Assembly (NCBI GenBank): GCA_027262695.1
Contig: GCA_027262695.1_4722.1
Source: a phage
Direction: 5' to 3' (one strand)
Length of the DNA: 64,000 bases
Shown: positions 1 through 64,000 of the stretch, in pieces
Layout: every line of letters starts with the position of its first letter
How positions within the stretch are numbered: position 1 is the stretch's first letter
The notes under the pieces: generated by a model
Told to the model about the DNA's origin: nothing
Databases searched by the model: none
The model's input: only the letters and a program-made list of their open reading frames with translations
Program-made: the position numbers and the translations under genes

Positions 1-33
1 GAACCCCACCAAAACGTCAGACACACGCAAAAA

Positions 34-459
34 TCAGTTCAATGACGTGTACAACGCATAACGGCTATAAATCTCGACCGCTGGCCCATTATGGGTTAAC
101 AGACCATCTCGGTTGTAGTACTGGAAAAACGAATAACGTTTATCGAAGCAGTAGACAAAAGCAATGTCTTTACCATCAAGACCAGTAATGGTTGGTTTGT
201 TTTTGTCTAACAGCGCTTTGACATTTAACAATGTTGCCGCACGTTCTTTAACATTAGGGATCAAGCCATCACAATCGATATAAACTGTGTAGCCTGTTTC
301 AGATGTTGCGACTGTCGTATTTTGATCGATGCGAAAGATTTTCGTGTTATGCGCACCATCTTCAAGAATCGGATTCTGCTTTTCATATTGACGAGAATCC
401 AAATATGTTTCAACGTGATCGCGAATAATTCCGATATACCCGAATACTTCTCTTACCAT
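34..459 (-). CDS. hypothetical protein
   Basis: 141-aa ORF; AAGAGGA-type RBS before ATG at 459; conserved upstream motif at 521-560. Confidence 0.5.
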   Translation of the reverse strand: MVREVFGYIGIIRDHVETYLDSRQYEKQNPILEDGAHNTKIFRIDQNTTVATSETGYTVYIDCDGLIPNVKERAATLLNVKALLDKNKPTITGLDGKDIAFVYCFDKRYSFFQYYNRDGLLTHNGPAVEIYSRYALYTSLN

Positions 460-520
460 CTTGACATCCTCTTATATTGGATTGATTACGGTTTGTTAAA
501 AAGATAAGATACTTTACTCT

Positions 521-560
521 TATCACTAAGGTAATATAGTCGTGAAATAAATTGTGTTAT
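521..560 (-). promoter_or_regulatory. conserved upstream motif copy 1 (putative promoter for leftward transcription)
   Basis: Plus-strand ggtaatatagtcgtgaaataaattgtgtt; minus-strand reading ACAAT-N3-TTTCACG-N-CTATATTAC. Confidence 0.45.
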
Positions 561-580
561 ACGTGAATTAACAGCATAAG

Positions 581-639
581 CCCTCCTCCCCATCCTCCCA
601 ACCCGTAAGGGAAGGGAGGATGCAAGGGAAGGAGGAGGG
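581..639. promoter_or_regulatory. compound GC-rich stem-loop of the CCCTCC/GGAGGG family
   Basis: ccctcctcc at 581-589 pairs with ggaggaggg at 631-639; contains inverted copy of the tcccttacgggtt core. Confidence 0.55.
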
Positions 640-645
640 TAGAGA

Positions 646-1062
646 TTAAATATCGTGGATGGCGGTGCCGTTTAACCAGCAGTACAGCTTAACGCGACAG
701 GGATAACGATTCGCAGCTAAGAGTAATTCATCACGCAAACGTTGATAGACTCCATCTTGATGTTCTCGAACGATAGGGTAATCAGCCCAACATTCGATCA
801 TCACGTCACCATTAGCCAGGATCGTCGTACGCATCCTGTCCTGGATACGACGGTCTTTCTCAGCATTAGGGAGATACATTCCTTCAGTACGAATAAGGTC
901 ACCACAAGGCATGGTTAACCATTCATTCGTCTTACCGGTGTTCTTATAATCCATCACAGCTTGCATTGCAGTGTCAACGCTAAAAGAAACATAATTCCAA
1001 ACAGGTGTCCAGTAGGCGGACTGGGGAATAAAGGTTGCAGGTTGTTCAAGTGTTTCGTTCAT
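646..1062 (-). CDS. hypothetical protein
   Basis: 138-aa ORF in minus-strand gene train; AGGAAA RBS. Confidence 0.5.
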   Translation of the reverse strand: MNETLEQPATFIPQSAYWTPVWNYVSFSVDTAMQAVMDYKNTGKTNEWLTMPCGDLIRTEGMYLPNAEKDRRIQDRMRTTILANGDVMIECWADYPIVREHQDGVYQRLRDELLLAANRYPCRVKLYCWLNGTAIHDI

Positions 1063-1259
1063 GGAGTGCTTTTCCTATTTTTATTTTCTGCACAGGATAA
1101 ATTCAACAGCATAATACCCTTCCCTACCCTTATATGGGGCGGGGAAGGGCTTATGACCGCAATGAGAATCTCTCACGACAAGCTCACAACGATTATCGCG
1201 TAACCCTGCGAGTAAGGGAGATTCGGATCACCTCCTAACGGGAGCTACCCAAAATCTTT

Positions 1260-1895
1260 TTACGCGAAGCGACGCATGTAACCTGCCAGGTAACCGCGGG
1301 TATCGAAGTAGGCGATTTCTGGAATGGCGATGTTAAGGTCGATAGCACGGATTTCAACCTGGCGACGGCTTTCATCATAGATCGCATCCATCAGACGCAG
1401 TACTGTCAGGAAAGCCATGCGGGTATGGTAATCCAGCGGCATGTTGTCGATACCGCGATACAGATAGCGGTTGGCATTAAACGCCCCTTCGCTGTTTTCT
1501 TTCCAAATCTTCAGCACGTCTGCAAAGGCTGTACGGAAGACTTCTGGATTATCAACATCCAGCAATGCGCGGAAAGCAGACATTAAAGAACGCTGATGGC
1601 GGATCAACGATTGCGGTGTCTGGGCCATGGTCGGACCCATTTCTTCCGCGTATTTCTCGAACGGCGCAACCAGAGTTGCAGCACGAGAAGCAACGATAGA
1701 TAACGCCGGTGATTCAACCGCAATCTTTTTCACAGGCTGTTCTTCAACCGCCGGTTTTGGTTGCTCAACGGTTTCAACAACCGGTTCAACAACGTCGGAT
1801 GGCTCTTGTTGTTCCATCACCTCGTCTTCGACAACCGCTTCCTCAGCCGCATTGCCTTGTTTTGCCGCAAAACGTTGGTCTTTATTCTTGGCCAT
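1260..1895 (-). CDS. hypothetical protein with acidic low-complexity N-terminal region
   Basis: 211-aa ORF; GAAAGGAAAG RBS; E/V/P-rich segment (EEAVVEDEVMEQQEPSDVVEPVVETVEQ). Confidence 0.55.
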   Translation of the reverse strand: MAKNKDQRFAAKQGNAAEEAVVEDEVMEQQEPSDVVEPVVETVEQPKPAVEEQPVKKIAVESPALSIVASRAATLVAPFEKYAEEMGPTMAQTPQSLIRHQRSLMSAFRALLDVDNPEVFRTAFADVLKIWKENSEGAFNANRYLYRGIDNMPLDYHTRMAFLTVLRLMDAIYDESRRQVEIRAIDLNIAIPEIAYFDTRGYLAGYMRRFA

Positions 1896-1920
1896 GTTTC
1901 TTTCCTTTCATTTAACAAGA

Positions 1921-3222
1921 TTAACTGATATAGAGTTCGGGATCATAAGGCGCAAGCGAAACGCTGGCGTTATGCATCGCTTTCATCATTGTGTTCATGA
2001 AGACGTTGTTCACGCCGGTAATTTCCGCCCCGATCGCATCCGGGGTTGGAGCCATCGCATTACCGCAACAGGTAGCACAGTATTCCAACGGACCTGCTTT
2101 ACAACGCTGTGGGTCACGTAACTTGATGGTTTGTCCTTCCAGTGAAGCTAACAGCTCTGCATCGATGAGCTTAAGCGCAGCACCATCGATCATGTAACGA
2201 CCTACCAACAACTTGTCTTTGATGTGGTCGCGGTTTACCGTAAACAGAATATGTTCTTGAGTACCACAATCATCCATCGTGATTTTCAGGTTCTGTGTTG
2301 CACGTTGTGATTCTTTAGCGGTTTGTCCTGCTAAAGCGGTTAACGCACCACGCGAGAACGAACCTGCACGTGCGCTGTTGTTATATTCAGCCCAGTGGTC
2401 AACACGCATACCTTCAGCCAGGCTATGCGTAATCACGTTACGTTTACCTGGATCGACGAAGTCAGCTTCAACCCCCATCATGATGTGCGTTTTCTTTCGA
2501 GTATTACCGAAACTCTTGCCGGGGTTAATATAGAACCCTTCTGATTCATCACCCTTAAAGGATTCCTTATCCATTTTGGTTAGCGTGGCTTCGAGTTTGA
2601 TCAGTTCTTCAGGTGTGAATTTACCTTCTTCCTGTAGACGTGCCAGCTCTTTATCACGATAGGCGATAATGTCGTCATCAACTGTTAATGCTTTATCGCT
2701 CATTGATGGAACAATCAAACGATTAATCGCGGTTAACGCACTGATGTTGTTGGTGAATTTCTTCACTTCGCTTGCATACAGCGGACCGATCGGACGTTCA
2801 TTAGGATCGGGAATCCCCTCTTCAGGATCGTCAGCGACACGTGGCGCAATCAACGCTTCCAACGTACCGCTGGTTAACCGTCCTGCTTGATACTCGATCT
2901 GTATCCCAAAAGCGTCATAAAGAACGTACATATTAAACAGCGCTTCACCGAACGTGGTGGTGGTTGTGTTCTTAACCGATGGAAGATCGCCAGGTGCTAA
3001 TTCAAGAGGCTCCCAGAAGTTAAGCAGAGGTTTTGTCGGTTCGGTTTCCCATTGATGTTCTTCACCGTCGATGGTTACGGTAACGATGTTACCTTGACGA
3101 CGAAGTTTTGGTTGATATTTCTCAGCACCGCCTTCAGTAAAAGCGAAAGCATCGTTTATCCATTCAAGATAACGGTAATGTCCCTCACGCAACGCGTAAA
3201 GGAAATAGTCGCGAGGTGTCAT
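1921..3222 (-). CDS. hypothetical protein (possible virion protein)
   Basis: 433-aa ORF tightly packed with flanking minus-strand genes; no recognisable motif. Confidence 0.55.
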   Translation of the reverse strand: MTPRDYFLYALREGHYRYLEWINDAFAFTEGGAEKYQPKLRRQGNIVTVTIDGEEHQWETEPTKPLLNFWEPLELAPGDLPSVKNTTTTTFGEALFNMYVLYDAFGIQIEYQAGRLTSGTLEALIAPRVADDPEEGIPDPNERPIGPLYASEVKKFTNNISALTAINRLIVPSMSDKALTVDDDIIAYRDKELARLQEEGKFTPEELIKLEATLTKMDKESFKGDESEGFYINPGKSFGNTRKKTHIMMGVEADFVDPGKRNVITHSLAEGMRVDHWAEYNNSARAGSFSRGALTALAGQTAKESQRATQNLKITMDDCGTQEHILFTVNRDHIKDKLLVGRYMIDGAALKLIDAELLASLEGQTIKLRDPQRCKAGPLEYCATCCGNAMAPTPDAIGAEITGVNNVFMNTMMKAMHNASVSLAPYDPELYIS

Positions 3223-3233
3223 GTAACAGCTCC

Positions 3234-4112
3234 TTAACCCTGGGCAGGATCGCCGTGACGTGAGACGAATTCGGATAACGCACGTAGCGCTTCTTTTGAT
3301 TCTTCAGCCATCGGGAAGTTTGTCGTAATAAGCTCACGCAAGATAGGAAGGACGGCAGTATCATCGAGATCCGACGCCAGTGCGAACGCGATCAGCTCTT
3401 GCGTGTATTCATACGGTTGTTGTCGTATCGCCGCAAGCTGTCCACGGCATTGCGTCATCAGTAAGTCAAGGGTGACACCAACCGTACCACCTTCTTCGAT
3501 GTATTGCTTAAAGACAGGTGGATACATACCATCCAAAACACGAATACGTCGACGGATGTTTTCAGGAATATGGACGTTTTCCTCATCGGTAAGATTCTCG
3601 CTGTCTTTCTCCAGCTTCTTGGTTAATACTTGCTGAATGCGTGGAAGCAAGCTGGAGTGCACGAAACCGATAAGCTGTATCACGTTTGTGGTGCCGGTGC
3701 CGTAAATATGACGTGCGCATTCGGCCAGCGCTTCAGATGCGGTGTAATCTTCATCTTCAACGATCGCCAACAGTAACGCGGTATCATCATGGGTTTCAAG
3801 GTCCAGCAACGTGGATGCCAACGCATGAAGATATTTCAAGCTGTCTAATGATAAATGCCCTTCGTTCACCCGAATACCAAAGGCCAGCAATTGCTGTTTG
3901 TAAAGTTCGATGCAACCGTTGGTTAAAATGATGTCTAACTCATTTAGGTCGTATTGTTCATCAGCACCGGATAACATCGTATTGCAGAATGTTTCCAGTT
4001 GTTCACATTTAAAATCTTGGTAAAGACGATGCATGCAGTGCTGTAACAGTGTGTGCCTTGTTTCAGGGATTTTACCTTCTAACAAGGCCAAGACGGAATC
4101 AATCATATCCAC
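3234..4112 (-). CDS. hypothetical protein
   Basis: 292-aa ORF; first gene of the leftward unit after the divergent region 4113-4202. Confidence 0.5.
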   Translation of the reverse strand: MDMIDSVLALLEGKIPETRHTLLQHCMHRLYQDFKCEQLETFCNTMLSGADEQYDLNELDIILTNGCIELYKQQLLAFGIRVNEGHLSLDSLKYLHALASTLLDLETHDDTALLLAIVEDEDYTASEALAECARHIYGTGTTNVIQLIGFVHSSLLPRIQQVLTKKLEKDSENLTDEENVHIPENIRRRIRVLDGMYPPVFKQYIEEGGTVGVTLDLLMTQCRGQLAAIRQQPYEYTQELIAFALASDLDDTAVLPILRELITTNFPMAEESKEALRALSEFVSRHGDPAQG

Positions 4113-4202
4113 TCCGGTGCGGTAAATGTCTACTAGCTCTCATAATCTATTGAAGAAACTACCGGCTGACGCCAACTGAGATTAATTAGGAGTAACCATC
4201 CC

Positions 4203-4676
4203 ATGCCAGTTTCATCCAAACCAAGAAAGAAATCCACAGCAAAACCGAAAGCTCAAGAAACAACAGCAATTCGTTGGGACGAGTTACGCGAACCTATCGA
4301 GAATTGCGAATTGTTGCTGAGTACCTTAGGCGCAGCGATCTATCAAGCCACGCAACCTTGCCGTTTACGATTAACCCAAAACAAACGTGATGAGTTCGTT
4401 GCGTTATCAACCAGCACGAATAAAGATCTAACGGAATTACAAACAGAACTGACGACGATCAAGAACTCGATCACGCCAATGTACGGTAAAGAAGTGGATG
4501 AACAAAGTATTCTGTTGCAATACAACTACGGGATGTCGTTAATGAACATCCTGGAACGTGCCTCCGATATTTTGCGTCCTGACGTTGCACGCCTAAGTCA
4601 ATTGCGTGTTGAAGGGATGGAAAACCAAATCAGATTCTCTAACAGTGTTAAATCCCAAGGAGCCGCTGAAGCATGA
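4203..4676 (+). CDS. hypothetical protein, basic N-terminus
   Basis: 157-aa ORF; AGGAG RBS 8 nt upstream; stop overlaps next start (ATGA). Confidence 0.55.
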   Translation: MPVSSKPRKKSTAKPKAQETTAIRWDELREPIENCELLLSTLGAAIYQATQPCRLRLTQNKRDEFVALSTSTNKDLTELQTELTTIKNSITPMYGKEVDEQSILLQYNYGMSLMNILERASDILRPDVARLSQLRVEGMENQIRFSNSVKSQGAAEA

Positions 4677-6313
4677 GCGAACAAGAAAAAGAAGCCATTA
4701 AAGATCGGACTGAAGACGTAGCGCGTTCAGAAAGCAATGCTTACGTTTCGTATTCAGAGCCTGTTGGTTCAGAACAAGATCAAGCATCTGAAGCCACGTA
4801 CGAAGAAGCCCCAGCGCATCCACCACTGATTGATTTCTCAAAAGCAACCATACGGTTCCAGTGTGACGATATTCGTCCGAAGAATCCGAAGAAAACGAAA
4901 CGTCAACCGTTGATGTTACCGCTCTATTCACCACGCGTACATACAGCGTTTTATCAGCAGTATATCGCGGATGCGTTGGATACCGTCCAGGACATCATTG
5001 CAAACCGTCAACAACCGACCGAAGAACAATTTGATCGATTCAATAAAGCCGCGATTCAATCGTTCTCTGACGGACAGTATCAGCCGAATGGCGATGCTCA
5101 GGATCGTGCATTAGAACGTAAGGGGAGTCAATGGACGAACGTACCGGTTGACGCTTCCGGCGTTGGACGTGTTATACCGGGTATCCCACAACCGAATCAT
5201 ATCCCCGATGATGTTGAAGCACCGCTGACTGGATCGGACGCGATTTATTTCGCCATTCGTAATACGAAATCAGGTGCTCCGGCTGTGATGCCGTTATGGC
5301 ATAGCGGAATCAAACTGCAATTCAACCCACCATCGAATGAACGCGTTGCGATCATGCATGAGCGTATCGCACGTGATAAAATTCTGGGTGGTCGTGATAG
5401 TGCTGGATTCTTGTTTTCGGCAACGTCGATTATCACCATGAAACACGCGATCGAATTAGCTCTCGAATGCTGTTACATGGCCAACGTTCCGAATCTGGAT
5501 ATTCAGCGTTTAAAAGACATCATCCCCGTTACAGATGTTCCAGCGCTCTTGTTGAACGTGTTGGTGACCATGTACCCCTACGGCTATCCGTACGTACAGA
5601 CCTGTTACCAGAATCCAGATACCTGTGATTACCGTGTTGAAGATATCGTCAGTTTTGCGAAGCTTTATCAAGTTGACAACAGTGCGATTACAAAACGTAT
5701 GCGTCAGATCATGACCGAAGGTCCGGTCATGACGGATGAGCTTTTGCGCGAATACGCGAACGAGCTGGGTGAAACCAATTCCCGTACGTTGGATCTGTCT
5801 GATAACGGTTCGGTGATCATTGAACTTGAAGTCCCGAAAATCTCCCGTCATATCGCCATGGGTGAACGCTGGTTAAGCGATACCTTAGAAGATCTCCGTG
5901 ATATTCTTTCTCGTCCATCGATGACGGAAGAAGAACGTGATCGCGTTATCCGTGAACGTCAGTTCTACAGCTGGATGCGTCAGTACGATGCGTGGATCAA
6001 ATCCATGCATGTGTCAGTAAACGGTACCATGCGTCGTGTAAGCGAAGCAGACACACCGGTCGTATTAGCGCAGTTATCCCGCGACAGCGACTTACGCGAA
6101 CGTTACATTGACGGGTTGATGCAATTCATCGGCGATTCAACCATCGCGCTTGCAGCGATGCCTGCCTGGAAGTGTCCGAAGTGTAACGAGGATATTGCGG
6201 AGAATCTTCGCGATCAGAAATACTACGACTTGATTGCATTGGATGTACCCCAGCTTTTTTTTACCCTAAACTCCGTCCAATCGCTGAGGGAGGGGATGGA
6301 CGCGGTATTCTAA
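4673..6313 (+). CDS. hypothetical protein (546 aa)
   Basis: Long plus-strand ORF translationally coupled to the upstream gene; no confident motif. Confidence 0.6.
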   Translation: MSEQEKEAIKDRTEDVARSESNAYVSYSEPVGSEQDQASEATYEEAPAHPPLIDFSKATIRFQCDDIRPKNPKKTKRQPLMLPLYSPRVHTAFYQQYIADALDTVQDIIANRQQPTEEQFDRFNKAAIQSFSDGQYQPNGDAQDRALERKGSQWTNVPVDASGVGRVIPGIPQPNHIPDDVEAPLTGSDAIYFAIRNTKSGAPAVMPLWHSGIKLQFNPPSNERVAIMHERIARDKILGGRDSAGFLFSATSIITMKHAIELALECCYMANVPNLDIQRLKDIIPVTDVPALLLNVLVTMYPYGYPYVQTCYQNPDTCDYRVEDIVSFAKLYQVDNSAITKRMRQIMTEGPVMTDELLREYANELGETNSRTLDLSDNGSVIIELEVPKISRHIAMGERWLSDTLEDLRDILSRPSMTEEERDRVIRERQFYSWMRQYDAWIKSMHVSVNGTMRRVSEADTPVVLAQLSRDSDLRERYIDGLMQFIGDSTIALAAMPAWKCPKCNEDIAENLRDQKYYDLIALDVPQLFFTLNSVQSLREGMDAVF

Positions 6314-6330
6314 TCGATCCGCGATACGGG

Positions 6331-6735
6331 TTGCATGATGGACAGCTTCTTCGTCAGGACGAGAAGATCTGGCAATTGTTGTTAGCGCGTAAAGGCGATG
6401 GGAGCATGAAGCTGAACATCGAAATGGGTATTGCTTACGATACCATGTTCGGCATGTATGATCGCGTTAGTGATTGGACACCATTGAAATGGGTGGCTCA
6501 GCATCCTGCCGAAGACCCATGGGATCGATTAGGTATTAAACCCCTAATCGAAGACTATGCGCGATTCGGCATCAAGGAGTTCATGACGCTCGACGCGTTT
6601 TTAAAAGCCCCCTATCCCTATGCGCAAACGGTGCTCAAAATCGCACAAGACGAATTACGGAAACGTAGTGCGGTATTGGACGATGATGAGGACAAATTAC
6701 GACGGGAAGAAGAACGTCTACGAAACGGAAGATAA
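6331..6735 (+). CDS. hypothetical protein (start uncertain, non-ATG start in ORF track)
   Basis: 134-aa ORF between the 546-aa gene and the macro-domain gene; first in-frame ATG is at 6406. Confidence 0.3.
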   Translation: MHDGQLLRQDEKIWQLLLARKGDGSMKLNIEMGIAYDTMFGMYDRVSDWTPLKWVAQHPAEDPWDRLGIKPLIEDYARFGIKEFMTLDAFLKAPYPYAQTVLKIAQDELRKRSAVLDDDEDKLRREEERLRNGR

Positions 6736-6736
6736 C

Positions 6737-7246
6737 ATGGCAAGATTTACCAGTTTGATTGGGTTGGATATTTGGGAAACGCCTGCTGATGTTCGGGTTA
6801 TTCCTGTTAACACGGTTGGTGTGATGGGACGTGGTTTAGCTAAACAAGCCGCGGAATGTGTGCCCGGTCTTCTTGAAGCGTACCGTAATCAGTGTCGTGA
6901 TGGATTTAAGGTGGGTGAAGTTGCAACGTATCAAGCTGGGGAAAATGACCATCTCACGTACGTCCTGTTTCCATCGAAAGCGGATTGGCGTGAAAGAACC
7001 CGTCGTGAGTATATCATCGATGGTCTGTTGGCGTTGAAGACCTGGTTATTAGAGACCCAGTTTGAAAGAGACTGCTTCTCATACCGGAATCTTGCCGAAC
7101 CCTTGATTGTTGCTATCCCACCAGTTGGTTCAGGCTGCGGTAATATCGGTTCTGGACAAACCGAAACAATCCAACCACAATGGGTACGCGCACAAATCAA
7201 ACAGTATCTTGCCACCGTGCCAAACGTTCATTTCTACTTGTTCTAA
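6737..7246 (+). CDS. putative macro-domain (ADP-ribose binding/hydrolase-like) protein
   Basis: 170-aa ORF from ATG 6737; VIPVNTVGVMGRGLAKQ glycine-rich loop and later PPVGSGCGN loop resemble macro-domain ADP-ribose binding loops; assignment from motif recall only. Confidence 0.45.
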   Translation: MARFTSLIGLDIWETPADVRVIPVNTVGVMGRGLAKQAAECVPGLLEAYRNQCRDGFKVGEVATYQAGENDHLTYVLFPSKADWRERTRREYIIDGLLALKTWLLETQFERDCFSYRNLAEPLIVAIPPVGSGCGNIGSGQTETIQPQWVRAQIKQYLATVPNVHFYLF

Positions 7247-7262
7247 TGCAAAGGTAACATAA

Positions 7263-7294
7263 CCCTCCTCCTTCCCTTACGGGTTGGAGGAGGG
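7263..7294. promoter_or_regulatory. 32-bp GC-rich stem-loop, exact copy of 53421-53452
   Basis: ccctcctccttcccttacgggttggaggaggg between convergent gene ends. Confidence 0.65.
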
Positions 7295-7311
7295 TATATG
7301 CTGTTATGCTA

Positions 7312-7686
7312 TTAATGTTCGTTCCAGATGGCATCTTCCGGTGGAACAATAGGATCTTTCTTTGGCATTGATGGCACTTCATGGCGATGCTTACGGAACT
7401 GCCTATCAATAACCTCACGAAGCCGGTACGCATCAACCCAGGTTGACTTGTTGAAGAGTTCCAAGGTTACCGTCAATCGTGTTCTCGTCATCGAATAGCT
7501 TTTCTTTGCAATGAGATCGGGATAATTCAGTTGAGCGAACCATGCACGGATTTGTTCTTCCGTAAACGCGATGCTGTAATAACTGAGTTTACCGTCATTG
7601 AAATCATGCGCATGGGTGTAGCGTCCAGCGTAACGCCAGACAAGATGCACATTCAGATCGATCCATGGTGGGGTGGTATCAGCCAT
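7312..7686 (-). CDS. hypothetical protein
   Basis: 124-aa ORF; hairpin 7263-7294 just past its stop. Confidence 0.5.
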   Translation of the reverse strand: MADTTPPWIDLNVHLVWRYAGRYTHAHDFNDGKLSYYSIAFTEEQIRAWFAQLNYPDLIAKKSYSMTRTRLTVTLELFNKSTWVDAYRLREVIDRQFRKHRHEVPSMPKKDPIVPPEDAIWNEH

Positions 7687-7695
7687 GTGTTACCC

Positions 7696-8265
7696 TCAAC
7701 GATTCTTCATCACTTTACCCAGGCTTTCGATATTATCCCAAAAGCGATTTTTACTTGGCGCATCGCCGACGATAACCGACATCAAATCGCGACGTTCACG
7801 ACTGATGATGCCCTGTGATTTCCAGATCACCATCGTCCAGCAAGCTGCCAGAACGAACAGATGGTTGATGCTTGGTTTGGTTTGCGCAATGAACGCAAGC
7901 CATGCCCAGATACCGGTATATACTAATGTCACTAAAAAGAGAGATATTGTCGCAATGACCACAACGAAGTTTTGGACAGCGGGTTGATTAGCGTTATCCT
8001 GAATAGCGGTAAGATCGGGAAGATTACCTTCAACTGAACTCGTTTCATCAATTTCCAATTCTTCGATTTCTTTTCGTGTGTCAGGAGCTAATCCAGCATC
8101 ATCGAGATGCTTTTTTAACCGCTGTATGCTTAATCGTTGACCGACAGGAATGTTGATGTTGTCGTAACTATTAAGCGCATCGACCAGGGAACGACCGTCC
8201 ACCAACACCAAACTCGCAGTACCCATCGTTTGCGGTTTTATTTTGTAAAGGTCTTTTACTTTCAT
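7696..8265 (-). CDS. hypothetical membrane protein
   Basis: 189-aa ORF with two hydrophobic segments (FVVVIATISLFLVTLVYTGIWAWLAFIA and LFVLAACWTMVIW). Confidence 0.5.
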   Translation of the reverse strand: MKVKDLYKIKPQTMGTASLVLVDGRSLVDALNSYDNINIPVGQRLSIQRLKKHLDDAGLAPDTRKEIEELEIDETSSVEGNLPDLTAIQDNANQPAVQNFVVVIATISLFLVTLVYTGIWAWLAFIAQTKPSINHLFVLAACWTMVIWKSQGIISRERRDLMSVIVGDAPSKNRFWDNIESLGKVMKNR

Positions 8266-8286
8266 GTAGCCACCACCTCCAACGTG

Positions 8287-10899
8287 TTAAGCGTCCGGCG
8301 TAAAATCAAAAGGAATGTCCGTACGAATGATATCATAACGTTTTCCGAGGAAATAAAACTCTTCGGGAACCTGGCCTGGAATGATGCTATCACCGATGAA
8401 CTGCGGATACGCCCAGATGTACTGAGTGAGTCCTTCGAACATATCCAGGTTATTTGCGTGGTTACCCATGATACGTTTCCAGAGTTCGCGTTTATACGGT
8501 GTTTTAACATCGAATCCATAAAGCGGTGCAAGATCTTCACCAGGCACAAATCCCAGGTAGTAATGGATCTGACTGACCGGGAAACCAAGCGTGTCTCGCG
8601 GAATGGTGATCGCTTGCTCAGCTTTGGTGACATGCGTTTCAATAATCCAGTCATAACACTCCGAATAGAACCGATCGAATTTCTCTGGATTATACCACGC
8701 TTTGGGAAGGTTGAGTTTCTCCGTGAACGCATTCGACATGATCGTCGGCAAGAACGGAAGAACGCCGGTTTTGATCTGCGTGTATTTCGATTTTACTCGG
8801 TTAACCAGATTCCAGCAACTGTATCCTAACTGTTCGTTACAAAACTCAACGTAGAGATCGTAGTCGCCACCGGATAACGGGTTGTTAATATCACCGATGT
8901 CTGCGGCATATTTGTCAGGATATTGGTTATTGAAAGCCAGTTTGGTTTGGTAGTCGTAGATACACGGTTTGTTGTTCGCCGTGTTGATCCACCACCAGGG
9001 TTCACCTACTTGTACACAAATGTCCTGGACATGAGGATAGATGATATCAGCAAATGCTGTTAACACATCCCCTAACCACGCCATCGCATATTGGTTACAC
9101 GGAGACAGCAACCAAGACGGCGGCGTGTATCCGGTTGCTGCGATATTCCCTTCCCAATCTTGCTGTGCCCACTCGAACGGACACGCTGTACTCATCAATT
9201 CGTAACTTAAACTGATGGTTACAGAGAAATGGTGTTTTGCAGCGAGTGCGGCGAAAGCTTCATGCCATGCAATACAGGGCGGATTTAATACATCCGTGGT
9301 GTTCACCAGTAGCTTACCCGCACTCGGCGTCCAGACGGTGTCGTAGAAATGCGACATTCCAACATAGTGTACTAATTCATCCTGATATCCCGCATACACC
9401 AGGTTCTCGAACACGCGTTCTGGCGTGATGTTATAATGGTCATCATAAGCGGTTATCGCACGAAGTTCGTGTGGTGCGCAGTGGTGACGATTAACGGTCA
9501 TTTCCTGATACACCCCATCGATAGGAAGAATCTCGATGGTTAAACCGAGGTCGATCGGTGTTTCCAGATAGGTCGTTTCAGTCGCATCTTCCTTATAATG
9601 TCGAGAACTCATGCTGAACATCAACGACGTTACCGATTCAAGTTCGATGGGCTCGTCAGCATAGAACCCCGCCATTGCGTCATTAAAATCGATCGTCACG
9701 GTCGCGCTTGTACCGTCTTCGGAGACGTCGGTCGCATATCGGGTTAATGAGATATACTGACGGCTATCGTCTTTGTGTACGACGGTTAAAACCGGCGGGT
9801 TTTCGGTATCCGCAAAGTTACGCTGATCGCCGGTAAACGTGACCTTTGCTTTAAAGATCAAACCGAGTAACGACGTCATGGGATCATACGCGATACAACC
9901 GTGATCCAGCGTATCCGTTGTCCGCCATTCTACCCCGACCAACCCGTTAGCGGTATGACATCGCATATACGCGTTAAGAACCATGTCTTCACTGACGACC
10001 GCGAAGTTCTCTGTTGATTGACCGTTGATAATCCAATACATCGGTTGCCAAAGATTGCGAGTACCTTTTGCATAGCGGTAGGTTGGTGTACCTTTGGGGT
10101 TGCCATTATTAAGATGAAATACGGCAGTACCTTGATAATGGTCGTTCGTATTAATCGGAACGCTATAAGCATCACCGAGATCCGTACGTTCCACTTTTGT
10201 AATAGCGGCATTCTCAAACAACCCACGTAGCGCTGGTAAACCGATATCTGCAGGTGCGTTTTCACGACGTATCGCATCGGCAATACGATGAGCTAAGGCT
10301 GGGTAAATGACTTCACCTTGTTGCAGGTTCGCAAGCCCCGCAAAGCGATCGGGATCGATACCGGCAATTAACAACTCGATATCACCTTTCGTTCTATCGT
10401 CGTGAAGATATTTCAGTCCGGTAAGGTCGAGATGTTGAATAAGCGATAGCAGGTTGTATTTACGGTTTTCGACGGTTAGTTCGAGATCGCCTGCCCAGAC
10501 CAGACTTTCGTCATCGGCTGTTAAAGTAACGGTTTGTCGACCTGTGGTAGATGTCGTCGTTATCTTATTTAATTGCTCTTGCAGGAAGTCTGTTGCAAGG
10601 TCAAAGGCAACGCCGTAGCGATCGGCGACCGTTTGCATGATTTCACGTAACTGGGTATCTTCTTCAATGATAACCTTGATAGGTATTCCCAAGAAAGCTT
10701 TAGCGAGGTCCCGTTTAACCATCGAGACAAATACGGATTTGTAATATCGGCTTCCATCTTTCCCTTTAAAAAGAATGGAGGTTGTTTCGGGTGACGATAG
10801 AACACGTGCAAATTCAACATCGTCGAAGGTAAGAGAAAGTCCGTTTTTCTCGTTGGTCAATCTTAGTATTTCATTCTGCGCGGTTTCATGTAACTTCAT
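8287..10899 (-). CDS. tail fibre/tailspike protein with conserved N-terminal attachment domain
   Basis: 870-aa ORF; N-terminal ~150 aa shares motif VKRDLAKAFLGIPIK and ADRYGVAFDLATDFL with three other genes in the locus; AGAGG RBS. Confidence 0.65.
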   Translation of the reverse strand: MKLHETAQNEILRLTNEKNGLSLTFDDVEFARVLSSPETTSILFKGKDGSRYYKSVFVSMVKRDLAKAFLGIPIKVIIEEDTQLREIMQTVADRYGVAFDLATDFLQEQLNKITTTSTTGRQTVTLTADDESLVWAGDLELTVENRKYNLLSLIQHLDLTGLKYLHDDRTKGDIELLIAGIDPDRFAGLANLQQGEVIYPALAHRIADAIRRENAPADIGLPALRGLFENAAITKVERTDLGDAYSVPINTNDHYQGTAVFHLNNGNPKGTPTYRYAKGTRNLWQPMYWIINGQSTENFAVVSEDMVLNAYMRCHTANGLVGVEWRTTDTLDHGCIAYDPMTSLLGLIFKAKVTFTGDQRNFADTENPPVLTVVHKDDSRQYISLTRYATDVSEDGTSATVTIDFNDAMAGFYADEPIELESVTSLMFSMSSRHYKEDATETTYLETPIDLGLTIEILPIDGVYQEMTVNRHHCAPHELRAITAYDDHYNITPERVFENLVYAGYQDELVHYVGMSHFYDTVWTPSAGKLLVNTTDVLNPPCIAWHEAFAALAAKHHFSVTISLSYELMSTACPFEWAQQDWEGNIAATGYTPPSWLLSPCNQYAMAWLGDVLTAFADIIYPHVQDICVQVGEPWWWINTANNKPCIYDYQTKLAFNNQYPDKYAADIGDINNPLSGGDYDLYVEFCNEQLGYSCWNLVNRVKSKYTQIKTGVLPFLPTIMSNAFTEKLNLPKAWYNPEKFDRFYSECYDWIIETHVTKAEQAITIPRDTLGFPVSQIHYYLGFVPGEDLAPLYGFDVKTPYKRELWKRIMGNHANNLDMFEGLTQYIWAYPQFIGDSIIPGQVPEEFYFLGKRYDIIRTDIPFDFTPDA

Positions 10900-10921
10900 T
10901 GAAAACCTCTGCCCTTTAGAA

Positions 10922-11563
10922 TTAGATGTACTGCTTACCGCCCACGAAGGACGTTAGCCAGTTCCCGCTGACGAGCTGTGACGCCCAACCTGGAACAGCT
11001 TTACCATTCTGGCTCATGATGTTACCACACCAACCAGGGAATCCGGGACGGATGTAATAGAAAGTTAAATTGTAGAGATGGCAATTCCATACCGCAACGT
11101 TATGTTTACCAGAAACCGCTTTAAAGACAAACGCGACAGGTAAAGGAGACGATAACAATTCGGTCACAGGGACAGCTGACCAGTTCGCATTCGCGTTCCA
11201 TGGTTGCCATGTATGGCTACGCGAGTCGCAATATACGTTACCGTTGTTACCGCGCCCACCCGCATTCCACCACAGCGACGGACTCATGTTCTTAAGTGAG
11301 GTAAATTGCTGCGGTGGAATATTAGGAATAATAACAGGGTTGGTACCTTGCCCATGTTTCTTTTCTTTTGCGTTCACATACCCGCTTATCGATTCGAGGT
11401 ATTTGACACCAGGATAATTATTCTGGACTTGTGTCGCAATATCACGAACATCGAACGTCCAGCAGATCATGGTGTTGTAGTAAGCATCGGTGTTGTCGTA
11501 CCATGCGTTACCATCTTGTAAACGTGCGCCACTATTCGGTGTTTTATCTGTGTTTATAGCCAT
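10922..11563 (-). CDS. hypothetical protein, paralog pair member with conserved C-terminal module
   Basis: 213 aa; C-terminus RPGFPGWCGNIMSQNGKAVPGWASQLVSGNWLTSFVGGKQYI shared with 11573-12340. Confidence 0.55.
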   Translation of the reverse strand: MAINTDKTPNSGARLQDGNAWYDNTDAYYNTMICWTFDVRDIATQVQNNYPGVKYLESISGYVNAKEKKHGQGTNPVIIPNIPPQQFTSLKNMSPSLWWNAGGRGNNGNVYCDSRSHTWQPWNANANWSAVPVTELLSSPLPVAFVFKAVSGKHNVAVWNCHLYNLTFYYIRPGFPGWCGNIMSQNGKAVPGWASQLVSGNWLTSFVGGKQYI

Positions 11564-11572
11564 AGTGTTGTC

Positions 11573-12340
11573 CTATACTGCGATGATTGAGATATCGGAT
11601 GCCGGATGTGTGTTGCCATCAGGTGGTACGTACAGAAACACCCACAGATAAAACAGTAGCTTCTCTAACTTCAATTTAATTGAAGTTAGATATTGTTTAC
11701 CTCCAACAAACGACGTTAACCAATTACCTGAAACAAGTTGCGATGCCCAGCCAGGCACTGCCCTACCGTTCTGGCTCATCACGTTACCTGCCCATCCCGG
11801 AAAACCCGGTCGGAAAATATATACTTGAATATGTGTTAAAGCGTTATCATTACCACCGCCAACAGCAACGTTACGACTCCCAGATGACGGGAAATATTCT
11901 TTTAAGAACAGAGGATCGGTTGCTAATAAAGATGCGGGCCAAGGGTTCGCGGATGCATCAACATCGAATTCGGTCCATCGCCATTTACGTCCCGTGTTGA
12001 ACCATGTCGATGTACCACCACCCCTCACGGCAAGATTGCGCGCATCACGGACATTATAAATTGATTCGATGTTACGCCATCCACCTTTTGCAGCGTTTGC
12101 CGCATAGCAAATCGCATTACCACCATTCTTCTTCTCGTAAACGGTTCGTTTGATATGAACACGGTCGATGAACGCTTCACCGTATTTGTTGACGAGTGTT
12201 TGTGCAATATCACGAAGATCGTGCATGTGAAAAGCGATGTCTTCGTTATGGAACCATGTTGTCTGGTTCCAGACGGTACCGTTTGGTTCGGCACACATCG
12301 ATCGGATATTGTTGCGTTGATTAATCGCGATAAAACCCAT
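11573..12340 (-). CDS. hypothetical protein, paralog of 10922-11563; conserved stop position lost
   Basis: Start set at ATG 12340 (AGGAACGAGG RBS) rather than the ORF-track start that reads through a hairpin; C-terminal 43-aa extension relative to paralog. Confidence 0.5.
   Translation of the reverse strand: MGFIAINQRNNIRSMCAEPNGTVWNQTTWFHNEDIAFHMHDLRDIAQTLVNKYGEAFIDRVHIKRTVYEKKNGGNAICYAANAAKGGWRNIESIYNVRDARNLAVRGGGTSTWFNTGRKWRWTEFDVDASANPWPASLLATDPLFLKEYFPSSGSRNVAVGGGNDNALTHIQVYIFRPGFPGWAGNVMSQNGRAVPGWASQLVSGNWLTSFVGGKQYLTSIKLKLEKLLFYLWVFLYVPPDGNTHPASDISIIAV
11664..11690. repeat. AT-rich perfect palindrome between the two paralog genes
   Basis: tctaacttcaatttaattgaagttaga. Confidence 0.75.
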
Positions 12341-12395
12341 TGTATACCTCGTTCCTATTCTCAAAAAGGAAATTTCATACGATGACGCCATAGCA

Positions 12396-12425
12396 GCTCC
12401 TCCTTCCCTTACGGGTTGGAGGAGC
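12396..12425. promoter_or_regulatory. GC-rich stem-loop, variant of the family
   Basis: gctcctccttcccttacgggttggaggagc between lipoprotein stop and next start. Confidence 0.55.
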
Positions 12426-12433
12426 ATACTTAA

Positions 12434-12940
12434 TTACTTGCTGATAACCTCAACGGAATTGGGATCAGCGATCAATGCGCGGTCGGTAGAACAATTGAAG
12501 AAGACCATGCCGACACCATCGCCGTTCGAGTTCAGGGTTGAACTTGCGTAAGACAGGGTTGGTTTATTCATGCGGTAGAAGCGTTCGCTGGTTGTGGTAT
12601 TGAACCCCAGATCAACGTAGTCTTTCACCGTGGTATACAACTGTGTGGATTCGAAAACGGTTACCGGAGAGTCAACGGTAAATTGACTACCTTCATCCAC
12701 AACCAGAACTTTATCGTTCCAGATTTCAGTGGTTGAAAACTTCGGTTTCCAGTGTTCGAATTCCTGGGTTGCGCCCCAGCAAGAATAAACAGCGAGATTG
12801 CTGTTCTTCTCAACAGGTTTCAACCCCACCAGTTGTGTCAGGTCTTTATCCAGGTTCGGTAAGCCTTCCAGCGTAGCGCACCCACCCAGAGAAAGTACCA
12901 TCAACATACCAAGAACGATCGCGCAGAGTTTTTTCATCAT
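12434..12940 (-). CDS. putative lipoprotein
   Basis: Start at ATG 12940 with AGGAA RBS; N-terminus MMKKLCAIVLGMLMVLSLGGC (signal peptide plus lipobox-like LGGC); immediately downstream of long tail fibre gene. Confidence 0.55.
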   Translation of the reverse strand: MMKKLCAIVLGMLMVLSLGGCATLEGLPNLDKDLTQLVGLKPVEKNSNLAVYSCWGATQEFEHWKPKFSTTEIWNDKVLVVDEGSQFTVDSPVTVFESTQLYTTVKDYVDLGFNTTTSERFYRMNKPTLSYASSTLNSNGDGVGMVFFNCSTDRALIADPNSVEVISK

Positions 12941-12988
12941 TAGATTTCCTTGTGTGTTAACGGAAGTGACTTCCATAAGGATTGATGA

Positions 12989-15900
12989 TTACTTTTTGAG
13001 CGCTTTAAGTTCTTCTTCCAACGCTTCCACTTTTGCCGTAAGCTTCTGTACTTGTTTGATTAATGGAACCACCAAACGTTCGTACATAACACCTTCAGCG
13101 ACGAGTCCGTTAGAAGAAACGATGGCGGGGTCATCTTCTTCGGTTGCATCACGCCAGTGCACGTATTGTGGTGCTATCTCACCAACCTCTTCGGCAATCA
13201 ACCCATACCAACCCCAATCCTTGTTGTCCGCTTCGCAGGTAGAACGATACCAAACAGGACGCATCTCCAATACTTTATCCGCTTGTTCATCCGTGATATT
13301 CTCGATATCTTTCTTATAGCGACGTGACGACGTTGAACGGAACACATTGTTGATCCCAGCAACAGGACTGATATACATATTAGCCCCGCTGGTTGTAGTG
13401 CTAATGTCCCATACCGCAAATCCGCCGTTACTCCCATTTTTTACTACCAACGTATTGGCAATAATGTCCAGGTTATTGTCGTACCCGGTTAACTGGTTTT
13501 CCGTTACATAACTGGATAGGTTAACCGAGTAGTTCTTACTGTTATAACAACGACGCCATCCTGGGCTGTTGGTGCTGCCGTTATAGTTGTCGTAGCTATA
13601 AATGAACTCGGAGTTGGTTTTCGCACCACTGACGGAAGATGTGGTTGCGGTGGTAACACGGATGGTGTAGTTTGTCATCCCGAAGCTAACGACCTCGATA
13701 ACAGCGCCAGCCAGAGGGATGATCCCGCATTTGGTTTCACTGTCTGGGATGTATGCGCTATCGGCAGCAGCGAAGGAGCAACGTGCGACCCAAGCACGAG
13801 TGTTGAAGGCTCCATGGTTTTGCAGTAATGTGATAAACGAGGACGTTGTAATCGAGCTGTTATTATCACCGGTGATCAACCAGCCGGTTGGACATGCAGT
13901 TGCACCAACGTTTTTCGCTGTTAGCGTGATGTTCTGTGATCCGTCGAAGGCTACGCCGCTAATAGTACGCGCAGTCTGTAGCTTCGTCGCCGTTGCTGCG
14001 TTCCCTGACGTGTTCTGGTTCCCTGCTGTGTTAACACCCGGCAGATCGATGTTTGCACTACCATCGAAAGACACCCCACCAATCGTTCTTGCCGTTTGCA
14101 ACTTCGTTGCGGATGCCGCATTCCCTGTGGTGTTTTGGTTGCCTGTTGTATTCACACCCGGGATACTATCCTTAGATGTGTAGATCTGTGCCCATTCCGA
14201 CCAGTTCGCATCGGTTGTATCGCGACGTGAACGTAAATAAGCTGGAGCGTGCGCACCCGAGGTACCCGACCATCCAATGAGGATTTCGCCTTCGCCGACC
14301 GATGAAGCACCTTTAAGATGAACAACGTTACCGTAGGCTGTAGGGTATCCGTTATTGTACGCTTCATACATCTGGATACCCGTGTTGCTGCCCTGGGTCG
14401 CATTAGCTAAAGCGGTGACCCGTCCCTTGGAAGCGAGCGCGTTAATGCTAAAGCTAATATCAGTTGTACCATCAAAGGCGACCCCATTAATCTTCCGTGC
14501 TGTTTGGAGTTTCGTGGCAGTGGCCGCATTACCAGAGGTACTCTGATTACCTGCTTTGTTCACGCCTGGTAAATCAATGTTGGCGGTTCCATCGAAGCTG
14601 ACGCCGCCTATTGTTCTTGCTGTAGCGAGTTTCGTTGCTGTGGTTGCAGCATTACCAACCTTTAACCATTCGCCCCATGGACCATCGATGCCGTTCCATG
14701 ATGCTGTTAAACTACGTACGTAAATATTTCCGGTACGTACAGTGTAACGTTGCGTTCCACCGAACTGTCCAGCTGGGAGCACTTCGATATAACCTACCGC
14801 GTTTGCTTCAGGGAAATTGTGGGCAACATCAGCATTCGTTGATGTTTGTTTAGACCAAATACCTACGGACTCCTCTACCGGACCGTAGGTATCCAGATTT
14901 GCGTCGGTGGGGAGCTGTCCTCGAAAACGTCGGAATAATGATGCTGTTAACCCCAACGTTGTTTGCATTCCTTGAACGCTTGACTGCGATAAAAGCGCCC
15001 GCGCTGTCGACGTAATGGCAGCTAAAGCAACCTTGTCGGCTCCGGTGAAAAATGGGAATTTGTTCGCCGAGGTCGTTAAGCCTGAAAGGGCTGTTAGTAA
15101 TGCGTTAAGGGGTTGTTTTCCGGCTAACGCGTTAGTTATCGTCGTTGCGAAATTAGGATCGTTGCCTAAAGCTTGAGCCAGCTCATTAAGCGTATTTAGC
15201 GCTTCTGGAGACGAGTCAATCAGCGACGCGATAGCACGCATTACAAATTCCGTGTTGGCAATCTGTTGACTGCTATCATTCTCTGCAGCCGTGGGCGCTG
15301 CTGGGATACCGGTGAATACAGGGTTATTAAGATCTGCCTTGAGGGCGATGAGACGTCTAAGCGCTTCAACATCGACTCTCAGGTTTTCCCATCCGACGAG
15401 ATAACCTTCACCGGTTGTGTGATAACGGTTGTACCAAAAATCGCCATTAACACCGAAAAAGAATATTCCCTTCTCTTCGTATTGTGGGTCAGAACCGTTC
15501 CGCGATGAGCTAATGTATTTTATTTCGATAAGGCCGTCTAATACCACTCCTGGGATAATTTTGTCGTTTCCATGCGATTGTGATACCTGGTACACCCCCG
15601 GCGTTGCGGTTCTAATCCACGTTAAGAATTCCGATGTTCCAGCGTTACCGCTAAAATGCTTGACGTCGGTGAGTATCGCACCAAAACCGAACATACCTGG
15701 TAAAGCAACTCGTCCATCGGTACGGTCACGAATATCTGTCGCAACAACGGGCAATTGTTTACGAACGTCATTAACCGCTTTAGGTGTTGCTGATTTTGTC
15801 TCGTCGTCGCTATCAATATCATTGCTCAGGATGGTCAGTCCTCGAGTATCTGTGGTTGCATCAGGAAGAAACGCATTATCCAACACCTTAAGCTGTATTG

Positions 15901-16306
15901 CATCCGTGTTACTAACAGCAACATACACCTGGCAGTTAAGAACGCTGGTTGCGCCTTCGGTGGGCACAGGCTTATATCTTTCTGGTGCGCTGCAGACGGC
16001 GACCAGAACACCTTGATCGTCATACAGACCGATCTCACGTACCCAGAACCCACCTTGACTGGTGGGAATAATGCCTTCAACAATAATCCGGGTTGTGTCG
16101 TCAACATCAATGCGGATGTTGGAAACTTCCCCACGATAAACTTCGTGTATAAGTGCCGTTTGGCTAGCATCGGGGGTTGGTGTAGAGCCGTTACTGTCAC
16201 CAACGGCAAAATGCGTGATTTTTAGTTTCTCACCGTCAGGAAGTAATGCTGCGGTGATACGTTCTGCGCCTTTATCGGTAATAACCGTTTTATATGTTGT
16301 ACTCAT
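12989..16306 (-). CDS. long tail fibre: P2 gpH-like N-terminal domain, tandem fibre repeats, C-terminal S74-type intramolecular chaperone
   Basis: 1105 aa; N-terminus MSTTYKTVITDKGAERITAALLPDGEKLKITHFAVGDSNG matches tail-collar fibre proteins; repeated ATKLQTARTIxGVxFDG units; C-terminus YGLIAEEVGEIAPQYVH with coiled-coil tail typical of the autocleaving chaperone domain. Confidence 0.8.
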   Translation of the reverse strand: MSTTYKTVITDKGAERITAALLPDGEKLKITHFAVGDSNGSTPTPDASQTALIHEVYRGEVSNIRIDVDDTTRIIVEGIIPTSQGGFWVREIGLYDDQGVLVAVCSAPERYKPVPTEGATSVLNCQVYVAVSNTDAIQLKVLDNAFLPDATTDTRGLTILSNDIDSDDETKSATPKAVNDVRKQLPVVATDIRDRTDGRVALPGMFGFGAILTDVKHFSGNAGTSEFLTWIRTATPGVYQVSQSHGNDKIIPGVVLDGLIEIKYISSSRNGSDPQYEEKGIFFFGVNGDFWYNRYHTTGEGYLVGWENLRVDVEALRRLIALKADLNNPVFTGIPAAPTAAENDSSQQIANTEFVMRAIASLIDSSPEALNTLNELAQALGNDPNFATTITNALAGKQPLNALLTALSGLTTSANKFPFFTGADKVALAAITSTARALLSQSSVQGMQTTLGLTASLFRRFRGQLPTDANLDTYGPVEESVGIWSKQTSTNADVAHNFPEANAVGYIEVLPAGQFGGTQRYTVRTGNIYVRSLTASWNGIDGPWGEWLKVGNAATTATKLATARTIGGVSFDGTANIDLPGVNKAGNQSTSGNAATATKLQTARKINGVAFDGTTDISFSINALASKGRVTALANATQGSNTGIQMYEAYNNGYPTAYGNVVHLKGASSVGEGEILIGWSGTSGAHAPAYLRSRRDTTDANWSEWAQIYTSKDSIPGVNTTGNQNTTGNAASATKLQTARTIGGVSFDGSANIDLPGVNTAGNQNTSGNAATATKLQTARTISGVAFDGSQNITLTAKNVGATACPTGWLITGDNNSSITTSSFITLLQNHGAFNTRAWVARCSFAAADSAYIPDSETKCGIIPLAGAVIEVVSFGMTNYTIRVTTATTSSVSGAKTNSEFIYSYDNYNGSTNSPGWRRCYNSKNYSVNLSSYVTENQLTGYDNNLDIIANTLVVKNGSNGGFAVWDISTTTSGANMYISPVAGINNVFRSTSSRRYKKDIENITDEQADKVLEMRPVWYRSTCEADNKDWGWYGLIAEEVGEIAPQYVHWRDATEEDDPAIVSSNGLVAEGVMYERLVVPLIKQVQKLTAKVEALEEELKALKK
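13880..14640 (-). repeat. two blocks of degenerate ~66-bp tandem repeats inside the long fibre gene (phage tail fibre repeat units)
   Basis: Recurrent DNA units such as ccatcgaa(a/g)g(a/c)cac(c/g)ccacc(a/t)at.gt.cttgc and corresponding protein repeats NIDLPGVNxAGNQxTSGNAATATKLQTAR. Confidence 0.6.
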
Positions 16307-16312
16307 GGCGTT

Positions 16313-16840
16313 TTATCCCGGGTAAATAGCGATGACATCACCAATGACAGTTGCCGCACCAGCGTATAAATAAGCTGGAGATGCCTCACGTTGGTTTGTC
16401 ACGGTAAGATCCAATTGTCCACGCCAAACCATGGAGGTATTCGCGATGGGAATCGAGATCTTCTTGGATGTGTCGTCACGAAAATCAATGACAGTAGCAA
16501 GGATAGCTGAATCAAAATCGACATCGGTTTCAAAGATGAATCCGTACTGATCTGAAATAGCTTGTATAACCGCTCTTATAGTTGTTGTTTCAACCGACTC
16601 CAAAACGATTTTTATCGGTATCCCTAGAAACGCTTTCGCGATATCACGTCGTGCGTAAGTGATAAAACTTTCACCACACCACCTTGTTCCTTCATTTGCT
16701 GTGACGATCACTTTTGCCCTGTTAGCACCAGAACTCCCATCCAGGGTTAAAGTGAGATCGGAGTTACTGAACACGCTACCGTTACGTTGGTTTATCAACG
16801 TAATCAGTTCGTCTTTCCACGGCAGGTAAAGTGAACGCAT
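16313..16840 (-). CDS. tail fibre N-terminal attachment-domain protein (putative adaptor)
   Basis: 175 aa from ATG 16840 (GGAGG RBS); contains shared motif YARRDIAKAFLGIPIKIV; stop 6 nt before start of long fibre gene. Confidence 0.55.
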   Translation of the reverse strand: MRSLYLPWKDELITLINQRNGSVFSNSDLTLTLDGSSGANRAKVIVTANEGTRWCGESFITYARRDIAKAFLGIPIKIVLESVETTTIRAVIQAISDQYGFIFETDVDFDSAILATVIDFRDDTSKKISIPIANTSMVWRGQLDLTVTNQREASPAYLYAGAATVIGDVIAIYPG

Positions 16841-16953
16841 AAGCGCACCCTCCTCCAACAATCAAATTAAGATGCAAAACGCCTCGAAACCGGAGTGCGA
16901 TTCGAGGCAAACGTAAACAGTCTTAACGACCGCATAAAATTCCGCGCATATTA

Positions 16954-16965
16954 CCCCCCCCCCCC
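16954..16965. repeat. C12 homopolymer (G12 on coding strand), intergenic
   Basis: Twelve consecutive C between stop of 16997-18751 and start of 16313-16840. Confidence 0.9.
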
Positions 16966-16996
16966 TCGCTTCGTCGAGGTAGGGGAGGATAACACT

Positions 16997-18751
16997 TTAT
17001 GCCGCTACATACCCAGGCCAACGTTCTCTTGGCCAGTTTGTTGCGCCCTGTCCAACGTTGTCCTTACCAGAAGTTACATTACTTACGTCCCAACCACTAA
17101 GATCCTGGTTAAATGCGGTGTTGTTGCGCATCATGAGGTCGATCCTACGTAACGATTGGGTATTCCAGCCGGAAATGTCTTGGTTGAATGCCGCGTTGTA
17201 AGCAAACATGTTAACAACGTCTTGTAATTTTGAAGTGTTCCAGCCGCTTATATCGCTATTGAACTGCATGTTCGAGAACATACTGCTAGCGTTGACAAGA
17301 CTACCTGTTTTCCAGTTAACCAGCTTGTCCCCATCAAGTGCATCGCAGCTACTGAACATGTAACTCATGTCGTTAACTTTGGATACATCCCATTTATCTA
17401 ACCCGTTACCAACGAACTCGTAACAAGCTTGGAACATCCAGCTCATATCGGTAACCTGGCTCACATTCCATTTGCTAAAGTCGAGGTTGAGTTTTGCGCA
17501 TCCGGAGAAGGTTTTATACATACTGGTGATACGACTAACATCCCATTCTTGAATGTTAGGATCATTAAGTATAGATAAGAATTGGAACAATTCGTCTAAC
17601 GACGTCCATTTCTCTGGAATACGGTTTGGTACTGTACGGAGCGATGAAAGGTTATTGGTTGACGGAGAGCGGAACATACCGTTATCCCAATTTACGATTT
17701 CCGTAATGTTGTACCCACGGATCGTTTGGCGTCCATTACCATTATACACAGACCCTGTTGCAGTTATTGTATATTCGTTTGTATCAGCATACGTATGTTC
17801 AGCCTGTGTAGGCCACTCACCTATTACATCCCTATTCCCATCACCCCAATCGATGGAAATATCTGTCCAACCATCAAGATCTAGGGTAACGGTCCCGCCA
17901 TTGGTCTTCAGGACGTATTTACCTGCATTGTCGGTATAATAACAAACAATCATCGCACCGTACAGGTTACCAATTTGCCAATCATCCTTTTGAGTTACCG
18001 CGATATGTGCTGTGCCACGTTGTAGGAAAAGAACCGTACGGTTCTCGTCAGTCTGTAATGCGGTTAGTGCCTGAGTCTTATCATCGTCGGTAATTTCACC
18101 GGCTTCCACTAAAGCACTTAACATTCTTTCGAAGTATTCGATGGGTAATTGGCGTCCTACAGACATATCAACTGATGGAACAGCGAGATCATCCAATGCG
18201 GCGGCAGTTGCAAGCACTAATGATCCATTGGTGGTGCCTGTTTCTTGGAGGTAACGCAGTCCCGTAATCTGGTACGCTTGAATGATTGTAATCAGATCCA
18301 GCGTATCGTTAATGACCTGTACTTGTAAATGTCCAGACCAAACATAGCTGCTTTCAGCAATCGGTAATTCGACCGACTGAATACCCGATGTTTCAAAACT
18401 GATCTTCTTATTAAGATCGGCTTCCAGGAAATCAACCGCGAGGTCGAAATTTATACCGTACTTTTCAGCGATGGAATCTATGATGTTCCTGAAAGCAACA
18501 TCGGTACTTACGATGAATCGTAAAGGGATTCCTGTGAACGCATTAGCAATATCTCGACGAACATACGTAAGTGATTGTTCGAAGAAATAGGGACTGTTAT
18601 CTCCAGGTTTGATGGTTACCTGACACATTTCAGGATGTTCAGATGGGATGAACGATTCAAATTTAACATCGGATTCCTTCAACGAAAGCATGTTCTTCCG
18701 GTTTACCAGCGCCAGAAGATCGGCTTTCCATCCAGGATAAACAGTAGACAT
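16997..18751 (-). CDS. tail fibre protein with C-terminal DUF285-type (WxVSxVTxMxxMF) repeats
   Basis: Start at ATG 18751 (GGAG RBS); N-terminal shared domain (YVRRDIANAFTGIPLRFIV); C-terminal repeats KWNVSQVTDMSWMF, DISGWNTSKLQDVVNMF, DLSGWDVSNVTS. Confidence 0.65.
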   Translation of the reverse strand: MSTVYPGWKADLLALVNRKNMLSLKESDVKFESFIPSEHPEMCQVTIKPGDNSPYFFEQSLTYVRRDIANAFTGIPLRFIVSTDVAFRNIIDSIAEKYGINFDLAVDFLEADLNKKISFETSGIQSVELPIAESSYVWSGHLQVQVINDTLDLITIIQAYQITGLRYLQETGTTNGSLVLATAAALDDLAVPSVDMSVGRQLPIEYFERMLSALVEAGEITDDDKTQALTALQTDENRTVLFLQRGTAHIAVTQKDDWQIGNLYGAMIVCYYTDNAGKYVLKTNGGTVTLDLDGWTDISIDWGDGNRDVIGEWPTQAEHTYADTNEYTITATGSVYNGNGRQTIRGYNITEIVNWDNGMFRSPSTNNLSSLRTVPNRIPEKWTSLDELFQFLSILNDPNIQEWDVSRITSMYKTFSGCAKLNLDFSKWNVSQVTDMSWMFQACYEFVGNGLDKWDVSKVNDMSYMFSSCDALDGDKLVNWKTGSLVNASSMFSNMQFNSDISGWNTSKLQDVVNMFAYNAAFNQDISGWNTQSLRRIDLMMRNNTAFNQDLSGWDVSNVTSGKDNVGQGATNWPRERWPGYVAA

Positions 18752-18789
18752 AAGCACTCCAATCATGGGGCGGTTACCGCCCCCATCAG

Positions 18790-21700
18790 TTAAATTGTCG
18801 GTTTCACGTCGCGTAATAGGGCAATATAATAGCCTAATCCTCGGAGGATCTCCCCACTCCAGAAACCAAAATACATTCCGTCTCTGCCGAGATTAGCACT
18901 ATCTGGTGCAGGACTCCACCCACCATTCATTGCGTCATCAACGGTGTAATGATTGATGTAGTTTTCAGCGATCTCGTTATAAACGTTAACAGCAACAGGA
19001 TAGCCTTTATCGTTGGGATGTCCGTACAACATCGCTAACGACGCACCCGCCAGCCATAATCCTGCCATGTGACCAGTAAAGTCATTCGGGATAAACGCAG
19101 GCGGTTTCTCCATTGGAAAATCCGTTGGTGATTGATAAGCATTTTCCTGCTGGAACGTATATAAGAAATCGATCCAATGACTGATGTAATGGGTTAACTT
19201 CTCAGGGACAGTTAATTTACGATCGATCAATCCCGCGTAAAGCCGTACCGCTGAAAAGAAAGCCCGCGGCTGATAACCAGACCATGCTGTTTGATCGCCG
19301 AAGTGGTACATCGTAAAATCATTGACCTTTGATCCGCTTGGCGCATCCCAACGATCCCACACGTACGCACTCGCACCCGGCCCTAAAACACCGAACTTCT
19401 GATAGTACCATTGCTGTGAGTCATACCAGAAATCCACAACATTCTGAATCATGAGGTCACGACGTTCAGCCGAAACGTCCATATCCAGGAAGACCCACGG
19501 ATGCTGGTAACCCGGATAAGGCTGACCACGCCAGCTGTCGAAAGTCGGTGCATTAGGGATATAGTTGTTCGAGAACGGAATAATACCTGGGGTATAAGGT
19601 AGTGGATCAAGACGTTGGTTAACAATCGTGCAGTCACCAACACGTAATGTTCCTTCCGCTTCAAAGGTTGCTTTCAATGTAAACAGCATGGTATATCCGT
19701 CATCCGTGGCGTAAGTTGATGGTGGATTGTTGATAGCGTAAAGCTTAAACATACCTTCAGCAACACCGCTGTCATCTGGCAAGAACAGAATTTCGGTTGA
19801 ACCATCACCCCATACCGGCGCAGAAGGTTTAGGATCGGTATCAGCATGATTCGGTTGATATCCTGAAAGTGTCCAACCATCAGCAGCGAGCGTTAAGGTA
19901 CTTCGTGCTGTAGTGGTGGGGAGCATCTGCCACCAGCGCCAACCATTTGCATCTTCTACACGGACGTTGTAATCGATCGATGCGAAATAACTGATCTGCC
20001 TTACGATCTGCTTTGCCGTTGGATTGAATTCAAATTGCCCGCCTGCCGCAGTAAGCTGCGCTTTTAAGAACAGCCCATCCCAGGAATCTTCCACAGCTTC
20101 GCTGAACTCCGTGGTGATTGCCACGTCATCCTTCCAGCCGACTTTATCCGCCGATATCAATACAGAACCTGTAACAGCATCACCGGTTGGCGTTGAAGCT
20201 TCATCAACCGCATCAGCAGGAATCAACGCGCCTATTTTGAAATCCCATTCTTTCGGTTCAACGCTGGAAGGTAATACCAGCTTGTACGTTTTGGCTTTCG
20301 CTTCGGTTTTGTCCAAAGAAAGCGATAGTGAGATCTCAACCGGAATTGCAACGCCCGCTGCATCTTTACCTCCGCAGGTTACACGAAGAATTGAATCGCG
20401 ATTGACGCGGAACGGAATGGCCTGCTGTTCAAGGTAAATCTGTGCCGAAGATGCTTGAATCACGATCCAACCGTCAACATCACGTGTGATCGTGAACGGT
20501 GCTTTCGATGGATAGGTATACGTGTAAGCGATACCGTCGGTGTCGTAACGATCGGTTCCTTTTACCTGGCGGAAGAACTTGTCATTCGCATCAATGCGGG
20601 TATATTCCTCAATCGTAAACAAAGATGCCTTATACGCTTTCTGATAGCGCTCCTGCTGCGTTAAACGGTATAAGGTGTAGGCTGCTTCACAAAACCACTG
20701 TTCAGCGTCTGATGCGTTTCCCATGTAGTCTCTGGTGACCGGTACCTGAATTGGTCGGTTATGCTGACACTCATTCGTTTTAATGAGATATCCGCCATAT
20801 TCAACAGGTACACGGGGTGCCCATGCAACCAAATAAGAACCGGTAACGGATTTATCTTTGAGTACGATAGTCCCTACCTCGTCATCCGCACACGCCTCAA
20901 GATCTTCACCGTCCGCTGTTACGTAACGTTTTGTCCGCAACGCCACTTTCTCAATAGGGAATACGGTACCTTTTGTATTCCAGTCAATCGTCCCATTTTC
21001 ATTCGTCTTGAACACATCCGCATTTAGATTTTGCCATCCAAGCTTACCCTCATAGACCTGAACAACAAGATCCATGTATTCCCCGAACGTTGGTGAACCG
21101 TGAGGGATCTTACCGATTCCGTTGGTAAACACAACCGCGGTATCATGGAAACCACCATGTGTTGGGTAATCGTCTTTCGCAAGCGGGTAATGAGCCAACA
21201 CCGGCTGTTTCCCATTAACAATCCAGTTTGCTATCCAACGTGTTGGGGTATCCGGTGGTTCAAGTCCTGCATAGAACGCTTTTACGTACGCGTCGAACGA
21301 TGATTCCGCTAACGTAAGAAAATGGGCTTTAAGCTGGGTATCGTCGGTCGTATGACTGAAAATGCTTGCACCCAGGATTAACAACGATTGTCCTTCCGTT
21401 GTCGCGTCGCCATCCGGTTGTGCTTCCTGACGCGTTGCTGCGATAAAGTGACGGTTATTCACCAACACACCGCTTTCATTCAAGACGTAATGATCGGTTT
21501 CAGGATCGGTAAACGTTCCTGTATTTCGCGTTAAGAAGCGAGCGTGGCCGTAACCAACGAAATTCACCGGAGACGCTGTGATCATCCATTTACCGATAAG
21601 TTGTGCGACGTCCTTATAACGTTCCGACGCCGCGATCTGTTTTACGTACCAGTCTTGTCGATTGAACGTCCAAAGCAGGAAGTAATACGTCTTATTGATC

Positions 21701-22386
21701 TCCATTACCGGAAACGTGGGCGTCAACGGTTCCAACGTTAAATAGTTACTCCAGTCAATCTGACCACCAACAACCGACGGGGTGATTTCAAGCAGTTGGC
21801 ACCATTCGTAACGTTTCGGTTTCGCATCGTAGGTAACTGGCAATGACTGTTTATACGTTCCGACACGGTTCAGGTTGTACTTCTTCCTGGCCGATCCTAA
21901 ATCAACGTAAATGCTAGAACTCGAACTCGCTCCGTATGTACCTAAACCACCCAACGTTGAACGGTACAATGAAATAAACAACGTATCTTCCCAGTAGGGA
22001 TTATCCTCGGTAGGTTCTAACGCAATCTGAGCGGATATCGAGTTCCATGTACCGAGTTGATACGTTGCGTCGAGAGATTCATCCGTGAAGTACGACTCTG
22101 GTAAGCTGAGTTGATACCTTTCGTTAATTAATGCTAACGCGGCACGACCCGTAATATCTTCATTACCAGTTTCTTTCTTTACGATCGCGCCGAATGGAAA
22201 CAACGTTGCAAATGAACGTTTTGGTTTATTTACGGTTACCGTTCCTGTGTAGCTTCCTGTTCCCGTGAGTTGTTGGCCATCAACTGTTGCGGTAACGTTG
22301 ATAGTCGCATCTGGAACGTTCGTTTTGTTGAGCGTGTTTAGTTGCTCGATCAGTTCGCGTTTATCGTCAGGCAGAAATGTTGCCAT
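18790..22386 (-). CDS. large tail fibre/tailspike protein (1198 aa), distal domain of unknown activity
   Basis: Longest ORF in window, within fibre locus; N-terminal region weakly similar in pattern to shared attachment domain. Confidence 0.6.
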   Translation of the reverse strand: MATFLPDDKRELIEQLNTLNKTNVPDATINVTATVDGQQLTGTGSYTGTVTVNKPKRSFATLFPFGAIVKKETGNEDITGRAALALINERYQLSLPESYFTDESLDATYQLGTWNSISAQIALEPTEDNPYWEDTLFISLYRSTLGGLGTYGASSSSSIYVDLGSARKKYNLNRVGTYKQSLPVTYDAKPKRYEWCQLLEITPSVVGGQIDWSNYLTLEPLTPTFPVMEINKTYYFLLWTFNRQDWYVKQIAASERYKDVAQLIGKWMITASPVNFVGYGHARFLTRNTGTFTDPETDHYVLNESGVLVNNRHFIAATRQEAQPDGDATTEGQSLLILGASIFSHTTDDTQLKAHFLTLAESSFDAYVKAFYAGLEPPDTPTRWIANWIVNGKQPVLAHYPLAKDDYPTHGGFHDTAVVFTNGIGKIPHGSPTFGEYMDLVVQVYEGKLGWQNLNADVFKTNENGTIDWNTKGTVFPIEKVALRTKRYVTADGEDLEACADDEVGTIVLKDKSVTGSYLVAWAPRVPVEYGGYLIKTNECQHNRPIQVPVTRDYMGNASDAEQWFCEAAYTLYRLTQQERYQKAYKASLFTIEEYTRIDANDKFFRQVKGTDRYDTDGIAYTYTYPSKAPFTITRDVDGWIVIQASSAQIYLEQQAIPFRVNRDSILRVTCGGKDAAGVAIPVEISLSLSLDKTEAKAKTYKLVLPSSVEPKEWDFKIGALIPADAVDEASTPTGDAVTGSVLISADKVGWKDDVAITTEFSEAVEDSWDGLFLKAQLTAAGGQFEFNPTAKQIVRQISYFASIDYNVRVEDANGWRWWQMLPTTTARSTLTLAADGWTLSGYQPNHADTDPKPSAPVWGDGSTEILFLPDDSGVAEGMFKLYAINNPPSTYATDDGYTMLFTLKATFEAEGTLRVGDCTIVNQRLDPLPYTPGIIPFSNNYIPNAPTFDSWRGQPYPGYQHPWVFLDMDVSAERRDLMIQNVVDFWYDSQQWYYQKFGVLGPGASAYVWDRWDAPSGSKVNDFTMYHFGDQTAWSGYQPRAFFSAVRLYAGLIDRKLTVPEKLTHYISHWIDFLYTFQQENAYQSPTDFPMEKPPAFIPNDFTGHMAGLWLAGASLAMLYGHPNDKGYPVAVNVYNEIAENYINHYTVDDAMNGGWSPAPDSANLGRDGMYFGFWSGEILRGLGYYIALLRDVKPTI

Positions 22387-22398
22387 TTATACACCCCT

Positions 22399-23220
22399 TT
22401 AATCGTAACTAAAATAAAGCTGGCTGCTAATTCCGCTATCTGGATGCGGTTTTAACACGAGTACGGATTCACCAAACGATGGTTTTACGGGTGCTGAGGG
22501 ACCGCTCGTGATACCGTTATAAACGACGGTAGCGTTCGTGACAAGTTCCCACGCAAGGGTATAATCCATAGACGACAATGCCGTTGCTAAACAGTAAGCT
22601 GCACGTCCTGTCGGTGATGTTCCAGCCGCGAGCCGACGTATCGCACCTTGTATAGGCACATCAAGTAATATCCCGTAGGTACTTAACGCGTGAATACCGG
22701 ATTGCGCTTGATCTTCAGGGTAGTACGATGTTAACGGTGTTTTCACCATAAACAACTCGGTGAGGTTATTGCTCTGTGCTTTCTTCGCAACGAATTGGAA
22801 AGTCCCATACCACGATTCTGAGGCGTTGGCACGAACAGCAATTGAAACCGTCTTCTCTTGGGTTTCGAATACGATCGATTGGGTTAACGTATCCTGATCG
22901 AATATTGCTAAATCAATCACTAATCCGTATTTTTGAAACAGCTGGCTTAAACAATCCGCGACGGTGGTTGCGTTAGCGACGATAACATAAGGTTGATGAT
23001 GAATGAACAGTTTACTGATATCGCGTCGTTGGAGATAAATGGAGACAGGATCGTCGGAATAATACAGTGATTGTGGCGCGGGATTAATGGACAAGCGTAT
23101 ACGTCCAGAGTTACCGTACCAGTCAGGCGTTATCGTGATATCCGATAAGGTTAGCGGTTGGTGTATATGTTGATTTAATCTAGAGAGTACATCCTCTTGC
23201 CATGTTCGTTCTGGGTACAT
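22399..23220 (-). CDS. tail fibre-locus protein with shared N-terminal attachment domain
   Basis: Start set at ATG 23220 (GAGG RBS); motif QRRDISKLF and FQKYGLVIDLAIFDQ align with the other fibre N-termini. Confidence 0.5.
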   Translation of the reverse strand: MYPERTWQEDVLSRLNQHIHQPLTLSDITITPDWYGNSGRIRLSINPAPQSLYYSDDPVSIYLQRRDISKLFIHHQPYVIVANATTVADCLSQLFQKYGLVIDLAIFDQDTLTQSIVFETQEKTVSIAVRANASESWYGTFQFVAKKAQSNNLTELFMVKTPLTSYYPEDQAQSGIHALSTYGILLDVPIQGAIRRLAAGTSPTGRAAYCLATALSSMDYTLAWELVTNATVVYNGITSGPSAPVKPSFGESVLVLKPHPDSGISSQLYFSYD

Positions 23221-23307
23221 TTTTTGACCTCGTAACTTATAAATATAACGGAGGACTGAATTCATACCATGGGAGAGGCGAAAAAAAAAAACGAAAAAAT
23301 AGGAAAA

Positions 23308-23339
23308 CGGTGTTCATCCTTTTTAGGGGATGAACACCG
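23308..23339 (-). terminator. rho-independent terminator for leftward transcription
   Basis: 12-bp perfect stem cggtgttcatcc/ggatgaacaccg with 8-nt loop; followed on minus strand by U-rich tract (plus-strand A11 at 23281-23291). Confidence 0.7.
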
Positions 23340-23349
23340 GATAACAAAA

Positions 23350-23937
23350 TTAATGAGGAATGAGAGAACTTAATTCGCTTTCTTCGATAACGAAGGTTTC
23401 GTTTTGGTTATCGAGATTCGTCAGCAAGACTTGTCCGACCGTAAAACAATCACCGCCTTTCTTCGGTACCCAAACCGGTTCGTTGGTTACCGAATCAGGA
23501 TACCATTTAAAACGGTTGGTGTCCAGGAAGAACGCTGCTTTGTTTTCATTATCGGTAGAACGATAACTGATCAATGCAGGCCACTCAATCCATGTCTTGG
23601 TGCACGGCACATGCAGGGGATACCACGCACGCCAATACTTACCAGGGCGTTTTGGATCCTCCCAGTATTCTGCCGTTAGCACGGCATCTTTATACTGTTT
23701 CTGCATCAGCATCTCAAGAACAGGTTCGTTGCCGAGCGGTAAACGCACCAATTCTCTTTCGACGTACGCGGGATCGTCAAAAACGTCTCGATGTAAGTGG
23801 GTGGATACCCCAACAGGGGGTTTCGCGATCGTTGGTTTACGTTTCTGTTCTTTACGACGTGTATACAGAAACAATCCGATCGATACCAGCACGAGTAAAA
23901 CAAACAACACTACCTTCATACCATCAATCCAACTCAT
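23350..23937 (-). CDS. hypothetical membrane-anchored protein
   Basis: 195 aa; N-terminal TM helix VVLFVLLVLVSIGLFLY followed by basic stretch. Confidence 0.5.
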   Translation of the reverse strand: MSWIDGMKVVLFVLLVLVSIGLFLYTRRKEQKRKPTIAKPPVGVSTHLHRDVFDDPAYVERELVRLPLGNEPVLEMLMQKQYKDAVLTAEYWEDPKRPGKYWRAWYPLHVPCTKTWIEWPALISYRSTDNENKAAFFLDTNRFKWYPDSVTNEPVWVPKKGGDCFTVGQVLLTNLDNQNETFVIEESELSSLIPH

Positions 23938-24629
23938 TCGTCAACGTCTCCTTCTGCAAACAGGGTCAATTTGATTTCGGGATCATAGAACATGGTGATC
24001 ACACCATCTTGTTCTGCTGAACGCTGCGCTGTCCATATTAACTGTTCATCCCGAATATCAAATTTATACCGTTCGTCGCTAACCACCGCTTCTGCATCGA
24101 CGTAATGATAAATGGCACCTTCAGGATTCTCAATCCAGCCACGTACCATCAAACGGTCTTTCTGCTTACGTGTGAAGAATCGATACGGATCTTCACATGT
24201 TTGCCAAACATCACCGCTTTCGCTTACCAGTTCGTCATACACCTTCGAAAGCTCGTCAGGCACTGGAATCAGAATGTTATCCTGATAACTTGACCAGAAG
24301 CGACGTACGTCTTGTAATAGATCATCGCCCTGAAGTTCGATGGTTTCAGTATCATTGCCCTTTACAATTTCAATGCGGTCATGATAAACCCGAACCCAAC
24401 CGTCATGCCAGTTATTACCATCAATCCGAAAAAGCAACGTATGAAAAACAACAACGTCGATATCGTCGAATGAATCAAGTAACGCTTTAGCTGCTAACAA
24501 CGGCGAATAATTCTTCGATTGCGTTGCTTTATGGATCTCTTCTTTGATGTACAGCTTTCCATGGATTGGGTGTTCTATAACAAAACCACAGGAAAGCATG
24601 ATGCTTCCTTGATAACGTGCTTCTTGCAT
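23934..24629 (-). CDS. hypothetical protein
   Basis: 231-aa ORF, start overlaps upstream stop. Confidence 0.5.
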   Translation of the reverse strand: MQEARYQGSIMLSCGFVIEHPIHGKLYIKEEIHKATQSKNYSPLLAAKALLDSFDDIDVVVFHTLLFRIDGNNWHDGWVRVYHDRIEIVKGNDTETIELQGDDLLQDVRRFWSSYQDNILIPVPDELSKVYDELVSESGDVWQTCEDPYRFFTRKQKDRLMVRGWIENPEGAIYHYVDAEAVVSDERYKFDIRDEQLIWTAQRSAEQDGVITMFYDPEIKLTLFAEGDVDE

Positions 24630-24713
24630 TTCTATTCCTCAAAATAAAGATTGTCTTTTTACATGACATGATTACAGTTTATCAGTTCACAGGTTACTGA
24701 TTTTCGGTAAGAA

Positions 24714-25244
24714 TTAATTTTGGCCTATCACCTTTTCTACCGCTTCAAGAATAGCGTCGTTTAGTCGTTGCCCACGTTCCTCCATTGTTCCACCATCGCG
24801 ATGTTTGTAGTTAACCGAGTCGATGTCCCAAGCCCAGTAAGGCATCTCCGATGACTTGTCATCTCTGGTAGGATCGTTCAATCGGCTAGCACTAATCTGC
24901 CAGATGAAATCGGCGGGTTGTCGCCGCAAGCATTCACCGATAGCGTCTATATAAGACAACCCTTCGGTCGTCACAGCGACGATGACGTGCGGGTGTTTAT
25001 TAACAACCTTCGTGATTGGTTTCCCATTAACAACCACTATACGGGTTACGTTATCGTGCCCTTCGCACGACCACATCGGTGCGATACCAGGCGCATCCAA
25101 TAATGCCTGACAGGCGGGTAAAATACGCGGTTCGACTACACCTGCTTCGATAGCAGCCCGTGCGCGCTCTTTAAAACGCATCAGTTGTTCTTCAGTGATA
25201 ACAAAAGAAAACATGGTTACTCCTTTCTGGTTCTTCCCCTCCAC
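24714..25244 (-). CDS. hypothetical protein
   Basis: 176-aa ORF. Confidence 0.45.
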   Translation of the reverse strand: MEGKNQKGVTMFSFVITEEQLMRFKERARAAIEAGVVEPRILPACQALLDAPGIAPMWSCEGHDNVTRIVVVNGKPITKVVNKHPHVIVAVTTEGLSYIDAIGECLRRQPADFIWQISASRLNDPTRDDKSSEMPYWAWDIDSVNYKHRDGGTMEERGQRLNDAILEAVEKVIGQN

Positions 25245-25286
25245 AGCCTCAGGAAGAGAAGAACCATTTGTTACGTTGACGGATGA

Positions 25287-25544
25287 TCAAAATCCACTGA
25301 TTGGATTGTTCAACGCTTTATCGCGGATTTTAATTGCCGCCAACATCGCTTTCTGATACGAATCGTAGGTATCGACAGAAACCGTTAAATCGACCAATTT
25401 CTCTAACACAGATTCAGTCGCTTTTACGCGAACGCGAAACTTGGTAATGACATTATCTTTGTTACGGTAAACGGTGATGTGATGCAACGGCTGAACTTTA
25501 GTTTTATTAGTTTTAACGGATTTAGTTACGTTGATCGTTTTCAT
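25287..25544 (-). CDS. hypothetical small protein
   Basis: Start moved to ATG 25544 (AAAAAGGAAACC RBS); ORF-track start lies inside hairpin 25599-25616. Confidence 0.45.
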   Translation of the reverse strand: MKTINVTKSVKTNKTKVQPLHHITVYRNKDNVITKFRVRVKATESVLEKLVDLTVSVDTYDSYQKAMLAAIKIRDKALNNPISGF

Positions 25545-25598
25545 GGTGGTTTCCTTTTTAACTAGGATGATTGCATATACAGGGTTTAACGGCATAAA

Positions 25599-25616
25599 CC
25601 CTCCCCGGAGGGAGGG
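25599..25616. promoter_or_regulatory. short GC-rich stem-loop preceded by GGCATAAA
   Basis: ccctccccggagggaggg. Confidence 0.5.
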
Positions 25617-25633
25617 CATACGAACAGTTCGAT

Positions 25634-26128
25634 TTACGTATGTCGGCGTTTGCCAAAGAAAATGTGATTATCTACCACGGTGATGTTGGTAGCATGCTTT
25701 TTGAAATGTTTGGGGCGAAGGTGTTTCGCGTTGAAGAATACAGCTCCTTTAGTTGGATCAGCTTTTCGATAGGCGGGCATATCGTTACGTAAGACTGCAA
25801 CTTTACGTGCGATTGCTCTTGCGCGGTCGAAAGCGACTTTATCGGTAATGACGATCCTTTTACGTTTTGTCCAGGGGAATTGACCTCTTTGCAGTACCAC
25901 GTCTCTGACGTTCGTAGGGAATCGGGAATCCATAGAACGGTTATGTATTAAAAACGCCACGGAGTATTGTCCTTTCAGCGATTCGCCTCTGGCCTCCATA
26001 TACACGGCACAGGCGACGATCTCTTTCCGACAATCTATTCTAGGCCCTGCGTTCACCGATGCTTGACTGAACGGTGTAATAAGCAACATAACAAGCCCTA
26101 AAATCAACGTGTGTAAAATACCTTGCAT
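25634..26128 (-). CDS. secreted cell-wall hydrolase, SleB/Hydrolase_2-like (putative endolysin)
   Basis: 164 aa; N-terminal signal peptide MQGILHTLILGLVMLLITPFSQA; motif IVACAVYMEARGESLKGQYSVAFLIHNR characteristic of SleB-type hydrolases; GAGGT RBS. Confidence 0.65.
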   Translation of the reverse strand: MQGILHTLILGLVMLLITPFSQASVNAGPRIDCRKEIVACAVYMEARGESLKGQYSVAFLIHNRSMDSRFPTNVRDVVLQRGQFPWTKRKRIVITDKVAFDRARAIARKVAVLRNDMPAYRKADPTKGAVFFNAKHLRPKHFKKHATNITVVDNHIFFGKRRHT

Positions 26129-26380
26129 CTTAATAACCTCACGATAAGGTGCTGTCCACTGGCGTCTTGATAACGCATCCCGTCATCGGGTTGTTCTATT
26201 CAGCGGGCAGCAGGTTAGCGTCAGATGTTTGCCCGACATCCACGACAGAAATAAACAGTACTGAAAATGCGGTCTCCTCTGGTTTGGCAATAAACATAAC
26301 GTTGGATAACAGAACCCATTTCCCGCATCCAACGCGGTAAAGGTGTACATCGTTTGAATTCATATAGTTTCTCAAAGATG

Positions 26381-26683
26381 TTAACCTCTACCGTCAAGCC
26401 ACAGGTTATATTTCTCACGGATAGTAGGATCGCGATAAATACGACGATACCTTAATTCCGGTAATAACCCGGTTCGTACCAACTCATCCGTTATCTTCCG
26501 ACGTCGTTCTACGCCATCATGAATACGACGTAACTCACGGAAGTTAAGCGGTGTTTGTTTCATCAGAATTCCCATTACAACCGGGCGATGATCGATTTCG
26601 TACAGTGACAATACTCCACGTATTTCGTCTAACACGCGTTCTCGATCGATCAATATACGGTCGTGGTATTTTAACTGTTCCAT
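26381..26683 (-). CDS. hypothetical protein
   Basis: ORF with start set at ATG 26683 overlapping upstream stop by 13 nt. Confidence 0.35.
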   Translation of the reverse strand: MEQLKYHDRILIDRERVLDEIRGVLSLYEIDHRPVVMGILMKQTPLNFRELRRIHDGVERRRKITDELVRTGLLPELRYRRIYRDPTIREKYNLWLDGRG

Positions 26684-27048
26684 AACGACCACTCTTGTTC
26701 TACACGTCGACATACCGGTAATAAACACCACCAACATAAGGCGCTAAACGATAACAGCGCGAGAATAGCTGTGATTCCATTCAGGTGTCCGCTGATTTGC
26801 CATGAAGTAAACATGAATAGAACATAACCTAAACCATACCCAATGAACCGTTTGATGTTATATACCGATTGTACACAGATGTACAGCAACGGGATTTGCC
26901 CAACAATAGAAATAACGGATCGTACCACAAAGTTAATACGCGCTGACGTATCAATGAAATCCATTGTAACCGCATTAATACCAATCAACGTAAGTGTGAT
27001 ACCGAGAAAGATTTTTATATACGTGCTGAATTTAGTTGCTTTTTGCAT
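26671..27048 (-). CDS. multi-pass membrane protein (holin-like candidate)
   Basis: 125 aa with about four hydrophobic segments. Confidence 0.5.
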   Translation of the reverse strand: MQKATKFSTYIKIFLGITLTLIGINAVTMDFIDTSARINFVVRSVISIVGQIPLLYICVQSVYNIKRFIGYGLGYVLFMFTSWQISGHLNGITAILALLSFSALCWWCLLPVCRRVEQEWSLWNS

Positions 27049-27259
27049 TGTGCTTATTCCTACCTACGTTCCTCAACAATGTAACGATAACGAATACCGC
27101 TATCATCAAGAAGATGAACCATAACCCAACGTTGATTCGGGCTGCAGGTTCGTCCACCATGAAGAACATCCATCCGCAGAACCCGATGACAATCCATACC
27201 AACACCATCCCGGTTAATCCACGCAACAGCAGATGTCCCATAATCCCTCCTGATTTCAT
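27032..27259 (-). CDS. small two-TM membrane protein (holin/antiholin candidate)
   Basis: 75 aa; hydrophobic segments GMVLVWIVIGFCGWMFFMV and LWFIFLMIAVFVIVTLL; start overlaps upstream stop (ATGA). Confidence 0.5.
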   Translation of the reverse strand: MKSGGIMGHLLLRGLTGMVLVWIVIGFCGWMFFMVDEPAARINVGLWFIFLMIAVFVIVTLLRNVGRNKHNAKSN

Positions 27260-27426
27260 TTATCCTGATACAACGATAACTCCAGTCGTAGAAATACCGC
27301 TAACGCAATAGACAGTAACGCTACGCGTACCCACATCCCACCTTGAACGCTGTTATACAGCATAAAGACCAGAGCGATGCCGCCCATATGCAGGCGGCAC
27401 TTATCGAAAAGTGTTGGTTTATACAT
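27256..27426 (-). CDS. small membrane protein (56 aa), below ORF-track size cutoff
   Basis: Hand-translated: MYKPTLFDKCRLHMGGIALVFMLYNSVQGGMWVRVALLSIALAVFLRLELSLYQDK; stop overlaps next start. Confidence 0.4.
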   Translation of the reverse strand: MYKPTLFDKCRLHMGGIALVFMLYNSVQGGMWVRVALLSIALAVFLRLELSLYQDK

Positions 27427-27646
27427 AGGAAATTAATCGTTGAGTGATTTTTACTTTGCCTTTACCCGGACCTTTCTTGCGACGATTCAACAGACGGATG
27501 CGGTATCCGGTTACGGTATCCCCATCGTAATCAGCGCGTAACGATAACGAGAGAGCACGATGTTCCCGATCAACGCCCGGGTTGTTATAGAAACGATTGA
27601 AACTTAAAAGATGATTACTTGGAATCATTGTGTTATCCTTACTCAA
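27419..27646 (-). CDS. hypothetical small basic protein
   Basis: 75-aa ORF in gene train. Confidence 0.4.
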   Translation of the reverse strand: MSKDNTMIPSNHLLSFNRFYNNPGVDREHRALSLSLRADYDGDTVTGYRIRLLNRRKKGPGKGKVKITQRLISYV

Positions 27647-28006
27647 TTATCGGCCCAGGTCGAGGTATTCAGCACCAACCACGGTATTAGTGGTAGGATC
27701 AACCAATACGCGAACACGCGCGTAAGTACGATACCCTGGATTGAACACTTCGAAATCCGCAACACGCAGTTTCACTTTAGGGTCGGTTGGACTTTTCACA
27801 CCTGGCAGTTCTTTCGGTTCACCGAAGTCTACGCCCATTTCTTCAAGGTCGTTCGATGTAAACTCATTCATGGCCATATAGACACGTGAGGCTGTATTGA
27901 ATACATCACGGCTGTAGAGGAAATCGGTTTGGTTAGCATGTACAGAACCAATAAAACCACCGAACAGAATAGCAACAGCAACAAACAGTTTTGTTAACGT
28001 TTTCAT
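27647..28006 (-). CDS. secreted protein of unknown function
   Basis: 119 aa; signal peptide MKTLTKLFVAVAILFGGFIGSVHA. Confidence 0.55.
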   Translation of the reverse strand: MKTLTKLFVAVAILFGGFIGSVHANQTDFLYSRDVFNTASRVYMAMNEFTSNDLEEMGVDFGEPKELPGVKSPTDPKVKLRVADFEVFNPGYRTYARVRVLVDPTTNTVVGAEYLDLGR

Positions 28007-28044
28007 GAGCGTTTCCTTAATAACTTAAATAGAACAATATCGTA

Positions 28045-28467
28045 TTAACGTACAGCTGCTACACCGCGTGAGCATGCCTGGATACCATCGGTGTTCACGA
28101 TGATGGTTTCGTTAAACGCGCGAATACGTGCACGACGGGCTTCTTTAAGGCTGGCGATAGCGCTAGCAACTTCGTTAACGTTAGCGAGACTTACGACCGG
28201 AATCAGACGAGCGTCAGGGCTGCAGATGTTCAAGCCTTGATAAATACGTCCGTTAATTCCTAAGGTATCAGACATCGGATAATGCGCGCGGCATTGATTT
28301 TGGCCCATCACCACAAATGAACGATCGGAGAGACCAATTTGGTAACGACCGTCTTCACTGTAGGTGTAGCAATTGTGTCCACGAAGCATCCAGTTTGCTT
28401 GTGCTTGAACGCTTACGAAAGCCAGAGATGCAACGATAGCCAGTACGATGTTTTTGATCAGTTTCAT
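28045..28467 (-). CDS. secreted protein of unknown function
   Basis: 140 aa; signal peptide MKLIKNIVLAIVASLAFVSVQAQA. Confidence 0.55.
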   Translation of the reverse strand: MKLIKNIVLAIVASLAFVSVQAQANWMLRGHNCYTYSEDGRYQIGLSDRSFVVMGQNQCRAHYPMSDTLGINGRIYQGLNICSPDARLIPVVSLANVNEVASAIASLKEARRARIRAFNETIIVNTDGIQACSRGVAAVR

Positions 28468-28551
28468 GATAAGATTCCTTATTAAAGATTAAAATGAATA
28501 TTGAGAAATAAGAGATTGATAAGGCCCTCATCACGAGGGCCTCCGTAACCA

Positions 28552-28860
28552 TTAATTTGCCGAGAAGAAATGCATTATAGCATCTACCGGCTGCGGGTTG
28601 CTTTCAAATTTGTCGTTAGTAAACACGACGCGCTGTCGTAGGACGTGTGCGGCTATGATATCGCTTTTATCTCCGGCAAGCGAAACGAAACTCATCGTCC
28701 CAGCAGGGATCGCGATTTCGAACGTTGATGTACGACCTTTAGCTTTCTTGATGCTCTGTAAGGTGCTGTTGAGCGTTTCCGTTTTCTGACCGATCAGAAG
28801 ACCGGTAACAAAACGATTTTCGATTTTACCAGCAACGTTCATCTTGAATGAAGTTGACAT
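28552..28860 (-). CDS. hypothetical protein
   Basis: 102-aa ORF flanked by GC hairpins at 28522-28542 and 28911-28930. Confidence 0.45.
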   Translation of the reverse strand: MSTSFKMNVAGKIENRFVTGLLIGQKTETLNSTLQSIKKAKGRTSTFEIAIPAGTMSFVSLAGDKSDIIAAHVLRQRVVFTNDKFESNPQPVDAIMHFFSAN

Positions 28861-28937
28861 AATTACATCCTCTTAATACGGATTGATTTTAGATTGATAA
28901 CAACATAACAGCCCTCCGAAGTGGAGGGCCTGGTTAA

Positions 28938-29249
28938 TTACTTGTAGAAATGACGTAAAACCGTTGCGATAGGGAACAACCCTGTAACGGTGTTATCACC
29001 CGCGAACATCATGTTCGAACCATTAACCGTGATGAAACGGATATCGGTTACTGAACCATCGATGGCGACAAATCGCATCGAGTTAGGTGGAAGATCTTCA
29101 ATAACATCCTCCAGGTATTCACGGTTTTCAAACGCTTCTTTAACACGACGCATGAAACGAATCAAGGTTCCTTCAGCATCAGCTTCCAAATGGCCTAAGG
29201 TATCACGATTGTTACGAATAGCGAATACAGTCATTTTAAACATATTCAT
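28938..29249 (-). CDS. hypothetical protein
   Basis: 103-aa ORF; conserved upstream motif at 29311-29345. Confidence 0.45.
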   Translation of the reverse strand: MNMFKMTVFAIRNNRDTLGHLEADAEGTLIRFMRRVKEAFENREYLEDVIEDLPPNSMRFVAIDGSVTDIRFITVNGSNMMFAGDNTVTGLFPIATVLRHFYK

Positions 29250-29310
29250 CCTAGCATCCTCTTGTGTTGGATTGATTTCTAAACATCTAGGTGAAGCATA
29301 TTACTGCTTT

Positions 29311-29345
29311 GCTTCACCTTGGTAATATAGCCGTGAAAATTATTG
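29311..29345 (-). promoter_or_regulatory. conserved upstream motif copy 2
   Basis: Plus-strand ggtaatatagccgtgaaaattattgtatt. Confidence 0.45.
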
Positions 29346-29376
29346 TATTAGCTTATCACGCCTTCGTTAAATAAGG

Positions 29377-30309
29377 TCAGATCTCATTAATACGTTTAAT
29401 CACAACGTCAGGGAAAAGTTTAAGGATCTCATCGGGCGGTGCCTCGTCTTTCGTCCAACGATAACGTTCAACCTTTTCAATCCGTGGACTCCCTCCTACG
29501 TCAGCGATACGAAAGATGCTGGCAATACCCAAATCAAAACTTACACTGTAGATATCTTCTACGCCTCCTTTATCAGCAAGCATTTTCGCAAAATGTTCGG
29601 TATCAGGAAGAATCGCCAAATTGCGTATACACCACACATTGTCACCCATCTCCTCAAGTTTCGGGTACGTCAACGTATGTCCGTGTTGCGTTAACCAGCG
29701 GTGGTTTTCAAGATAAAAGTCTTTATCTCCCGGACGATAACCCAATATCACTCTTGTATAGAAAAGATTAGGGGTATCCAGCAGTTCTCGAATTGTCGGT
29801 CCGGTGTGCTCCCAGAGACAAATCCGATTACGGTCTATGTCGTAATCGGCGTCATTGCTCACTTCCCAACTTATCGTAAGCTCGTCGATAACATTCCAGC
29901 CAAATACACGATCACAGCCGAGTAGGTTGACGATGGTTGAAATATCATGCTTGTCGAATATGCCAGGATTACGCGGAGGTTCCATTATGCGTAGCGGCTC
30001 CCACAGCTCGGCATAATCGTAAAGCAAATGACGACATAAGCTTTTTGTTAACGGCGTTTGTTCGCGGAACAGTGGAAGAATCACTCTATCCAATAACGGA
30101 CGCAGTGGGTGATTATCCGGTGGTAGCGGGGCAATTAACCGACCTCCCTCTTTAGAGCCGTCAAGACCGAACCCGTAACGCTCTGAAAGGAGCGCAATCA
30201 ACACTTTTGCTATGCGATTACGTACTACGCGGTGGACATCATCGGTGTAGCCGAATGTCGGTTTATTACCGCAAACGAAGGTGAAGTATCTAGGCGTTAG
30301 CTTAACCAT
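29377..30309 (-). CDS. hypothetical protein
   Basis: 310-aa ORF. Confidence 0.5.
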   Translation of the reverse strand: MVKLTPRYFTFVCGNKPTFGYTDDVHRVVRNRIAKVLIALLSERYGFGLDGSKEGGRLIAPLPPDNHPLRPLLDRVILPLFREQTPLTKSLCRHLLYDYAELWEPLRIMEPPRNPGIFDKHDISTIVNLLGCDRVFGWNVIDELTISWEVSNDADYDIDRNRICLWEHTGPTIRELLDTPNLFYTRVILGYRPGDKDFYLENHRWLTQHGHTLTYPKLEEMGDNVWCIRNLAILPDTEHFAKMLADKGGVEDIYSVSFDLGIASIFRIADVGGSPRIEKVERYRWTKDEAPPDEILKLFPDVVIKRINEI

Positions 30310-30319
30310 CTTCTTTCCT

Positions 30320-30766
30320 TTAATCTAAATAGTAGATGATAGAAAGGTCTTTTCCATCAAATACGATATCCGTACAATCATGGAGCGTTGGCAAGACCAT
30401 TTTTGCCGCGATTGGAACATACGCTTGTAATTCCATGAAGTTGTTCATACGGAACGCACGGCGTACCATCAACGGGGTTAACGTAAAGGTTACGCTGACA
30501 TTACCGTTTTGTGTTAAATGCATGATCGCATGACCGTGATCGCACCAGCAATGGTTCTCAATCCATCCAGTATAAACAAGAACGTTTTTATTCTCGTCGT
30601 AATAAGCAATACCTGGTTGCTTTAGACGACTGGTGAATCGAGAAGCCTGCTCGTAGCCTGCGCGTAACATACGGGCGACCAAACGGGTGTTGTTATCCAT
30701 TCGGTTTTGTTCGTTGGTTTTCGTGGTGTTGAAAAGTTCGATACGTTCTGCTTTTGTAATTTGCAT
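30320..30766 (-). CDS. hypothetical protein
   Basis: 148-aa ORF. Confidence 0.5.
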   Translation of the reverse strand: MQITKAERIELFNTTKTNEQNRMDNNTRLVARMLRAGYEQASRFTSRLKQPGIAYYDENKNVLVYTGWIENHCWCDHGHAIMHLTQNGNVSVTFTLTPLMVRRAFRMNNFMELQAYVPIAAKMVLPTLHDCTDIVFDGKDLSIIYYLD

Positions 30767-30768
30767 GA

Positions 30769-31185
30769 TTACTGTCCTAAGAAATTGCGGTTGAATAAAG
30801 GAATGCCTGAGCCACTAAAGATACGGGTGGTGGAATGTCCTTGATGTTCGGTTGATTCGTAATACTCGATAGGCCATGATACGGGTTTAGGGAGACGATC
30901 TAATGCTCGCAACACACCGAGCTTGATCAAATTGCTTTCGAACGGGTAGGGTTGTATCGTTAGCGAACAGAACACCCTCGTTCTATGCAGATGAATAAGC
31001 CGTTGTTGAAGCTTCGATAACCGTTTGTATTTGATCAAGAAGCCAATAACATGGCTCTCTGGATGATCATGATGATAGCGTGCGTTATCAAAGTAAGCGT
31101 GCTCTCCTCTTACAACGAGATACTTTATTGCTTGCATGAATGAGTAACGCCGCAATTCACCGTCGGTTAGCATCACACGAATCAT
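30769..31185 (-). CDS. hypothetical protein
   Basis: 138-aa ORF. Confidence 0.45.
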   Translation of the reverse strand: MIRVMLTDGELRRYSFMQAIKYLVVRGEHAYFDNARYHHDHPESHVIGFLIKYKRLSKLQQRLIHLHRTRVFCSLTIQPYPFESNLIKLGVLRALDRLPKPVSWPIEYYESTEHQGHSTTRIFSGSGIPLFNRNFLGQ

Positions 31186-31784
31186 GGCTTCGCATCCATG
31201 ACCGGTCCGAACATCCAGAACGCAAGCTGCTGATACACTTGCTCAACAACCGCGGCTTCGGTTTGTTCGTTCACCACTCTCCCTTTTGTTTGTTTGATTC
31301 CAGGGGGTATATCGCCAGGATGGACATAGCTTGTCGGAAATTGCCAGAGTAGACGTTTACCTAACGTGGGTAAATAAACTTCGTCGAACTGGAAGGCTTT
31401 TGGATTCCAATGAAGCAACTGGTCCGATTCGACGTTTAACGCTTTCTTACGTTTGCTTGGTGGGTTACCAAAATACTGAACGATTTCCGACGCCAGAATC
31501 TGTTCAACAAAACGTTTTGCTTCTGCGTCATCGATGGGTGGTAAACGATGCGACAGATTCATCCTTCGCTGCTCTGTGTCGATTCTCCGCATGTTTTTTA
31601 CCAACTCACGAGCATCGAGCTTACCGTTGTGTCCAACCTGTCGATGTAATATCTGTCCCTGGAACAAAACGCAAAGTTCTTGAGGCGCGGTACTTTCCAT
31701 ACGTCCGTAAGCAACTATCACCGAGCGCCGACGGTCGATAACCTCGCGGATGAACCGCGGCTCAGTAATACTCACCACTATCAT
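31182..31784 (-). CDS. hypothetical protein
   Basis: 200-aa ORF, overlaps downstream start by 4 nt. Confidence 0.5.
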   Translation of the reverse strand: MIVVSITEPRFIREVIDRRRSVIVAYGRMESTAPQELCVLFQGQILHRQVGHNGKLDARELVKNMRRIDTEQRRMNLSHRLPPIDDAEAKRFVEQILASEIVQYFGNPPSKRKKALNVESDQLLHWNPKAFQFDEVYLPTLGKRLLWQFPTSYVHPGDIPPGIKQTKGRVVNEQTEAAVVEQVYQQLAFWMFGPVMDAKP

Positions 31785-31828
31785 TTAAAGCCCTCTTTAT
31801 CTTTTTCCATTTCTCTTTACATAGCCAC

Positions 31829-32515
31829 TTAAGACGTTGCCATCTTATATTCCAGAGATTTCTTCGATAGACCATGAATAATACCTTCTGGGGTTAACAG
31901 TAGACAATCTGGATTCTGTGTTTTGGAACGGTCGTCATGACTGTTCAATGAAAACAGCAATGCAGAAATCCCCTTTGTTCTATTTAACGTTGCAGCAATA
32001 ACGTCGTATTGTCTTAACGCTTCTGACACGGTACGATGCGGAACCACACGCGACTGCTTAAAGCTGGCTAACCGCCACGTCTCGAACAGACAACGCAGTT
32101 TAAACACATCCGTCGGAACAGCGTTGGCCCCCTCTTCGATAACCTTAACACGATCAGCCTCAGGATATCCGACGGCAACAGCTCCAAAGTGACGCACGCC
32201 ATCATGGAAAGCATCGACGGACGTTTCCGCATACTTACACACGGTACCCGAAACCACCATGACCTTCGCTAACCCACGGTAATTGATGGTTAACGGAATA
32301 CGGAATACACGGAACGCATGTTCTGGTGTTAATGCGGTATCATTGACCTTTGTTGCAGTCAGTTTACCGCGTTCATAACGCGCCTCGAACGTAAGCCCAT
32401 CGTAAACAGGATTGATAACAACGCCCCCAGGGGAGGCGTTAGCGTTGAGATGGGTGTTAAGCCAATCCGATACTTCCTGTTTGGTGGTCACGATTAACAT
32501 AAAACGGTCCTCCAT
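31829..32515 (-). CDS. hypothetical protein
   Basis: Start set at ATG 32515 (AAGGA RBS) to avoid overlap with upstream gene. Confidence 0.5.
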   Translation of the reverse strand: MEDRFMLIVTTKQEVSDWLNTHLNANASPGGVVINPVYDGLTFEARYERGKLTATKVNDTALTPEHAFRVFRIPLTINYRGLAKVMVVSGTVCKYAETSVDAFHDGVRHFGAVAVGYPEADRVKVIEEGANAVPTDVFKLRCLFETWRLASFKQSRVVPHRTVSEALRQYDVIAATLNRTKGISALLFSLNSHDDRSKTQNPDCLLLTPEGIIHGLSKKSLEYKMATS

Positions 32516-32525
32516 TTCTGTTCCT

Positions 32526-33176
32526 TTATTGTTGAACGGTTTCTTCCAAACCATCTTTCTGTTTTGTTAATTCTGATTGCTTGCGATACACCGTCCACGA
32601 GTCGTATAACCCGGTAAACGTCAAATGACGGGCATTTAAGTTCACGGTGAATTCCGTCACGTTGACGAAATCCGAACGAAGCATCCGATGAAAGTTATCA
32701 TCTCCGGTACAGCCTCCGTTTCCTTCGCCCTGATAAATCAGAAGCTGATGCGGTTGAATCCGCGTTGCAACCAATGTGGCTTGTGGTTCGTTGTAAGGCG
32801 GCCACGACAATAAAATGACATCGTATTGCGAAAGGTCGACGTTCGTGTAGTCAGCCTGCTGAATGTCCTCAATAAACGGATGGGGATGTATTGTCGTATC
32901 GTAAGCGGTAACGTCCTCAACACCAAGTTTACGCAGTACGTGAGTCAGGTAACCTGTCCCACAACCCAGGTCAGCAACACGCCGTCCGTAACAGATGTTC
33001 GCTAACTGAAGCGCGGTTTCCATGGTTAACAGCGACCATCCAACGTGTTGGGTGTATTCTTCACGTGTGTCCCATTGTTGTTGAAATGACATCGGTTCGA
33101 TGATACCGGCAAGCCGTGGATAGGGCAACGGCATCTTGTTTTCACCCTGAGTGAGTAACGCAATAACATCGTTCAT
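32526..33176 (-). CDS. class I SAM-dependent methyltransferase
   Basis: 216 aa; motif I VADLGCGTGYLT, acidic residue after beta-2 (VTAYDT). Confidence 0.55.
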   Translation of the reverse strand: MNDVIALLTQGENKMPLPYPRLAGIIEPMSFQQQWDTREEYTQHVGWSLLTMETALQLANICYGRRVADLGCGTGYLTHVLRKLGVEDVTAYDTTIHPHPFIEDIQQADYTNVDLSQYDVILLSWPPYNEPQATLVATRIQPHQLLIYQGEGNGGCTGDDNFHRMLRSDFVNVTEFTVNLNARHLTFTGLYDSWTVYRKQSELTKQKDGLEETVQQ

Positions 33177-33202
33177 TTCTTTTCCTTCTTATCGGCATAA
33201 AC

Positions 33203-33220
33203 CCTCCCATACCGGGAGGG
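33203..33220. promoter_or_regulatory. short GC-rich stem-loop preceded by GGCATAAA
   Basis: ccctcccataccgggaggg. Confidence 0.5.
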
Positions 33221-33225
33221 TACAA

Positions 33226-33669
33226 TCATTCATTATCAATAACCCTGAGATTCGGTGCACCAAGTTCTCTTTTGGCTATCGCACTAAGTAACCGTTCTTC
33301 AACGAAACAGGTTTCTTTGCTGCCATCGATTGTACGCATATCACCTCGGAAATTGTTAAGAACCATGAACAGTTCGCAACCTTCGATCGGGATAGCGATA
33401 TCGTAATTAACCTGGGATGCTGTGAAGCGAATACCTACCACGATACCAGGAACGTAGATGACGGGTGCGGTCGGTATCTGGGCGGCTTCATTATCTGGAT
33501 CTGCCTCCATTATAAGCTCAACCCGGTCACCAATATGGAATTGCGAGTACCCGTTCACTTCGCGTAAATAAGCAGATTGCTGCATATTGACAAACTTCTC
33601 TTTGCTTGAGTCGCAAGGTAAATCCAGGACTTCTTCCAACGTTAAGAATTTGCGATCGAACCAACTCAT
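33226..33669 (-). CDS. hypothetical protein
   Basis: 147-aa ORF. Confidence 0.45.
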   Translation of the reverse strand: MSWFDRKFLTLEEVLDLPCDSSKEKFVNMQQSAYLREVNGYSQFHIGDRVELIMEADPDNEAAQIPTAPVIYVPGIVVGIRFTASQVNYDIAIPIEGCELFMVLNNFRGDMRTIDGSKETCFVEERLLSAIAKRELGAPNLRVIDNE

Positions 33670-33670
33670 C

Positions 33671-34210
33671 TTAAGCTCCTTTATGCTTTGTTTTGATTGA
33701 TGATGTTAACCAGGATGATCTTACCGTAAAGCCTTCGGATTCATAGAACGCTTGGGCTTCAGCGTTATCGGCACGAACATCCAAACCGATGGCGTGCCCA
33801 CCGCAATGGTACGCGACGTTACGGGCTTCGTTCATCAAGGCATGACCAATTCCGCGTCCGCGATACTCTTGCTTTACGATAATCGACGTCACGTCATGAA
33901 TACCCATATGGCTCTCGGTGTTCACTTCCAGGAGTCCTACCGGTATTGAGGCAATAGCATCGATCATGACAATCAACATCGCGCCAGCTGGGAGACGGTC
34001 TTCCAATTCCAGGGAAGCGTACTCGTCTTTTAAACTAGGGATACGTTCTGGTAGGAAGGTATCTATCCAGGCTTCCGATTCTGCATCATCGAGAATACGA
34101 TACAGTTCACGAATCCGCTGTTTATGTGGATAGAGGTGTGGGTCAGCCGCCGTTGAAGCGATAATGCAGTGGAACGGCCGTTCATTGATGACCAATGATT
34201 TAATACTCAC
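33671..34210 (-). CDS. GNAT-family N-acetyltransferase
   Basis: 179 aa; motif A VKQEYRGRGIGHALM and downstream AEAQAFYESEGF. Confidence 0.55.
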   Translation of the reverse strand: MSIKSLVINERPFHCIIASTAADPHLYPHKQRIRELYRILDDAESEAWIDTFLPERIPSLKDEYASLELEDRLPAGAMLIVMIDAIASIPVGLLEVNTESHMGIHDVTSIIVKQEYRGRGIGHALMNEARNVAYHCGGHAIGLDVRADNAEAQAFYESEGFTVRSSWLTSSIKTKHKGA

Positions 34211-34713
34211 GCTAAGTTTTCCTCGTTTTCTAAGAGTCGATTACGATGACGTTTATACATTTGATGTAACGCTGTGATCTGATAAAATTTCTTATAGCGT
34301 CTTTCAATCCGCTTCTGCACCTCTTTCCATGGGAGTTTATCGTATTGACGATAACGATGGATTTCATTTAACATGCGGAGTCGATCAGGGTCTGTGTTCT
34401 GTATCGTCCTGAGTTTGATACGCTGGTAACCGCGTTGTAACCCCGATTCAGAATACGTCACACCGAATTCATCTTGAATTAAGGTGATGATCTCCCGCCA
34501 ACGTCGTTTCTCACCGTCGCGCAAATGCACGACCCGCGATAAAATATCGTTACGATTACGATGACTCAGCTTGATATTAAGCATTGAAGCGATCGCGCTT
34601 ATCCCTCTCTGACTCCGTCCTAACGCTTCACCGATCTCCTTTGATGTCATGACGCCAGCGTTTCGGCGTATGAATGCGATTTCGGTTGTTGTGTATTCTT
34701 TACCTGCTGCCAT
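34207..34713 (-). CDS. HTH protein, tandem paralog 6 (single-repeat version)
   Basis: Shares TTEIAFI...SKEIGEALGRS and C-terminal W.E....I...F...Y pattern with five upstream paralogs. Confidence 0.55.
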   Translation of the reverse strand: MAAGKEYTTTEIAFIRRNAGVMTSKEIGEALGRSQRGISAIASMLNIKLSHRNRNDILSRVVHLRDGEKRRWREIITLIQDEFGVTYSESGLQRGYQRIKLRTIQNTDPDRLRMLNEIHRYRQYDKLPWKEVQKRIERRYKKFYQITALHQMYKRHRNRLLENEENLA

Positions 34714-35183
34714 TTCTTACCACGTGTGTTATAATAGTAACGCTGACAAAGATGTGTGTGGTGATACTCCCGTTTGAACTCGATGCTGATAACGCGAGCA
34801 ACTTCTCTCCAGCTAACTCCTTCACGTCGAAGTACCGCAATACGACCTGAAATTTTGCACCATTCGCCCGGGTCATATCGCCGTAGCTTATGTCGTCGTA
34901 TTACAGAGGCGACACTCGCTTTCGACCGGCCAAGATGATTCGACATTTGTTTAACCGAGTATCTGTGGATATTGTTACGGATATAGGAAAGCTCATCGTC
35001 AGTATATGCCGCGTTGGTTCTCGGTGAAGGAAATAAAATATATAACTTATTCTTAATCGCGCTTTCTGTGCGTTGAAATACAGTAGCCAGATCACTAATC
35101 GGTGGTCTGGGTATTTGGTATGCGTAATTCTCGAGGCGGGAGAGTTCCTCATCTGTCCAGCGACGACACTTGCGCATGGGCAA
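34647..35183 (-). CDS. HTH protein, tandem paralog 5
   Basis: RWTDEELSRL and YTDDELSYIRNN...KQMSNHLGRS repeats. Confidence 0.55.
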   Translation of the reverse strand: MPMRKCRRWTDEELSRLENYAYQIPRPPISDLATVFQRTESAIKNKLYILFPSPRTNAAYTDDELSYIRNNIHRYSVKQMSNHLGRSKASVASVIRRHKLRRYDPGEWCKISGRIAVLRREGVSWREVARVISIEFKREYHHTHLCQRYYYNTRGKKWQQVKNTQQPKSHSYAETLAS

Positions 35184-35646
35184 CTCCTTTATTTTTCATG
35201 TGGTAATACCAGCGCTGATATAACGCATGTTTGTTCGTTACAACACCAAATTTGACGACAACGTCGTACGTAATCTCATCCCAGCTTTTCGTGACCTTAA
35301 GTCGTTCGTTAATGAAATCGAGCACACGCTGTCGTTCTTGTCGGGTTGGTGAGCGACGTATTCCGTTAAGGCGGACGAACTGACGGACCGAATCATAGGA
35401 CCGATTCAAATCAACCGCGATCTCACGTAACGTCTTCTGTTTTATTACCGACTCGATGTACGTACGTTCTTTGTTGGTATAAGGTCGATAGTTTTGACGA
35501 CGTTGTAATCCTAAACGTCTCAAACGTGTGTCGATACTCGCCTTGGTTCGATTCATCTGTTGTGCGATTTCATCGATCGATAACGTCGTGTTAGTGTAAA
35601 GATGCGCAACCGCTTCGAGATCTTTATTGCGCCACGGTCGTACCAT
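35149..35646 (-). CDS. HTH protein, tandem paralog 4
   Basis: PWRNKDLEAV...IDEIAQQMNRT and YTNKERTYIESV...REIAVDLNRS repeats. Confidence 0.55.
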   Translation of the reverse strand: MVRPWRNKDLEAVAHLYTNTTLSIDEIAQQMNRTKASIDTRLRRLGLQRRQNYRPYTNKERTYIESVIKQKTLREIAVDLNRSYDSVRQFVRLNGIRRSPTRQERQRVLDFINERLKVTKSWDEITYDVVVKFGVVTNKHALYQRWYYHMKNKGVAHAQVSSLDR

Positions 35647-36124
35647 CCTGGAGTCCTCTCTTCTTCTGATGATGCCACCATCGTTGATAGATAGCTTGTT
35701 TCGTACGCATTATACCAAAATGCGCATTAACCTGTTCGGCAATGCGATACCAATCATTCGTCTCTTTCAACAACGTGTCAACGAAGATCAGAAAGGCTTC
35801 GGTATCGTCATTGGTTAACCGTTTGAAACCGTAGCGGTGCGCGGTTACCCTAAGACTGTTTGGATCTCGGTTGAGGTCACGAGCAAGCTGTTTGTAGCTC
35901 TTACGTTTACAGTTCGCCTTGATATACTCCAATTCACGATGTGTAAAACGGTTGTGTGCTTTACGACGTTCGACGTTTAAATAGCGAAGCCGTGCTTCGA
36001 CTGCACCGAACGTCGTCTCCATGATTTCCGCAATTTCGCGAATCTTTAATCGCGGTTGCCGAAAATATAGTTCTAACAACTGATTATCGGACTTACGATT
36101 CCATCGTCGTATCGTTGGTTTCAC
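35624..36124 (-). CDS. HTH protein, tandem paralog 3
   Basis: RWNRKSDNQLLEL...IREIAEIMETT and FTHRELEYIKAN...KQLARDLNRD repeats. Confidence 0.55.
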   Translation of the reverse strand: MKPTIRRWNRKSDNQLLELYFRQPRLKIREIAEIMETTFGAVEARLRYLNVERRKAHNRFTHRELEYIKANCKRKSYKQLARDLNRDPNSLRVTAHRYGFKRLTNDDTEAFLIFVDTLLKETNDWYRIAEQVNAHFGIMRTKQAIYQRWWHHQKKRGLQDGTTVAQ

Positions 36125-36137
36125 AACGAGGTTTCTC

Positions 36138-36605
36138 CTATTCTCCGCGTCTTAGTACCTGAGTGTAGTAGAGGGCATAGACACCGCTTAACGTGTAATG
36201 GGTGTTAAATTCGTTATTGATGATATTCTGTATTTTCTCCCAGGTTCTCTTCTCTTTTCTAAGCGTGTGTATTCGGTGATAAATCATCTCTCGACGTTGC
36301 GCTTTACAGGCGACAATACCGTAACGGTAGCAGAGTTTAGCGATTGCTTCTGCGCTACGATTGAACATTACGGCAGCTTCTTTTACGCTATGTGTCTTGA
36401 GATAATCGGCTAACATCACGCGTTCATCAAAACAGCAGTAGCGATGACGTGACGCGAGTTTCCAGCGCTTGCGATTGCGGTTAATTCGACCTTGAACCGA
36501 ACCTTCCGTTCTGCCAAGCCGCTCTGCAATCTCTTGCATCGGTATACCGTTTCGATACAGGGTAATCAGCATCGCATCCTCTTCAGGTGTCCAGTCCTTG
36601 ACCAT
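36138..36605 (-). CDS. HTH protein, tandem paralog 2
   Basis: DWTPEEDAMLITL...MQEIAERLGRT repeat. Confidence 0.55.
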   Translation of the reverse strand: MVKDWTPEEDAMLITLYRNGIPMQEIAERLGRTEGSVQGRINRNRKRWKLASRHRYCCFDERVMLADYLKTHSVKEAAVMFNRSAEAIAKLCYRYGIVACKAQRREMIYHRIHTLRKEKRTWEKIQNIINNEFNTHYTLSGVYALYYTQVLRRGE

Positions 36606-36615
36606 CGTATCTACC

Positions 36616-39486
<2,871 letters not shown>

Positions 39487-39512
39487 GTTGGGAGGGACAC
39501 AGGCGAATCACC

Positions 39513-40145
39513 TTACGATTTCACAACACATTCGACTTCGTCGTTCATGTACGCGTCGTATAAAGACAAGACTTCTTTCATTTTGATTTCAGGTAACGCA
39601 ACGGAACGTATCGCTTTCAAGATGTTCCGCGTTTGATGATGTTTTGCTGTGGCCTCACGTGCTTTACAGAACCGACGGATACAGGTATTAACTTTACCGC
39701 CTTCAGCACGTTCGAGAGCAACATGCAGCTTCAAATCAAGCAATACATCGGTAAGTTCCTGAGTAGCCGGATCGTTACGAATGAGTCGTACGGTATGTTC
39801 ATCAGGATTCAGCATCGTGAGGAACTGAAGTTTGATGTGCTCTGGTACCGGTTTCGTGTTCACCATGATGGCATCAAGCTGTTCTTTAACGTCCAACTCG
39901 TTGAACACATAACGTTCGACGTGTACAACATGTGCTTTTCCTGATTCACCGTAAATCGCCATCGCACGATAATCATCAAACAACACGACGTACATCAGAT
40001 CTTGTTCTGGTCCTAGGGTACCATCGATGAGTTTCGGGGCATGTTTCTTGAAGAAACCGTAACGAACAGCTTCATCCGGCTGGAGCGTCCACGCATTAAC
40101 AGGCTGTTTTACGAGTTCCATGTAACACCTCATCAAGATCATCAC
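39513..40145 (-). CDS. hypothetical protein
   Basis: 210-aa ORF. Confidence 0.5.
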   Translation of the reverse strand: MMILMRCYMELVKQPVNAWTLQPDEAVRYGFFKKHAPKLIDGTLGPEQDLMYVVLFDDYRAMAIYGESGKAHVVHVERYVFNELDVKEQLDAIMVNTKPVPEHIKLQFLTMLNPDEHTVRLIRNDPATQELTDVLLDLKLHVALERAEGGKVNTCIRRFCKAREATAKHHQTRNILKAIRSVALPEIKMKEVLSLYDAYMNDEVECVVKS

Positions 40146-40410
40146 TTACACCAGACGGCACAACCACACCAGTACGAATCACTGCTGCGATTTCCTGCAT
40201 CGCTTTGCCTTTCAACGCAAAGGTTTCGTATACAACAGCACGTCGGGTTGTTAAACCCACAAACTTACAGACGACCATGTTGTCTTCTGAAAGATAAGCG
40301 GTTTCCAATTCACCATGTAACAGTTCTTTTTCTCGAGTATCAATGCCCATTAAGGCAATTTGATAGGCAGATAGTTTCCAATAACGCATATTCATCCTAC
40401 TTGTAAACAA
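40096..40410 (-). CDS. hypothetical protein
   Basis: 104-aa ORF; overlaps downstream ORF start, true start uncertain. Confidence 0.4.
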   Translation of the reverse strand: MFTSRMNMRYWKLSAYQIALMGIDTREKELLHGELETAYLSEDNMVVCKFVGLTTRRAVVYETFALKGKAMQEIAAVIRTGVVVPSGVSDDLDEVLHGTRKTAC

Positions 40411-41223
40411 TCAAATATTCCGAAACCGAGTTCCTCGTTTCTACTTTAGCCGAGATCATTCTCCTTACCGTAATCGGATGAAATTCTGATGCGGTACTAT
40501 AGATTTCTTCAACCAATGGGCACGTACTATTACTGATTACGGTAGGGATACCCTGCCTACGAAGTTTGTCGGCCGTTTCTGCAAGGTATCGGTGGTCATC
40601 CAACGTGAATCCTTCCTTGGTATAACCTGTAAAAGAGGCTGTGGTCGAAATAGGGATATACGGCGGGTCGCAATATACGACATCGCCCGATCTCACGTTT
40701 TCGAGGTGTCGTCTAAACCCACCACGTACAATTTCCACCCCCCCCCCCTCTCGACGGTGGTACGAAGATGGTTAGCAGCCGCCCGTAATTCGTATTTCGG
40801 ACAATAGATCGTCTTGTATCGTCCGTGTGCGACGTTAAATAATCCGTTTTGGTTATAGCGACACAAACCATTGAATCCGTAACGGTTCAGGTATATGAAA
40901 CACACCGCACGTTCCCAAGGATCGTTGCTTTGATTAAAACGGTCGCGCACCTCGTAATAACGTTTAACGTCTTCCGGCGCAATTTGGAATAAACGTTCAA
41001 CACCCTCAATGAATTGTTTCGGACATGTCACCAACGCTCTCCAAACATTAAGGATATCCTCGTTAGCATCCCCAATGGAATAACTAGGATATTTCAGTGA
41101 AAGCGTCACCGCACCAGAGCCGACGAACGGTTCAACCAAACGCTTTCCATCCGGCAACACATTCCTAATTTCAGGGATAAGTTTGGTTTTGTTACCCAAC
41201 CATTTAAGAAACGTTTTATTCAT
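40397..41223 (-). CDS. dam: DNA adenine methyltransferase (Dam family), reading frame interrupted inside a G11 homopolymer
   Basis: N-terminal ORF has LKWLGNKTKL and EPFVGSGAV (SAM binding); second ORF in +1 frame has VVYCDPPYIP catalytic motif; frames meet in C11 tract 40738-40748. Confidence 0.8.
40738..40748. repeat. C11 homopolymer (G11 on coding strand) inside dam
   Basis: Eleven consecutive C counted across line break 40738-40748. Confidence 0.9.
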
Positions 41224-41644
41224 CGAGAGACCCCTGCGACCCGATGAACTCGATGCTTATTTCCGTTCGAATCGGGTTGATAAGAATTTCACGTACACGC
41301 TCCAACCATTCGGGATTATCCGTCAGAACAACATCGGCGTATTTCAACGGTGTATGTTCGAACGTATCGGTTGTGCTTACCATCAATACACCGTTAAGTT
41401 CTACGTACAGCGGTATACGTCCACGAATACGTTGCCATGTGTCATGGGTCAGATCTTCGCATTCAAGCGCAATCGCGATGATGGGGCTGATGTTAAGTGG
41501 GAAGCTAGGATGCAACGTGCGGCGAAAGGTCACCCAGTTCTCAACATGAGAAACCGCAAGTTCTATCGAACAACATTTTGGTGGTATCTGAATATGAATT
41601 TGTTGGACAAGTTTATTGGGGTTTTGTACAGACTTATCGGCCAT
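41216..41644 (-). CDS. hypothetical protein
   Basis: 142-aa ORF. Confidence 0.5.
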   Translation of the reverse strand: MADKSVQNPNKLVQQIHIQIPPKCCSIELAVSHVENWVTFRRTLHPSFPLNISPIIAIALECEDLTHDTWQRIRGRIPLYVELNGVLMVSTTDTFEHTPLKYADVVLTDNPEWLERVREILINPIRTEISIEFIGSQGSLDE

Positions 41645-42613
41645 TTACTTTTTCCTGAAAATCAGCGTCGGTAATCCATTTCTTACAGCGTAGTATAACA
41701 CCAATAAGTTAATCTTACCGGCCGATACCGTCAGGGTCTTCTTACGACGCGGTAAACTGATCGGGATCTCGGTGGCGATTTCGCTGACGTTATGGAACGA
41801 TTGAGCATATCGACGCAGTGACGCTTCACCGAGGATCGGTAAGAAGAGATCTTCAGTAAAGGTACTATCGCAAATATACTGGATGTTAATAAGCGGGGGA
41901 TTAAACTCATCCAGGAAATCGAAGAGTTCATCAACGATTTTCAACAGGTTCGCGGGTAATGGAACTTCACGAACATATTTCTGATTCCCTTTCTCAAGTA
42001 GAATCATCGTCATGCAGTAATCCTGGATGATATCAACAACGTCTTGCTGGGTGGTTGCCGCATTTAACAACGTGCAGGCTTCCGACCAGGAGAGTTGTCG
42101 GCGTGTCTCGTAGTAAGACGGTTGTAATACCGCGTAGAACTCACGGAGTAAACGACCAACATCACCACGGGTACGTATCGCTAACTCAACAGCATAACCT
42201 GTCTTTTCAGCATCGCTCAGAATGTCGTTACGCCACAAAACGTAATCGTCAAGCATGCTGCGGTATTTCTCGGTCCAATCAGATGAAAGATAATAACCGA
42301 TTTCTTCAATAAGGACATTTACCTTACCGCCCAATGCCTCGCGACGAGGATCGACCGAAGGCTCGAATGTAAACGGTAATTTAGGTATGCCGAAACCATC
42401 AGCCACGATAACGTCGCTAAGGAAGGTCCCTAATGGCGACCAAGGACCCAGAAGATCCTGATACAGCATGGGGTGCATGCTATTAATCAAGGTGAATCGA
42501 TCATCAAAGAAACGAACGCTTGGGTGCTCGGCGAGCGCAAGTTCCGCGTAGACTTTCTCAAGCTGTATTTTTATTGCGTCCCGTGTTTTATCGATAGGGC
42601 CTATAGAAGCCAT
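41645..42613 (-). CDS. hypothetical protein
   Basis: 322-aa ORF. Confidence 0.55.
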   Translation of the reverse strand: MASIGPIDKTRDAIKIQLEKVYAELALAEHPSVRFFDDRFTLINSMHPMLYQDLLGPWSPLGTFLSDVIVADGFGIPKLPFTFEPSVDPRREALGGKVNVLIEEIGYYLSSDWTEKYRSMLDDYVLWRNDILSDAEKTGYAVELAIRTRGDVGRLLREFYAVLQPSYYETRRQLSWSEACTLLNAATTQQDVVDIIQDYCMTMILLEKGNQKYVREVPLPANLLKIVDELFDFLDEFNPPLINIQYICDSTFTEDLFLPILGEASLRRYAQSFHNVSEIATEIPISLPRRKKTLTVSAGKINLLVLYYAVRNGLPTLIFRKK

Positions 42614-42627
42614 GTCGTATATCCTCG

Positions 42628-42894
42628 TTAAAATGTGCCCATGATAGACAGGGCAACGTGATCTTTACTCGCACGTGCTTGTAAGGACATATCCAGATTG
42701 CCTTTCTTAACACGCCAACGTGCGATCAGTTCTGGCTGCTCGACGGAATATAACCCTTCCCGGTGTTTATTCAACCATTTCGCGATCGGATGCAATTTAT
42801 CGGGATCGACGACACCCAATTCCAATCCGCCTGCCGTCAGTGGTTTAGAATAAAAGTCAAGCGCGTTCCGTAAAAAGTCATCCTCGATACTCAT
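42628..42894 (-). CDS. hypothetical protein
   Basis: 88-aa ORF. Confidence 0.45.
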   Translation of the reverse strand: MSIEDDFLRNALDFYSKPLTAGGLELGVVDPDKLHPIAKWLNKHREGLYSVEQPELIARWRVKKGNLDMSLQARASKDHVALSIMGTF

Positions 42895-43007
42895 CGCAGC
42901 ATACCTACCATGCCGATAACCGCAAACAGTACGCCAACAGCGCTATACGCCAGCAGGACTTTTGCAGCCCACGATTTTATTTCTACGTACTCTTCATTAT
43001 TTACCAT
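42891..43007 (-). CDS. small single-TM protein (38 aa), below ORF-track cutoff
   Basis: Hand-translated MVNNEEYVEIKSWAAKVLLAYSAVGVLFAVIGMVGMLR; GGGGTGA RBS; stop overlaps next start (ATGA). Confidence 0.3.
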   Translation of the reverse strand: MVNNEEYVEIKSWAAKVLLAYSAVGVLFAVIGMVGMLR

Positions 43008-43083
43008 ATTTCACCCCGTTAGGTTATTGTCTGATCTCATACCTTTACCGAAGCGCATCCCCGCCATTAAGACGGGGTGTTTA

Positions 43084-43458
43084 TTACCAGAGACGATTAC
43101 CTTCCTCGTCCCACCAAGCAATCGCTTGCGTCGACTCAAATGAGTGAGGACGTAATGCCATGCCTTTGCGGTCAACGACTAACCGTAATTCGGTACCGAA
43201 CCATTCAATCGAGATAAACAAACCCTTCCGAATGATGGCCTGGTAACCCGATAACCGTTCAAAGAGCCGTTGAAAGATCGTATCGTGTTCACACGACGTT
43301 AACGCTTCTGAATAACGCTGCAGGGATCTTGCATCAACAGGTAACCGTGTTTTACAGTTCCACCACAATACCGCGTACATCAATGCCGCATTACGCAAAC
43401 GTAACGATTGAACCGGTGTGAGTTGTCGTCCTTCAACATCATCAATAATAACATACAT
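43084..43458 (-). CDS. hypothetical protein
   Basis: 124-aa ORF. Confidence 0.45.
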   Translation of the reverse strand: MYVIIDDVEGRQLTPVQSLRLRNAALMYAVLWWNCKTRLPVDARSLQRYSEALTSCEHDTIFQRLFERLSGYQAIIRKGLFISIEWFGTELRLVVDRKGMALRPHSFESTQAIAWWDEEGNRLW

Positions 43459-43464
43459 TGCGTT

Positions 43465-43719
43465 TTATTCCGCGCTTGTTTCCTTAACATGGACACATTC
43501 CGCATCGATAGTCACACCGGTAGAACGATGGGTCTCGCTGGTAGAATCAAATCCGCTGTTGAACAACATGGCGAACGTGTTATTATCCATACGAGCAAAG
43601 GTCTCCGCAATACGATCGGGATGAAAATCGGTGCGGTTGATGGTCGATTTCACAAAAACTCCTATAAACAATTTAATTATTGGTATTAAGATTAAAGCAG
43701 GATCTGCGGACAGCAGCAT
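43465..43719 (-). CDS. hypothetical protein
   Basis: 84-aa ORF overlapping upstream gene end. Confidence 0.35.
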   Translation of the reverse strand: MLLSADPALILIPIIKLFIGVFVKSTINRTDFHPDRIAETFARMDNNTFAMLFNSGFDSTSETHRSTGVTIDAECVHVKETSAE

Positions 43720-44171
43720 GATTCGTAACCACCTTCATGGGGTAACGTATTGCTGGTGTCAGGCCAAACAAGTTGAATACCCGCAACCTTACCATAACGG
43801 ACAACAGCGGTTGTCGCATATTCTTGATTGAAAGCGTCGATATCTTCGATTTCACGTACATCCAAACGAAGGGTTTCACCGGTACCTTTCAGGGTCAGGT
43901 TACCATCAAAAGCACCTAACGGAACGGTCTTTGTTTTGACCATGAAATTACCCAGTTTGTTAATCGCATTACCTAACGCCGGACAATAACCAGATACGAA
44001 GATTTCCGGCATTCCATGTTCGGTTAAACCAACGGTATACATAAAGCCAGGCTCATCGCTTCCTTCATCAGGAGCGACGCCGATGATAGCCCAATGCTTT
44101 TTCTCGATATGTTCTTCAACGAAATCATTCAGTTTGGAGAAATTATTATTAAGTTTAACAACGTTACTCAT
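43692..44171 (-). CDS. hypothetical protein
   Basis: 159-aa ORF. Confidence 0.5.
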   Translation of the reverse strand: MSNVVKLNNNFSKLNDFVEEHIEKKHWAIIGVAPDEGSDEPGFMYTVGLTEHGMPEIFVSGYCPALGNAINKLGNFMVKTKTVPLGAFDGNLTLKGTGETLRLDVREIEDIDAFNQEYATTAVVRYGKVAGIQLVWPDTSNTLPHEGGYESCCCPQILL

Positions 44172-44457
44172 GTTCTTTTTCCTTTAATGCGTTTTCTAAC
44201 CAACGGACGTAGCTTTCACGATAGATGTGAATATGTCTTTTCCCGTCCCGGAAGTTAGGGTCAATGAGGTGGACAGCGGCGCATGTCGACGTCACCGCGT
44301 GCTGAAGATGTTTTCGTGTTAATCGCCCAAGTTTTACCCAGCGTTGAATATACCGTGCGTCTGCCGCTAAACAGGTACGTTCATCGATGAAAGGTACCAA
44401 TACCTGAACGATACTACCGTAATACACCATCGAACTGTTGAACATCTGCGTCTCCAT
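44164..44457 (-). CDS. hypothetical protein
   Basis: 97-aa ORF. Confidence 0.45.
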   Translation of the reverse strand: METQMFNSSMVYYGSIVQVLVPFIDERTCLAADARYIQRWVKLGRLTRKHLQHAVTSTCAAVHLIDPNFRDGKRHIHIYRESYVRWLENALKEKEHE

Positions 44458-44475
44458 GCAAATGGATGGGGCGGA

Positions 44476-44784
44476 TTAGTGAAGAATTACTGTTTGCGAC
44501 CCTTTCTCGTATTCGGTAAGTAACTCGTCGTACCGACGATCAACTACCATGATCGCATTATCGATCTCTGTCATGTCTGATGCAACAGATCGTTTCGCTT
44601 CCAGTCGATATACTAACGCATCACGCATACCCTCAGCTGCAGCGAGTTCGCAAGTTGCTTGATGTTTATTATCCGAAAAGACGAAGAATGGTTTGTTTTC
44701 TTCATCAGCCAAGAAGTAGTCACGAATCGCAACCAACCTTTCTTCTGGAACCAGTTCACAATTGTTTTCGTTCATTTTCATCAT
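44476..44784 (-). CDS. hypothetical protein
   Basis: 102-aa ORF. Confidence 0.45.
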   Translation of the reverse strand: MMKMNENNCELVPEERLVAIRDYFLADEENKPFFVFSDNKHQATCELAAAEGMRDALVYRLEAKRSVASDMTEIDNAIMVVDRRYDELLTEYEKGSQTVILH

Positions 44785-44789
44785 CTCTC

Positions 44790-45122
44790 TTAAAGTTTTA
44801 ACGTATTGACGCCGCTTATAAAGGCGTTGATTTCATTGTCGATGTTACCGGTTTGCTCGATAATCTTCTCCACCATCAATCTTGGTTTGTTATAAGCAAT
44901 ACTTACAGCATCGGGACCATTCCCATACATGCTCGCCACGTAAATTCGAAGTTCTTTTAAACGATCGAGTAACAACTGTGTGATATCCAGAACTTCTTCT
45001 GTAGCGGTCTGTACGTTGCATTCGCGTAACTTGTGCTCTAACAGCGAAGTCGCAGCATCGAGCATGGATGTGTATTTACGGTAGTTATAAATATCAATTA
45101 TAGCTGTCTGATTCATATACAC
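44790..45122 (-). CDS. hypothetical protein
   Basis: 110-aa ORF. Confidence 0.45.
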   Translation of the reverse strand: MYMNQTAIIDIYNYRKYTSMLDAATSLLEHKLRECNVQTATEEVLDITQLLLDRLKELRIYVASMYGNGPDAVSIAYNKPRLMVEKIIEQTGNIDNEINAFISGVNTLKL

Positions 45123-45127
45123 GTTGT

Positions 45128-45496
45128 TTATTTATCGGGGTCTGGAAAATAGTAAAATCGCCAATGCAACATAGAAATCGCATTTCTTATTCGATTCGCA
45201 CGAACACGACGTCCGAGAAAGGACTTGTAGCAAGAATCGCAATCCATAAACAACTCATGGCTCGATTTCATCAGAACCACGATATCTCTTATATACGAAT
45301 TGCAGTACTCGATAAACGGGTCTGTATCGTACGTATATTTCCTCGCACTACCTATCCCCAACTCTCTATTTAACTCACGACAATTTATCATAAGCTTCAC
45401 ATAACGGATAAGCCGAACGAAGTCACGTAAATTACGATTAAACCAATATCGATACCAAAATGACTGTATACTCCGAACAGTTCTATTTAACTTCAT
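45128..45496 (-). CDS. hypothetical protein
   Basis: 122-aa ORF. Confidence 0.45.
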   Translation of the reverse strand: MKLNRTVRSIQSFWYRYWFNRNLRDFVRLIRYVKLMINCRELNRELGIGSARKYTYDTDPFIEYCNSYIRDIVVLMKSSHELFMDCDSCYKSFLGRRVRANRIRNAISMLHWRFYYFPDPDK

Positions 45497-46124
45497 TGAT
45501 ACCTTCTATTAGTTGTACAGCAACTTCTTTTTCGGTGTTATAAAAGAACTTGCGGTGGAACTGAACAAGAAGCTTTTCGAATTTACATTGAACGATCTTT
45601 TTGCGTTCGATGTGACCCAGGGAGAGCAAAGCACCCATGCAACGTACTGCTTGTTCGAGAACTTGTTTCGCGGTATCGTGATCGTCAGGCAACGGTAAAT
45701 CTTCCTCATCATCTTTAGCGATAAGGCGTCTGATGATGTTATCAATACGTATCTCATCACCGTTAATAAAAGCCCCCTTCTCCCAGTCATCGAATCGTTG
45801 ATGGATTCGACGTTGTAAGTTGGCCCTGTCTTCCATTAACTCTTTCAATTGGTTTTCTAAGTTGAATACGGTACGGCGATCTGTTTCAGTGAATCTTTCC
45901 GATTCTTTGTACCACCAATCATTACGCGCTTGTAAGTCATTAATGCGAGATATTGTCCGACGACACTCACTAACAAGCCCATCACCATTCGGTAGCTCTG
46001 TACCGAAATAGCTTTTGTATTTATAACGCATAACGCGGATTAAACGTTTCGCTAGAAAACCTTGTTTTTCCAGTTTCTTCTTCAGCTGTGTATATTTCTC
46101 TTCTTTTGTTTCCATTAATTCCAT
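45483..46124 (-). CDS. hypothetical protein
   Basis: 213-aa ORF. Confidence 0.5.
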   Translation of the reverse strand: MELMETKEEKYTQLKKKLEKQGFLAKRLIRVMRYKYKSYFGTELPNGDGLVSECRRTISRINDLQARNDWWYKESERFTETDRRTVFNLENQLKELMEDRANLQRRIHQRFDDWEKGAFINGDEIRIDNIIRRLIAKDDEEDLPLPDDHDTAKQVLEQAVRCMGALLSLGHIERKKIVQCKFEKLLVQFHRKFFYNTEKEVAVQLIEGINEVK

Positions 46125-46513
46125 GATGTTGTACCTCGTTCAGCAATCAGGAGAGTCGTGGTTGTGCTTTTCACTAATCTATTAAAGTCTTGATATATCC
46201 GCCTGAGGGATTGTTTTAGATCGCAATAACGGCTGAAATAAACCTTCAAGTCATCTTTTGTCACTGTCTCCGTATTTATTTTCGTAGAAACACCGAGATC
46301 GATAAACTCTTTTCTTAATTGGGATAATTCATCAAGAAGTCGATGGTGGCTTAGATAAATAACAGATTTATCGGATAACAACTCGCCGGTTATCCGGCTC
46401 TGGCGTTCATCGAAATATTGGAGCCGCCATTCAATTCGCTTACGTAATTTATCAAGTAAATCAACAAAAGCGGTATAGCTGTTAACGGCTAGGTTAACTT
46501 GACTCGTTATCAT
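46115..46513 (-). CDS. hypothetical protein
   Basis: 132-aa ORF. Confidence 0.45.
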   Translation of the reverse strand: MITSQVNLAVNSYTAFVDLLDKLRKRIEWRLQYFDERQSRITGELLSDKSVIYLSHHRLLDELSQLRKEFIDLGVSTKINTETVTKDDLKVYFSRYCDLKQSLRRIYQDFNRLVKSTTTTLLIAERGTTSWN

Positions 46514-46860
46514 TCCACTTTCTCCGTTATATGCTTTAAACTGTTACGTATGCTTTTCAATCGATGGTTAAATCCGGAACGATAACATTTCCGTACATCC
46601 CGTGCGGCTCGCGCTTTATTCGCCTGATGAAGCTGTTCATTCACCTGCGACGCTATACGTAAACGCTCTAATAAAGACCTCAACCGAACGACAACCAACG
46701 GCTGTTCTTTCACCTTCTCTAGTTTGAGTAAATAGTCAATATGAAACTTTATTTCGATAATCTGATTCCTGTTTTTGCGGTACTGATGAATATACCAACA
46801 TCGACGAAAATAGGCGATGTTTAGCATCGGGTAGATCCTTTTCAACGCTACCTCCAACAA
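46510..46860 (-). CDS. hypothetical protein
   Basis: 116-aa ORF. Confidence 0.45.
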   Translation of the reverse strand: MLEVALKRIYPMLNIAYFRRCWYIHQYRKNRNQIIEIKFHIDYLLKLEKVKEQPLVVVRLRSLLERLRIASQVNEQLHQANKARAARDVRKCYRSGFNHRLKSIRNSLKHITEKVE

Positions 46861-47045
46861 TACATCGGATTAGGCGCTTTATGGTATTTATAGATACCTA
46901 CTTTCTTCTGTTTGTCTTTACCAGGTCCTCGCTTAACGCGTTTGTTGAAAACACGATCCAAATATCGAGTAGCTATAAATCTGGACAAATACACCGGATC
47001 GATATAATCCATGGTACCTGCTTCTGTTTCTTCGAGACACTGCAT
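46848..47045 (-). CDS. hypothetical small basic protein
   Basis: 65-aa ORF, lysine-rich. Confidence 0.35.
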   Translation of the reverse strand: MQCLEETEAGTMDYIDPVYLSRFIATRYLDRVFNKRVKRGPGKDKQKKVGIYKYHKAPNPMYCWR

Positions 47046-47071
47046 CCGTAACTCCTCTTTCCTCTAAGAAA

Positions 47072-47275
47072 TCAATCCAACATAAGCCACGGCATCGCTT
47101 TCACGAGAGAATCCAATGCAACGTCCATGATTCTTCGTTCCGACGTTTGTGTGATGCGTGCCGTAAATCGCTTTCCTTTATTACAACCCTTCTTGTATTT
47201 CCCTTTGATATAACGAACACCAATCGTGTCACGAATAACAAGTTTGGCTACGTCGTAGGGCGATATCTTAGTCAC
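47072..47275 (-). CDS. hypothetical small basic protein
   Basis: 67-aa ORF, lysine-rich. Confidence 0.35.
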   Translation of the reverse strand: MTKISPYDVAKLVIRDTIGVRYIKGKYKKGCNKGKRFTARITQTSERRIMDVALDSLVKAMPWLMLD

Positions 47276-47450
47276 CGTGTTTACCTCAAGTAGAGAAGGT
47301 TATCGGCTTTATTTCTACCTGTCCGTACATCCAGGTGTATCTCGATTTTCCTTTACGAGGACCTTTCTTAAATTTGGTGCTTATCGAAATACGATAACAG
47401 TACGACCAGGTCGCATGATTTATAGTGATCTTGTCCGCCATGCCTTACCC

Positions 47451-47744
47451 TCAGTGCAATTGTTTCTTAAACCCAGCATTAAGGAGCTGGGTTCTTTCAT
47501 CGATAGTATCCAACGTGGTCAATAACAACCTGCGTTGTTCTTTCGTCAACATCTCTCCTTTAAGACGCTGTTCTATTTCTATCTTCAGTAGCATCGGCAT
47601 CGTTTGCGATAGCACGCTATCCGCTTCTATCTCGTAATTATCTTCCGGCGTGGGTAATACATCACTAACACCGACAAGATAATGGCCGATAACGGTCCGT
47701 CGTCTTTCCATTGCCTCCAGCAGTTCGCTGCTCACTTCATCCAC
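47451..47744 (-). CDS. hypothetical protein
   Basis: 97-aa ORF. Confidence 0.45.
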   Translation of the reverse strand: MDEVSSELLEAMERRRTVIGHYLVGVSDVLPTPEDNYEIEADSVLSQTMPMLLKIEIEQRLKGEMLTKEQRRLLLTTLDTIDERTQLLNAGFKKQLH

Positions 47745-47756
47745 GATTATCCTCCT

Positions 47757-47782
47757 TTAAGGGCGAGGTACCTCGCCCTTAA
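47757..47782. repeat. 26-bp perfect palindrome immediately downstream of thyA
   Basis: ttaagggcgaggtacctcgcccttaa. Confidence 0.8.
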
Positions 47783-47787
47783 GATCT

Positions 47788-48084
47788 TTATACCGCTACT
47801 TGTGCTTTAATAGCAGGGTGTGATTGATATCCGACGAACACGAAGTCTTCGTAACGGTAATCCGTGATACTCTCTGGTTTCCGCACAATTTTCAGTTTTG
47901 GTAACGGATACGGCTCACGACTAAGTTGTTCTTTAACCTGTTCGAAGTGGTTATGGTAGATGTGACAATCTCCACCTGTCCACACGAACTCCCCAACGTC
48001 CATATTCAGCTGTTGGGCGATCATGTGTGTCAACAGCGAATATGATGCGATGTTGAACGGAACACCTAAAAATACGTCAGCACT
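47788..48084 (-). CDS. thyA: thymidylate synthase, exon 2
   Basis: Encodes [25 protein letters not shown]...[39 protein letters not shown], the conserved ThyA C-terminal part. Confidence 0.85.
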
Positions 48085-49191
48085 CATTCTGTTCAGATAA
48101 GGTCGTTAGTCTTATCCCGTTATGTTAACCGCTGTAGATTATCTCTACAGTTCGGACTATATCACGATCTCCTTCCCTGGAGACCCCTCCCGTTTCACAC
48201 CCACTTGGGCGTTACGCTACTCATCACTATTTTCATTCATCCGTTTAGTGCTTTCGCTAGTCTCTGGGCATTCTTCTACAAGTCTGTACGATTCAAATTT
48301 GGGATTTTTACTGCCTAATCGATAAAGTATCGTTGCCGGAACAACGCCTAACTGCCGAGCCGCTTCAGTTAGAGAGACGTACTCGATTCCATCGATTTCC
48401 ACTTTACGTGCGTTAAGTGGAATATTCCCTCTATTCCTTTCGGCGATGAGACGGCGCGTTTCTTCGCTATGATGTCGACCATAGAACGGATTCCTTTCTC
48501 CGGTTCTGGTTTTCGCAAACTCCGACATCTTTCGACGTGTTTCGTCACTGACTTTTACCCCTAAACGTCTCGCTCTGGATGCAGCAATATTCTCAGGAGT
48601 ACACACTTTTTGTCGAATGAGTTCACGTGTTTCAGGCGTATGTGTTCGACCATACATCCCGTTACGTTCACCGGGTTTTCCGTACACTATACGACGCTCC
48701 TCTGCTGTTAAGGATGCGTTTCTTTTGTTAACAGCATAAGCTATCTTATCGATTATTTTGTCACGGTCTGGGTTTCTGGTGAGGTTGTCTCCGCCTACGA
48801 CACCCAACCCAATATTAAGCAAAGCTTCATTCGGTAGACAGTCAATGAACTTCTGCTCTAAAGCATATGCTTCTTCACGAGAAGCGCATTCATCGACCGT
48901 AACCGAGATAAAGCAGCCCTTATTATAGGCATTTTGTAATCGACTGTTTCGATGAACACCGCGACGCAAATTCGATTTGTGATCCACTAAGCGTTGCTTT
49001 AAATTGTTGGTACTACCAACATAGACATCACCATCTTGGGTACATAACCGATATACTACTGGTTTTTTCATACTGCCTCCTTTATAAGAGAGACAGACAT
49101 GTAGAAGGTTAGCAACGGATTAGCCCGTAGGCTTTCCCGTTTTAAGGAGGTTATTCGACGTAGCTCACGCTACGAAGGCGCAGTTGCATTT
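48085..49191 (-). mobile_element. group I-type intron in thyA carrying a homing endonuclease gene (boundaries inferred)
   Basis: ThyA frame broken after QLYQR (codon CGU ending at 49192) and resumed at SADVFLG (48084); intron last nucleotide G at 48085; internal GIY-YIG ORF. Confidence 0.7.
48217..49071 (-). CDS. GIY-YIG homing endonuclease (I-TevI-like) with NUMOD-type repeats and C-terminal HTH
   Basis: 284 aa; VVYRL...DVYVGSTNNLKQRLVDHKS...NSRLQNAYNK GIY-YIG motifs; repeated G.HTPETRELI and GRHHSEETRRLI modules. Confidence 0.8.
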   Translation of the reverse strand: MKKPVVYRLCTQDGDVYVGSTNNLKQRLVDHKSNLRRGVHRNSRLQNAYNKGCFISVTVDECASREEAYALEQKFIDCLPNEALLNIGLGVVGGDNLTRNPDRDKIIDKIAYAVNKRNASLTAEERRIVYGKPGERNGMYGRTHTPETRELIRQKVCTPENIAASRARRLGVKVSDETRRKMSEFAKTRTGERNPFYGRHHSEETRRLIAERNRGNIPLNARKVEIDGIEYVSLTEAARQLGVVPATILYRLGSKNPKFESYRLVEECPETSESTKRMNENSDE

Positions 49192-49914
49192 ACGCTGATA
49201 AAGCTGACACGACAGTGCGCGCGTAGGTACGTTATGCGCATTCAACCAGAGTTCGGTTTCGCTCTGTTTAACGTCGTCAGTAACCCATCGTGCCCTTAGC
49301 GCATCGTTACGGTGGACGTAATAAACACGTTCGTCGATGGTGAGCTCGTGAGTGTAGAACTGATAGAAACTATGGCATGCGGGAAGCGCCATATCGTCTA
49401 AATCGCCTACGTTCCATGCACTAACGATAATCCGCCGAGAATCAGGATCTTCTTTGAGTTGACGCATCACGTTTGCAATTTGGTCATGGTGTTTAACATA
49501 CAAGAGATGTTTGACCATACCGTCGTTAACAATACCGCAATACTCATAACCACGTTGCATCAAAGTACGGGTACGTTCTGTATCATGCGGAACAACCACT
49601 TTGTAGTCAATCCATTCTCGCCATTGTCTGCCGTAAATCGGTCCTAGATTCCCTTCCTTATCAGCCCACTCATTCCAGATGCGAACACCATTATCCTGAA
49701 GATAAGCAACGTTTGTGTCGCCGTTAAGAAACCAGAGCAGTTCGTGGATAACGCTCTTAAGGTGAATCTTCTTAGTGGTTACCAGCGGGAATCCTTTCTT
49801 CAAGTCAAAACGCATTTGACGCCCGAATACCGAACGGGTACCGGTACCTGTACGATCGGCCTTATCGCGACCGTTATCCATGATGTCTTGCAAAAGGTCC
49901 AAATACTGTTTCAT
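49192..49914 (-). CDS. thyA: thymidylate synthase, exon 1
   Basis: [38 protein letters not shown]... closely matches ThyA N-terminus; [14 protein letters not shown] and catalytic-Cys motif [11 protein letters not shown] present. Confidence 0.9.
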
Positions 49915-50187
49915 TTTAATCCTCTAAGTGTTTCAAGTAGTTCCTGAAATTTGTAACGATATTTAGGATCGCTTAACGTGCAGCAGCAACCATGTAACAC
50001 GTTATACGCGTAATCGGCTTGTAAACCACGAACCTTAGGATCCAATGATAGATTCAATGACGCACCATCAAAAATCCACGCTTCAATGTTCTTCTTGGAT
50101 TCCTTCGTTAACGTCGTTTTTCACCTCGTCGTAAAAGTAAATAGAGTTTTGTCGAGACGCCCTAATTACATACAACGTCGGTTATCC

Positions 50188-51069
50188 TCAGTAACAGTTA
50201 TAATGGGTTCCAAGCCGCTCCGGTTTTCTCAGAAGACTATCTTTAAGCGGTACGACGTCGATATCAACGTTTTCTGAATAATAACCATTAGAACTACCAT
50301 ACCAACGAATAACAACACATCCTTTTGCTGTACGAATATGGTAAAATGTCCATCGCGTACGTTTGCAAAAGTCGTCATCCTCGTCTCTTTCCTCGGTTCT
50401 TTCTTCAGCGCTAAGTATCTTCTCACCAATAATGTCGTTAAGATCGCCATCGATGTCTTCAAGGTACACTTTTTCACAGCAATCTTGCTTATGGCAGAAT
50501 TCAACAACGTTCCCATCGCCCCGATAGAAAAGAAGGGCAATGCTGTATTGTAGCTGTTCGGCCGTTAAGTCTGTCGCGCAATACAAACTTTGATCTTCGG
50601 TTATCACCAAGACATTGTTGATTACGTGTCCGGCAAGCGCTCCGATCTTATTTACCGTGATAATCGGACGAACCGGTTCAGGTTGAACGATAGGGATACG
50701 AACACAGCCAATTAAAGCCATCCGTCCTTTCTTTGGTCTAACCGCAAGGTAAGGTGATTTTCTTGGGTGGTTATGTAGTCGTATTTCTACCTCGTTGAAT
50801 TTAATCCCGTATATACCCAAAAACCGATCGAACAGTTTATGAAATTCCTCGGTTGCCTCTTGCAGTGTGATGTTATTTACTGTGAGTTTATGTCCCCTGA
50901 ACACCCGGGTTAAATCGATAACATCCAGTGTTTTGAAATATATTTCCGTAAGGGGATGACCCGTGTTTTCCAGGTAAGTAATTGTTCTTTGAACCACGAT
51001 TTTAGGTGGTGTGCCTTTAAAACGTTTCAGATATTTAACACGATAACGGGTATGATCCGATGTTAACAT
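50188..51069 (-). CDS. hypothetical protein
   Basis: Start set at ATG 51069 (AGGAGAGGAG RBS); ORF-track start lies in hairpin 51144-51164. Confidence 0.5.
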   Translation of the reverse strand: MLTSDHTRYRVKYLKRFKGTPPKIVVQRTITYLENTGHPLTEIYFKTLDVIDLTRVFRGHKLTVNNITLQEATEEFHKLFDRFLGIYGIKFNEVEIRLHNHPRKSPYLAVRPKKGRMALIGCVRIPIVQPEPVRPIITVNKIGALAGHVINNVLVITEDQSLYCATDLTAEQLQYSIALLFYRGDGNVVEFCHKQDCCEKVYLEDIDGDLNDIIGEKILSAEERTEERDEDDDFCKRTRWTFYHIRTAKGCVVIRWYGSSNGYYSENVDIDVVPLKDSLLRKPERLGTHYNCY

Positions 51070-51143
51070 TTTAATCTCCTCTCCTGGCTTCAGAGAATTC
51101 TTAAAATCCGTTAGTTTTGATAGATAGGGTAAGACGGCATAAA

Positions 51144-51164
51144 AGCCTCCCATTACGGGAGGCT
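51144..51164. promoter_or_regulatory. short GC-rich stem-loop preceded by GGCATAAA
   Basis: agcctcccattacgggaggct. Confidence 0.5.
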
Positions 51165-51176
51165 TCATTAATCAGC

Positions 51177-51725
51177 TTATTTCACAAGAACAGCGAATTC
51201 GAGAACGTAAATAGCTTCATCGTCCATCGGATTTGTTGTGGTATAACCAACGAAGCAATAGCCCATAACCGCGATAAACTCGCTAAGTTTATCGATGACT
51301 GATGCCCCGATACGATCGTCAACAGACAGACGACATTTACGGGTTATGTTTTGCCCGCGAGGAACACCAGCCAACACGGATAGAAAATGTACGATCCGGT
51401 TATTGGTTGTGAACTGTACGTAATCATCGTAGTGCTTAAGGTCTTTCATCGCAGACTCTACAGTCATCCGACGACCAGGTGACACATACTCAGAATAAGA
51501 ATAAGCTGCAATCGTGCGGCGGTCTTCAGTGAGGTAAGTATTCCCTTCGGGATGATAGCTCTCGATTGTTCCGTCTTCATAGGCGACGGTTACAACAGGT
51601 GCGCCGTACTCGTCGCGACCAAAATCAATTTTACATTTATTTGAAAGCGGTAGAACCGTACAAGGCTTTGCATTGTTCTCATCAGGGAGATCGTAACCAC
51701 TCATCATTTTCAAGAACATAGACAT
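51177..51725 (-). CDS. hypothetical protein, tandem paralog family member 3
   Basis: N-terminus MSMFLKMMSGYDLPDENNAKP... aligns with two upstream paralogs. Confidence 0.5.
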   Translation of the reverse strand: MSMFLKMMSGYDLPDENNAKPCTVLPLSNKCKIDFGRDEYGAPVVTVAYEDGTIESYHPEGNTYLTEDRRTIAAYSYSEYVSPGRRMTVESAMKDLKHYDDYVQFTTNNRIVHFLSVLAGVPRGQNITRKCRLSVDDRIGASVIDKLSEFIAVMGYCFVGYTTTNPMDDEAIYVLEFAVLVK

Positions 51726-51811
51726 AATAGAACCTCATGATAATAAATAATAGAAATGATAGATAGTACAACAAATTGAGGGGGTATTATCCCACCCCCT
51801 CGCAGGGATTA

Positions 51812-52345
51812 CTACTTAACGATCGCGATGATTTTTCCGCCAGCACCGGCGTAATATGCCGTTAACTTACCAGTAAACAACTCTTGTAAAAGACGATTTA
51901 CATGACTAACAAAGTTAGGATTGTCTGATTTTACAAACTCGATGTGGCGCGTTTGTTTTATATCACGATCGATTAAGCGGATTTCCAACAACGCATGAAT
52001 AAGGTTATCGTCAAGTTCACCGTTCGCATCCAGCACTCCCCCGTACGTCGTAGCACGGGCGTCTGCATACATACGGTCAACATCATCCTTCCCAAAACAA
52101 CTGGAATAGGTATACGTTGCGATGGTATTACCATTATCCATCACGTAAACGTTACCGCCTGGGTAATCGATAAATCGTTGAGACTTATCGCCGTGAGCTA
52201 CGAACTCCAACATCGGTTTACCCAACGAATTACGGTTGAATTCAATTGTGGTCAAGCGATCTGGTACCACATGCAACGTAAATGGTTTTGCATTGTTCCG
52301 ATCGCTAGTATCACAGTTACCCATTACTTTAATAACAACACTCAT
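51812..52345 (-). CDS. hypothetical protein, tandem paralog family member 2
   Basis: N-terminus MSVVIKVMGNCDTSDRNNAKPF... Confidence 0.5.
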   Translation of the reverse strand: MSVVIKVMGNCDTSDRNNAKPFTLHVVPDRLTTIEFNRNSLGKPMLEFVAHGDKSQRFIDYPGGNVYVMDNGNTIATYTYSSCFGKDDVDRMYADARATTYGGVLDANGELDDNLIHALLEIRLIDRDIKQTRHIEFVKSDNPNFVSHVNRLLQELFTGKLTAYYAGAGGKIIAIVK

Positions 52346-52417
52346 GTTTTATTCCTTAGTAGTCCTAGTAGTAGTAATGAAGGGGATTTAACCCTCCCCT
52401 TCAAGGGTTAACATGTA

Positions 52418-53017
52418 TCACCAAACCGATTGGTTATTTTCCACTGAAGGTAAAACAACAATATACATTACCGTTCTTTCGGTCGATGTATTTTCCGGTT
52501 CTGGATAAATAAACTTAATGTTGGGATAACCACAATCGCCGAACAGTTTTTTCAGCAATGGAGTTTGACTCTCCGTCACTTTAACTGGACCCACGCTATA
52601 TCTCGACAGACGGATATTAAACGCGCGAATTGGTTCATCTAAACATTTAGGAGGCGTATGTTTCAATGCTAGAAGCATATGTTCAATGTGTAGACATTTA
52701 ATATCCGCCGGTAAATTCTGGTATGAATCCAAGCCTTGGAGAAAATCAAGCGTCGCTTTACAATCTTCGGCGCTAAATTTTTCTTCGAACTCAAACTTAG
52801 ATACCGTCGTTTTACCATCGACAACATAAGTATTACCTGTCGGAGAAAACGATCTTTTTGTTTTATCATTCATGACAACGTTAATGAATGGATTCCCTGT
52901 AGGATCGCGACTGAATTCAATACAAGCTCCGTCGGGAACGGGATATAAATTGAAAGGACGATTAGCATCGGCAATTTCGTTAGAATGTCCGTTAATCATT
53001 TTCAAATAAATAGTCAT
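52418..53017 (-). CDS. hypothetical protein, tandem paralog family member 1
   Basis: N-terminus MTIYLKMINGHSNEIADANRPF... Confidence 0.5.
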   Translation of the reverse strand: MTIYLKMINGHSNEIADANRPFNLYPVPDGACIEFSRDPTGNPFINVVMNDKTKRSFSPTGNTYVVDGKTTVSKFEFEEKFSAEDCKATLDFLQGLDSYQNLPADIKCLHIEHMLLALKHTPPKCLDEPIRAFNIRLSRYSVGPVKVTESQTPLLKKLFGDCGYPNIKFIYPEPENTSTERTVMYIVVLPSVENNQSVW

Positions 53018-53098
53018 TTGATACCTCGGTAAATAAGTAGTTAAAGTAAGTAGTATTGAGGAATTTCACCTCATTAGATAATCTATTTTGGTAATGTT

Positions 53099-53410
53099 TT
53101 ACTGAAACAAGACATTAAATTCGACAAGATACCCATCGGATCTATCGCCACGATACCTGTTACAGAAAACGCCGAATTTCATCAAGAACTCACATAACTC
53201 TTCGGCTTTGTATAACGGAATACGATTTTCGTCGAGCAGAGGACACATATGGCTAACCCGCTCTGACGAATCAACGCAACACAAATAAAGAAGGAATCGA
53301 ACAATAGCTCGGTTCTTAGTGAAGCTCTCGAATTCACCCGCAGCTCTGAACTCATCGAGGAGCTTTGTCGTTTTCTTCAATCGTTCACGATCAAGCATGT
53401 TAACCTCCAT
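53099..53410 (-). CDS. hypothetical protein
   Basis: 103-aa ORF; GGAGGT RBS directly after hairpin 53421-53452. Confidence 0.5.
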   Translation of the reverse strand: MEVNMLDRERLKKTTKLLDEFRAAGEFESFTKNRAIVRFLLYLCCVDSSERVSHMCPLLDENRIPLYKAEELCEFLMKFGVFCNRYRGDRSDGYLVEFNVLFQ

Positions 53411-53420
53411 ACAAACATAA

Positions 53421-53452
53421 CCCTCCTCCTTCCCTTACGGGTTGGAGGAGGG
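53421..53452. promoter_or_regulatory. 32-bp GC-rich stem-loop, exact copy of 7263-7294
   Basis: ccctcctccttcccttacgggttggaggaggg; flanks also conserved (acataa before, tatgctgttat after). Confidence 0.65.
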
Positions 53453-53462
53453 GATTATGCTG

Positions 53463-53777
53463 TTATTCTGTTTTAGGTGACGAACCGTTCTTCTTGAAGT
53501 CGGATTCGTATTTCACATTAGAATCGAGAACCTCACGAACGGTTTTATCTGTACAACCGCGGGCGATATACGCGTTCAAATCGTCACGCAATTTACGCAT
53601 CGTTGTTTTATCCACATCAGAAACATCTGACTTGGTAAGACGGAATGCAATCGCATCACGAATTTTATTCAACGTTGCTGGATTATTACGCTGCTCTGCA
53701 AATACCGCTTTGATGAAGGTACCGCTGTCTTTCGAAGCAACGGCAGCATCAAGAATCTCAATATGCTTTTCAGACAT
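53463..53777 (-). CDS. hypothetical protein
   Basis: 104-aa ORF. Confidence 0.45.
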   Translation of the reverse strand: MSEKHIEILDAAVASKDSGTFIKAVFAEQRNNPATLNKIRDAIAFRLTKSDVSDVDKTTMRKLRDDLNAYIARGCTDKTVREVLDSNVKYESDFKKNGSSPKTE

Positions 53778-53828
53778 TTTCTTTCCTTTAATAAACGATC
53801 ATCGTCATATTCATTGTGCAGGATACCG

Positions 53829-55142
53829 TCACTTAGACACCGCCATGCTTCGCGCTAACGCAACGTCGTACGCATCCATGATTGCGTCGCCGATAGCAGT
53901 ATGACGAATCAACGGAATACCTACGTCTGGATACTCTTTGGTACCCATGATCGATACCGGTTTGTCCTGATAGGCTGCGATCATCGAACGAATGTCCTGA
54001 ACCTGGTTGTATCGGCAGATGGGTTTAAAGCCTGCTTTACGGAACCAATACTCTAATTGAGGCCAATCGGTTTCACCGCGGGCAAGATAATAGAAGGTAT
54101 CTTTACCGTAGTATTCTGTCATTTTGTCACGAATATTGTTAACGAACGCATTGACTTCAGCAATGGCTTCTTTATAGCCCATTACCTTACCATGCTGGAA
54201 ACAATAATCACGTGCTTCTTTCGGTGCTTTGGTTTGCCACCACTCTACCGTTGATTCGCTGATACGACCACCGTCAGCGATTTGACCGTGCACGTCAGGG
54301 AAGACATCAATACGCGGACCGTTAACGATGGATTCTGGATTAGCCAGATCGAAGAACACGATACCGATTTCTAACAACACCCCGTTCTTTTCCAGACTAA
54401 GGTTCTCAACATCCAAACAGAATGCAGGCTTCTCTACCGCTAATGGCTCGAATGAATGGTTGCTGGTATCCGACTCAGCTTCGAGTTCGGTGGCGTCCAG
54501 ATCGGTATCCGCAGGTTTCAGTTCTATTGCGGCATTATCGAGTCCCGATAACGAAAAATAGTCTTCGAAGAAATCAGGTACCGTCATACCACGCAAGTCG
54601 ATATCACAATCTTCCATCCATTGTTTAAACTGGCGCTCATCAACATGGATCGCTAAACGGCATGGTCTGGAACGATTATCCAACACTTCGTCGATCCAGA
54701 AGAAAGTGCGTATAAGTAAGTAAGGATTATGCTCCGCGATGATTTCTTGGCTAGCGTGAGCATCATACACCATTACCTGTATTATTTCCTTACGTGTGTT
54801 ATACGGATCAACCATCAATCGCCGCACGACTTCTCCCAGGTATTCCAGCGCACGTGTGTACACGGTAGATCCAACTTGTCCGTACGCGCTTATACCCGTC
54901 AATAGTTCCTTATAAGACGCGTCTGAAAGCGAAGACGATAGCACACGCGCCAGCTCGGCATTGTATATACTGCATGATTTCTTCGGGGCGATAGCATCAT
55001 GTAACGCTTCAATAAACGCTGGTCCATCAATATCAAACAACCATCCTTGGCGTCGGTGGGCGGTATATCGTAATAACGCACCGATAGCTGCCTGGGGTGG
55101 TGTATATTCTTTTTCGTTAATTTCAAACAGTAGTTCGCTCAT
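53829..55142 (-). CDS. protein with C-terminal DnaQ-like 3-prime-5-prime exonuclease (DEDDh) domain
   Basis: 437 aa; FCLDVENLSLE (DxE), later acidic motifs, and HTAIGDAIMDAYD (H-x4-D) in C-terminal half. Confidence 0.5.
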   Translation of the reverse strand: MSELLFEINEKEYTPPQAAIGALLRYTAHRRQGWLFDIDGPAFIEALHDAIAPKKSCSIYNAELARVLSSSLSDASYKELLTGISAYGQVGSTVYTRALEYLGEVVRRLMVDPYNTRKEIIQVMVYDAHASQEIIAEHNPYLLIRTFFWIDEVLDNRSRPCRLAIHVDERQFKQWMEDCDIDLRGMTVPDFFEDYFSLSGLDNAAIELKPADTDLDATELEAESDTSNHSFEPLAVEKPAFCLDVENLSLEKNGVLLEIGIVFFDLANPESIVNGPRIDVFPDVHGQIADGGRISESTVEWWQTKAPKEARDYCFQHGKVMGYKEAIAEVNAFVNNIRDKMTEYYGKDTFYYLARGETDWPQLEYWFRKAGFKPICRYNQVQDIRSMIAAYQDKPVSIMGTKEYPDVGIPLIRHTAIGDAIMDAYDVALARSMAVSK

Positions 55143-55158
55143 TTTAACACCTTTTTTG

Positions 55159-55494
55159 TTATTCTGGTTTATCTGCTGACAGACCGAGACCCGCCAGTAT
55201 TACGTAGTCGTACCACGCTTTTACTTTTGCTTTCGCGTCATCTAAACTGAATTCGGTGACGTAAGGAAATTCGCCGTTGACTTGGAAAGGCAGCTCGCAG
55301 GTGTAGCCGGTATGATCCTTCCAACCTTTCCATTCGATAATCAGAAGACCAAAAACAGTCTCAGCGGTAACATGATTGTAGCGGCACGCTTCGTTTGGCG
55401 GATATTCTTCCGACCAGGTAATCTCCTGCTGTGCTAAAAGCTGTTGTACGACCGCTAACGGTTGTTCCTCATTAAGTTCGATACTATCGATCAT
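55159..55494 (-). CDS. hypothetical protein
   Basis: 111-aa ORF. Confidence 0.45.
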   Translation of the reverse strand: MIDSIELNEEQPLAVVQQLLAQQEITWSEEYPPNEACRYNHVTAETVFGLLIIEWKGWKDHTGYTCELPFQVNGEFPYVTEFSLDDAKAKVKAWYDYVILAGLGLSADKPE

Positions 55495-56087
55495 CGGATA
55501 CCCTCTTTCTCTTTATCGTAATCACTGCAAACATTAACGAATGCGGTATTGCTGGATAGTGCGCTTACCATCTTACGGATTGCATCCAGCGGTTCAAGTT
55601 TAGGATCAATTAACGCACCGGTCAACACGCTGATTGCTCGTGCGATCTCAGCCAAATTAACATTTGGGTCTTTGTCGTCAATAATGAGCAAACTCTTTGC
55701 TGACTTCCGGCGACGCTTGACGATCAACAAGAACGTAATCAGGTTCTCACGCCACGCATCAGAATCCAGATTACGTATCAGGGTTAATGCCCGACGTTCT
55801 TCTGCCCAGGATGGTTTCTCACGGATCACCGGCATGTAAGCTAATTGTTCGGCAAGTCCTTTCAGACTGACGCGGTTGGTCCCACCAGGATGTTCGCTGA
55901 TCCTCAACATCTCGGTTAATATACGCACATATGCGGTTGTTGTTGATACGCCACGTAGCGGCAAGAACAAATTATGTCCTGGAACACCATCATGGCTCAA
56001 CGGTGCGATATAAGTCATGAACCAGCGAATATCATCGTCGGTTTGTTCTCCAACGACGAATGTAAACGCCTCACGTAAAACACTCAC
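55491..56087 (-). CDS. hypothetical protein
   Basis: 198-aa ORF. Confidence 0.5.
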   Translation of the reverse strand: MSVLREAFTFVVGEQTDDDIRWFMTYIAPLSHDGVPGHNLFLPLRGVSTTTAYVRILTEMLRISEHPGGTNRVSLKGLAEQLAYMPVIREKPSWAEERRALTLIRNLDSDAWRENLITFLLIVKRRRKSAKSLLIIDDKDPNVNLAEIARAISVLTGALIDPKLEPLDAIRKMVSALSSNTAFVNVCSDYDKEKEGIR

Positions 56088-56373
56088 GATGAAATCTCCT
56101 TAACGCTTCTTGTATACGTAATCTCTTCGGTAGGTACAGACGTTTGTACAAATCGATTAACAGATAACGCAACACTGACGCGACCACCAGGTACTCACCC
56201 TCGGATTCGGAATAGCGGATCATGTTAATCGGGTAATTCAAATAAGAATAAGAAAAGAGATCATCGTTAGTAAGGCGATGATCCTCAAGATACTGACGAA
56301 ATATGTTTGCTAAGGCATCGTACTCCATTCCGTAGTAACGCAACGACACCTGTCTTGCAGACAGTCGTTTCAT
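56071..56373 (-). CDS. hypothetical protein
   Basis: 100-aa ORF. Confidence 0.4.
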   Translation of the reverse strand: MKRLSARQVSLRYYGMEYDALANIFRQYLEDHRLTNDDLFSYSYLNYPINMIRYSESEGEYLVVASVLRYLLIDLYKRLYLPKRLRIQEALRRFHRECFT

Positions 56374-57212
56374 GCTGGGTTACCTTTTAGTTTTTCGCGT
56401 ATCGCTTCAACAACGCTTGAAGGATCAGTAATAATGGCCGCGATAAGATAATCGATAGGTATGTCAAGAATGATTTTCTTCAATTGAAAGGTCGTATCTT
56501 TACGACGTACACCGTAAAACACACCATCCTTAAACACGACTTCGTATGAAATTGGGAGCTGGCTAATGATGGTATTGGCGTAATCCCCTAACCACATCGA
56601 CCCCGCCATCAGGTGCGCACAAATTGCATGACTGATACGCACATCCTTGTTCTTCTGACTGACATCTTTGATTTTAGCCATGGAGACCAGAAGTTCACCA
56701 ACCTTATTCAGCATGTCGTCGTATACCCCGAAGAACTTAATCAACTGCCGTGTCCCTAACGACATATACGTCTCTCGAGGTAACACACAACACACCTGTG
56801 GTAACGTACCGACACCATAGACGCAACTGTGGGGTGATAACGGAAGCAGGTCAGCAACCGCATTTTTGATGTTGTTGTAAGCCGTGATATCGTTGAATGG
56901 CGAAAGACCTTTTGTCATCGGCTTATCGATCGCCACATCGAACTCAGCGAACGTCCATGCGGCTTTACGATGTTGACCCTTATGGTAAGGCGGAGCCAAT
57001 ACAGCAACAACACGAAGACGGTATTCATGGGTATCACGCAATGTGAGTTGAATGCCTTCATCATCCCCTTTACGTACAAGCAGATAACGACTCGCACAGC
57101 CATCACACACCACCGTGGGTTCATGTTGACCATACGCGGCAAGGATTGGTTTACTAAGATCTTTATCGCAGTGTTTACATCGATGATCTTGTTCCTGATA
57201 ACAGATTTTCAC
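56370..57212 (-). CDS. hypothetical protein with N-terminal Cys-rich zinc-finger-like motif
   Basis: 280 aa; CKHCDK...CDGC near N-terminus. Confidence 0.5.
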   Translation of the reverse strand: MKICYQEQDHRCKHCDKDLSKPILAAYGQHEPTVVCDGCASRYLLVRKGDDEGIQLTLRDTHEYRLRVVAVLAPPYHKGQHRKAAWTFAEFDVAIDKPMTKGLSPFNDITAYNNIKNAVADLLPLSPHSCVYGVGTLPQVCCVLPRETYMSLGTRQLIKFFGVYDDMLNKVGELLVSMAKIKDVSQKNKDVRISHAICAHLMAGSMWLGDYANTIISQLPISYEVVFKDGVFYGVRRKDTTFQLKKIILDIPIDYLIAAIITDPSSVVEAIREKLKGNPA

Positions 57213-57226
57213 GATTAACCCCTCTA

Positions 57227-58183
57227 TTAATGTAAAACACGATTTGCTGGAACTACAACGGCGTTATCCATTGACAGATTCGTTGCTTTACGATCTGGAC
57301 TGAATCGACGTGCGTTTTCTTCGTGATGGTTAACAGGGTTATCTTGTCCCATCAGTTCCTCTGCCTCACTGAACGAGAGTTCTCGAAATCCTTTCGGATA
57401 CAAGAACAGCGGCCCATCAACATCCAACCCTTCGACAAATCCATGCGATAACCAGACACTACCATCTGCACTGTAAAGAATCGGTTCGATATCGTAATCC
57501 AGAACGTACTGATACCAGTAGTTAAACAACTGAGCGATCCAACGGTTACGTAATAAGTAATCAATGACCACCGCGCTACGTACGCTATGACACCAGCCGA
57601 TCTTACCGTCAACTTTCTGTAGCAAGGTGCCGTCATTTGCTTGTTGGATAACCGCATTAAACAGCCACACGAGATCGGTTGCGAAGCTTGCTGCTTCTCG
57701 GATGTCAGGGATGTAACGCATGGGTATCGTCAGATGAGAACGGTATTTAGCCAATGCTTCTTCGCCGTTGTCCCCTTCGACGCAGAGAATACCATTTGCC
57801 GATAGATGGCCTTGATTCAACGACTGGGCGATGTAAAGCTCGCCAATTTCGTCAATATGTTCGACTGTCCCCAAGGTTAACTCGGACATAAAACGGTCGA
57901 GATCGATAGGCATCGTCGTGCTTGCAATAAACGGATTCATAGGTCGGTTCTTATCCGAGAAAACAATCGACCAAACAGCTTCAAATTTCTCATCGGTTGG
58001 AACAAACGAAACATGTCGTTCCTTACGTTTATTCACCACAGACATTTTCGATGCTTTCCAGCAACGCGTACAAACATAACCGGTGTCCTGCAATGGCGTA
58101 TCCGAAAACACATCGTAACGAATCGATGCAATTGAGATATCATACCCGCAATGAGGACAGGTGGTATCAATAAGCGTTTTCAT
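57227..58183 (-). CDS. hypothetical protein with N-terminal zinc-ribbon-like motif
   Basis: Start set at ATG 58183; CPHCGY...CTRC. Confidence 0.5.
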   Translation of the reverse strand: MKTLIDTTCPHCGYDISIASIRYDVFSDTPLQDTGYVCTRCWKASKMSVVNKRKERHVSFVPTDEKFEAVWSIVFSDKNRPMNPFIASTTMPIDLDRFMSELTLGTVEHIDEIGELYIAQSLNQGHLSANGILCVEGDNGEEALAKYRSHLTIPMRYIPDIREAASFATDLVWLFNAVIQQANDGTLLQKVDGKIGWCHSVRSAVVIDYLLRNRWIAQLFNYWYQYVLDYDIEPILYSADGSVWLSHGFVEGLDVDGPLFLYPKGFRELSFSEAEELMGQDNPVNHHEENARRFSPDRKATNLSMDNAVVVPANRVLH

Positions 58184-58187
58184 TTTG

Positions 58188-58448
58188 TTAAATTCCTTTT
58201 GATAAAAATACGTGGATGTCTGTAAGCTGTTCTTCGGGGATATCATCAGCTGCTGTTAGAACCTTGGGACCATGTTCGTTGAGGTAGGCTTCCCGCTGAA
58301 GCTGATGGAATCGATTGGCTTCTTGGAACTCGGTGTCCGTCATGTAAACCAACTTGTACTTCGAACGTTTATTCGGATTATATCTCTTATTACGTTTCTT
58401 TGGTTTCTTCGCCATAATAGCCTCGTGAAGGTGGATGGTACGCGCCAT
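58188..58448 (-). CDS. hypothetical small basic protein
   Basis: 86-aa ORF; KKPKKRNKRYNPNKRSK. Confidence 0.4.
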   Translation of the reverse strand: MARTIHLHEAIMAKKPKKRNKRYNPNKRSKYKLVYMTDTEFQEANRFHQLQREAYLNEHGPKVLTAADDIPEEQLTDIHVFLSKGI

Positions 58449-58463
58449 CCACCTTCCTCCATG

Positions 58464-58994
58464 TTAAAGTGCGTTCAATTCTTCAGGTGTACGTACGGTA
58501 CGGGTGTTAGGATCAACCATTGCCGGTGTGCCAGCAGGACATTTGCGAACATCGATCCGCATCTCAGGTTCGATCGGACGAATACGGTATGTTTTACCGT
58601 CATCGGTTAATACCGAAATCGTCAACGCCTGGTTCAGTTCATTAACGAAGTTCACCAAACGTTGTTGACCTCCTTTCGCCCAGAAGTTAAGATCGGTTTC
58701 TCCATTAAAATAGCTGATCCCTTCAGCGGTGCCAATCGTGATCTTAACGATGCCAGGATAATCACGAAGAAGAGGTGCTTGATAACCTTCGTCCTCTGTA
58801 TCCAGTTTTACCCACGCACCACCTGTGGACAAGCAATTAACTTCTAACGCGGTTGGTGCACTAACCTCCGCTGATGACCAGGTATACATGGTACCTAGTT
58901 TTGCGTGTCCGGTTTCCAGTTCGCTGTAATCCCAAGCCTGTGCTGACGCGGTAATAAAGAAAGCAGCAAGAAACAACTTTTTCATTCTTTTCAA
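58464..58994 (-). CDS. secreted protein of unknown function
   Basis: 176 aa; signal peptide MKRMKKLFLAAFFITASAQA. Confidence 0.55.
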   Translation of the reverse strand: MKRMKKLFLAAFFITASAQAWDYSELETGHAKLGTMYTWSSAEVSAPTALEVNCLSTGGAWVKLDTEDEGYQAPLLRDYPGIVKITIGTAEGISYFNGETDLNFWAKGGQQRLVNFVNELNQALTISVLTDDGKTYRIRPIEPEMRIDVRKCPAGTPAMVDPNTRTVRTPEELNAL

Positions 58995-59039
58995 TTCCTA
59001 TTAGAGTGACCGATTATAGTGGTCGAGATTGCTAATAAC

Positions 59040-59474
59040 TTAATTCTGGTATTGTTTTCGTAATGCGCGATTACGTTTGCGTTCTTGGTTTTTAACGGTA
59101 CCAAGAAACAGCTTCAATTCTGACGGTTTAAGCGTACCCTCACGTACCGCACCGTTTTGTTCGATGTGATACGTCCAATGATCGACTTCCGCGGTTAAGA
59201 CTAACGTGGTGGGTTGTTCATCAGGTAACGATCGGGGTGAGAAAATAAAGAGTAATTCAAAAGGCGTTTCTCGGCTGATGATAGGACGGATACTAACATC
59301 AAGGCCCTCCCATCGCTGAGGTTTAAATATTCCTCCAGCCGCGACGATTGTCTCCGAGCGTTGTTCTACAAGCTGGGCTAATTCACGATCGTCATTGAAA
59401 TAAATATCGTGAAGGATATCTGTATCGATAAAAAATCCGCGCTCCGAATCGTGATGAACAATTGAATTCTTCAT
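59040..59474 (-). CDS. hypothetical protein
   Basis: 144-aa ORF. Confidence 0.45.
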   Translation of the reverse strand: MKNSIVHHDSERGFFIDTDILHDIYFNDDRELAQLVEQRSETIVAAGGIFKPQRWEGLDVSIRPIISRETPFELLFIFSPRSLPDEQPTTLVLTAEVDHWTYHIEQNGAVREGTLKPSELKLFLGTVKNQERKRNRALRKQYQN

Positions 59475-59526
59475 TTTAACGCCTTTTGTTGTTTGCTATC
59501 ATGTCCTATACGAACATGAAAAATCG

Positions 59527-59802
59527 TTAATCTTTACCGTTGAACGTAACGCCACGGCCGGTTACCGACGAAGGAACCTTGAGATAATAGAAGTAAATGT
59601 AATTGTCGCGATGGCTAAAATGGTTTTTGCAAGCATAGTACTCTCCAGCTCCAATGAATGATTTAATACGTGTAATTTGAGGGTGTCGTGCAAGCAACGC
59701 ACGTATCACGATTTCCATCTGATGGTCATTCAAACCCGGTCGTGCGTCGACGTGGAAATGAAGGTCCTTGAGGAACCGTTTCCAGGGATCAGGCTTTGAC
59801 AT
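59527..59802 (-). CDS. hypothetical protein
   Basis: Start set at ATG 59802 (AAGGAGGTGA RBS); ORF-track start lies in hairpin. Confidence 0.45.
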   Translation of the reverse strand: MSKPDPWKRFLKDLHFHVDARPGLNDHQMEIVIRALLARHPQITRIKSFIGAGEYYACKNHFSHRDNYIYFYYLKVPSSVTGRGVTFNGKD

Positions 59803-59842
59803 CGTCACCTCCTTTAATAAGTAGCAGGAATGCGGCATAGAA

Positions 59843-59860
59843 CCCTCCCCGGAGGGAGGG
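59843..59860. promoter_or_regulatory. short GC-rich stem-loop preceded by GGCATAGA
   Basis: ccctccccggagggaggg. Confidence 0.5.
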
Positions 59861-59869
59861 TATGTAATG

Positions 59870-60427
59870 TTATTCCATCCAGACTTCTTCGTCGTAATGG
59901 TTCTCTATTGCGTTGCGCCAGAAGCGAACGGTATCCAAACTGATCGGCGTATAGAAATGTTGGTCAACACCGACGTTGAGTCCGTTTGCTTTCGCTAACA
60001 TACAACGATGGATATGTCCAAACAGATTGAAATACCCTGGGTTTCTTTCACTGGGTTTATGGCATAACCAATAAGACTCGTCGTTATTGATCGGCAATAC
60101 CAACGGATGTTCATAAACCGCAGCAAATCCCATATCAAGGAGCTTGTCGCGGAAAGCATCAAAACTCAACCCGCTCGCCTTGCAGGCGTCCTCGTCCCAA
60201 TTCCCGAGTACTAACTGAACCTGGATATCAGAACGAATGGCTTCAATGAACTCGAACTTGCCCCAATCGCCCAGATGCCACAACACGCTGTTCTTAGGGA
60301 GATTGTTGATGGCTTTCAGCATGTGTTGGTTCATGTCAGCCACGCTTGCAAACGGACGACGTGAATACACCCGGGTGCGTTCGCTGTCAAAATGCGTATC
60401 TGAAGTAAAGAAGATAGATGGGATCAT
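59870..60427 (-). CDS. metallophosphoesterase (calcineurin-like phosphatase fold)
   Basis: 185 aa; motifs SDTHFD, HLGDW, GNWDED, GHIH. Confidence 0.65.
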   Translation of the reverse strand: MIPSIFFTSDTHFDSERTRVYSRRPFASVADMNQHMLKAINNLPKNSVLWHLGDWGKFEFIEAIRSDIQVQLVLGNWDEDACKASGLSFDAFRDKLLDMGFAAVYEHPLVLPINNDESYWLCHKPSERNPGYFNLFGHIHRCMLAKANGLNVGVDQHFYTPISLDTVRFWRNAIENHYDEEVWME

Positions 60428-60906
60428 CGATCTAATTGCTCCAGAAATGCACGCCCTGATTTACTTGCACGCAAATGTTGTTCTGCGGAAGTCAGCAGCA
60501 CGTCGGTTGGCGTATAGGCTACACTGCCTTTCCACTCCGTCTTCAGCTTACCCTCTTCGATGCTGAACTGAATCAGTTGTTGGGTGCCAAAATTAAGCGT
60601 GTTGGTTGCTGCGCTGAATACACCACCCATCATGCTGTAACCAAAGACTTTCGCATCTTCTGCATAGAAGTCGTTGTCGATCAATTTGTTCTGTAGTTCC
60701 AGCTGATCGGACGGCAGCAGTCCACCATCAAAGACACTTAGAATACCGGCTAAGCGATAAATACTCACCTTTCCTGAAACACCCACCACGTAATTGCCGT
60801 ATGGTGTTTCCTCAAGCTTCGCGACGACGGTGCGATCATCGGAGGTTTTCATTGAAACCTCAATGCCATCATCGATTTCCGTTAATGTTAAATCAACAAT
60901 ACTCAT
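60424..60906 (-). CDS. hypothetical protein
   Basis: 160-aa ORF overlapping downstream start by 4 nt. Confidence 0.5.
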   Translation of the reverse strand: MSIVDLTLTEIDDGIEVSMKTSDDRTVVAKLEETPYGNYVVGVSGKVSIYRLAGILSVFDGGLLPSDQLELQNKLIDNDFYAEDAKVFGYSMMGGVFSAATNTLNFGTQQLIQFSIEEGKLKTEWKGSVAYTPTDVLLTSAEQHLRASKSGRAFLEQLDR

Positions 60907-60927
60907 TTGTTTTCTCCGCGTTCATGT

Positions 60928-61614
60928 TTAACACATGATTTCACCATGTTTCTTTTCAACATACGTATAAACATCATCCAAATAAGCGATGAGTTTATCA
61001 CGATTCGCACAAAGCGATTTGATCGTTGCAATCTCTTTCGTATAAAGCTGCTGGCCCAGGGCTGGATAAGTAATCCAAGCATAACCATCAGGTGCGAATT
61101 TAGAGATAAGGTAATCGGCGGTTTCCTGTAATGCGAACTCCTTGCTCATCTGGCCGTAGCGGTGTTCGATAGCACGAATACCAAAACGTTCACTATCAAG
61201 ACGACCCATATCCGCCAAACGAAGAACCTGAGAAGCCACAGAACTACGTGGACCGGAATACGAGGCGCGATGTTCAGCAATGAGTACGCGTATCTCCTCG
61301 ATATCTTCCGGTGTGAAAATATGTTGCTCATTACGAAGTAAGATAATCGACGCGCGAATACCGCCAATAAGGTGGTGGTATGTTCTGTTCTCATGACAAG
61401 CGATATCATGCATGAACGCTGCGGTTAACAGACGACGGCGTTCAACCGGTCGAATGATACCAACCACATCAGCAAGTTCATTTGCCAGTTCGACAACAGC
61501 AAGGACATGTTCTTCTTGATGGGCAAGATCGTTCTTTTTAATGTTATCAATAACTTCAGTGCGTGTTTCCTGAGATAAGAAATTTAAGCAGTCTAACGAA
61601 AATAAAGATTTCAT
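60928..61614 (-). CDS. HD-domain phosphohydrolase
   Basis: 228 aa; H...HD...D pattern (EEHVLAV, AAFMHDIACHE, RLADMGRLD); conserved upstream motif at 61654-61690. Confidence 0.6.
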   Translation of the reverse strand: MKSLFSLDCLNFLSQETRTEVIDNIKKNDLAHQEEHVLAVVELANELADVVGIIRPVERRRLLTAAFMHDIACHENRTYHHLIGGIRASIILLRNEQHIFTPEDIEEIRVLIAEHRASYSGPRSSVASQVLRLADMGRLDSERFGIRAIEHRYGQMSKEFALQETADYLISKFAPDGYAWITYPALGQQLYTKEIATIKSLCANRDKLIAYLDDVYTYVEKKHGEIMC

Positions 61615-61653
61615 CGTACGTACCTCTTTGACTGTATTAATAAATCGTGTTTA

Positions 61654-61690
61654 CTCACGTAAGTAATATAGCCGTGAAAGGATTTGTATT
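61654..61690 (-). promoter_or_regulatory. conserved upstream motif copy 3
   Basis: Plus-strand agtaatatagccgtgaaaggatttgtatt. Confidence 0.45.
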
Positions 61691-61757
61691 GGCACGTTCG
61701 ACGTTCATCGTATTTTATGGATTGTCGAATGACGTCATTTTAAGGGACATCCCCGGC

Positions 61758-61791
61758 CTCCTCCCCAGGAAAGGTGTGGGGAGGAGTTTTT
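61758..61791 (+). promoter_or_regulatory. stem-loop followed by T5 in helicase 5-prime region (terminator-like, rightward orientation)
   Basis: ctcctcccc / ggggaggag stem with 11-nt loop, then ttttt. Confidence 0.45.
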
Positions 61792-61820
61792 ACCAGACTT
61801 TTATTAATTCGAGTGCGAGT

Positions 61821-63902
61821 ATGTTAGATAGAATAAATCGCCTAATGAACCGGATAACGGTTAAAAATCAAAGCAACAATACCGTGCATGTTGGGGGTAT
61901 CGATGCCTGGCGTCTTTCGGACGATATCCAGCGAATCTGGGGTACCTCTCGGTTTATGAAATATATGTTTCGTAACTTCTCTTCCAGCGGTCTTAGCATT
62001 CACAACTTCTATCTGCCTGATTTCGTTTATATTCTTGAAACGATCATTGATGCAAAGAACACCCGCAGCAACAAGCGGATGCTAAAACGCCTTGTTGAAG
62101 TCTTGTTAGAAGAAACCTGGCTGCAAAATACCACCATCGAACAGCCAGCCATTCTTGATAAAGCGCGCATGAAGAAAATGATGACGCTTTCTTTGTTCGA
62201 TTATCAAGATGAGTATCTCGACATTTATAACCGCAACGTTCCGAAATATCGATTAAAAGGCCATGTGTGTGCGATGGGTGCCGGGGCGGGTAAAACAATT
62301 ACCGCGTTGGCGTTAAGCGCTGCCTTGGGTGTTGACGTCTTCGTGGCATGCTGTCCTAAGAACACCATGCGTTCGGCATGGCAATCAGATTTACATAAAG
62401 CGCTTGTGGATCCTGCAACCGAATCCGCATTCTGGTCTGATGTGATGCCCCCAACCCAGTTACAGAAAAGCGATAAATATTACTTCCTGCATTACGAGCA
62501 GATGGGATTGTTAAACGAGATCATGCTCAAGCATAAACGCACAGCAAAACGTGTGTTGATCGTTGTCGATGAAAGCCATAACTTCAACGATAAGAACAGT
62601 CAACGTTCTCAGCGTTTGGTTGATCTGGTACAGACGATGCGTCAAACCATGAATGCGGACATACATGTCTTATTTATGTCGGGTACGCCTGTTAAACAGA
62701 TGGGTTCTGAAATGATCCCATGTTTAGGTTGCATTGACCCGATGTTCCAAGGCCAGGTGGTTGATAGCTTCAAGTCGATTTACGGTTTAACCAGCAGTCG
62801 TGCTAATGATATCTTAAGGCATCGTCTTGGATTCATGATGCATGTCGTACCCAAAGAAGCTTACCGTAAGACACGGCCTGAGGTTCAGGACGTATACGTG
62901 AAACTGCCTAACGGTAGTGATTACACCATCTCAAGTATCCGTGACGATATGGCGGTGTTTGTGCGTGACCGTGCAAAATACTACAAAGATAACTGGGGGC
63001 ATTACCGGAAGATTTTCGATGATGCGCTGGATTTCTATCGTCGGACCATACGGACGGAAGGTGAGCGTAAAGAACTGTCTCGTTATGAATCCATCGTCGC
63101 CCGCTTTCAGAAAGGTTACGATCCTGTCAGGGATAAAGAAGACGCCATGTTCTGCAACGTGTTCGAGAAACGAGCGATCATGCCGATTCTTCCTCCCGAT
63201 TTACGGATTGCGTTCAAAGACGCCAAAAGCGTCATCAAGTACGTCGGATTGAAGATTCAAGGGGAAGCCTTGGCAAGGGTTCTTGGCGCAGCGCGCATTC
63301 AATGCCACGTTGATATGGTCGAGTATATCGATTTTGAAGGGTATATCAACAATGCTGAAGCCAAAGTGCTGATCTTCACGTCATACGTTCAGGTAGTTGA
63401 ACGCGTTGATAACCTGCTTCGCGATGCGGGCTTCTTACCAGAACCGATCTACGGGAAGACCAACAAGAACATTAACCAGATCCTCGCGCGATTACGCGAT
63501 GATCCTGACAGCGGTCCCGCTATCGCAACCTTTGATAGTTTAGCGGAAGGGGTTCCTATGTTAATGTGTAACGTCGGCCTTTTCTTAAATAACCCCTGGC
63601 GTTCCTCCGATGAGATCCAAGCCATCAGTCGTCTCGACCGTGTTGGTCAAACCCAACCTGTTCGTATCTATCGTTTCATGCTGGATACTGGCAGCGAAGG
63701 TAACGTTTCAACACGAAGCCAAGAGATCATGGAGTTAAGTCGTCAGCTGGTTGAAGAAATCACAGGTGTTAAATACAATGTGAATAAACAAGCCGACGTT
63801 AACCTACAAGAAACGCTGGCTATGGAAGGGTACGATAGATACTTGACGATTAATACCCCTGGGTTTGAAATCAAACCGCGTTCCACGTTCTTAGAATGGT
63901 AA
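61821..63902 (+). CDS. SF2 helicase, SNF2-like ATPase
   Basis: Walker A GAGAGKT, DEXH box VVDESHNF, SGTPV, motif VI QAISRLDRVGQ; start set at ATG 61821 after hairpin. Confidence 0.7.
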   Translation: MLDRINRLMNRITVKNQSNNTVHVGGIDAWRLSDDIQRIWGTSRFMKYMFRNFSSSGLSIHNFYLPDFVYILETIIDAKNTRSNKRMLKRLVEVLLEETWLQNTTIEQPAILDKARMKKMMTLSLFDYQDEYLDIYNRNVPKYRLKGHVCAMGAGAGKTITALALSAALGVDVFVACCPKNTMRSAWQSDLHKALVDPATESAFWSDVMPPTQLQKSDKYYFLHYEQMGLLNEIMLKHKRTAKRVLIVVDESHNFNDKNSQRSQRLVDLVQTMRQTMNADIHVLFMSGTPVKQMGSEMIPCLGCIDPMFQGQVVDSFKSIYGLTSSRANDILRHRLGFMMHVVPKEAYRKTRPEVQDVYVKLPNGSDYTISSIRDDMAVFVRDRAKYYKDNWGHYRKIFDDALDFYRRTIRTEGERKELSRYESIVARFQKGYDPVRDKEDAMFCNVFEKRAIMPILPPDLRIAFKDAKSVIKYVGLKIQGEALARVLGAARIQCHVDMVEYIDFEGYINNAEAKVLIFTSYVQVVERVDNLLRDAGFLPEPIYGKTNKNINQILARLRDDPDSGPAIATFDSLAEGVPMLMCNVGLFLNNPWRSSDEIQAISRLDRVGQTQPVRIYRFMLDTGSEGNVSTRSQEIMELSRQLVEEITGVKYNVNKQADVNLQETLAMEGYDRYLTINTPGFEIKPRSTFLEW

Positions 63903-64000
63903 TTAAGAAGCTCTGCCCGAAGGCAGAGCTTTATGCCGGATTTACCACGAAATCGTATGACGCGATATGCGTCTTTAATTAAAGGAAAAGCGCGAAATGA

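Follow-up and report, generated by a model that had tools for sequence, protein, structure and literature searches.

The window, which is the whole 64,000-nt stretch of DNA that was analysed, comes from a Goslarvirus (Chimalliviridae) genome within an E. coli O157 assembly. The fibre gene is a single minus-strand ORF (16306 to 12989), with its ATG 6 nt past the stop of the upstream gene. The locus is 85-88% identical to that of phage Goslar in nucleotides throughout, and over its first ~800 aa the fibre is related to Goslar_00090 with 85% nucleotide and 71% amino-acid identity. The identical 1105-aa protein is present in NCBI as 'phage tail protein [E. coli O157]' and the identical gene was also found on a 248-kb contig of GCA_027262755.1. 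The neighbours are DUF7941 fibre genes, and the next ORF after the fibre gene (12434..12976) encodes a lipoprotein-like homologue of Goslar_00088 (168-180 aa) that had no Pfam match. The features of the gene are as follows.

12989..16306, minus strand: complete tail-fibre gene from the ORF list, 1105 aa, 117.9 kDa precursor, homologue of Goslar gp90
15884..16306, minus strand: collar domain for baseplate attachment at the N-terminus, P2 gpH / Mu S / P1 S type, aa 1-141 (PF12571)
15761..15856, minus strand: single Phage_fiber_2 unit (TRGLTILSNDIDSDDETKSATPKAVNDV), aa 151-182 (PF03406)
14657..15760, minus strand: proximal shaft, aa 183-550, containing SSPEALNTLNELAQALGNDPNFATTI and two stretches that look globular (about aa 185-312 and 457-550), limits inferred
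14414..14656, minus strand: repeat block 1, two 40-aa units, aa 551-631 (motif positions and repeat HMM)
14126..14413, minus strand: inserted 96-aa domain between the repeat blocks, aa 632-727 (87% identical to the Goslar aa 864-959 region)
13886..14125, minus strand: repeat block 2, aa 728-807, with two 40-aa units of which the last forms the left joint of the tip cassette that was exchanged (motif positions)
13532..13885, minus strand: knob domain homologous to phage Mu fibre S/S' (gp52), aa 808-925
13331..13531, minus strand: distal tip, exposed if cleaved, the likely receptor-contacting end by analogy with T5 pb1 (PMC4690869), aa 926-992
12992..13330, minus strand: S74-type intramolecular chaperone, 13.0 kDa, aa 993-1105
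13328-13330 and 13313-13315, minus strand: predicted dyad Ser993 and Lys998, with the predicted scissile bond between Thr992 and Ser993
12978..13903, minus strand: cassette exchanged relative to Goslar (tip and fused chaperone), where Goslar has a glycine-rich tip followed by a Tfa gene of its own (blastn breakpoints)

The two ends of the protein were assigned with profile searches and both carry the domains that the earlier note had proposed. At the N-terminus Phage_tail_fib (PF12571) matched aa 1-141 well over its curated cut-off (144.4 bits against 23, E 3.5e-42, profile positions 1-140 of 150), and many columns of this gpH-type collar domain are invariant in 49 relatives. At the C-terminus Peptidase_S74 (PF13884) matched aa 993-1049 across profile positions 1-57 of 58 (34.2 bits, cut-off 22), and YGLIAEEVGEIAPQYVH falls within this match. 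The fold, too, is that of an S74-type chaperone, ending in a long helix of the kind that forms a trimeric coiled coil; the last ~36 aa were predicted as one long helix with a pLDDT of 86-96. Mass spectrometry has detected Goslar gp90 in virions (bioRxiv 10.64898/2026.04.21.720040). The cryoEM map of Goslar from the same study does not resolve the tail fibres and leaves the peripheral baseplate unassigned, so the protein might be another virion appendage, for instance a fibre of the collar or whisker type, or belong to the DUF7941 fibre cloud, among whose genes it is located. We consider this very unlikely, as the N-terminal domain is of the type used by the baseplate fibres of P2, Mu and P1, the protein itself is without a DUF7941 domain, and the collar filaments of Goslar are already assigned to gp126 (bioRxiv 10.64898/2026.04.21.720040).

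Past the collar, the Phage_fiber_2 unit (PF03406, 30.8 bits against a cut-off of 22) also aligned to residues 100-141 of the Mu fibre 8ju3. Within the proximal shaft aa 355-414 matched the tail collar fibre gp4 of PDB 9d93 (E 2.6e-9), and at the position of aa 457 the Goslar fibre carries 32 additional aa. A full-length AF2 monomer model of the fibre had a mean pLDDT of only 30.9 and gave no domain boundaries, so the shaft limits were drawn from the sequence. BLAST among the four apparent globular stretches of the fibre detected no significant similarity and we therefore make no claim of a shared fold.

The S74 domain retains a predicted cleavage site. Ser993 and Lys998 (i, i+5) are conserved without exception in 24 homologues, as is the RSTSS motif around them, and a profile built on these homologues matched a T5-like fibre (E 2.3e-7) with the dyad aligned to its SxxxxK. 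The two residues align with T5 Ser1264 and Lys1269, and T5 pb1 is cleaved between Thr1263 and Ser1264 with Lys1269 (PMC4690869). Because the dyad is kept, cleavage is predicted between Thr992 and Ser993. As this is a prediction from sequence, the domain could instead be an uncleaved folding or trimerisation module, or be cleaved yet stay bound as a cap, so that the mature fibre keeps it. Separate chaperones of Alteromonas phages are described as remaining on the fibre tips as transient caps (PMC10579305), and the Foldseek similarity of the chaperone to 3gw6 was weak. This outcome is nevertheless unlikely given the invariant residues and their alignment with the T5-type cleavage site, and given that adsorption of T5 was inhibited by the cleaved domain and not comparably by the uncleaved form (PMC4690869). 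Upstream of the predicted cut, the tip (aa 926-992) was modelled with low confidence as a monomer and is the least conserved part of the cassette, with gaps, in comparison with prophage homologues.

The middle of the fibre carries the repeats. The motif GNAA(T/S)ATKLxTARxIxGVxFDG occurs four times (14656-14588, 14533-14468, 14125-14060 and 14005-13940), as two pairs flanking the 96-aa domain, with no others in a six-frame translation of the window and none in 2000 protein shuffles. This agrees with the two blocks of fibre repeats described in the earlier note. The ~66-bp DNA repeats also described there correspond in length to the conserved core of 22 aa (66 bp), but the full unit is 40 aa (120 bp) and the cores are only 68-73% identical in DNA, with third-codon positions near random and a longest shared exact run of at most 9 nt in this gene. 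Neither Tandem Repeats Finder nor a repeat finder run with default settings detected DNA repeats, because the copies have diverged in DNA and are conserved at the protein level only; with a seed of 8 the repeat finder recovered three 101-nt copies of 70-73% identity. A phage fibre repeat profile, suggested as a check in the earlier note, was present as the single PF03406 match at aa 151-182. The GNAATATKL units are a different segment and all four were unmatched by any Pfam or NCBIfam model, the NCBIfam search of the fibre giving no matches at all. Literature searches for the motif text found nothing, and those on fibre repeat number or length found nothing relevant. A profile of the repeats matched the trimeric C-terminal stalk of the phage L Dec protein (6e3c, E 0.001).

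Comparison of repeat number between isolates demonstrated variation that is in register. Relatives carry 2-12 units in all, with 2-8 units before and 1-4 after the 96-aa domain, and this domain is itself present or absent, being absent in the 929-1049-aa relatives. Indels in the repeat region are in register, and one relative with 97-100% DNA identity differs only by a clean in-register gap of 528 bp. This difference may be a deletion or an insertion. Most relatives derive from short-read isolate or metagenome assemblies, and one odd 362-aa form (P0123) resembles a collapsed or frameshifted assembly, raising the question of whether the differences in repeat number and domain content are short-read assembly artefacts across the repeats and not real polymorphism. 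We consider this extremely improbable. The repeats are 68-77% identical in DNA with exact runs of at most 23 nt, which is too divergent for assembler collapse, and the 1105-aa gene is identical in the NCBI assembly and in an independent Logan assembly. Every variant is in frame, the differences are exact multiples of 40 aa, and several length classes each represent many member sequences. The repeats were thus correctly proposed as sites of length variation. They were also proposed as recombination hotspots, but the codon divergence of the copies (exact runs of at most 9 nt) makes them poor substrates for homologous recombination within this genome, and homologous recombination between copies is not an obvious mechanism.

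The distal end of the gene differs from that of Goslar as one block. In blastn homology to Goslar stopped at 13904 and restarted at 12977 (95% identity), so that one breakpoint lies at the last repeat and the other 12 nt beyond the stop codon. The Goslar-specific counterpart (L001 11340-12395) contains Gly_rich_2 and a Caudo_TAP gene. Tfa-dependent fibres (lambda Stf/Tfa, P2 H/G, Mu S/U and Goslar gp90/gp89) are followed at once by a Caudo_TAP assembly gene. No Tfa (Caudo_TAP) gene was present directly downstream of the fibre gene here, that of Goslar lying inside the replaced segment, and among the loci examined none was present in those of the S74 class or of a third tip class (ending ...WLKFAG...). 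The lipoprotein-like ORF 12434..12976 was considered as a Tfa replacement and rejected, since it is a conserved Goslar_00088 homologue (96.7% identity) located after the fibre gene at every locus examined. An invertible tip like that of Mu (G segment) or P1 (C segment) was likewise rejected as suitable inverted repeats are absent: in 10000-17500 no inverted repeat (70-88% complementarity) exceeded 27 nt, and the opposite strand carried no second tip.

About 45 relatives with more divergent N-termini carry the cassette at 95-100% identity. Fibres of E. albertii and of lambdoid prophages share the last repeat unit and everything distal to it, and the same distal module was found in lambdoid E. 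coli prophage fibres and in Drexlerviridae chaperone proteins. Together with the Goslar breakpoints this bears out the description of the polypeptide as a mosaic. Searches of 5,426 complete E. coli genomes and 50,697 phage records detected no close donor of the cassette (>80% nucleotide identity), and a composition profile over the cassette revealed no clear anomaly. The combination of collar, repeats and S74 chaperone is common rather than unusual in enterobacterial phages, and this is an ordinary modular phage fibre.

Together these data indicate that the gene very probably encodes the long tail fibre, or receptor-binding protein, with a predicted self-cleaving chaperone, an exchanged tip and in-register gain and loss of repeats. 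The phage is a Goslarvirus, one of the jumbo phages that form a nucleus, and was assembled together with an E. coli O157 isolate. For its cleavage, trimer state, attachment site and receptor we infer the following. The collar (aa 1-141) would anchor a presumed homotrimer to the baseplate. The shaft consists of globular inserts and 40-aa units, the latter probably forming a trimeric beta-helical stalk. The distal 300 aa are a self-contained cassette of Mu-S-like knob, 67-aa tip and C-terminal S74 chaperone. The chaperone would start folding of the trimer at the C-terminus and then cut itself between Thr992 and Ser993 via Ser993 and Lys998. Judging from T5 pb1 and the K1F endosialidase, this would free a 13-kDa fragment and unmask the tip of a mature fibre of 992 aa (104.9 kDa). 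Within the genus the gene is shaped by two processes. In one, the tip and its folding aid are exchanged as a unit, with the left joint at the last repeat; the aid is fused here, is a Tfa encoded separately in Goslar, and is absent in the third tip class. In the other, whole 40-aa units are gained or lost in register, with or without the 96-aa domain.

The general picture of phage fibres is unchanged, as mosaic fibres, S74 chaperones and repeat joints are already established. What the close relatives show directly is the shaft repeats and the tip-plus-chaperone end being swapped, added and lost. Goslar-like phages were recently found in hundreds of assemblies of pathogenic E. coli, Salmonella and Shigella isolates (PMC12768965; bioRxiv 10.1101/2024.12.31.630880); a text search for 'tail fib' in these two reports gave no match and the host-recognition parts are undescribed there. 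As a tentative proposal, host recognition in one genus of 'persistent' lytic jumbo phages might be adjusted quickly through two kinds of modular change in one gene. The tip might be swapped with the folding aid it needs (fused chaperone, Tfa or none), and length might shift by 40-aa steps even between genomes of 97-100% identity, the codon-scrambled repeats acting as a protein-level joint that tolerates in-register junctions via microhomology of a few bases. Fibre length may then track the surface of the carriers (E. coli O157, Salmonella and Shigella), for example how deep their O-antigen or capsule is. The gene maps the variable sites, the pairing of tip and folding aid and the predicted maturation site, which is useful for host-range prediction or engineering.

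Among known systems the closest is Goslar gp90 (QBO63883.1, 'tail fiber repeat protein') with the gp89 Tfa, encoded at the same locus with the same neighbours. The two fibres share the collar, Phage_fiber_2 unit, proximal shaft, 40-aa repeats and inserted 96-aa domain, but Goslar has 11 repeat units (7+4) compared to 4 here. The Goslar tip is Gly_rich_2 followed by a separate Caudo_TAP gene, whereas here a Mu-S-like knob and short tip are followed by a fused S74 chaperone without Tfa. The distal half is shared with a lambdoid E. coli prophage side tail fibre (WP_077764199.1, NZ_CP039404.1) and the 512-aa E. albertii fibre protein P0124, which have the same order of repeat, domain, two repeats, knob, tip and chaperone and are 58-61% identical to aa 592-1101 in amino acids and about 69% in nucleotides. 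The lambdoid prophage Stf also has no tfa gene downstream. Its N-terminus, however, is of the lambda Stf type and not a gpH/S collar, and the element is a temperate siphovirus prophage as compared to a lytic jumbo myovirus. The chaperones of T5 pb1 and K1F endosialidase belong to the same Pfam family and, like the one here, comprise about 113-133 aa with a Thr-preceded Ser/Lys dyad (i, i+5) and a terminal coiled-coil helix. Sequence identity to them is low, the cleavage predicted here has been demonstrated in T5 and K1F, and upstream of the chaperone the pb1 bullet domain or sialidase is unrelated to the Mu-S-type knob. Mu itself switches tips by means of an invertible G segment and has chaperones encoded separately (U/U'), whereas here the chaperone is fused, with no flanking inverted repeats and no alternative tip. 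Mu gp52 (S/S', PDB 8JU3; Mori et al. 2024, cited in PMC11821841) shares both the collar-type N-terminus and the knob, with Mu residues 194-323 and aa 789-928 here being 44% identical in a structural alignment.

The interval 12989..16306 holds a single minus-strand ORF of 1105 aa whose ATG lies 6 nt beyond the stop of the upstream gene, and the protein matched many tail-fibre families in PHROGs. Pfam matches were judged against curated cut-offs (PF12571, 23 bits; PF03406, 22; PF13884, 22). The P2 gpH-like N-terminus, the two blocks of internal repeats and the C-terminal S74-type chaperone claimed in the earlier note were all recovered, and what it observed and inferred holds up apart from three corrections, which concern the repeat period, conservation at the protein level and the Pfam repeat segment.

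Domains of the fibre protein
aa 1-141: Phage_tail_fib (PF12571), gpH/S-type collar domain, 144.4 bits
aa 151-182: one unit of Phage_fiber_2 (PF03406), 30.8 bits
aa 183-550: proximal shaft; residues 355-414 match the tail collar fibre in PDB 9d93
aa 551-631: first repeat pair, two repeats
aa 632-727: inserted domain, 96 aa
aa 728-807: second repeat pair, two repeats
aa 808-925: knob
aa 926-992: short tip; monomer model poor
aa 993-1105: S74 chaperone; Peptidase_S74 (PF13884) at aa 993-1049, 34.2 bits

Four copies of the motif GNAA(T/S)ATKLxTARxIxGVxFDG begin at aa 551, 592, 728 and 768 and form two pairs flanking the inserted domain.

Copies of the repeat motif
14656-14588 (-), first copy
14533-14468 (-), second copy
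14125-14060 (-), third copy
14005-13940 (-), fourth copy

Six-frame translation found the motif nowhere else in the window, and none of 2000 shuffled versions of the fibre protein contained it. DNA repeats of ~66 bp had been described; the unit is in fact 40 aa (120 bp), 66 bp being its conserved 22-aa core. These cores are 82-91% identical in protein vs 68-73% in DNA, with third-codon-position identity about random and no common exact run longer than 9 nt, and Tandem Repeats Finder and the default repeat finder therefore reported no DNA repeats, while a search with a seed of 8 returned three 101-nt copies at 70-73% identity. The suggested Pfam check did find a fibre repeat, PF03406, but in a different segment from the GNAATATKL units, which matched no Pfam or NCBIfam model. 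The repeat profile gave a weak match (E 0.001) to the Dec protein of phage L, in its trimeric C-terminal stalk (6e3c), which suggests that the 40-aa units may form a triple beta-helical stalk.

The proposal that the repeats are a site of length variation was borne out among relatives. A repeat HMM counted 2-8 units before the inserted domain and 1-4 after it, the domain being missing altogether from some relatives; fibre lengths stepped by 40 aa and on alignment all length differences were in register. A 929-aa fibre gene from E. coli O157 run SRR22175737 matched the window gene throughout at 97-100% DNA identity and differed solely by a clean 528-bp gap, which takes out repeats 2 and 3 together with the inserted domain between them and has its junction in the linker GCAGG(T/G)AA(T/C)CAGA, where exact identity covers a few bases. 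Flanks nearly identical to those of the window fibre also surround a different repeat block, without the inserted domain, in a 1009-aa relative. Collapse during assembly is unlikely to lie behind these length differences because the repeat copies are too divergent in DNA. Beside this variation at the repeats, the part ahead of the first repeat ranged from 460 to 898 aa in six relatives (P0031, P0032, P0053, P0059, P0060 and P0066), some of which carry Gp34_trimer (PF21446), so the proximal shaft appears to be modular as well. One 362-aa protein on a 74-kb Logan contig (P0123) has the collar (to ~aa 166) fused straight to the knob end (~aa 905) and its final residues frameshifted; it is an extreme deletion mutant unless it reflects an error of assembly.

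At the fibre locus, DNA identity to Escherichia phage vB_EcoM_Goslar (Chimalliviridae, 237 kb) was 85-88%. NCBI lists the exact protein under the name 'phage tail protein [Escherichia coli O157]'; it is encoded on the 248,053-bp contig ABJYRE010000004.1 of GCA_027262755.1 and was identical in an independent Logan assembly (run SRR22857733). The window comes from a jumbo phage that is lytic and nucleus-forming and whose genome was co-assembled with that of an E. coli O157 isolate; the phage is one of the Goslarviruses that work of 2025 calls 'bacterial assembly-associated' or 'persistent'. Such genomes have been reported from within the assemblies of bacterial isolates (PMC12768965; bioRxiv 10.1101/2024.12.31.630880), expanding Goslarvirus from 1 to 237 genomes (PMC12768965); a text search of both papers gave no match to 'tail fib'. 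The Goslar homologue, gp90, was found in virions by mass spectrometry, and the tail fibres could not be resolved by cryoEM (bioRxiv 10.64898/2026.04.21.720040).

Goslar gp90 (1324 aa) has its first ~800 aa in common with the window fibre at 71% identity, but carries 11 repeat units instead of 4, is longer by 32 residues at position 457 and has a Gly_rich_2 domain as its C-terminal end; a separate Caudo_TAP assembly (Tfa) gene, gp89, comes next. DNA homology ends at ~13904, where the last repeat finishes, and restarts at 12977, 12 nt past the fibre stop codon, at 95% identity; thus 926 bp of tip and fused chaperone stand in for 1056 bp of tip and Tfa gene in Goslar. Among the 120 best-scoring relatives the following C-terminal classes were sorted.

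C-terminal classes
Window S74 cassette
S74 variant, 88% identical overall, with the tip nearly identical and the chaperone more divergent
Gly_rich_2
141-aa tip ending ...WLKFAG...

The Tfa gene was absent from the loci of both S74 classes and of the ...WLKFAG... class. The S74 cassette was 95-100% identical in ~45 relatives, while their N-terminal 450 aa were more divergent.

Short S74 proteins from Drexlerviridae match the chaperone part at 61-69% identity, and the knob resembles the S proteins of P1 and Mu. Two other fibres, one from E. albertii and the other the 1108-aa side tail fibre of a lambdoid prophage, carry the whole distal half at 58-61% identity, from repeat, domain and two repeats through knob and tip to chaperone; the prophage gene lies downstream of lom and likewise has no tfa gene beside it. 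Of 5,426 complete E. coli genomes, 870 had at least partial matches to the cassette at ~70% nucleotide identity; no match covered 80% of it, and no recent donor was identified among these genomes or 50,697 phage records. These occurrences show that the mosaic is real, but also that its parts are common among enterobacterial phages.

Genes around the fibre gene
18790..22386 (-), begins with DUF7941
16997..18766 (-), 589 aa, DUF7941 and DUF285 repeats
16313..16861 (-), begins with DUF7941
12434..12976 (-), lipoprotein-like ORF (MMKKLCAIVLGMLMVLSLGGC), 96.7% identical to Goslar_00088
11573..12427 (-), 284-aa ORF, adjacent paralogue of the next, 35% identity
10922..11563 (-), second paralogue

The three consecutive upstream genes encode members of the 'DUF7941 fibre cloud' put forward for Goslar (bioRxiv 10.64898/2026.04.21.720040), and the 589-aa gene is missing in Goslar and present in S74-class relatives. 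The paralogues, which had no Pfam, PHROG or NCBIfam match, are nearly identical over their C-terminal ~45 aa (PGFPGW.GN.MSQNG.AVPGWASQLVSGNWLTSFVGGKQY); the 284-aa ORF extends 37 aa beyond this common end and is missing from Goslar and from the ...WLKFAG... locus L004. As a conserved Goslar_00088 homologue, 12434..12976 was ruled out as part of the tip exchange. Homologues directly follow the fibre gene in every Goslar-like locus examined and occur in Erwinia and Salmonella jumbo phages (phrog_9559, function unknown). A putative lipoprotein adjoining a receptor-binding gene may be comparable to the exclusion proteins T5 Llp and T1 Cor.

Across 24 chaperone homologues, which are 43-75% identical to the query, R990, S991, T992, S993, S994 and K998 were invariant. 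The profile of this alignment matched the T5-like L-shaped tail fibre 8hqz_d (E 2.3e-7) and, with marginal significance, the phage S16 distal fibre 6f45 and the MyRF ICA domain 7dc3. In T5 pb1, Lys1269 assists cleavage at Thr1263|Ser1264, and Ser1264Ala stays uncleaved and does not inhibit phage adsorption, unlike the cleaved domain (PMC4690869). Alignment with this site places the predicted cut at Thr992|Ser993, which would split the protein into a mature chain of 104.9 kDa and a fragment of 13.0 kDa. What is added is modest: an exchange of tip with chaperone inside one jumbo-phage genus, a direct example of near-identical phages whose fibre genes differ in register by 528 bp, and a predicted cleavage site that can be tested, in a fibre that belongs to known kinds of feature.

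Follow-up and report, generated by a model that had tools for sequence, protein, structure and literature searches.

The DNA analysed here is a stretch of 64,000 nucleotides, referred to as the window, that belongs to a relative of the Escherichia jumbo phage vB_EcoM_Goslar (Chimalliviridae), to which it is ~87% identical across the 175-aa gene described below and the intergenic region in front of it. The local genes all lie on the minus strand. In the order in which they would be transcribed, they encode a gp92 homologue of 1198 aa (18790-22386), a fibre protein of 584 aa with an N-terminal DUF7941 domain followed by DUF285/BspA-like repeats (16997-18751; Pfam E = 2e-20 for DUF7941 and 6e-45 for DUF285), a DUF7941-only protein of 175 aa that is the homologue of Goslar gp91 (16313-16840, domain assigned with Pfam) and a tail-fibre protein of 1105 aa (12989-16306). 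The DUF7941-DUF285 gene is also called as 584 aa in public contigs; it is missing from Goslar and from several relatives, in which the hairpin region described below is kept. The ATG of the 175-aa gene at 16840 is preceded by a ribosome-binding site, GGAGGAGGG, and this start agrees with both the Goslar gp91 annotation and the calls in public contigs. In the Goslar virion, gp91, gp92 and other DUF7941 proteins are assigned to a head-to-tail 'fibre cloud' with a putative function in host recognition (2026 preprint, bioRxiv 10.64898/2026.04.21.720040).

The subject of this analysis is a homopolymer between the DUF7941-DUF285 gene and the 175-aa gene: twelve consecutive C on the plus strand, and G12 on the minus (transcribed) strand, at exactly 16954-16965, as the original prediction had stated. 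That prediction also placed the tract just after the stop of the DUF285-repeat fibre gene, which is correct (stop codon at 16999-16997, 31 nt before the tract), and about 90 nt before the start of the small gene, which is not, since the ATG at 16840 gives a gap of 113 nt. The ~90 nt figure fits an in-frame TTG upstream of this ATG, at 16861. Only two other runs of at least 9 nt occur in the 64-kb window, C11 at 40738-40748 and A11 at 23281-23291. The claim that long G/C runs are rare in this genome is borne out, with two runs of at least 11 nt and not a single G or C run of 6-10 nt within the 64 kb. When the window was simulated 200 times under a first-order Markov model, a mean of 0.005 G/C runs of at least 11 nt per window was expected, against the 2 observed. 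Shorter runs show the opposite tendency, with 2 G/C runs of at least 6 nt observed vs 9.0 expected and 13 A/T runs of at least 6 nt observed vs 60 expected, so that homopolymers of 6 nt or longer are depleted 4-5 fold. The C12 tract is far beyond chance, and it lies within a genome that avoids homopolymers.

Read along the minus strand, the region runs TAA-AGTGTTAT-CCTCCCCTACCTCG-ACGAAG-CGA-G12-TAATATG-CGCGGAATTTTATG, and folds as RNA into a single hairpin at 16948-16995 that begins 8 nt past the stop of the DUF7941-DUF285 gene and adjoins a TATG motif at its far end. It consists of a lower stem (GUGUUAU/UAAUAU), an outer stem formed by CCUCCCCU and the G run, an inner stem (CCUCG/CGAGG) and a 6-nt loop. 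The short hairpin CCTCG-ACGAAG-CGAGG, described in the original prediction as bracketing the tract, is indeed present, and it is only the inner part of this larger structure. That description had missed that the G run is the hairpin's own 3' arm. This descending arm comprises the G12 run at 16954-16965 and the CGA at 16966-16968, and the run pairs with CCUCCCCUACC at 16988-16978. The G run is joined to CCUCCCCU through both G-C and G.U pairs, interrupted by a single A x G mismatch, and below the G run UAAUAU pairs with GUGUUA. The 5' arm, CCTCCCCTACCTCG at 16975-16988 on the minus strand, is pyrimidine-rich. The loop, ACGAAG at 16969-16974, is replaced in some relatives by its reverse complement, CTTCGT, and from this comparison of sequences we read the loop as inverted there.

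The fold is specific to the transcribed strand. The minus-strand RNA has a predicted free energy of -32.7 kcal/mol (z = -4.25), with none of 200 shuffled sequences as stable, against -18.7 kcal/mol (z = -1.65) for the plus-strand RNA. Across 14 distinct alleles, standard pairs fill 96.6% of the pair cells, vs 54-71% when the partners are slid by 1-3 columns, and two pairs show compensatory two-sided changes that pass through G.U intermediates (U-A, U.G, C-G). On the basis of the 96.6% pairing, the two covarying pairs and the strand-specific fold, the hairpin is a conserved, strand-specific RNA structure of the transcribed strand. None of the Rfam 15 covariance models matched 16600-17200 with E <=1.

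The second stem-loop with a U-rich tail that had been reported after the tract is also present, at 16869-16908 on the minus strand. Its stem is formed by GCCTCGAA and TTCGAGGC around a 12-nt loop, and the sequence after the stem reads GTTTTGCATCTT, with the tail GUUUUGCAUCUU (z = -2.19). It sits in the presumed 5'UTR of the 175-aa gene, is near-identical in Goslar and is missing from the P0030 lineage, a divergent group of relatives.

Other roles for the tract were considered and set aside. A G-quadruplex was dropped because a single G12 run could supply at most two tetrads, no other G blocks lie close by, and in some alleles the tract is as short as G8. A coding role was rejected on both strands: the plus-strand ORF at 16895-17152, in which the tract would be translated as poly-Pro, runs antisense to the last part of the fibre gene and is not conserved, and the minus-strand ORF that starts from the first TATG has 8 codons in the window and up to 55 in some relatives, and is not conserved either.

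A known class of phage terminators resembles this hairpin. ONT-cappable-seq of phiKZ identified 61 intrinsic terminators with the motif 5'-BCCYCCCCHWWDGGGRRGGBYTTATKYYGT-3' (Putzeys et al. 2024, PMC10914365), and the terminators of 201phi2-1 are marked by a similar motif (PMC11512511). We looked for this class with both a motif scan and a hairpin scan, the loop lengths of the family being too variable for a clean alignment. The full phiKZ motif has one match in the window with 2 mismatches, vs 0 expected, and its 3' half has 9 matches with at most 2 mismatches, vs 0.19 expected. The hairpin scan, which required a stem of at least 7 bp whose G-rich 3' arm stops 0-3 nt short of (A/T)TATG, returned 11 minus-strand sites vs 0.73 expected, and the G12 element is among them. 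Of 13 family sites, nine are found 16-57 nt past a same-strand stop codon, the G12 element lying 35 nt past one, so that this genome has the phiKZ-type motif at gene 3' ends. About a dozen genes unrelated to one another are followed by the hairpin-TATG module. The ~12 further copies in the window are closer to the consensus than the G12 element; several have nested inner stems (for example those at 53412, 7254 and 571), and three are bidirectional. A separate simple scan gave no sigma-70-like promoter in 16300-17500, and its two canonical-terminator-like matches lie elsewhere.

The G12 element shares with the phiKZ and 201phi2-1 terminators a 5' arm whose first 7 nt match CCYCCCC exactly (CCTCCCC at 16988-16982 on the minus strand, CCTCCCCT), a G-rich 3' arm that pairs as transcribed-strand RNA (the purine arm of the motif, here the G run opposite CCUCCCCU), an (A/T)TAT(G) after the stem and a position just past a stop codon on the transcribed strand, and the phages that carry these elements belong to one family. 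It differs from them in three respects. The 4-nt HWWD loop is absent from the G12 element and a 20-nt insert that forms an inner, nested stem-loop (TACCTCG-ACGAAG-CGA) stands in its place; the BY-TTAT-KYYGT tail is likewise absent, the tail being T-A-ATAT-G-CGCG; and the 3' arm is a pure homopolymer of variable length. The ATATG, where the consensus has TTATG, is found in one other family member, at 7287-7304. The element was missed by the motif scan at up to 2 mismatches because it has 5 mismatches to the 18-nt half motif. By analogy with the mapped elements of phiKZ and 201phi2-1, the G12 hairpin probably belongs, as a divergent member, to the phiKZ-type terminator class (CCYCCCC...GGGRRGG-TTAT), and would act as a terminator for the fibre gene that it follows.

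The motif that follows the stem may have a second function. In phiKZ, TATG is the core of the late promoters used by the non-virion RNA polymerase (nvRNAP), with its G as the start site (PMC4666361, PMC12809450), and these promoters are defined solely by TATG at the start site (PMC4666361, PMC12809450), although TATG is necessary and not sufficient (PMC4666361). The first TATG at this locus, at 16947-16950 on the minus strand within the TAATATG that adjoins the G run, is invariant in all ~40 related loci, those of the divergent lineage included. It may represent the TTAT(G) tail of the terminator motif, a late-promoter core with a putative start at G16947, or both. A second TATG lies 14 nt further on, at 16933-16936 (minus strand) within GAATTTTATG, and has been kept in Goslar; the divergent P0030 lineage, with an otherwise replaced 5'UTR, retains both TATG, and one relative (L015) reads TGTG in place of the second. 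Because its upstream context is AT-rich, the second TATG appears the likelier late promoter for the downstream gene. With two conserved TATG following the hairpin, the downstream gene probably has its own promoter, and the region as a whole looks like a putative terminator-promoter module. The tract occupies -7 to -18 relative to the first TATG and does not lie between two promoter elements.

How variable the tract is could be seen from related phages. An exact look-up of the 175-aa protein gave contigs from independent samples. Among INPHARED phages a search for further relatives returned Goslar alone, the IMG/VR matches were Goslar, one Goslar-like contig and one distant contig, and no relatives were found in GTDB genomes, complete E. 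coli genomes or PLSDB plasmids. In the contigs recovered by the look-up, the sequence matches the window exactly for 900 nt downstream of the hairpin, with the exception of L013 (0.1% divergent) and L015 (0.3%). At the exact position of the tract, independent samples carry G8, G9, G10, G11, G12 or GGTAGGGGGG, and this comparison of lengths upholds the proposal that the tract is hypermutable. Among the contigs with this near-identical downstream flank, the arm is GGTAGGGGGG, a perfect complement, in 5 samples (CGAGGTAGGGGGG being the perfect complement of CCCCTACCTCG), with the loop CTTCGT in two of the five and ACGAAG in the other three. The poly-G forms are CGA-G8 in ERZ27275458, CGA-G11 in SRR22857735 and SRR32599953, and CGA-G12 in the window and SRR22175737. 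Genomes that are 3-4% divergent have G10 and G11 with the loop CTTCGT, and a divergent lineage (DUF285 protein 74-82% identical), where the small gene is another one and the 5' arm reads CCTCCTCC(TCC)TACCTCG, has G12, G12, G11, G11, G8, G8 and G9. Goslar-type genomes carry the arm GGGGTAGAGGGG or close variants of it. Over the 14 complete poly-G alleles the lengths are 12 (four times), 11 (five times), 10, 9 and 8 (three times), so that 9 of the 14 are 11 or 12. Lengths of 8, 11 and 12 are those seen in the tight clade around the window, whose upstream gene diverges by at most 4%.

Could these lengths be an artefact of sequencing, either a miscounted homopolymer or the poly-G of two-colour Illumina chemistry? 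One of the G8 alleles (L048) was read from an assembly of long reads to which Polypolish had been applied, some platforms make errors of 1 nt, and two assemblies end at the tract: in GCA_026066175.1 one contig ends just before the tract and another begins 10 nt after it, and a contig of SRR14057249 ends inside it. Against this, G11 or G12 with correct flanks is found in nine independent short-read assemblies from different studies, the lengths span 8-12, contigs of 40-250 kb have the tract in their interior, and two-colour poly-G runs to the end of the read and never resumes the correct sequence. We rejected an artefact, which is extremely improbable, on the ground that independent assemblies reproduce the tract together with its correct flanks.

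The alleles also bear on how the tract arose. Deleting TA from GG-TA-GGGGGG gives exactly G8, and for this reason the sequences suggest an order from the TA arm to G8 and then expansion. The order is tentative, since a tree offers little with which to polarise TA and poly-G: the sequences chosen share their downstream flank by construction, and the gene upstream is a mosaic. Either loop orientation is found with either arm type (TA or poly-G), giving all four combinations, which implies homoplasy and recurrent mutation.

Part of this pattern would be accounted for if the palindrome acted as DNA, as a hot spot for recombination or template switching at the boundary of an exchangeable fibre cassette, with the poly-G as a scar. 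The DUF285 gene is present or absent among relatives, the junction lying 10-25 nt before the hairpin on its upstream side, divergence of 1-20% in the upstream gene stands beside full identity over the 900 nt downstream, the two loop orientations in their four combinations with arm type imply repeated template switching, and the two assemblies mentioned above break at the tract. With DNA parameters, however, the fold is weak (-12.3 kcal/mol, z = -2.06), neither strand giving a strong structure, the hairpin's conserved G.U wobbles and the pairing of poly-G with pyrimidines work solely in the RNA of the transcribed strand, and the same hairpin-TATG module stands after about a dozen unrelated genes. 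We regard this explanation as very unlikely.

The effect of tract length on the predicted hairpin was calculated for the lineage of the window in a 60-nt series, which gave -23.2 kcal/mol for n=8, -31.6 for n=11, -32.7 for n=12 and -32.0 for n=13, and -29.2 kcal/mol for the TA allele. Predicted stability peaks at n=12 in the lineage of the window and at n=13 in the other lineage. All alleles are predicted to fold stably, at -27 to -37 kcal/mol in a context of 66-71 nt and at -23.2 to -32.7 kcal/mol in the 60-nt series. Except for one A, the 5' arm contains nothing but pyrimidines, and since every C or U in it is a possible partner for poly-G the stem ends at the last G, next to UAAUAU, whatever the length of the tract. 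Most alleles, at 11-12, lie close to the optimum of predicted stability. This argument is not tight: one relative (L054) has a longer 5' arm, (CCT)4, and yet has G9, and three alleles are G8.

The original prediction had asked whether a hypermutable tract at this position could modulate termination or read-through into the downstream fibre genes, and the same data can be read in that way. Slippage would then tune the strength of the terminator, or the melting and use of the abutting TATG promoter, and so vary, between sub-populations of the phage, the expression of the downstream DUF7941 and tail-fibre genes as a form of contingency or bet-hedging. The tract is long and hypermutable and lies between host-recognition genes, and two diverged lineages have retained or regained it in a genome that is otherwise purged of G/C runs. 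The predicted stability of the hairpin shifts by ~10 kcal/mol between G8 and G12. The G12/C12 duplex occupies -7 to -18, and the phiKZ nvRNAP must open the DNA from about -11 (PMC12809450). Homopolymers of this kind have precedents in phages (Sorensen 2021, Cell Rep 35:109214; PMC12633550), and the second poly-G of the genome leaves dam intact or split according to its length. Several points speak against a switch. Every allele makes a very stable hairpin that ends at the last G, and the geometry of the terminator is unchanged; phiKZ-type promoters have no upstream element whose spacing the tract could alter; a second conserved TATG in an AT-rich context stands 14 nt further on; a T run used as a control is equally polymorphic; and the TA allele coexists in otherwise identical genomes, which argues that the tract is dispensable. 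On balance we consider a contingency function unlikely.

The control is the A11/T11 run at 23281-23291, which lies in the U-rich tail of another terminator in another intergenic region. In five relatives it reads T10, T11, T11, T10 and T13, and an adjoining T6 run has lengths of 6, 8 and 9. The G12 tract does not vary beyond comparable neutral repeats, T11 varying equally; length polymorphism is generic to long homopolymers in this phage population. As T11 is equally variable, the polymorphism of the tract alone says nothing about its function.

The tract within dam is a different case. The original prediction had noted that a second long run interrupts this gene, and C11 at 40738-40748, G11 on the minus strand, does split a gene for a D12-class adenine methyltransferase (dam) into ORFs of 176 and 113 aa. 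We counted the spacer that follows GTCGAG in the window and in 10 near-identical contigs. The gene is split in 7 of these 11 genomes, with a spacer of 9, 11 or 12 nt, and intact at 274-275 aa in the remaining 4, with a spacer of 10 or 13 nt. Judged from these reading frames, the dam tract seems to behave either as an on/off contingency locus or as part of a gene on which selection is relaxed, and for the question of contingency it is a stronger lead than the G12 tract. Goslar-like phages might, in a more speculative extension that we think quite doubtful, keep a few poly-G tracts for contingency, with one toggling Dam and the G12 tract, as a 'register-free' terminator arm, tuning read-through or promoter opening towards the receptor-recognition genes that lie downstream, to give a mixed fibre stoichiometry in each burst.

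Taken together, the evidence leads us to favour, with some reservation, a simpler account in which the tract is a terminator arm turned slippery homopolymer, subject to ordinary slippage and probably without function as a switch. The hairpin would end the transcript of the DUF7941-DUF285 fibre gene, with the TATG promoter motif or motifs of the next fibre gene directly after it. The ancestral arm was likely CGAGGTAGGGGGG, perfectly complementary to CCCCTACCTCG, and loss of its TA would have joined the two flanking G blocks as G8. As a homopolymer, the arm would then slip during replication to give G8-G12, and as a poly-G arm can pair in any register, through G-C and G.U pairs, the hairpin would survive every change of length. 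Selection for a stable stem is probably what keeps the majority of alleles at about 11-12, a length at which the 5' arm is filled. The tract would then be a tolerated, partly compensatory and hypermutable by-product of a G-rich terminator arm.

Two observations sit less easily with this account. The poly-G arm is found in two lineages that are ~18-26% apart in the neighbouring protein, and for a poly-G in two lineages of a homopolymer-depleted genome retention or recurrent origin fits better than a fleeting accident. The element is also atypical of its class (ATATG, GCGCG tail, 5 mismatches, 20-nt insert), and is called a terminator by analogy with phiKZ and 201phi2-1.

If the account in terms of ordinary slippage holds, the terminator motif known from the Pseudomonas phages phiKZ and 201phi2-1 is in use along the genome of an E. 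coli chimallivirus as well, and the natural allelic series (perfect stem, G8-G12, both loops) is well suited to the study of termination and restart by the nvRNAP. It would also mean that differences in homopolymer length between assemblies of phages need a neutral control before they are given a regulatory reading. If, instead, the tract tunes read-through into the fibre genes, it would be an uncommon contingency locus in the non-coding DNA of a virus, with ties to the interest in phage bet-hedging; were tract length to tune the terminator itself, a virus would be hedging its bets through a terminator of variable length. We found no described terminator with a length-variable homopolymer arm in the literature.

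The closest phage systems are the hypermutable polyG tracts of the Campylobacter Fletchervirus phages, reported by Sorensen et al. (2021, Cell Rep 35:109214), and the homopolymer contingency loci of T2 and T4 (Gomez, Barrick and Waters 2025, PMC12633550). The G12 tract resembles these in being a homopolymer of a lytic phage, near host-recognition genes, whose length differs among close relatives. The Fletchervirus, T2 and T4 tracts, however, lie in reading frames and switch proteins by frameshift, whereas the G12 tract is intergenic and has no frame to shift, and their true analogue in the window is the dam tract at 40738-40748.

In bacteria, the phase-variable poly-C of Bordetella fim and poly-G of Neisseria porA and opc set the spacing of promoter elements, either -35 and -10 or an activator site and -10. 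As in these, the G12 tract is an intergenic G/C homopolymer beside a promoter-like motif, upstream of a gene for a surface or adhesion protein; unlike them, it abuts putative late promoters of the phiKZ type, which have TATG alone, so that no spacing is at stake. Mutation by template switching at quasi-palindromes, and the inversion of hairpin loops, are known from E. coli quasi-palindromes and from chloroplast hairpins. The G12 hairpin shares with them the occurrence of ACGAAG and CTTCGT between identical arms in near-identical genomes and an arm that is perfectly or imperfectly complementary to its partner, a likeness that is inferred here from natural alleles alone.

When the hairpin upstream of the small gene (the minus-strand RNA hairpin at 16948-16995, with G12 as its 3' arm) is compared among relatives, it is apparent that the arm is not its only variable part. 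The loop (16969-16974) reads either ACGAAG or its reverse complement CTTCGT depending on the genome, and its orientation differs even between near-identical genomes. Each orientation is found with each arm type, the poly-G arm and the TA allele that perfectly complements the 5' arm, which would mean that the loop has undergone recurrent inversion or template switching. The 5' arm, for its part, is (CCT)3-TACCTCG or (CCT)4-TACCTCG depending on the group (locus L054 2570-2600 compared with L043), a second small change of repeat number inside the same element.

Three contigs end at or inside the G tract of this hairpin: those carrying loci L016 and L042, from GCA_026066175.1, and L049, from SRR14057249. 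In GCA_026066175.1 the assembly runs through the G12 tract of the dam gene, unlike that of the hairpin, a hint that heterogeneity or a loss of coverage is particular to the hairpin tract. This jumbo phage is represented by contigs of 54-248 kb inside this NCBI assembly and inside GCA_015624795.1, GCA_027262755.1 and GCA_041200565.1. One source names the DUF285 protein encoded in GCA_026066175.1 as Escherichia coli O157, and that of GCA_041200565.1 is named as Escherichia coli; where the assemblies are of E. coli isolates, the presence of phage contigs within them suggests carriage or contamination of the cultures.

The dam gene, which encodes a D12-class adenine methyltransferase (40397-41223), contains a minus-strand G11 run at 40738-40748, and in the window this tract breaks it into products of 176 and 113 aa. 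The window and 10 near-identical contigs differ in the spacer that follows GTCGAG, whose length takes the values 9, 10, 11, 12 and 13 nt, leaving dam intact (274-275 aa) in four and split in seven. An A-to-G change, converting GAGA-Gn to GA-Gn, is a further source of longer G runs. From the sequences compared, phage Dam looks phase-variable. As a neutral control for tract-length variation we used the A11 run at 23281-23291 (T11 on the minus strand), which lies within the U-rich tail 3' of the hairpin GGTGTTCATCC/GGATGAACACC. Among relatives this run is T10, T11, T11, T10 and T13, the adjoining T6 run has 6, 8 or 9 residues, and the A5 loop at the same locus has 4 or 5. Over the whole window, homopolymers of at least 6 nt are 4-5 fold scarcer than expected from composition, both for G/C runs (2 observed, 9 expected) and for A/T runs (13 observed, 60 expected).

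The genes on either side of the hairpin differ widely among relatives. Goslar and several others lack the DUF7941-DUF285 fibre gene (16997-18751 in the window, compared with Goslar at L001 6640-6760); in such genomes all that remains before the hairpin is GGAGTG, the ribosome-binding site, and a short stretch ending in GCATAA. Where the gene is present, its C-terminal half is 1-20% divergent between genomes that are identical in the downstream gene, suggesting a swappable, fast-evolving cassette. Downstream of an identical 175-aa protein (loci L007-L016), the tail-fibre genes (12989-16306 in the window) encode products as unequal as 929, 1009, 1105 and 1225 aa, which indicates probable exchange of receptor-binding modules; other lineages, possibly with a different small gene, have called products of up to 1480 aa.

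About 12 C/T-rich : G/A-rich hairpins followed by TTATG-YYGT occur in the window and match the published phiKZ terminator motif, among them those at 571-636, 1106-1155, 7254-7304, 25589-25630, 28900-28930, 33192-33221, 51134-51163, 53412-53463 and 59832-59860. The motif is present on both strands at 1106-1155, 7254-7304 and 53412-53463, and many of these hairpins are flanked by CATAA...TTATG, giving a longer palindrome. A second stem-loop (16869-16908), which carries a U-rich tail, comes after the TATG motifs and before the small gene's ribosome-binding site, in what is likely the 5'UTR of that gene. It is absent from the divergent P0030 lineage and nearly invariant among Goslar-type genomes, and may act as an attenuator or represent a short RNA like those reported in phiKZ 5'UTRs.

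Follow-up and report, generated by a model that had tools for sequence, protein, structure and literature searches.

A length-variable poly-G tract sets the reading frame of a Dam methyltransferase gene in Goslarviruses and resembles a phage contingency locus

The window, a 64,000-nucleotide stretch of phage DNA, carries on its minus strand a gene for a Dam-type adenine methyltransferase, placed between an upstream 142-aa gene, whose end is overlapped by the Dam ATG, and a following gene that lies 8 nt beyond the Dam stop. In the allele present here the gene is read as two open reading frames that meet inside a G homopolymer (Table 1). The longer of the two starts with the ATG at 41223, proceeds through FLKWLGNK and EPFVGSGAV and, once past the G11 run, gains 14 out-of-frame residues before its stop, ending in ...TTVERGGGWKLYVVGLDDTSKT*. 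The shorter one takes its GTG start from the final G of the run, reads MEIVRGGF...DPPY and contains VVYCDPPYIP. The 176-aa product is identical to P0121 / EKH6014448.1, which stands as a separate Dam-family CDS in the NCBI annotation, and the 113-aa product is the same protein as P0122 / EKH6014447.1. Across the run, the minus-strand sequence reads ...ACC ACC GTC GAG AGG GGG GGG GGG TGG AAA... The initial annotation had placed a frame switch in this run, with the two halves of Dam offset by one nucleotide, and both its coordinates and its frame logic are confirmed.

Table 1. Features of the split Dam gene and the second G/C run of the window
Feature	Position	Strand	Remarks
Dam gene, complete, D12-class N6-adenine DNA methyltransferase	40397..41223	-	Out of frame in the window allele
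N-terminal ORF, 176 aa	40693..41223	-	AdoMet-binding motif I EPFVGSGAV; DNA-recognition hairpin LNRYGFNGLCRYN
C-terminal ORF, 113 aa	40397..40738	-	Catalytic DPPY motif; -1 frame relative to the N-terminal part
G11 homopolymer (C11 on the + strand)	40738..40748	-	Frame-switch point; encodes the Gly turn R-G-G-G
Second G/C run, 12 nt	16954-16965		Intergenic

When the length of the run was edited in silico, G12 gave a single ORF of 275 aa and G9 one of 274 aa, while truncated products resulted from G8, G10, G11 and G13. The earlier proposal that one extra G would fuse the two halves is thus correct, and a G12 allele encoding a Dam of 275 aa exists in nature (L092). The junction that had been predicted for this fusion, with four glycines, does not stand, as the actual junction is ERGGGVEIV (TTVERGGGVEIV), with three. 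Removal of two G restores the frame as well as the addition of one does, and a natural G9 allele is also available (L094).

Repaired by one G, the protein matches Pfam family PF02086 with a score of 191.5 bits against a cut-off of 22 (E = 2.8e-56, profile positions 1-251 of 253). Its residues 2-275 align end to end with residues 4-269 of E. coli Dam, as represented by the crystal chains 2G1P and 4GOL (E = 3e-62), and the two enzymes share motif I, DPPY and the residues N120, L122 and R124. In an alignment of 42 sequences, motif I (FxGxG) and motif IV (DPPY) form invariant columns. The phage enzyme differs from that of E. coli by a 7-residue insertion, which holds the glycine tract, and by the replacements Y119 to F and P134 to A. 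Another phage Dam enzyme, that of T4 (1YFJ), is grouped with E. coli Dam as a close known system.

An AF2 model of an in-frame, 99%-identical allele (P0001, pLDDT 89) places a helix at residues 143-159, the glycine turn at 160-161 and a strand at 162-165. The turn joins the helix to the beta-strand VEIV, which precedes the DPPY motif. Since the tract encodes a surface turn in this model, two, three or four glycines should be tolerated at this point, and in-frame alleles do show such counts. E. coli Dam has almost the same recognition hairpin as the phage enzyme (LNRYGFNGLCRYN), N120, L122 and R124 being conserved. These E. coli-like residues make GATC the likely target of the phage enzyme; the window contains 321 GATC sites.

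Over window positions 28001-53000, 78% of the sequence aligns collinearly to positions 113413-134216 of phage Goslar at 82.7% identity, and on the strength of this collinear similarity we assign the window to Goslarvirus (Chimalliviridae, nucleus-forming jumbo phages). Over 20 kb its identity is 100% to both ABJYRE010000004.1 (248,053 bp), a contig in assembly GCA_027262755.1 of an E. coli O157 isolate, and the Logan assembly of SRR22857735, which is the same strain. Goslar itself has no Dam at the corresponding locus, where gp125 abuts gp124. Dam therefore belongs to the accessory genes of this group, and loss of its function is viable. Hundreds of Goslarvirus genomes have been found inside isolate assemblies of E. 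coli, Salmonella and Shigella and have been read as persistent, or carrier-state, infections by chimallin-encoding jumbo phage (PMC12768965; bioRxiv 10.1101/2024.12.31.630880). Methyltransferases, homopolymers and frameshifts are absent from both of these papers, and a literature search found no mention of the Dam poly-G tract in Goslarviruses.

A scan for promoters and terminators around Dam returned none above shuffled controls, and Rfam at the gathering threshold gave no match in the whole window. The thymidylate synthase gene of the window is split by a GIY-YIG ORF, and there was no Rfam match there either.

The length of the run is far above chance. About 0.0006 G/C runs of 11 nt or longer are expected in the window, and GGG is the rarest glycine codon of its ORFs (16%). 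Runs of 6-10 G/C are missing altogether (0), and there are two of 11-12, namely the Dam tract and the intergenic run of Table 1.

A collection of 5.8 billion proteins contains a 99%-identical Dam of 274 aa, several forms of 274 or 275 aa at ~77% identity and a truncated form of 174 aa. In the 90%-identity clusters, Dam occurs in forms of 274, 275, 176, 174, 171, 170, 169, 165, 164, 163 and 162 aa, and the cluster members come from contigs as long as 248 kb with the labels E. coli O157, Salmonella or Shigella. By way of the neighbouring genes of the window, DNA was retrieved for ten more loci. Table 2 lists the tract alleles of both clades. Length variation, which had been raised as one of two explanations for the split gene, is indeed found at this tract: related Goslarvirus contigs carry 9-13 G, with several lengths on identical protein backgrounds, and identical N-terminal backgrounds of 150 aa carry 2-5 tract states. 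About half of the contigs of the window clade are in frame.

Table 2. Tract alleles in the window and related loci
Background	Tract	Locus	Reading
GAG-A-Gn (that of the window)	n=9	L094	In frame, 274 aa
GAG-A-Gn	n=10	L086	
GAG-A-Gn	n=11	Window, L081-L083	
GAG-A-Gn	n=12	L092	In frame, 275 aa
GAG-Gn (A to G)	n=10	L093, L095	
GAG-Gn	n=11	L089	In frame, 274 aa
GAG-Gn	n=12	L088, L096	
GAG-Gn	n=13	L091	
Second clade (77% aa identity)	G11	L102	In frame
Second clade	GGA-GGA-GGG, synonymously broken	L098, L099, L103	
Second clade	G6-A-G5	L100, L101	Out of frame

In the 2.2 kb around Dam, the tract is the sole indel among clade-1 strains, which differ from one another by 10-27 substitutions. No strictly isogenic pair of DNAs differing only at the tract was present among the fetched loci, the closest pair being 99.2% identical over 19 kb. 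In IMG/VR there was no close relative of the window Dam (best match 43% identity), and pattern scans across the tract in JGI metagenomes, IMG/VR and GTDB genomes returned nothing beyond one contig that had already been seen.

Both halves of Dam are under purifying selection. Between the two clades, dS is ~3 (saturated) and dN 0.15, with omega ~0.05 in both halves, including comparisons of one OFF allele with another; the 113-aa C-terminal ORF taken by itself is intact and has omega ~0.04 against the second clade. For each of the nine OFF alleles available as DNA sequence, a change of one G (+/-1) is enough to recover a protein of 274-275 aa, and none has any other lesion. The low omega, seen even between OFF alleles, indicates that Dam has been functional through most of its history, and together with the lack of a second lesion it indicates that the OFF states are young or reversible.

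The composition of the tract is also associated with the state of the gene. Among the members listed, alleles with an interrupted tract (GEG, GRG, GKG, GGA) account for 50 ON contigs and 2 OFF contigs, as against 15-46 contigs ON and 54 OFF for pure-tract alleles, again among the members listed (Fisher p < 1e-10, with contigs that are not independent samples). These counts are rough, being taken among the 15 members listed per cluster from non-independent contigs. The fixation of tract-breaking substitutions in many ON lineages implies that the Dam product is useful, and the wide spread of such locked-ON alleles suggests the same of the enzyme. For pure tracts the ON fraction is 0.22-0.46, a range that brackets the 1/3 expected from unselected drift in tract length. 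Comparisons of the C-terminal part within the window clade, which are of low power, give 2-4 non-synonymous differences and 0 synonymous ones, and a few relatives have extra lesions in Dam (a deletion in P0150 and a second frameshift in P0153). Both observations fit a relaxed constraint in some lineages.

Could the frame split be a consensus or assembly error, the true tract of the window being in frame (G12 or G9) and its length miscounted from short reads? There are grounds for caution at runs of this kind. At 16954-16965 the window has G12, whereas the Logan assembly, made from the same strain, has G11 and shows 0 mismatches over the 6.5 kb compared, and several NCBI contigs end right beside the Dam tract, leaving 'partial' Dam proteins (P0159-P0162), from which it follows that calls at such run lengths are not fully reliable; sister NCBI contigs are also of unequal length (248,053 and 248,055 bp). 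The Dam run itself, however, is given as G11 by the NCBI and Logan assemblies alike, and this length is found in at least six contigs and again in a distinct strain (L083) whose flanks are just 93.6% identical. Further to that, tract lengths in the group span 4-5 nt, which is wider than a miscount of +/-1, and the frameshift of L100 and L101 is a change from G5 to G6 seen in two samples, in a run too short for a consensus error. We consequently regard an error in the window as unlikely. Recoding would be another way to reconcile the split with a functional enzyme, if programmed -1 ribosomal frameshifting, or slippage during transcription, let the G11 allele yield full-length Dam. RNA polymerase can slip on long homopolymers, and the phage has RNA polymerases of its own; the C-terminal part does lie in the -1 frame, and G GGG GGG permits perfect re-pairing of tRNA-Gly. 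At the same time, many alleles are in frame and those that are OFF include +1, -1 and +2, so that a frameshift requirement is not conserved, and the folding energy of the 98 nt downstream is -28.9 kcal/mol compared with -25.5 +/- 3.5 for shuffled sequences (z = -0.96). With neither a conserved requirement nor RNA structure beyond that of shuffles, programmed frameshifting was dropped, and recoding as a whole appears highly improbable to us, although incidental slippage may leak some full-length Dam from G11.

The serious rival is neutral decay at a mutational hotspot, by which the tract would be unstable and its switching without function, a dispensable Dam being inactivated again and again in phages for which expansion of poly-G is habitual. 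The absence of the gene from Goslar shows that it is dispensable, and the pure-tract ON fraction near 1/3, the additional lesions of P0150 and P0153 and the exclusively non-synonymous (low-power) differences in the C-terminal part are all compatible with such a scenario. The second tract of the window also speaks for it. In other strains its site is a perfect hairpin arm, CGAGG-TA-GGGGGG, in which loss of TA leads to G8, with G11 and G12 following, and none of these states has a coding role; G runs thus arise and grow outside genes too. Neutral decay is harder to reconcile with an omega of ~0.05 in both halves between clades, with the absence of a second lesion from all nine OFF alleles, with the shared codon position of the G run in two clades that are saturated at synonymous sites, and with the many lineages that have fixed tract-breaking substitutions keeping Dam ON. 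We therefore see neutral decay as possible but somewhat doubtful, and as a better candidate than either an assembly error or recoding.

We consider it probable that the tract is real and hypervariable, and that it lies in an accessory but selectively maintained Dam of a nucleus-forming phage, with the window allele OFF. The poly-G run encoding the glycines between helix and strand would slip when the DNA is replicated, a single G more or less being enough to shift the reading frame of Dam. Through such slippage-driven changes of frame a Goslarvirus population would come to mix ON and OFF alleles of an otherwise intact gene. The window allele, G11 after GAGA, would belong to the OFF class, with +1 or -2 G needed for read-through. 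Judged from the diversity of its alleles, the Dam tract behaves like a contingency locus across the population, and changes in its length would arise often, by replication slippage, and would be reversible in the course of a single lineage. OFF alleles would be expected to yield unmethylated virion DNA, and switching between the two states could be advantageous as a form of bet-hedging.

It had been suggested that methylation switching would serve restriction evasion. Such a benefit is not obviously expected from GATC methylation in a chimallivirus, whose hosts are Dam+ enterobacteria and whose DNA is enclosed in a protective protein nucleus. A more specific proposal, which we rate as unlikely, is that selection maintains the tract as an epigenetic switch for bet-hedging in jumbo phages that form a nucleus, from which host Dam and host mismatch repair would both be excluded.

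Type III mod genes of Haemophilus, Neisseria and Helicobacter are classical phasevarion examples, and poly-G tracts occur in methyltransferase genes of Helicobacter and Campylobacter. Slippage-driven phase variation of bacterial methyltransferase genes is well established (PMC12707154). The Goslarvirus Dam resembles these bacterial systems in that a repeat within the ORF varies in length, presumably by slippage, and sets the frame, in that OFF alleles are otherwise intact, and in the existence of locked alleles with interrupted repeats. It differs from them in being an orphan Dam (D12, alpha group) carried by a lytic jumbo phage, and not a component of a chromosomal restriction-modification system.

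Among phages, the closest precedent is the methylase of Bordetella phage BPP-1, where a poly-G tract likewise lies inside a phage-borne DNA methylase gene (Liu et al. 2004, cited in PMC12633550); by the account of the citing preprint, the tract was noted there and not taken further. In contrast to the Goslarviruses, BPP-1 is a temperate podovirus and its methylase belongs to a different family. Homopolymers in T2 agt and T4 rIIA are phage contingency loci (Gomez, Barrick and Waters, bioRxiv 2025, PMC12633550), and in Campylobacter Fletchervirus phages poly-G tracts have been reported in receptor-binding genes (Sorensen et al. 2021, via PMC12633550). Like the Dam tract these are homopolymers within ORFs, and they give rise to reversible frameshifts and mixed progeny. 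Bet-hedging against host defence or receptor variation is the role proposed for such loci (PMC12633550). The T-even tracts are mostly of 6-8 nt and of A/T, those of the Fletcherviruses have 7-11 G and lie in receptor-binding proteins, and the Dam tract has 9-13 G. The Dam tract further differs in its position in a DNA-modification gene of a chimallivirus, and in being known from allele diversity at the population level as opposed to measured rates. A 40%-identical phage Dam homologue, damL of phi80, is also frameshifted ('DNA adenine methylase pseudogene'), in a single record.

Tract-switched methyltransferases and homopolymer loci of phages are thus already known, and the Goslarvirus Dam tract is a new instance; with it, the short list of documented candidate contingency loci in phages gains a DNA-modification gene from a chimallivirus. 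There are practical consequences as well: annotation will keep dividing Dam into two CDSs, assemblies are prone to breaks at the tract, and in phage typing differences in tract length should not be counted as SNP-like markers.

For the biology of the group, a methyltransferase gene that can be ON or OFF is a concrete and testable source of heterogeneity in Goslarviruses, which apparently persist in isolates. The isolates carrying them include clinical and surveillance E. coli, Salmonella and Shigella (PMC12768965; bioRxiv 10.1101/2024.12.31.630880). If the selected bet-hedging switch were to prove true, the phage's own Dam would set the GATC methylation of progeny DNA, and unrepaired slippage would place methylated and unmethylated virions in every burst, a mixture that could hedge between hosts or defences attacking either state. 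Alternatively, the switch might toggle the expression of phage genes between persistent (carrier-state) and productive infection, and would then amount to a phage 'phasevarion'.

The window belongs to the genome of a Goslarvirus, a lytic nucleus-forming jumbo phage, recovered within an E. coli O157 surveillance assembly, where it matches contig ABJYRE010000004.1 of GCA_027262755.1. It fits the persistent, bacterial-assembly-associated phages that have been described recently (PMC12768965; bioRxiv 10.1101/2024.12.31.630880). NCBI lists the two Dam fragments individually, under E. coli O157, with the protein accessions EKH6014448.1 and EKH6014447.1. A further phage Dam that is out of frame, like that of the window, is the Dam homologue of phi80, damL (JX871397.1 26521-27310), which is annotated as a frameshifted pseudogene.

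Features of the window other than the Dam gene
Feature	Position	Strand	Remarks
Second long G tract	16954-16965	C12 on +, G12 on minus (coding) strand	Intergenic
Genes sharing the paralogous DUF7941 domain	16313-18766 and 22399-23265	Minus	
Third long homopolymer	23281-23291	A11 on +, T11 on minus	Intergenic
Thymidylate synthase region, interrupted	~47790-49915	Minus	Corresponds to 1310-3436 of related Goslarvirus locus L081

The thymidylate synthase gene is divided in the window's strain by a 284-aa GIY-YIG/NUMOD3 homing-endonuclease ORF that leaves parts of 249 and 99 aa, while five related loci (L088, L089, L091, L096, and L098) carry an uninterrupted gene of 339 aa. The arrangement resembles that of T4 td, where the interruption is a mobile intron, and it looks like an element of the same kind, but Rfam returned no match to a group I intron at the split at the gathering threshold.

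Of the long homopolymers, the T11 tract comes after a GC-rich hairpin, GGTGTTCATCC...GGATGAACACC, and both lie downstream of a gene ending at 23350. This order and position suggest an intrinsic terminator whose T tail is unusually long.

The second long G tract sits at the head of a tail-fibre gene cluster, flanked by two DUF7941 genes, one of 584 aa that also has DUF285 and one of 175 aa. Several neighbouring genes have this paralogous N-terminal domain (DUF7941; M..Y.PW..(D/E)L..L.N) in common, joined to differing C-terminal parts, one of which is a DUF285/BspA-like repeat region. They adjoin tail-fibre genes carrying a Peptidase_S74 domain and probably encode fibre or adaptor proteins that serve as alternatives to one another.

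Across the related loci compared at the G tract (L104-L113), other strains have a perfect hairpin, CCCCTACCTCG-ACGAAG-CGAGGTAGGGG, at this site; window-like strains lack the TA and have a G run of 8, 11, or 12. The 6-nt loop of this hairpin is inverted between strains (CTTCGT versus ACGAAG; L105 and L106 against L107, L108, and L111) with an identical stem, a pattern characteristic of template-switch inversion at a hairpin. Even within the same strain, the separate Logan assembly has G11 versus G12 in the window over 6.5 kb of otherwise identical sequence, and one NCBI contig ends ~100 nt away from the tract. Variation of this intergenic tract indicates that G-run instability is generic in these phages, and the tract may have an effect on how the fibre genes downstream of it are terminated or expressed.

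Follow-up and report, generated by a model that had tools for sequence, protein, structure and literature searches.

A probable mobile group I intron with its own GIY-YIG endonuclease gene in thyA of a Goslar-like jumbo phage

The thymidylate synthase gene (thyA) of this nucleus-forming, Goslar-like jumbo phage is found in two pieces with an endonuclease reading frame between them, which raises the question of whether the gene is truly split, dead, or interrupted by an element that is removed from its RNA. An earlier note on the window, i.e., the whole 64,000-nt stretch of phage DNA analysed here, had proposed that thyA is interrupted by a group I intron carrying a homing-endonuclease gene, and we examined this reading together with its alternatives.

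The two thyA exons and the insert between them

The locus lies on the minus strand and is made up of the following parts:

49914..49192, minus strand: thyA exon 1, 241 codons, ending in CAG CGU with U as the last base (ORF list and sequence)
49191..48085, minus strand: predicted group I intron of the td/beta22-like IA2 type, 1107 nt, starting with AAAUGC and ending in GAAUG, terminal G48085
49071..48217, minus strand: endonuclease ORF of 284 aa with GIY-YIG, NUMOD3 and helix-turn-helix parts, within the P6a loop (Pfam and PDB matches)
48084..47788, minus strand: thyA exon 2, 98 codons plus stop, starting with AGU GCU GAC, i.e., SAD (sequence and Pfam)

Joined, the two exons give 1020 nt and a ThyA of 339 aa, which aligns without gaps and colinearly with that of the uninterrupted Goslar thyA (NC_048170 gp141; 93% amino acid and 87.5% nucleotide identity), exon 1 corresponding to Goslar ThyA residues 1-241. 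The Pfam model Thymidylat_synt is divided between the two parts, exon 1 matching model positions 1-171 and exon 2 positions 169-266. The 1107-nt insert is missing from the Goslar gene, and comparison with this uninterrupted thyA sets the insert limits to within 1 nt; we chose the boundaries with U at the end of exon 1 and G at the end of the insert because they are the sole option within that 1 nt to match group I rules. The insertion point falls between an Arg and a Ser codon, QLYQR/SADVFLG, in a conserved active-site segment. The exon and gap coordinates of the earlier note, including the 1107-nt gap, were exact to the base when compared with the sequence and the ORF list, and its reading of the junction, with exon 1 ending in U (49192), the intron ending in G (48085) and ligation giving QLYQR/SADVFLG, fits the gapless Goslar alignment.

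The arrangement cannot be due to chance; the same exon/insert/exon layout was found at the same codon boundary in many independent contigs. In public annotations of the relatives, the locus appears as two 'thymidylate synthase' CDSs flanking a 'homing endonuclease'.

Conserved active-site regions of nucleotide-metabolism genes attract, as a general fact, both inteins and group II introns, and the insert was therefore considered as either. Both readings were rejected outright: the insert is out of frame, as the exon 1 frame runs 8 codons into it and then meets a UGA stop (49167..49165), the ORF starts independently, behind a ribosome-binding site of its own, Pfam detected neither Hint/intein nor reverse-transcriptase domains, Rfam gave no group II match even at E<=10, and a group I core was positively identified. 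We consider it very probable, on the sequence comparisons presented here, that the insert is a mobile group I intron of subgroup IA2 (td/beta22 type) with its own homing endonuclease, interrupting thyA.

The core fold of the intron RNA

The secondary structure was read from alignment A3, which comprises the ORF-deleted cores of the window intron and seven relatives, one naturally ORF-less relative and the beta22 and RB3 td introns (n=11). RNAalifold on A3 independently found P1, P2, P3, P4, P7.2, P8, P9, P9.1 and P9.2, with compensatory changes in 38 of 55 pairs. P5 and P6a, which MAFFT had put out of structural register, were excluded from the pair count and read sequence by sequence instead. 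With P6, P7 and P10 added, the set comprises 63 pairs (P1, P10, P2-P4, P6, P7, P7.2, P8 and P9-P9.2) and 97.2% of cells are paired, compared with 35-44% in slid-partner controls; 40 of the 63 pairs change on both sides, and none of 500 shuffles reached any of these measures. The MFE fold of the ORF-deleted window core contains P2, P3, P4, P5, P6a, P7.2, P8, P9 and P9.2 (z = -4.4). The earlier note had proposed modelling 48085-49191 for P1-P9 elements, and by covariation and MFE fold the group I core pairings are there. The predicted elements are:

49195..49178, minus strand: P1, exon GCGU (49195..49192) with internal guide GCGC (49181..49178), U.G wobble at the 5′ splice site
49187..49182, minus strand: P10 guide (GC)AACU, pairing with the exon 2 start AGU/ACU (+GC/GC)
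49174..49159, minus strand: P2 hairpin CGUAGC-GUGA-GCUACG, 6 of 6 pairs compensatory, 100% of cells paired
49150..49145, minus strand: P3 5′ strand CCUCCU, partner GGGAGG at 48191..48186 (covariation, folds)
49141..49114, minus strand: P4 (AACGGG/UCCGUU) around P5 (AGCC-UACG-GGCU) (covariation, per-sequence reading)
49113..49100, minus strand: P6 (GC) and P6a 5′ strand (CUUCUACA), partners UGUAGAAG..GC at 48280..48268, inside the ORF 3′ end
49096..49073, minus strand: hairpin over the endonuclease Shine-Dalgarno sequence AAGGAGG, which pairs with upstream CUGUCUCU (MFE folds)
48262..48258, minus strand: P7 5′ strand GACUA, partner UAGUC at 48159..48155; pseudoknot with P3, G-binding helix
48257..48216, minus strand: P7.1, extended, including the ORF stop UAG (48219..48217)
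48211..48198, minus strand: P7.2, CGCCC-AAGU-GGGUG, 5 of 6 pairs compensatory
48185..48166, minus strand: P8 hairpin GGUCUCC-AGGGAA-GGAGAUC, 6 of 7 pairs compensatory
48150..48132, minus strand: P9 (covariation, alignment A3)
48129..48119, minus strand: P9.1 (covariation, alignment A3)
48117..48095, minus strand: P9.2 with conserved loop CUAACGA (covariation, alignment A3)

P1 was predicted by RNAalifold, and all 11 aligned introns have its U.G pair; the helix has 4 exon base pairs only. P10 shows two compensatory pairs across the family. Its guide changes in step with the Ser codon of exon 2: AGU/ACU is replaced by UCUUG/CAAGA in relative L010 and by UCA/UGA in Deinococcus. Covariation (A-U vs U-A) is also seen between the opening base of the intron and the base that it pairs with. 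The in-frame UGA that ends the exon 1 frame lies within the GNRA loop of P2. Translation of exon 1 passes 8 codons into the intron, through the guide and P2, and could disturb folding if ribosomes follow close behind.

In P4, 97% of cells are paired, with 3 compensatory pairs; P5, checked sequence by sequence, is also part of the MFE fold computed from the window core alone. Most members have a P6a sequence of their own, and only the three Goslar-like intron-carrying alleles share theirs; when checked sequence by sequence, every member of the family forms a helix of 5-13 bp flanking the ORF position. P7 is paired in 100% of cells; one of its pairs is compensatory, U-A being replaced by C-G in L011 and L021, and its sequence is that of td and beta22; the J8/7-P7′ segment GAUAUAGUC, J3/4 and P4 of the window are also identical to those of td and beta22. 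P7.1 and P7.2, located between P7 and the 3′ strand of P3, are extra helices typical of subgroup IA. The centroid fold includes the inner helix of P7.1, CACUA/UAGUG, whose counterpart in L006 is the covarying CGAU/AUCG. J6/7 reads CAGA in the window and CAAC in most relatives. From P9 to P9.2, 13 of 18 pairs are compensatory with 100% of cells paired, and the 3′ 85 nt of the intron are ~77% identical to T4-like td introns.

The hairpin over the Shine-Dalgarno sequence is found in the MFE folds of the window, L003, L006 and L012 with different sequences, at z of only -1.1 to -2.3; we tentatively suggest, on these modelled folds, that it may provide translational control of the endonuclease.

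The Rfam search of the whole window returned nothing at the gathering threshold and nothing at E<=1, and a local scan of the window intron with the group I model RF00028 gave two half matches of 17.0 and 17.3 bits, both below the gathering cut-off of 50 bits. Homologues with the ORF elsewhere pass this model (beta22, 84.5 bits; L018, 65.3 bits; phiKZ-like L027, 69.4 bits), and the RB3 T4-type td intron, with its ORF in P6a as in the window, gave no match; this td control suggests that the window is missed because of the 819-nt ORF insertion in P6a, not because the core is absent. The ORF-less relative L021 is likewise below the RF00028 cut-off, which points to an Rfam model insensitive to the td/beta22-type subgroup and making no positive call for the window's own sequence.

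From this fold, the following splicing pathway can be proposed. The last exon bases GCGU would pair with the guide GCGC to form P1, with the U.G wobble at the splice site, and the core P3-P8 with its P3/P7 pseudoknot would fold while the endonuclease ORF protrudes from P6a as a loop. P7 would bind a free guanosine for attack after U49192, the terminal G48085 would then take the P7 guanosine site, and exon 1 would attack the 3′ splice site aligned by P10 (AGU..GC with GC.ACU), giving an mRNA for the 339-aa ThyA.

The endonuclease reading frame

The earlier note had also recognized in the gap a 284-aa GIY-YIG ORF with NUMOD-like repeats, and Pfam bears this out: GIY-YIG (PF01541) matches with 49.1 bits (cut-off 22.6; 7e-13) and NUMOD3 matches in two stretches above its cut-off (64.4 bits, 9e-18). 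The match to I-TevI_DNA-bd is below its cut-off (23.3 vs 27 bits). The PDB matches are 1i3j and 1mk0, of which 1i3j, the I-TevI DNA-binding domain, matches residues 179-254 at 2e-9. The positions of the catalytic Tyr/Tyr/Arg/His/Glu/Asn set (Y7, Y17, R27, H31, H40, E72 and N86) are invariant among the relatives, and most are shared with I-TevI as well. The endonuclease dN/dS is 0.11-0.25 at dS 0.6-0.8, whereas between the same sequences the noncoding parts of the ribozyme show 95-98% identity. By these sequence criteria, the ORF is intact, encodes an endonuclease of the GIY-YIG/NUMOD3 kind and is under purifying selection.

The enzyme is 27% identical to I-TevI, and no Cys aligns to the CKCG...CSKC segment of I-TevI, i.e., no zinc finger of the I-TevI type was found. 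Its C-terminal helix-turn-helix is 70% identical to the ORF remnant of the beta22 intron. In kind, the endonuclease appears to resemble the I-BmoI/beta22 lineage more closely than I-TevI. A remote cut at a CNNNG motif as made by I-TevI (CACTG, 22-26 nt upstream of the site) was considered and dropped, because the zinc-finger ruler is absent and the enzyme is I-BmoI-like. No relative turned up when IMG/VR was searched with the endonuclease as a single protein, and a scan for sigma-70 promoters and terminators gave counts no higher than in shuffled sequence.

These data bear on two further explanations of the locus. The first is that thyA is truly split around a free-standing endonuclease gene and never spliced, with two fragments that assemble, exon 2 being translated from AUG 48087..48085, or with a dead gene. 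A 99-aa ORF from AUG 48087 does span exon 2, the two-CDS annotation of the relatives is in line with this reading, and phage thyA might be dispensable given that the host has its own thyA. The AUG is, however, not kept among the relatives, being replaced by UUG (L006), GUG (L016, L021), CCG (L011), GCG (beta22) and GAG (L027), and no Shine-Dalgarno sequence precedes its position. Moreover, synonymous sites in the ORF have come close to saturation, whereas the 250 nt of noncoding sequence around it are 95-98% conserved; these flanks fold into the covarying group I core, and both exons keep an intact frame in every intron carrier. We regard a truly split gene as extremely unlikely.

The second is a decayed group I intron: with the ribozyme or the endonuclease dead, the element would persist as a fixed relic in a thyA that is poorly expressed or has become a pseudogene. 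Decay is a common fate, as seen in the 40-codon ORF remnant left in beta22; the CAGA of the window J6/7 departs from the CAAC of most relatives, and the last 19 ORF codons overlap P6a′, P6′, P7 and P7.1, so that the ORF tail covers parts of the core. Against this, the core invariants noted above (J8/7 GAUAUAGUC, P7 GACUA/UAGUC, J3/4 and P4) match td and beta22, every helix is paired in the window's own sequence, the ORF runs its full length and has the low dN/dS given above, and several diverged carriers keep the same architecture, making decay very unlikely. The claim that thyA is split by a group I intron with a homing-endonuclease gene is supported by the intron-less relative, the core covariation, the td/beta22 homology and the ORF domains.

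Insertion site, relatives and mobility

The parallel drawn by the earlier note with the T4 td intron and I-TevI holds for the intron type and the GIY-YIG enzyme and fails for the site and the zinc finger. [quoted passage not shown] Moreover, the window ORF extends 19 codons beyond P6 into P7/P7.1, whereas the I-TevI ORF ends in J6/7, and the td carrier is a T-even phage.

The thy intron of beta22 (L31962), a phage of Gram-positive bacteria, reportedly described by Bechhofer, Hue and Shub in 1994, has the identical Arg/Ser site, with GUCCGU/UAAUUAG...AAGCG/AGUAAU and an exon 2 starting SNDMGLGNPFN as read from the record. Its core is homologous to that of the window and aligns throughout; it differs in being 392 nt long with only a 40-codon ORF remnant, located in the P8 loop and not in P6a. 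The Arg/Ser insertion point, R166/S167 of the E. coli enzyme, was found in the same register in at least ten relatives. A further copy of the intron at this point is present on a Deinococcus chromosome, detected in a scan with the small alignment A5. Relatives were located with a 24-nt core pattern, which had no match among the GTDB genome representatives.

The site is probably also that of I-BmoI, the endonuclease of the Bacillus mojavensis thyA intron, which like the window enzyme is a GIY-YIG/NUMOD endonuclease without zinc finger (PMC5009752). I-BmoI has a critical G at -2 from its own insertion site (PMC3161791), and the homologous G of I-TevI lies 23 nt upstream of the td site (PMC2988022, PMC5009752), which places the I-BmoI site 21 nt upstream of td, i.e., at Arg/Ser; from these literature distances we infer that the B. 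mojavensis and window sites are the same. The healed site of the window, CAGCGT/AGTGCTGACGTATTTTTAGGTGTT, retains the G at -2 (CAGCG/T). The I-BmoI ORF has been placed at another intron position than that of I-TevI (PMC5009752), meaning that, unlike the window ORF, it is not in P6a.

The phiKZ-like Pseudomonas phages (e.g., OP310983), which are nucleus-forming jumbo phages too, carry an intron of the same family at the same Arg/Ser site (RF00028, 69.4 bits), with an endonuclease of the same family as the window's at ~45% identity. Their core is compact and followed by the ORF, which occupies the P9.1 loop, whereas the ORF of the window is in P6a. The annotation of OP310983 reads only thymidylate synthase, homing endonuclease and thymidylate synthase. 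The same endonuclease lineage is thus found in three loops (P6a, P8 and P9.1) of homologous introns at one site, suggesting repeated relocation of the ORF within a single ribozyme lineage, or its re-invasion.

By analogy with I-BmoI, mobility could proceed as follows. Translation of the endonuclease would start from a ribosome-binding site of its own within the P6a loop. In a co-infecting relative whose thyA lacks the intron, the protein would attach through its C-terminal domain to the first ~30 bp of exon 2 and cut this allele near the insertion site; with the intron-carrying copy as template, repair would then bring in the intron along with flanking exon sequence. Splicing, cleavage and the cut position are, for the window element, predictions from its sequence.

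Close relatives differ in the presence of the intron: L003 carries it and Goslar does not, and the two are 96% identical upstream of thyA. Exon differences concentrate at the insertion site. In the intron-carrying alleles, 27 nt at the beginning of exon 2, where the endonuclease is predicted to bind, are the same throughout; in every intron-less relative they are recoded, often together with the 30 nt upstream. The intron-less alleles read:

Goslar, intron-less: MLLAR/SQDTVLGT
L026, intron-less: MLTAR/SQDALLGT
L025, intron-less: QLYQR/SCDTVLGK
SPN3US-like phages, intron-less: FYMMR/SNDYLLGA

The recoding consists of codon-family switches at Arg and Ser together with replacements in a highly conserved segment of ThyA. 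With six alleles, the divergent exon patch can be read either as co-conversion on intron gain or as escape mutations in the intron-less alleles. The recoded sites might reflect selection for cleavage-resistant homing sites, and the endonuclease might act as a weapon of interference competition, which would first need import into the phage nucleus of the rival. A functional precedent is the intron endonuclease gp210 of PhiPA3, described as such a weapon (Birkholz et al., 2024, PMC11620839); gp210 is an HNH nickase in an RNA-polymerase gene and is unrelated to the window enzyme in sequence and target. It is possible rather than probable that nucleus-forming jumbo phages of enterobacteria are engaged in a continuing conflict in which the intron is one party, with an ORF repeatedly relocated or re-invading.

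As a mobile group I intron, the element belongs to a classic and well-known class of selfish elements. For annotation, this means that the phage encodes one 339-aa ThyA and not two fragments, and the same correction is due in many Goslar-like, phiKZ-like and other jumbo-phage records. The Arg/Ser site, first seen in the Bacillus phage beta22, is widely used, extending to jumbo phages of Gram-negative bacteria and a Deinococcus chromosome. Splicing of T4 td is aided by translating ribosomes; a phage transcribing in a protein-walled nucleus would splice without ribosomes and would have to re-import the endonuclease. The intron-plus and intron-minus relatives with divergent targets offer a natural system for studying homing endonucleases as possible drivers of competition between nucleus-forming phages and of escape at the target site.

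The split thyA gene and its phage

In the window, thyA is read from the minus strand in two parts separated by an insert with its own ORF, and the coordinates that the earlier note gave agree exactly with the ORF list, the sequence and the Pfam matches.

Features of the thyA locus
49914..49192, minus strand: thyA exon 1, the N-terminal 241 residues, ending ...LSCQLYQR, last base U in the RNA
49191..48085, minus strand: insert between the exons, 1107 nt, last base G
49071..48217, minus strand: intron ORF, 284 aa, with Pfam GIY-YIG (7e-13) and two NUMOD3 matches (9e-18)
48084..47788, minus strand: thyA exon 2, running to the ThyA C-terminus

Past 49192 the exon 1 frame continues for eight unrelated codons and meets a UGA stop at 49167..49165 (ORF list and sequence), and the Pfam Thymidylat_synt model is divided between the exons, with model positions 1-171 in exon 1 and 169-266 in exon 2. 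The thyA gene of Escherichia phage Goslar (gp141) is uninterrupted, and the two exons, joined into 1020 nt or 339 codons, align to it gaplessly with 93% amino acid and 87.5% nucleotide identity, bearing out the proposal that the split ThyA rejoins as one frame. Because this alignment is gapless, the boundaries of the insert are known to within one base, and among the possible choices only the one in which the exon ends in U and the insert ends in G fits group I rules.

A neighbouring 17-kb stretch is 82% identical to Goslar across 90% of its length, and on this similarity the window is assigned to a relative of Goslar, a chimallivirus for which nucleus formation has been shown experimentally (review PMC13282480). 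An endonuclease 100% identical to that of the window (P0001) appears in an NCBI assembly, on a contig of 248 kb, under the name 'GIY-YIG nuclease family protein [Escherichia coli O157]', so that the phage genome apparently sits unrecognised within the assembled genome of a bacterium; Salmonella enterica assembly GCA_015324645 likewise contains a close relative.

Over exon 1, the ThyA of the window and of Goslar exceeds the Pfam model in length by ~70 residues (244 residues span model positions 1-171), which implies that this exon (49165-49914; residues ~100-150 and ~190-235) holds lineage-specific insertions. The intron relative L011 (626-1882) has a 418-aa exon 1 that includes some 170 additional residues (…CYDINAHNYRWYGALNVFVCERWH…) without a Pfam match, and exon 1 of the relative L012 (300 aa) and of the phiKZ-like Pseudomonas phage L027 (388 aa) also contains large insertions, different ones. 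Immediately 3′ of the thyA stop lies a perfect 12-bp GC-rich hairpin, AAGGGCGAGG-UACC-CCUCGCCCUU (47756-47783), called terminator-like on the plus strand only by the terminator scan; after it comes the ribosome-binding site for the next gene on the minus strand (GTG at 47744).

Structure and conservation of the intron core

Relatives of the endonuclease, 45-87% identical, are without exception flanked by two ThyA fragments, on contigs of phage size, and more intron copies were retrieved with the 24-nt core motif GAATAACCTCYYTAAAACGGGAAA, including L021, an ORF-less intron of 330 nt, and L018, with its ORF downstream of P9. The insertion place is identical in every copy: the exon ends in ...(C/U)GU, the intron in ...G, and exon 2 begins with AGU or UCN.

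The ORF was removed in silico, with GAAA in place of the P6a loop, and an alignment was made of 11 core sequences: those of the window, of seven relatives, of L021, of the thy intron of Bacillus phage beta22 and of the T4-type RB3 td intron. RNAalifold predicted P1, P2, P3, P4, P7.2, P8, P9, P9.1 and P9.2 unaided, the U.G pair at the splice site was found in 11/11 sequences, and 38 of the 55 predicted pairs changed on both sides with pairing kept. With P6, the P7 pseudoknot and P10 added, the model comprises 63 pairs with 97.2% paired cells, against 35-44% for partners slid by 1-3 columns, and double changes occur in 40 of them; none of 500 shuffles reached any of these measures. The sequences of P7 (GACUA/UAGUC) and of most of J8/7 (GAUAUAGUC) match those of td and beta22; in L011 and L021, both sides of one P7 pair have changed, a U-A there being C-G. 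P6a, which MAFFT misaligned and which was therefore checked sequence by sequence, varies in sequence in most members yet pairs in all members checked (8/8 in the window; 11/11, 10/10, 8/8, 6/6, 12/13, 9/9 and 5/5 in the others). The guide tracks the Ser codon of exon 2, being AGU/ACU in the window, UCUUG/CAAGA in the relative L010 and UCA/UGA in a Deinococcus copy. Folded as a single sequence, the ORF-deleted window core gave P2, P3, P4, P5, P6a, P7.2, P8, P9 and P9.2 (z = -4.4). Modelling of 48085-49191 for P1-P9 elements, which the earlier note had put forward, thus yields group I core helices supported by covariation, and its group I reading holds.

The window gave no Rfam match at the curated threshold, and a local scan returned just two 17-bit RF00028 pieces.

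RF00028 pieces in the intron
49141..49072, minus strand: piece 1, over P4-P6
48425..48132, minus strand: piece 2, over P7/P3'/P8/P9

This miss is uninformative by itself, because the RB3 td intron, with its ORF placed as in the window, has no Rfam match at threshold either. Homologues with the same core and an ORF outside P6a exceed the threshold (beta22, 84.5 bits; L018, 65.3; the phiKZ-like L027, 69.4). The compact, ORF-less L021 (JACCEA012578902.1, reverse strand) fails to attain even E<=0.001 with RF00028, so the model is insensitive to this intron subgroup. Across window 1-64000 this intron is the sole structured-RNA signal: there are no tRNA genes, and Rfam gives no further match at E<=1.

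Diverged carriers share 95-98% identity in the non-coding parts of the ribozyme, compared with 78-84% in the ORF (dS 0.6-0.8). Together, the covariation, guide tracking, fold, Rfam matches of homologues and ribozyme conservation argue strongly for a functional ribozyme of IA2 type, predicted to splice.

Insertion site, ORF placement and endonuclease

The earlier note had drawn a parallel with the T4 td intron and I-TevI, at an apparently equivalent site. RB3 td, like T4, is split after DVFLG (ggt/taattgagg ... ataatg/cta, slashes marking exon-intron borders), whereas the window is split after YQR, seven codons earlier, so that the proposed equivalence is off by 21 nt; in beta22 (L31962) the split falls precisely where it does in the window (GUCCGU/UAAUUAG ... 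AAGCG/AGUAAU). Since the critical G of I-BmoI, the B. mojavensis thyA intron endonuclease, precedes its insertion site by 2 nt (PMC3161791) and is homologous to the G in the I-TevI CAACG motif (PMC5009752), and cleavage by I-TevI falls 23/25 nt upstream of the td intron's position (PMC2988022), we infer that the I-BmoI site is the Arg/Ser junction, 21 nt from the td site.

As in td, the ORF lies in P6a, whereas beta22 has an ORF remnant in P8. The element thus joins the site and endonuclease lineage of beta22/I-BmoI to a td-like ORF placement. A homologous intron at the same Arg/Ser site in phiKZ-like Pseudomonas phages carries an endonuclease of the same family in P9.1, and chromosomal thyA of Deinococcus sp. 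VB343 has the same intron family and site with the ORF in P6a, like the window.

Related thyA introns
L027 (Phikzvirus, OP310983), 2362-3452: phiKZ-like thyA intron, RF00028 69.4 bits
L028 (Deinococcus sp. VB343 chromosome) and L029 (Deinococcus MAG), about 1852-2966: Deinococcus thyA intron, exon 2 start UCAGCC, guide GGCUUGA

The OP310983 record annotates three separate CDSs and no intron, and in the literature searched no paper describes an intron in thyA for phages of the Goslar-like or phiKZ-like kind.

The Pfam matches confirm the ORF as a GIY-YIG protein with NUMOD-like repeats. Its catalytic residues Y7, Y17, R27, H31, H40, E72 and N86 are invariant, and its C-terminus is a helix-turn-helix matching the solved I-TevI DNA-binding domain (1i3j, 2e-9). 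Identity to I-TevI is only 27%, and the alignment places no cysteines at the positions of the I-TevI linker zinc finger; I-BmoI is without a zinc finger (PMC5009752). Over its final 37 residues that can be aligned, the window protein shares 70% identity with the beta22 ORF remnant. The dN/dS of 0.11-0.25 indicates that the ORF encodes a working protein, predicted to cleave.

A hairpin at 49073-49096 pairs the endonuclease Shine-Dalgarno with upstream sequence and recurs, with differing sequences, in the relatives L003, L006 and L012; its z-scores are weak (-1.1 to -2.3). Translation of I-TevI is delayed, and the hairpin is tentatively reminiscent of this.

Indications of mobility and recoded target sites

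L003, an intron carrier on a 237-kb contig of a Salmonella assembly, is 96% identical to the intron-less Goslar over 1400 nt upstream of thyA; intron presence is thus polymorphic among very close relatives. In six alleles (3 carriers, 3 intron-less), exon differences cluster at the insertion site. Over the first 27 bases of exon 2 the carriers differ mutually at 0-2 positions and every carrier/non-carrier pair at 13-17 (binomial P, with the rest of the gene as reference, between about 6e-7 and 5e-16), while the intron-less alleles differ among themselves at 9-10 (P 2e-3 to 4e-6). Carriers read CGT/AGT at the site and intron-less alleles AGA or CGA followed by TCA or TCG, so that in these enterobacterial jumbo phages the Arg and Ser codon families are switched exactly at the intron site. 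The near-invariant QLYQRS.D.FLG.PFN is altered in the intron-less alleles to MLLAR/SQDTVLGT, MLTAR/SQDALLGT and QLYQR/SCDTVLGK, and reads FYMMR/SNDYLLGA in SPN3US-like phages (about 222 kb, Salmonella/E. coli).

Recoded intron-less thyA (proteins P0129, P0131, P0141)
L001 (Goslar), 3880-3940
L025 and L026, intron-less alleles, thyA nt 690-750

The divergent patch coincides with the stretch that an I-BmoI-like enzyme would bind. It may have arisen by co-conversion of the carriers' flanks with the intron or by selection of non-carriers for resistant sites, and these six alleles are compatible with either, or both. In another chimallivirus, PhiPA3, the intron endonuclease gp210 handicaps an intron-less competitor (PMC11620839).

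The sequence comparisons support reading the insert in this phage thyA as a mobile group I intron that encodes a GIY-YIG homing endonuclease, an element of a well-known kind; what makes it moderately interesting is that its host is a jumbo phage, that its ORF is relocated and that the target sites of intron-less relatives are recoded.
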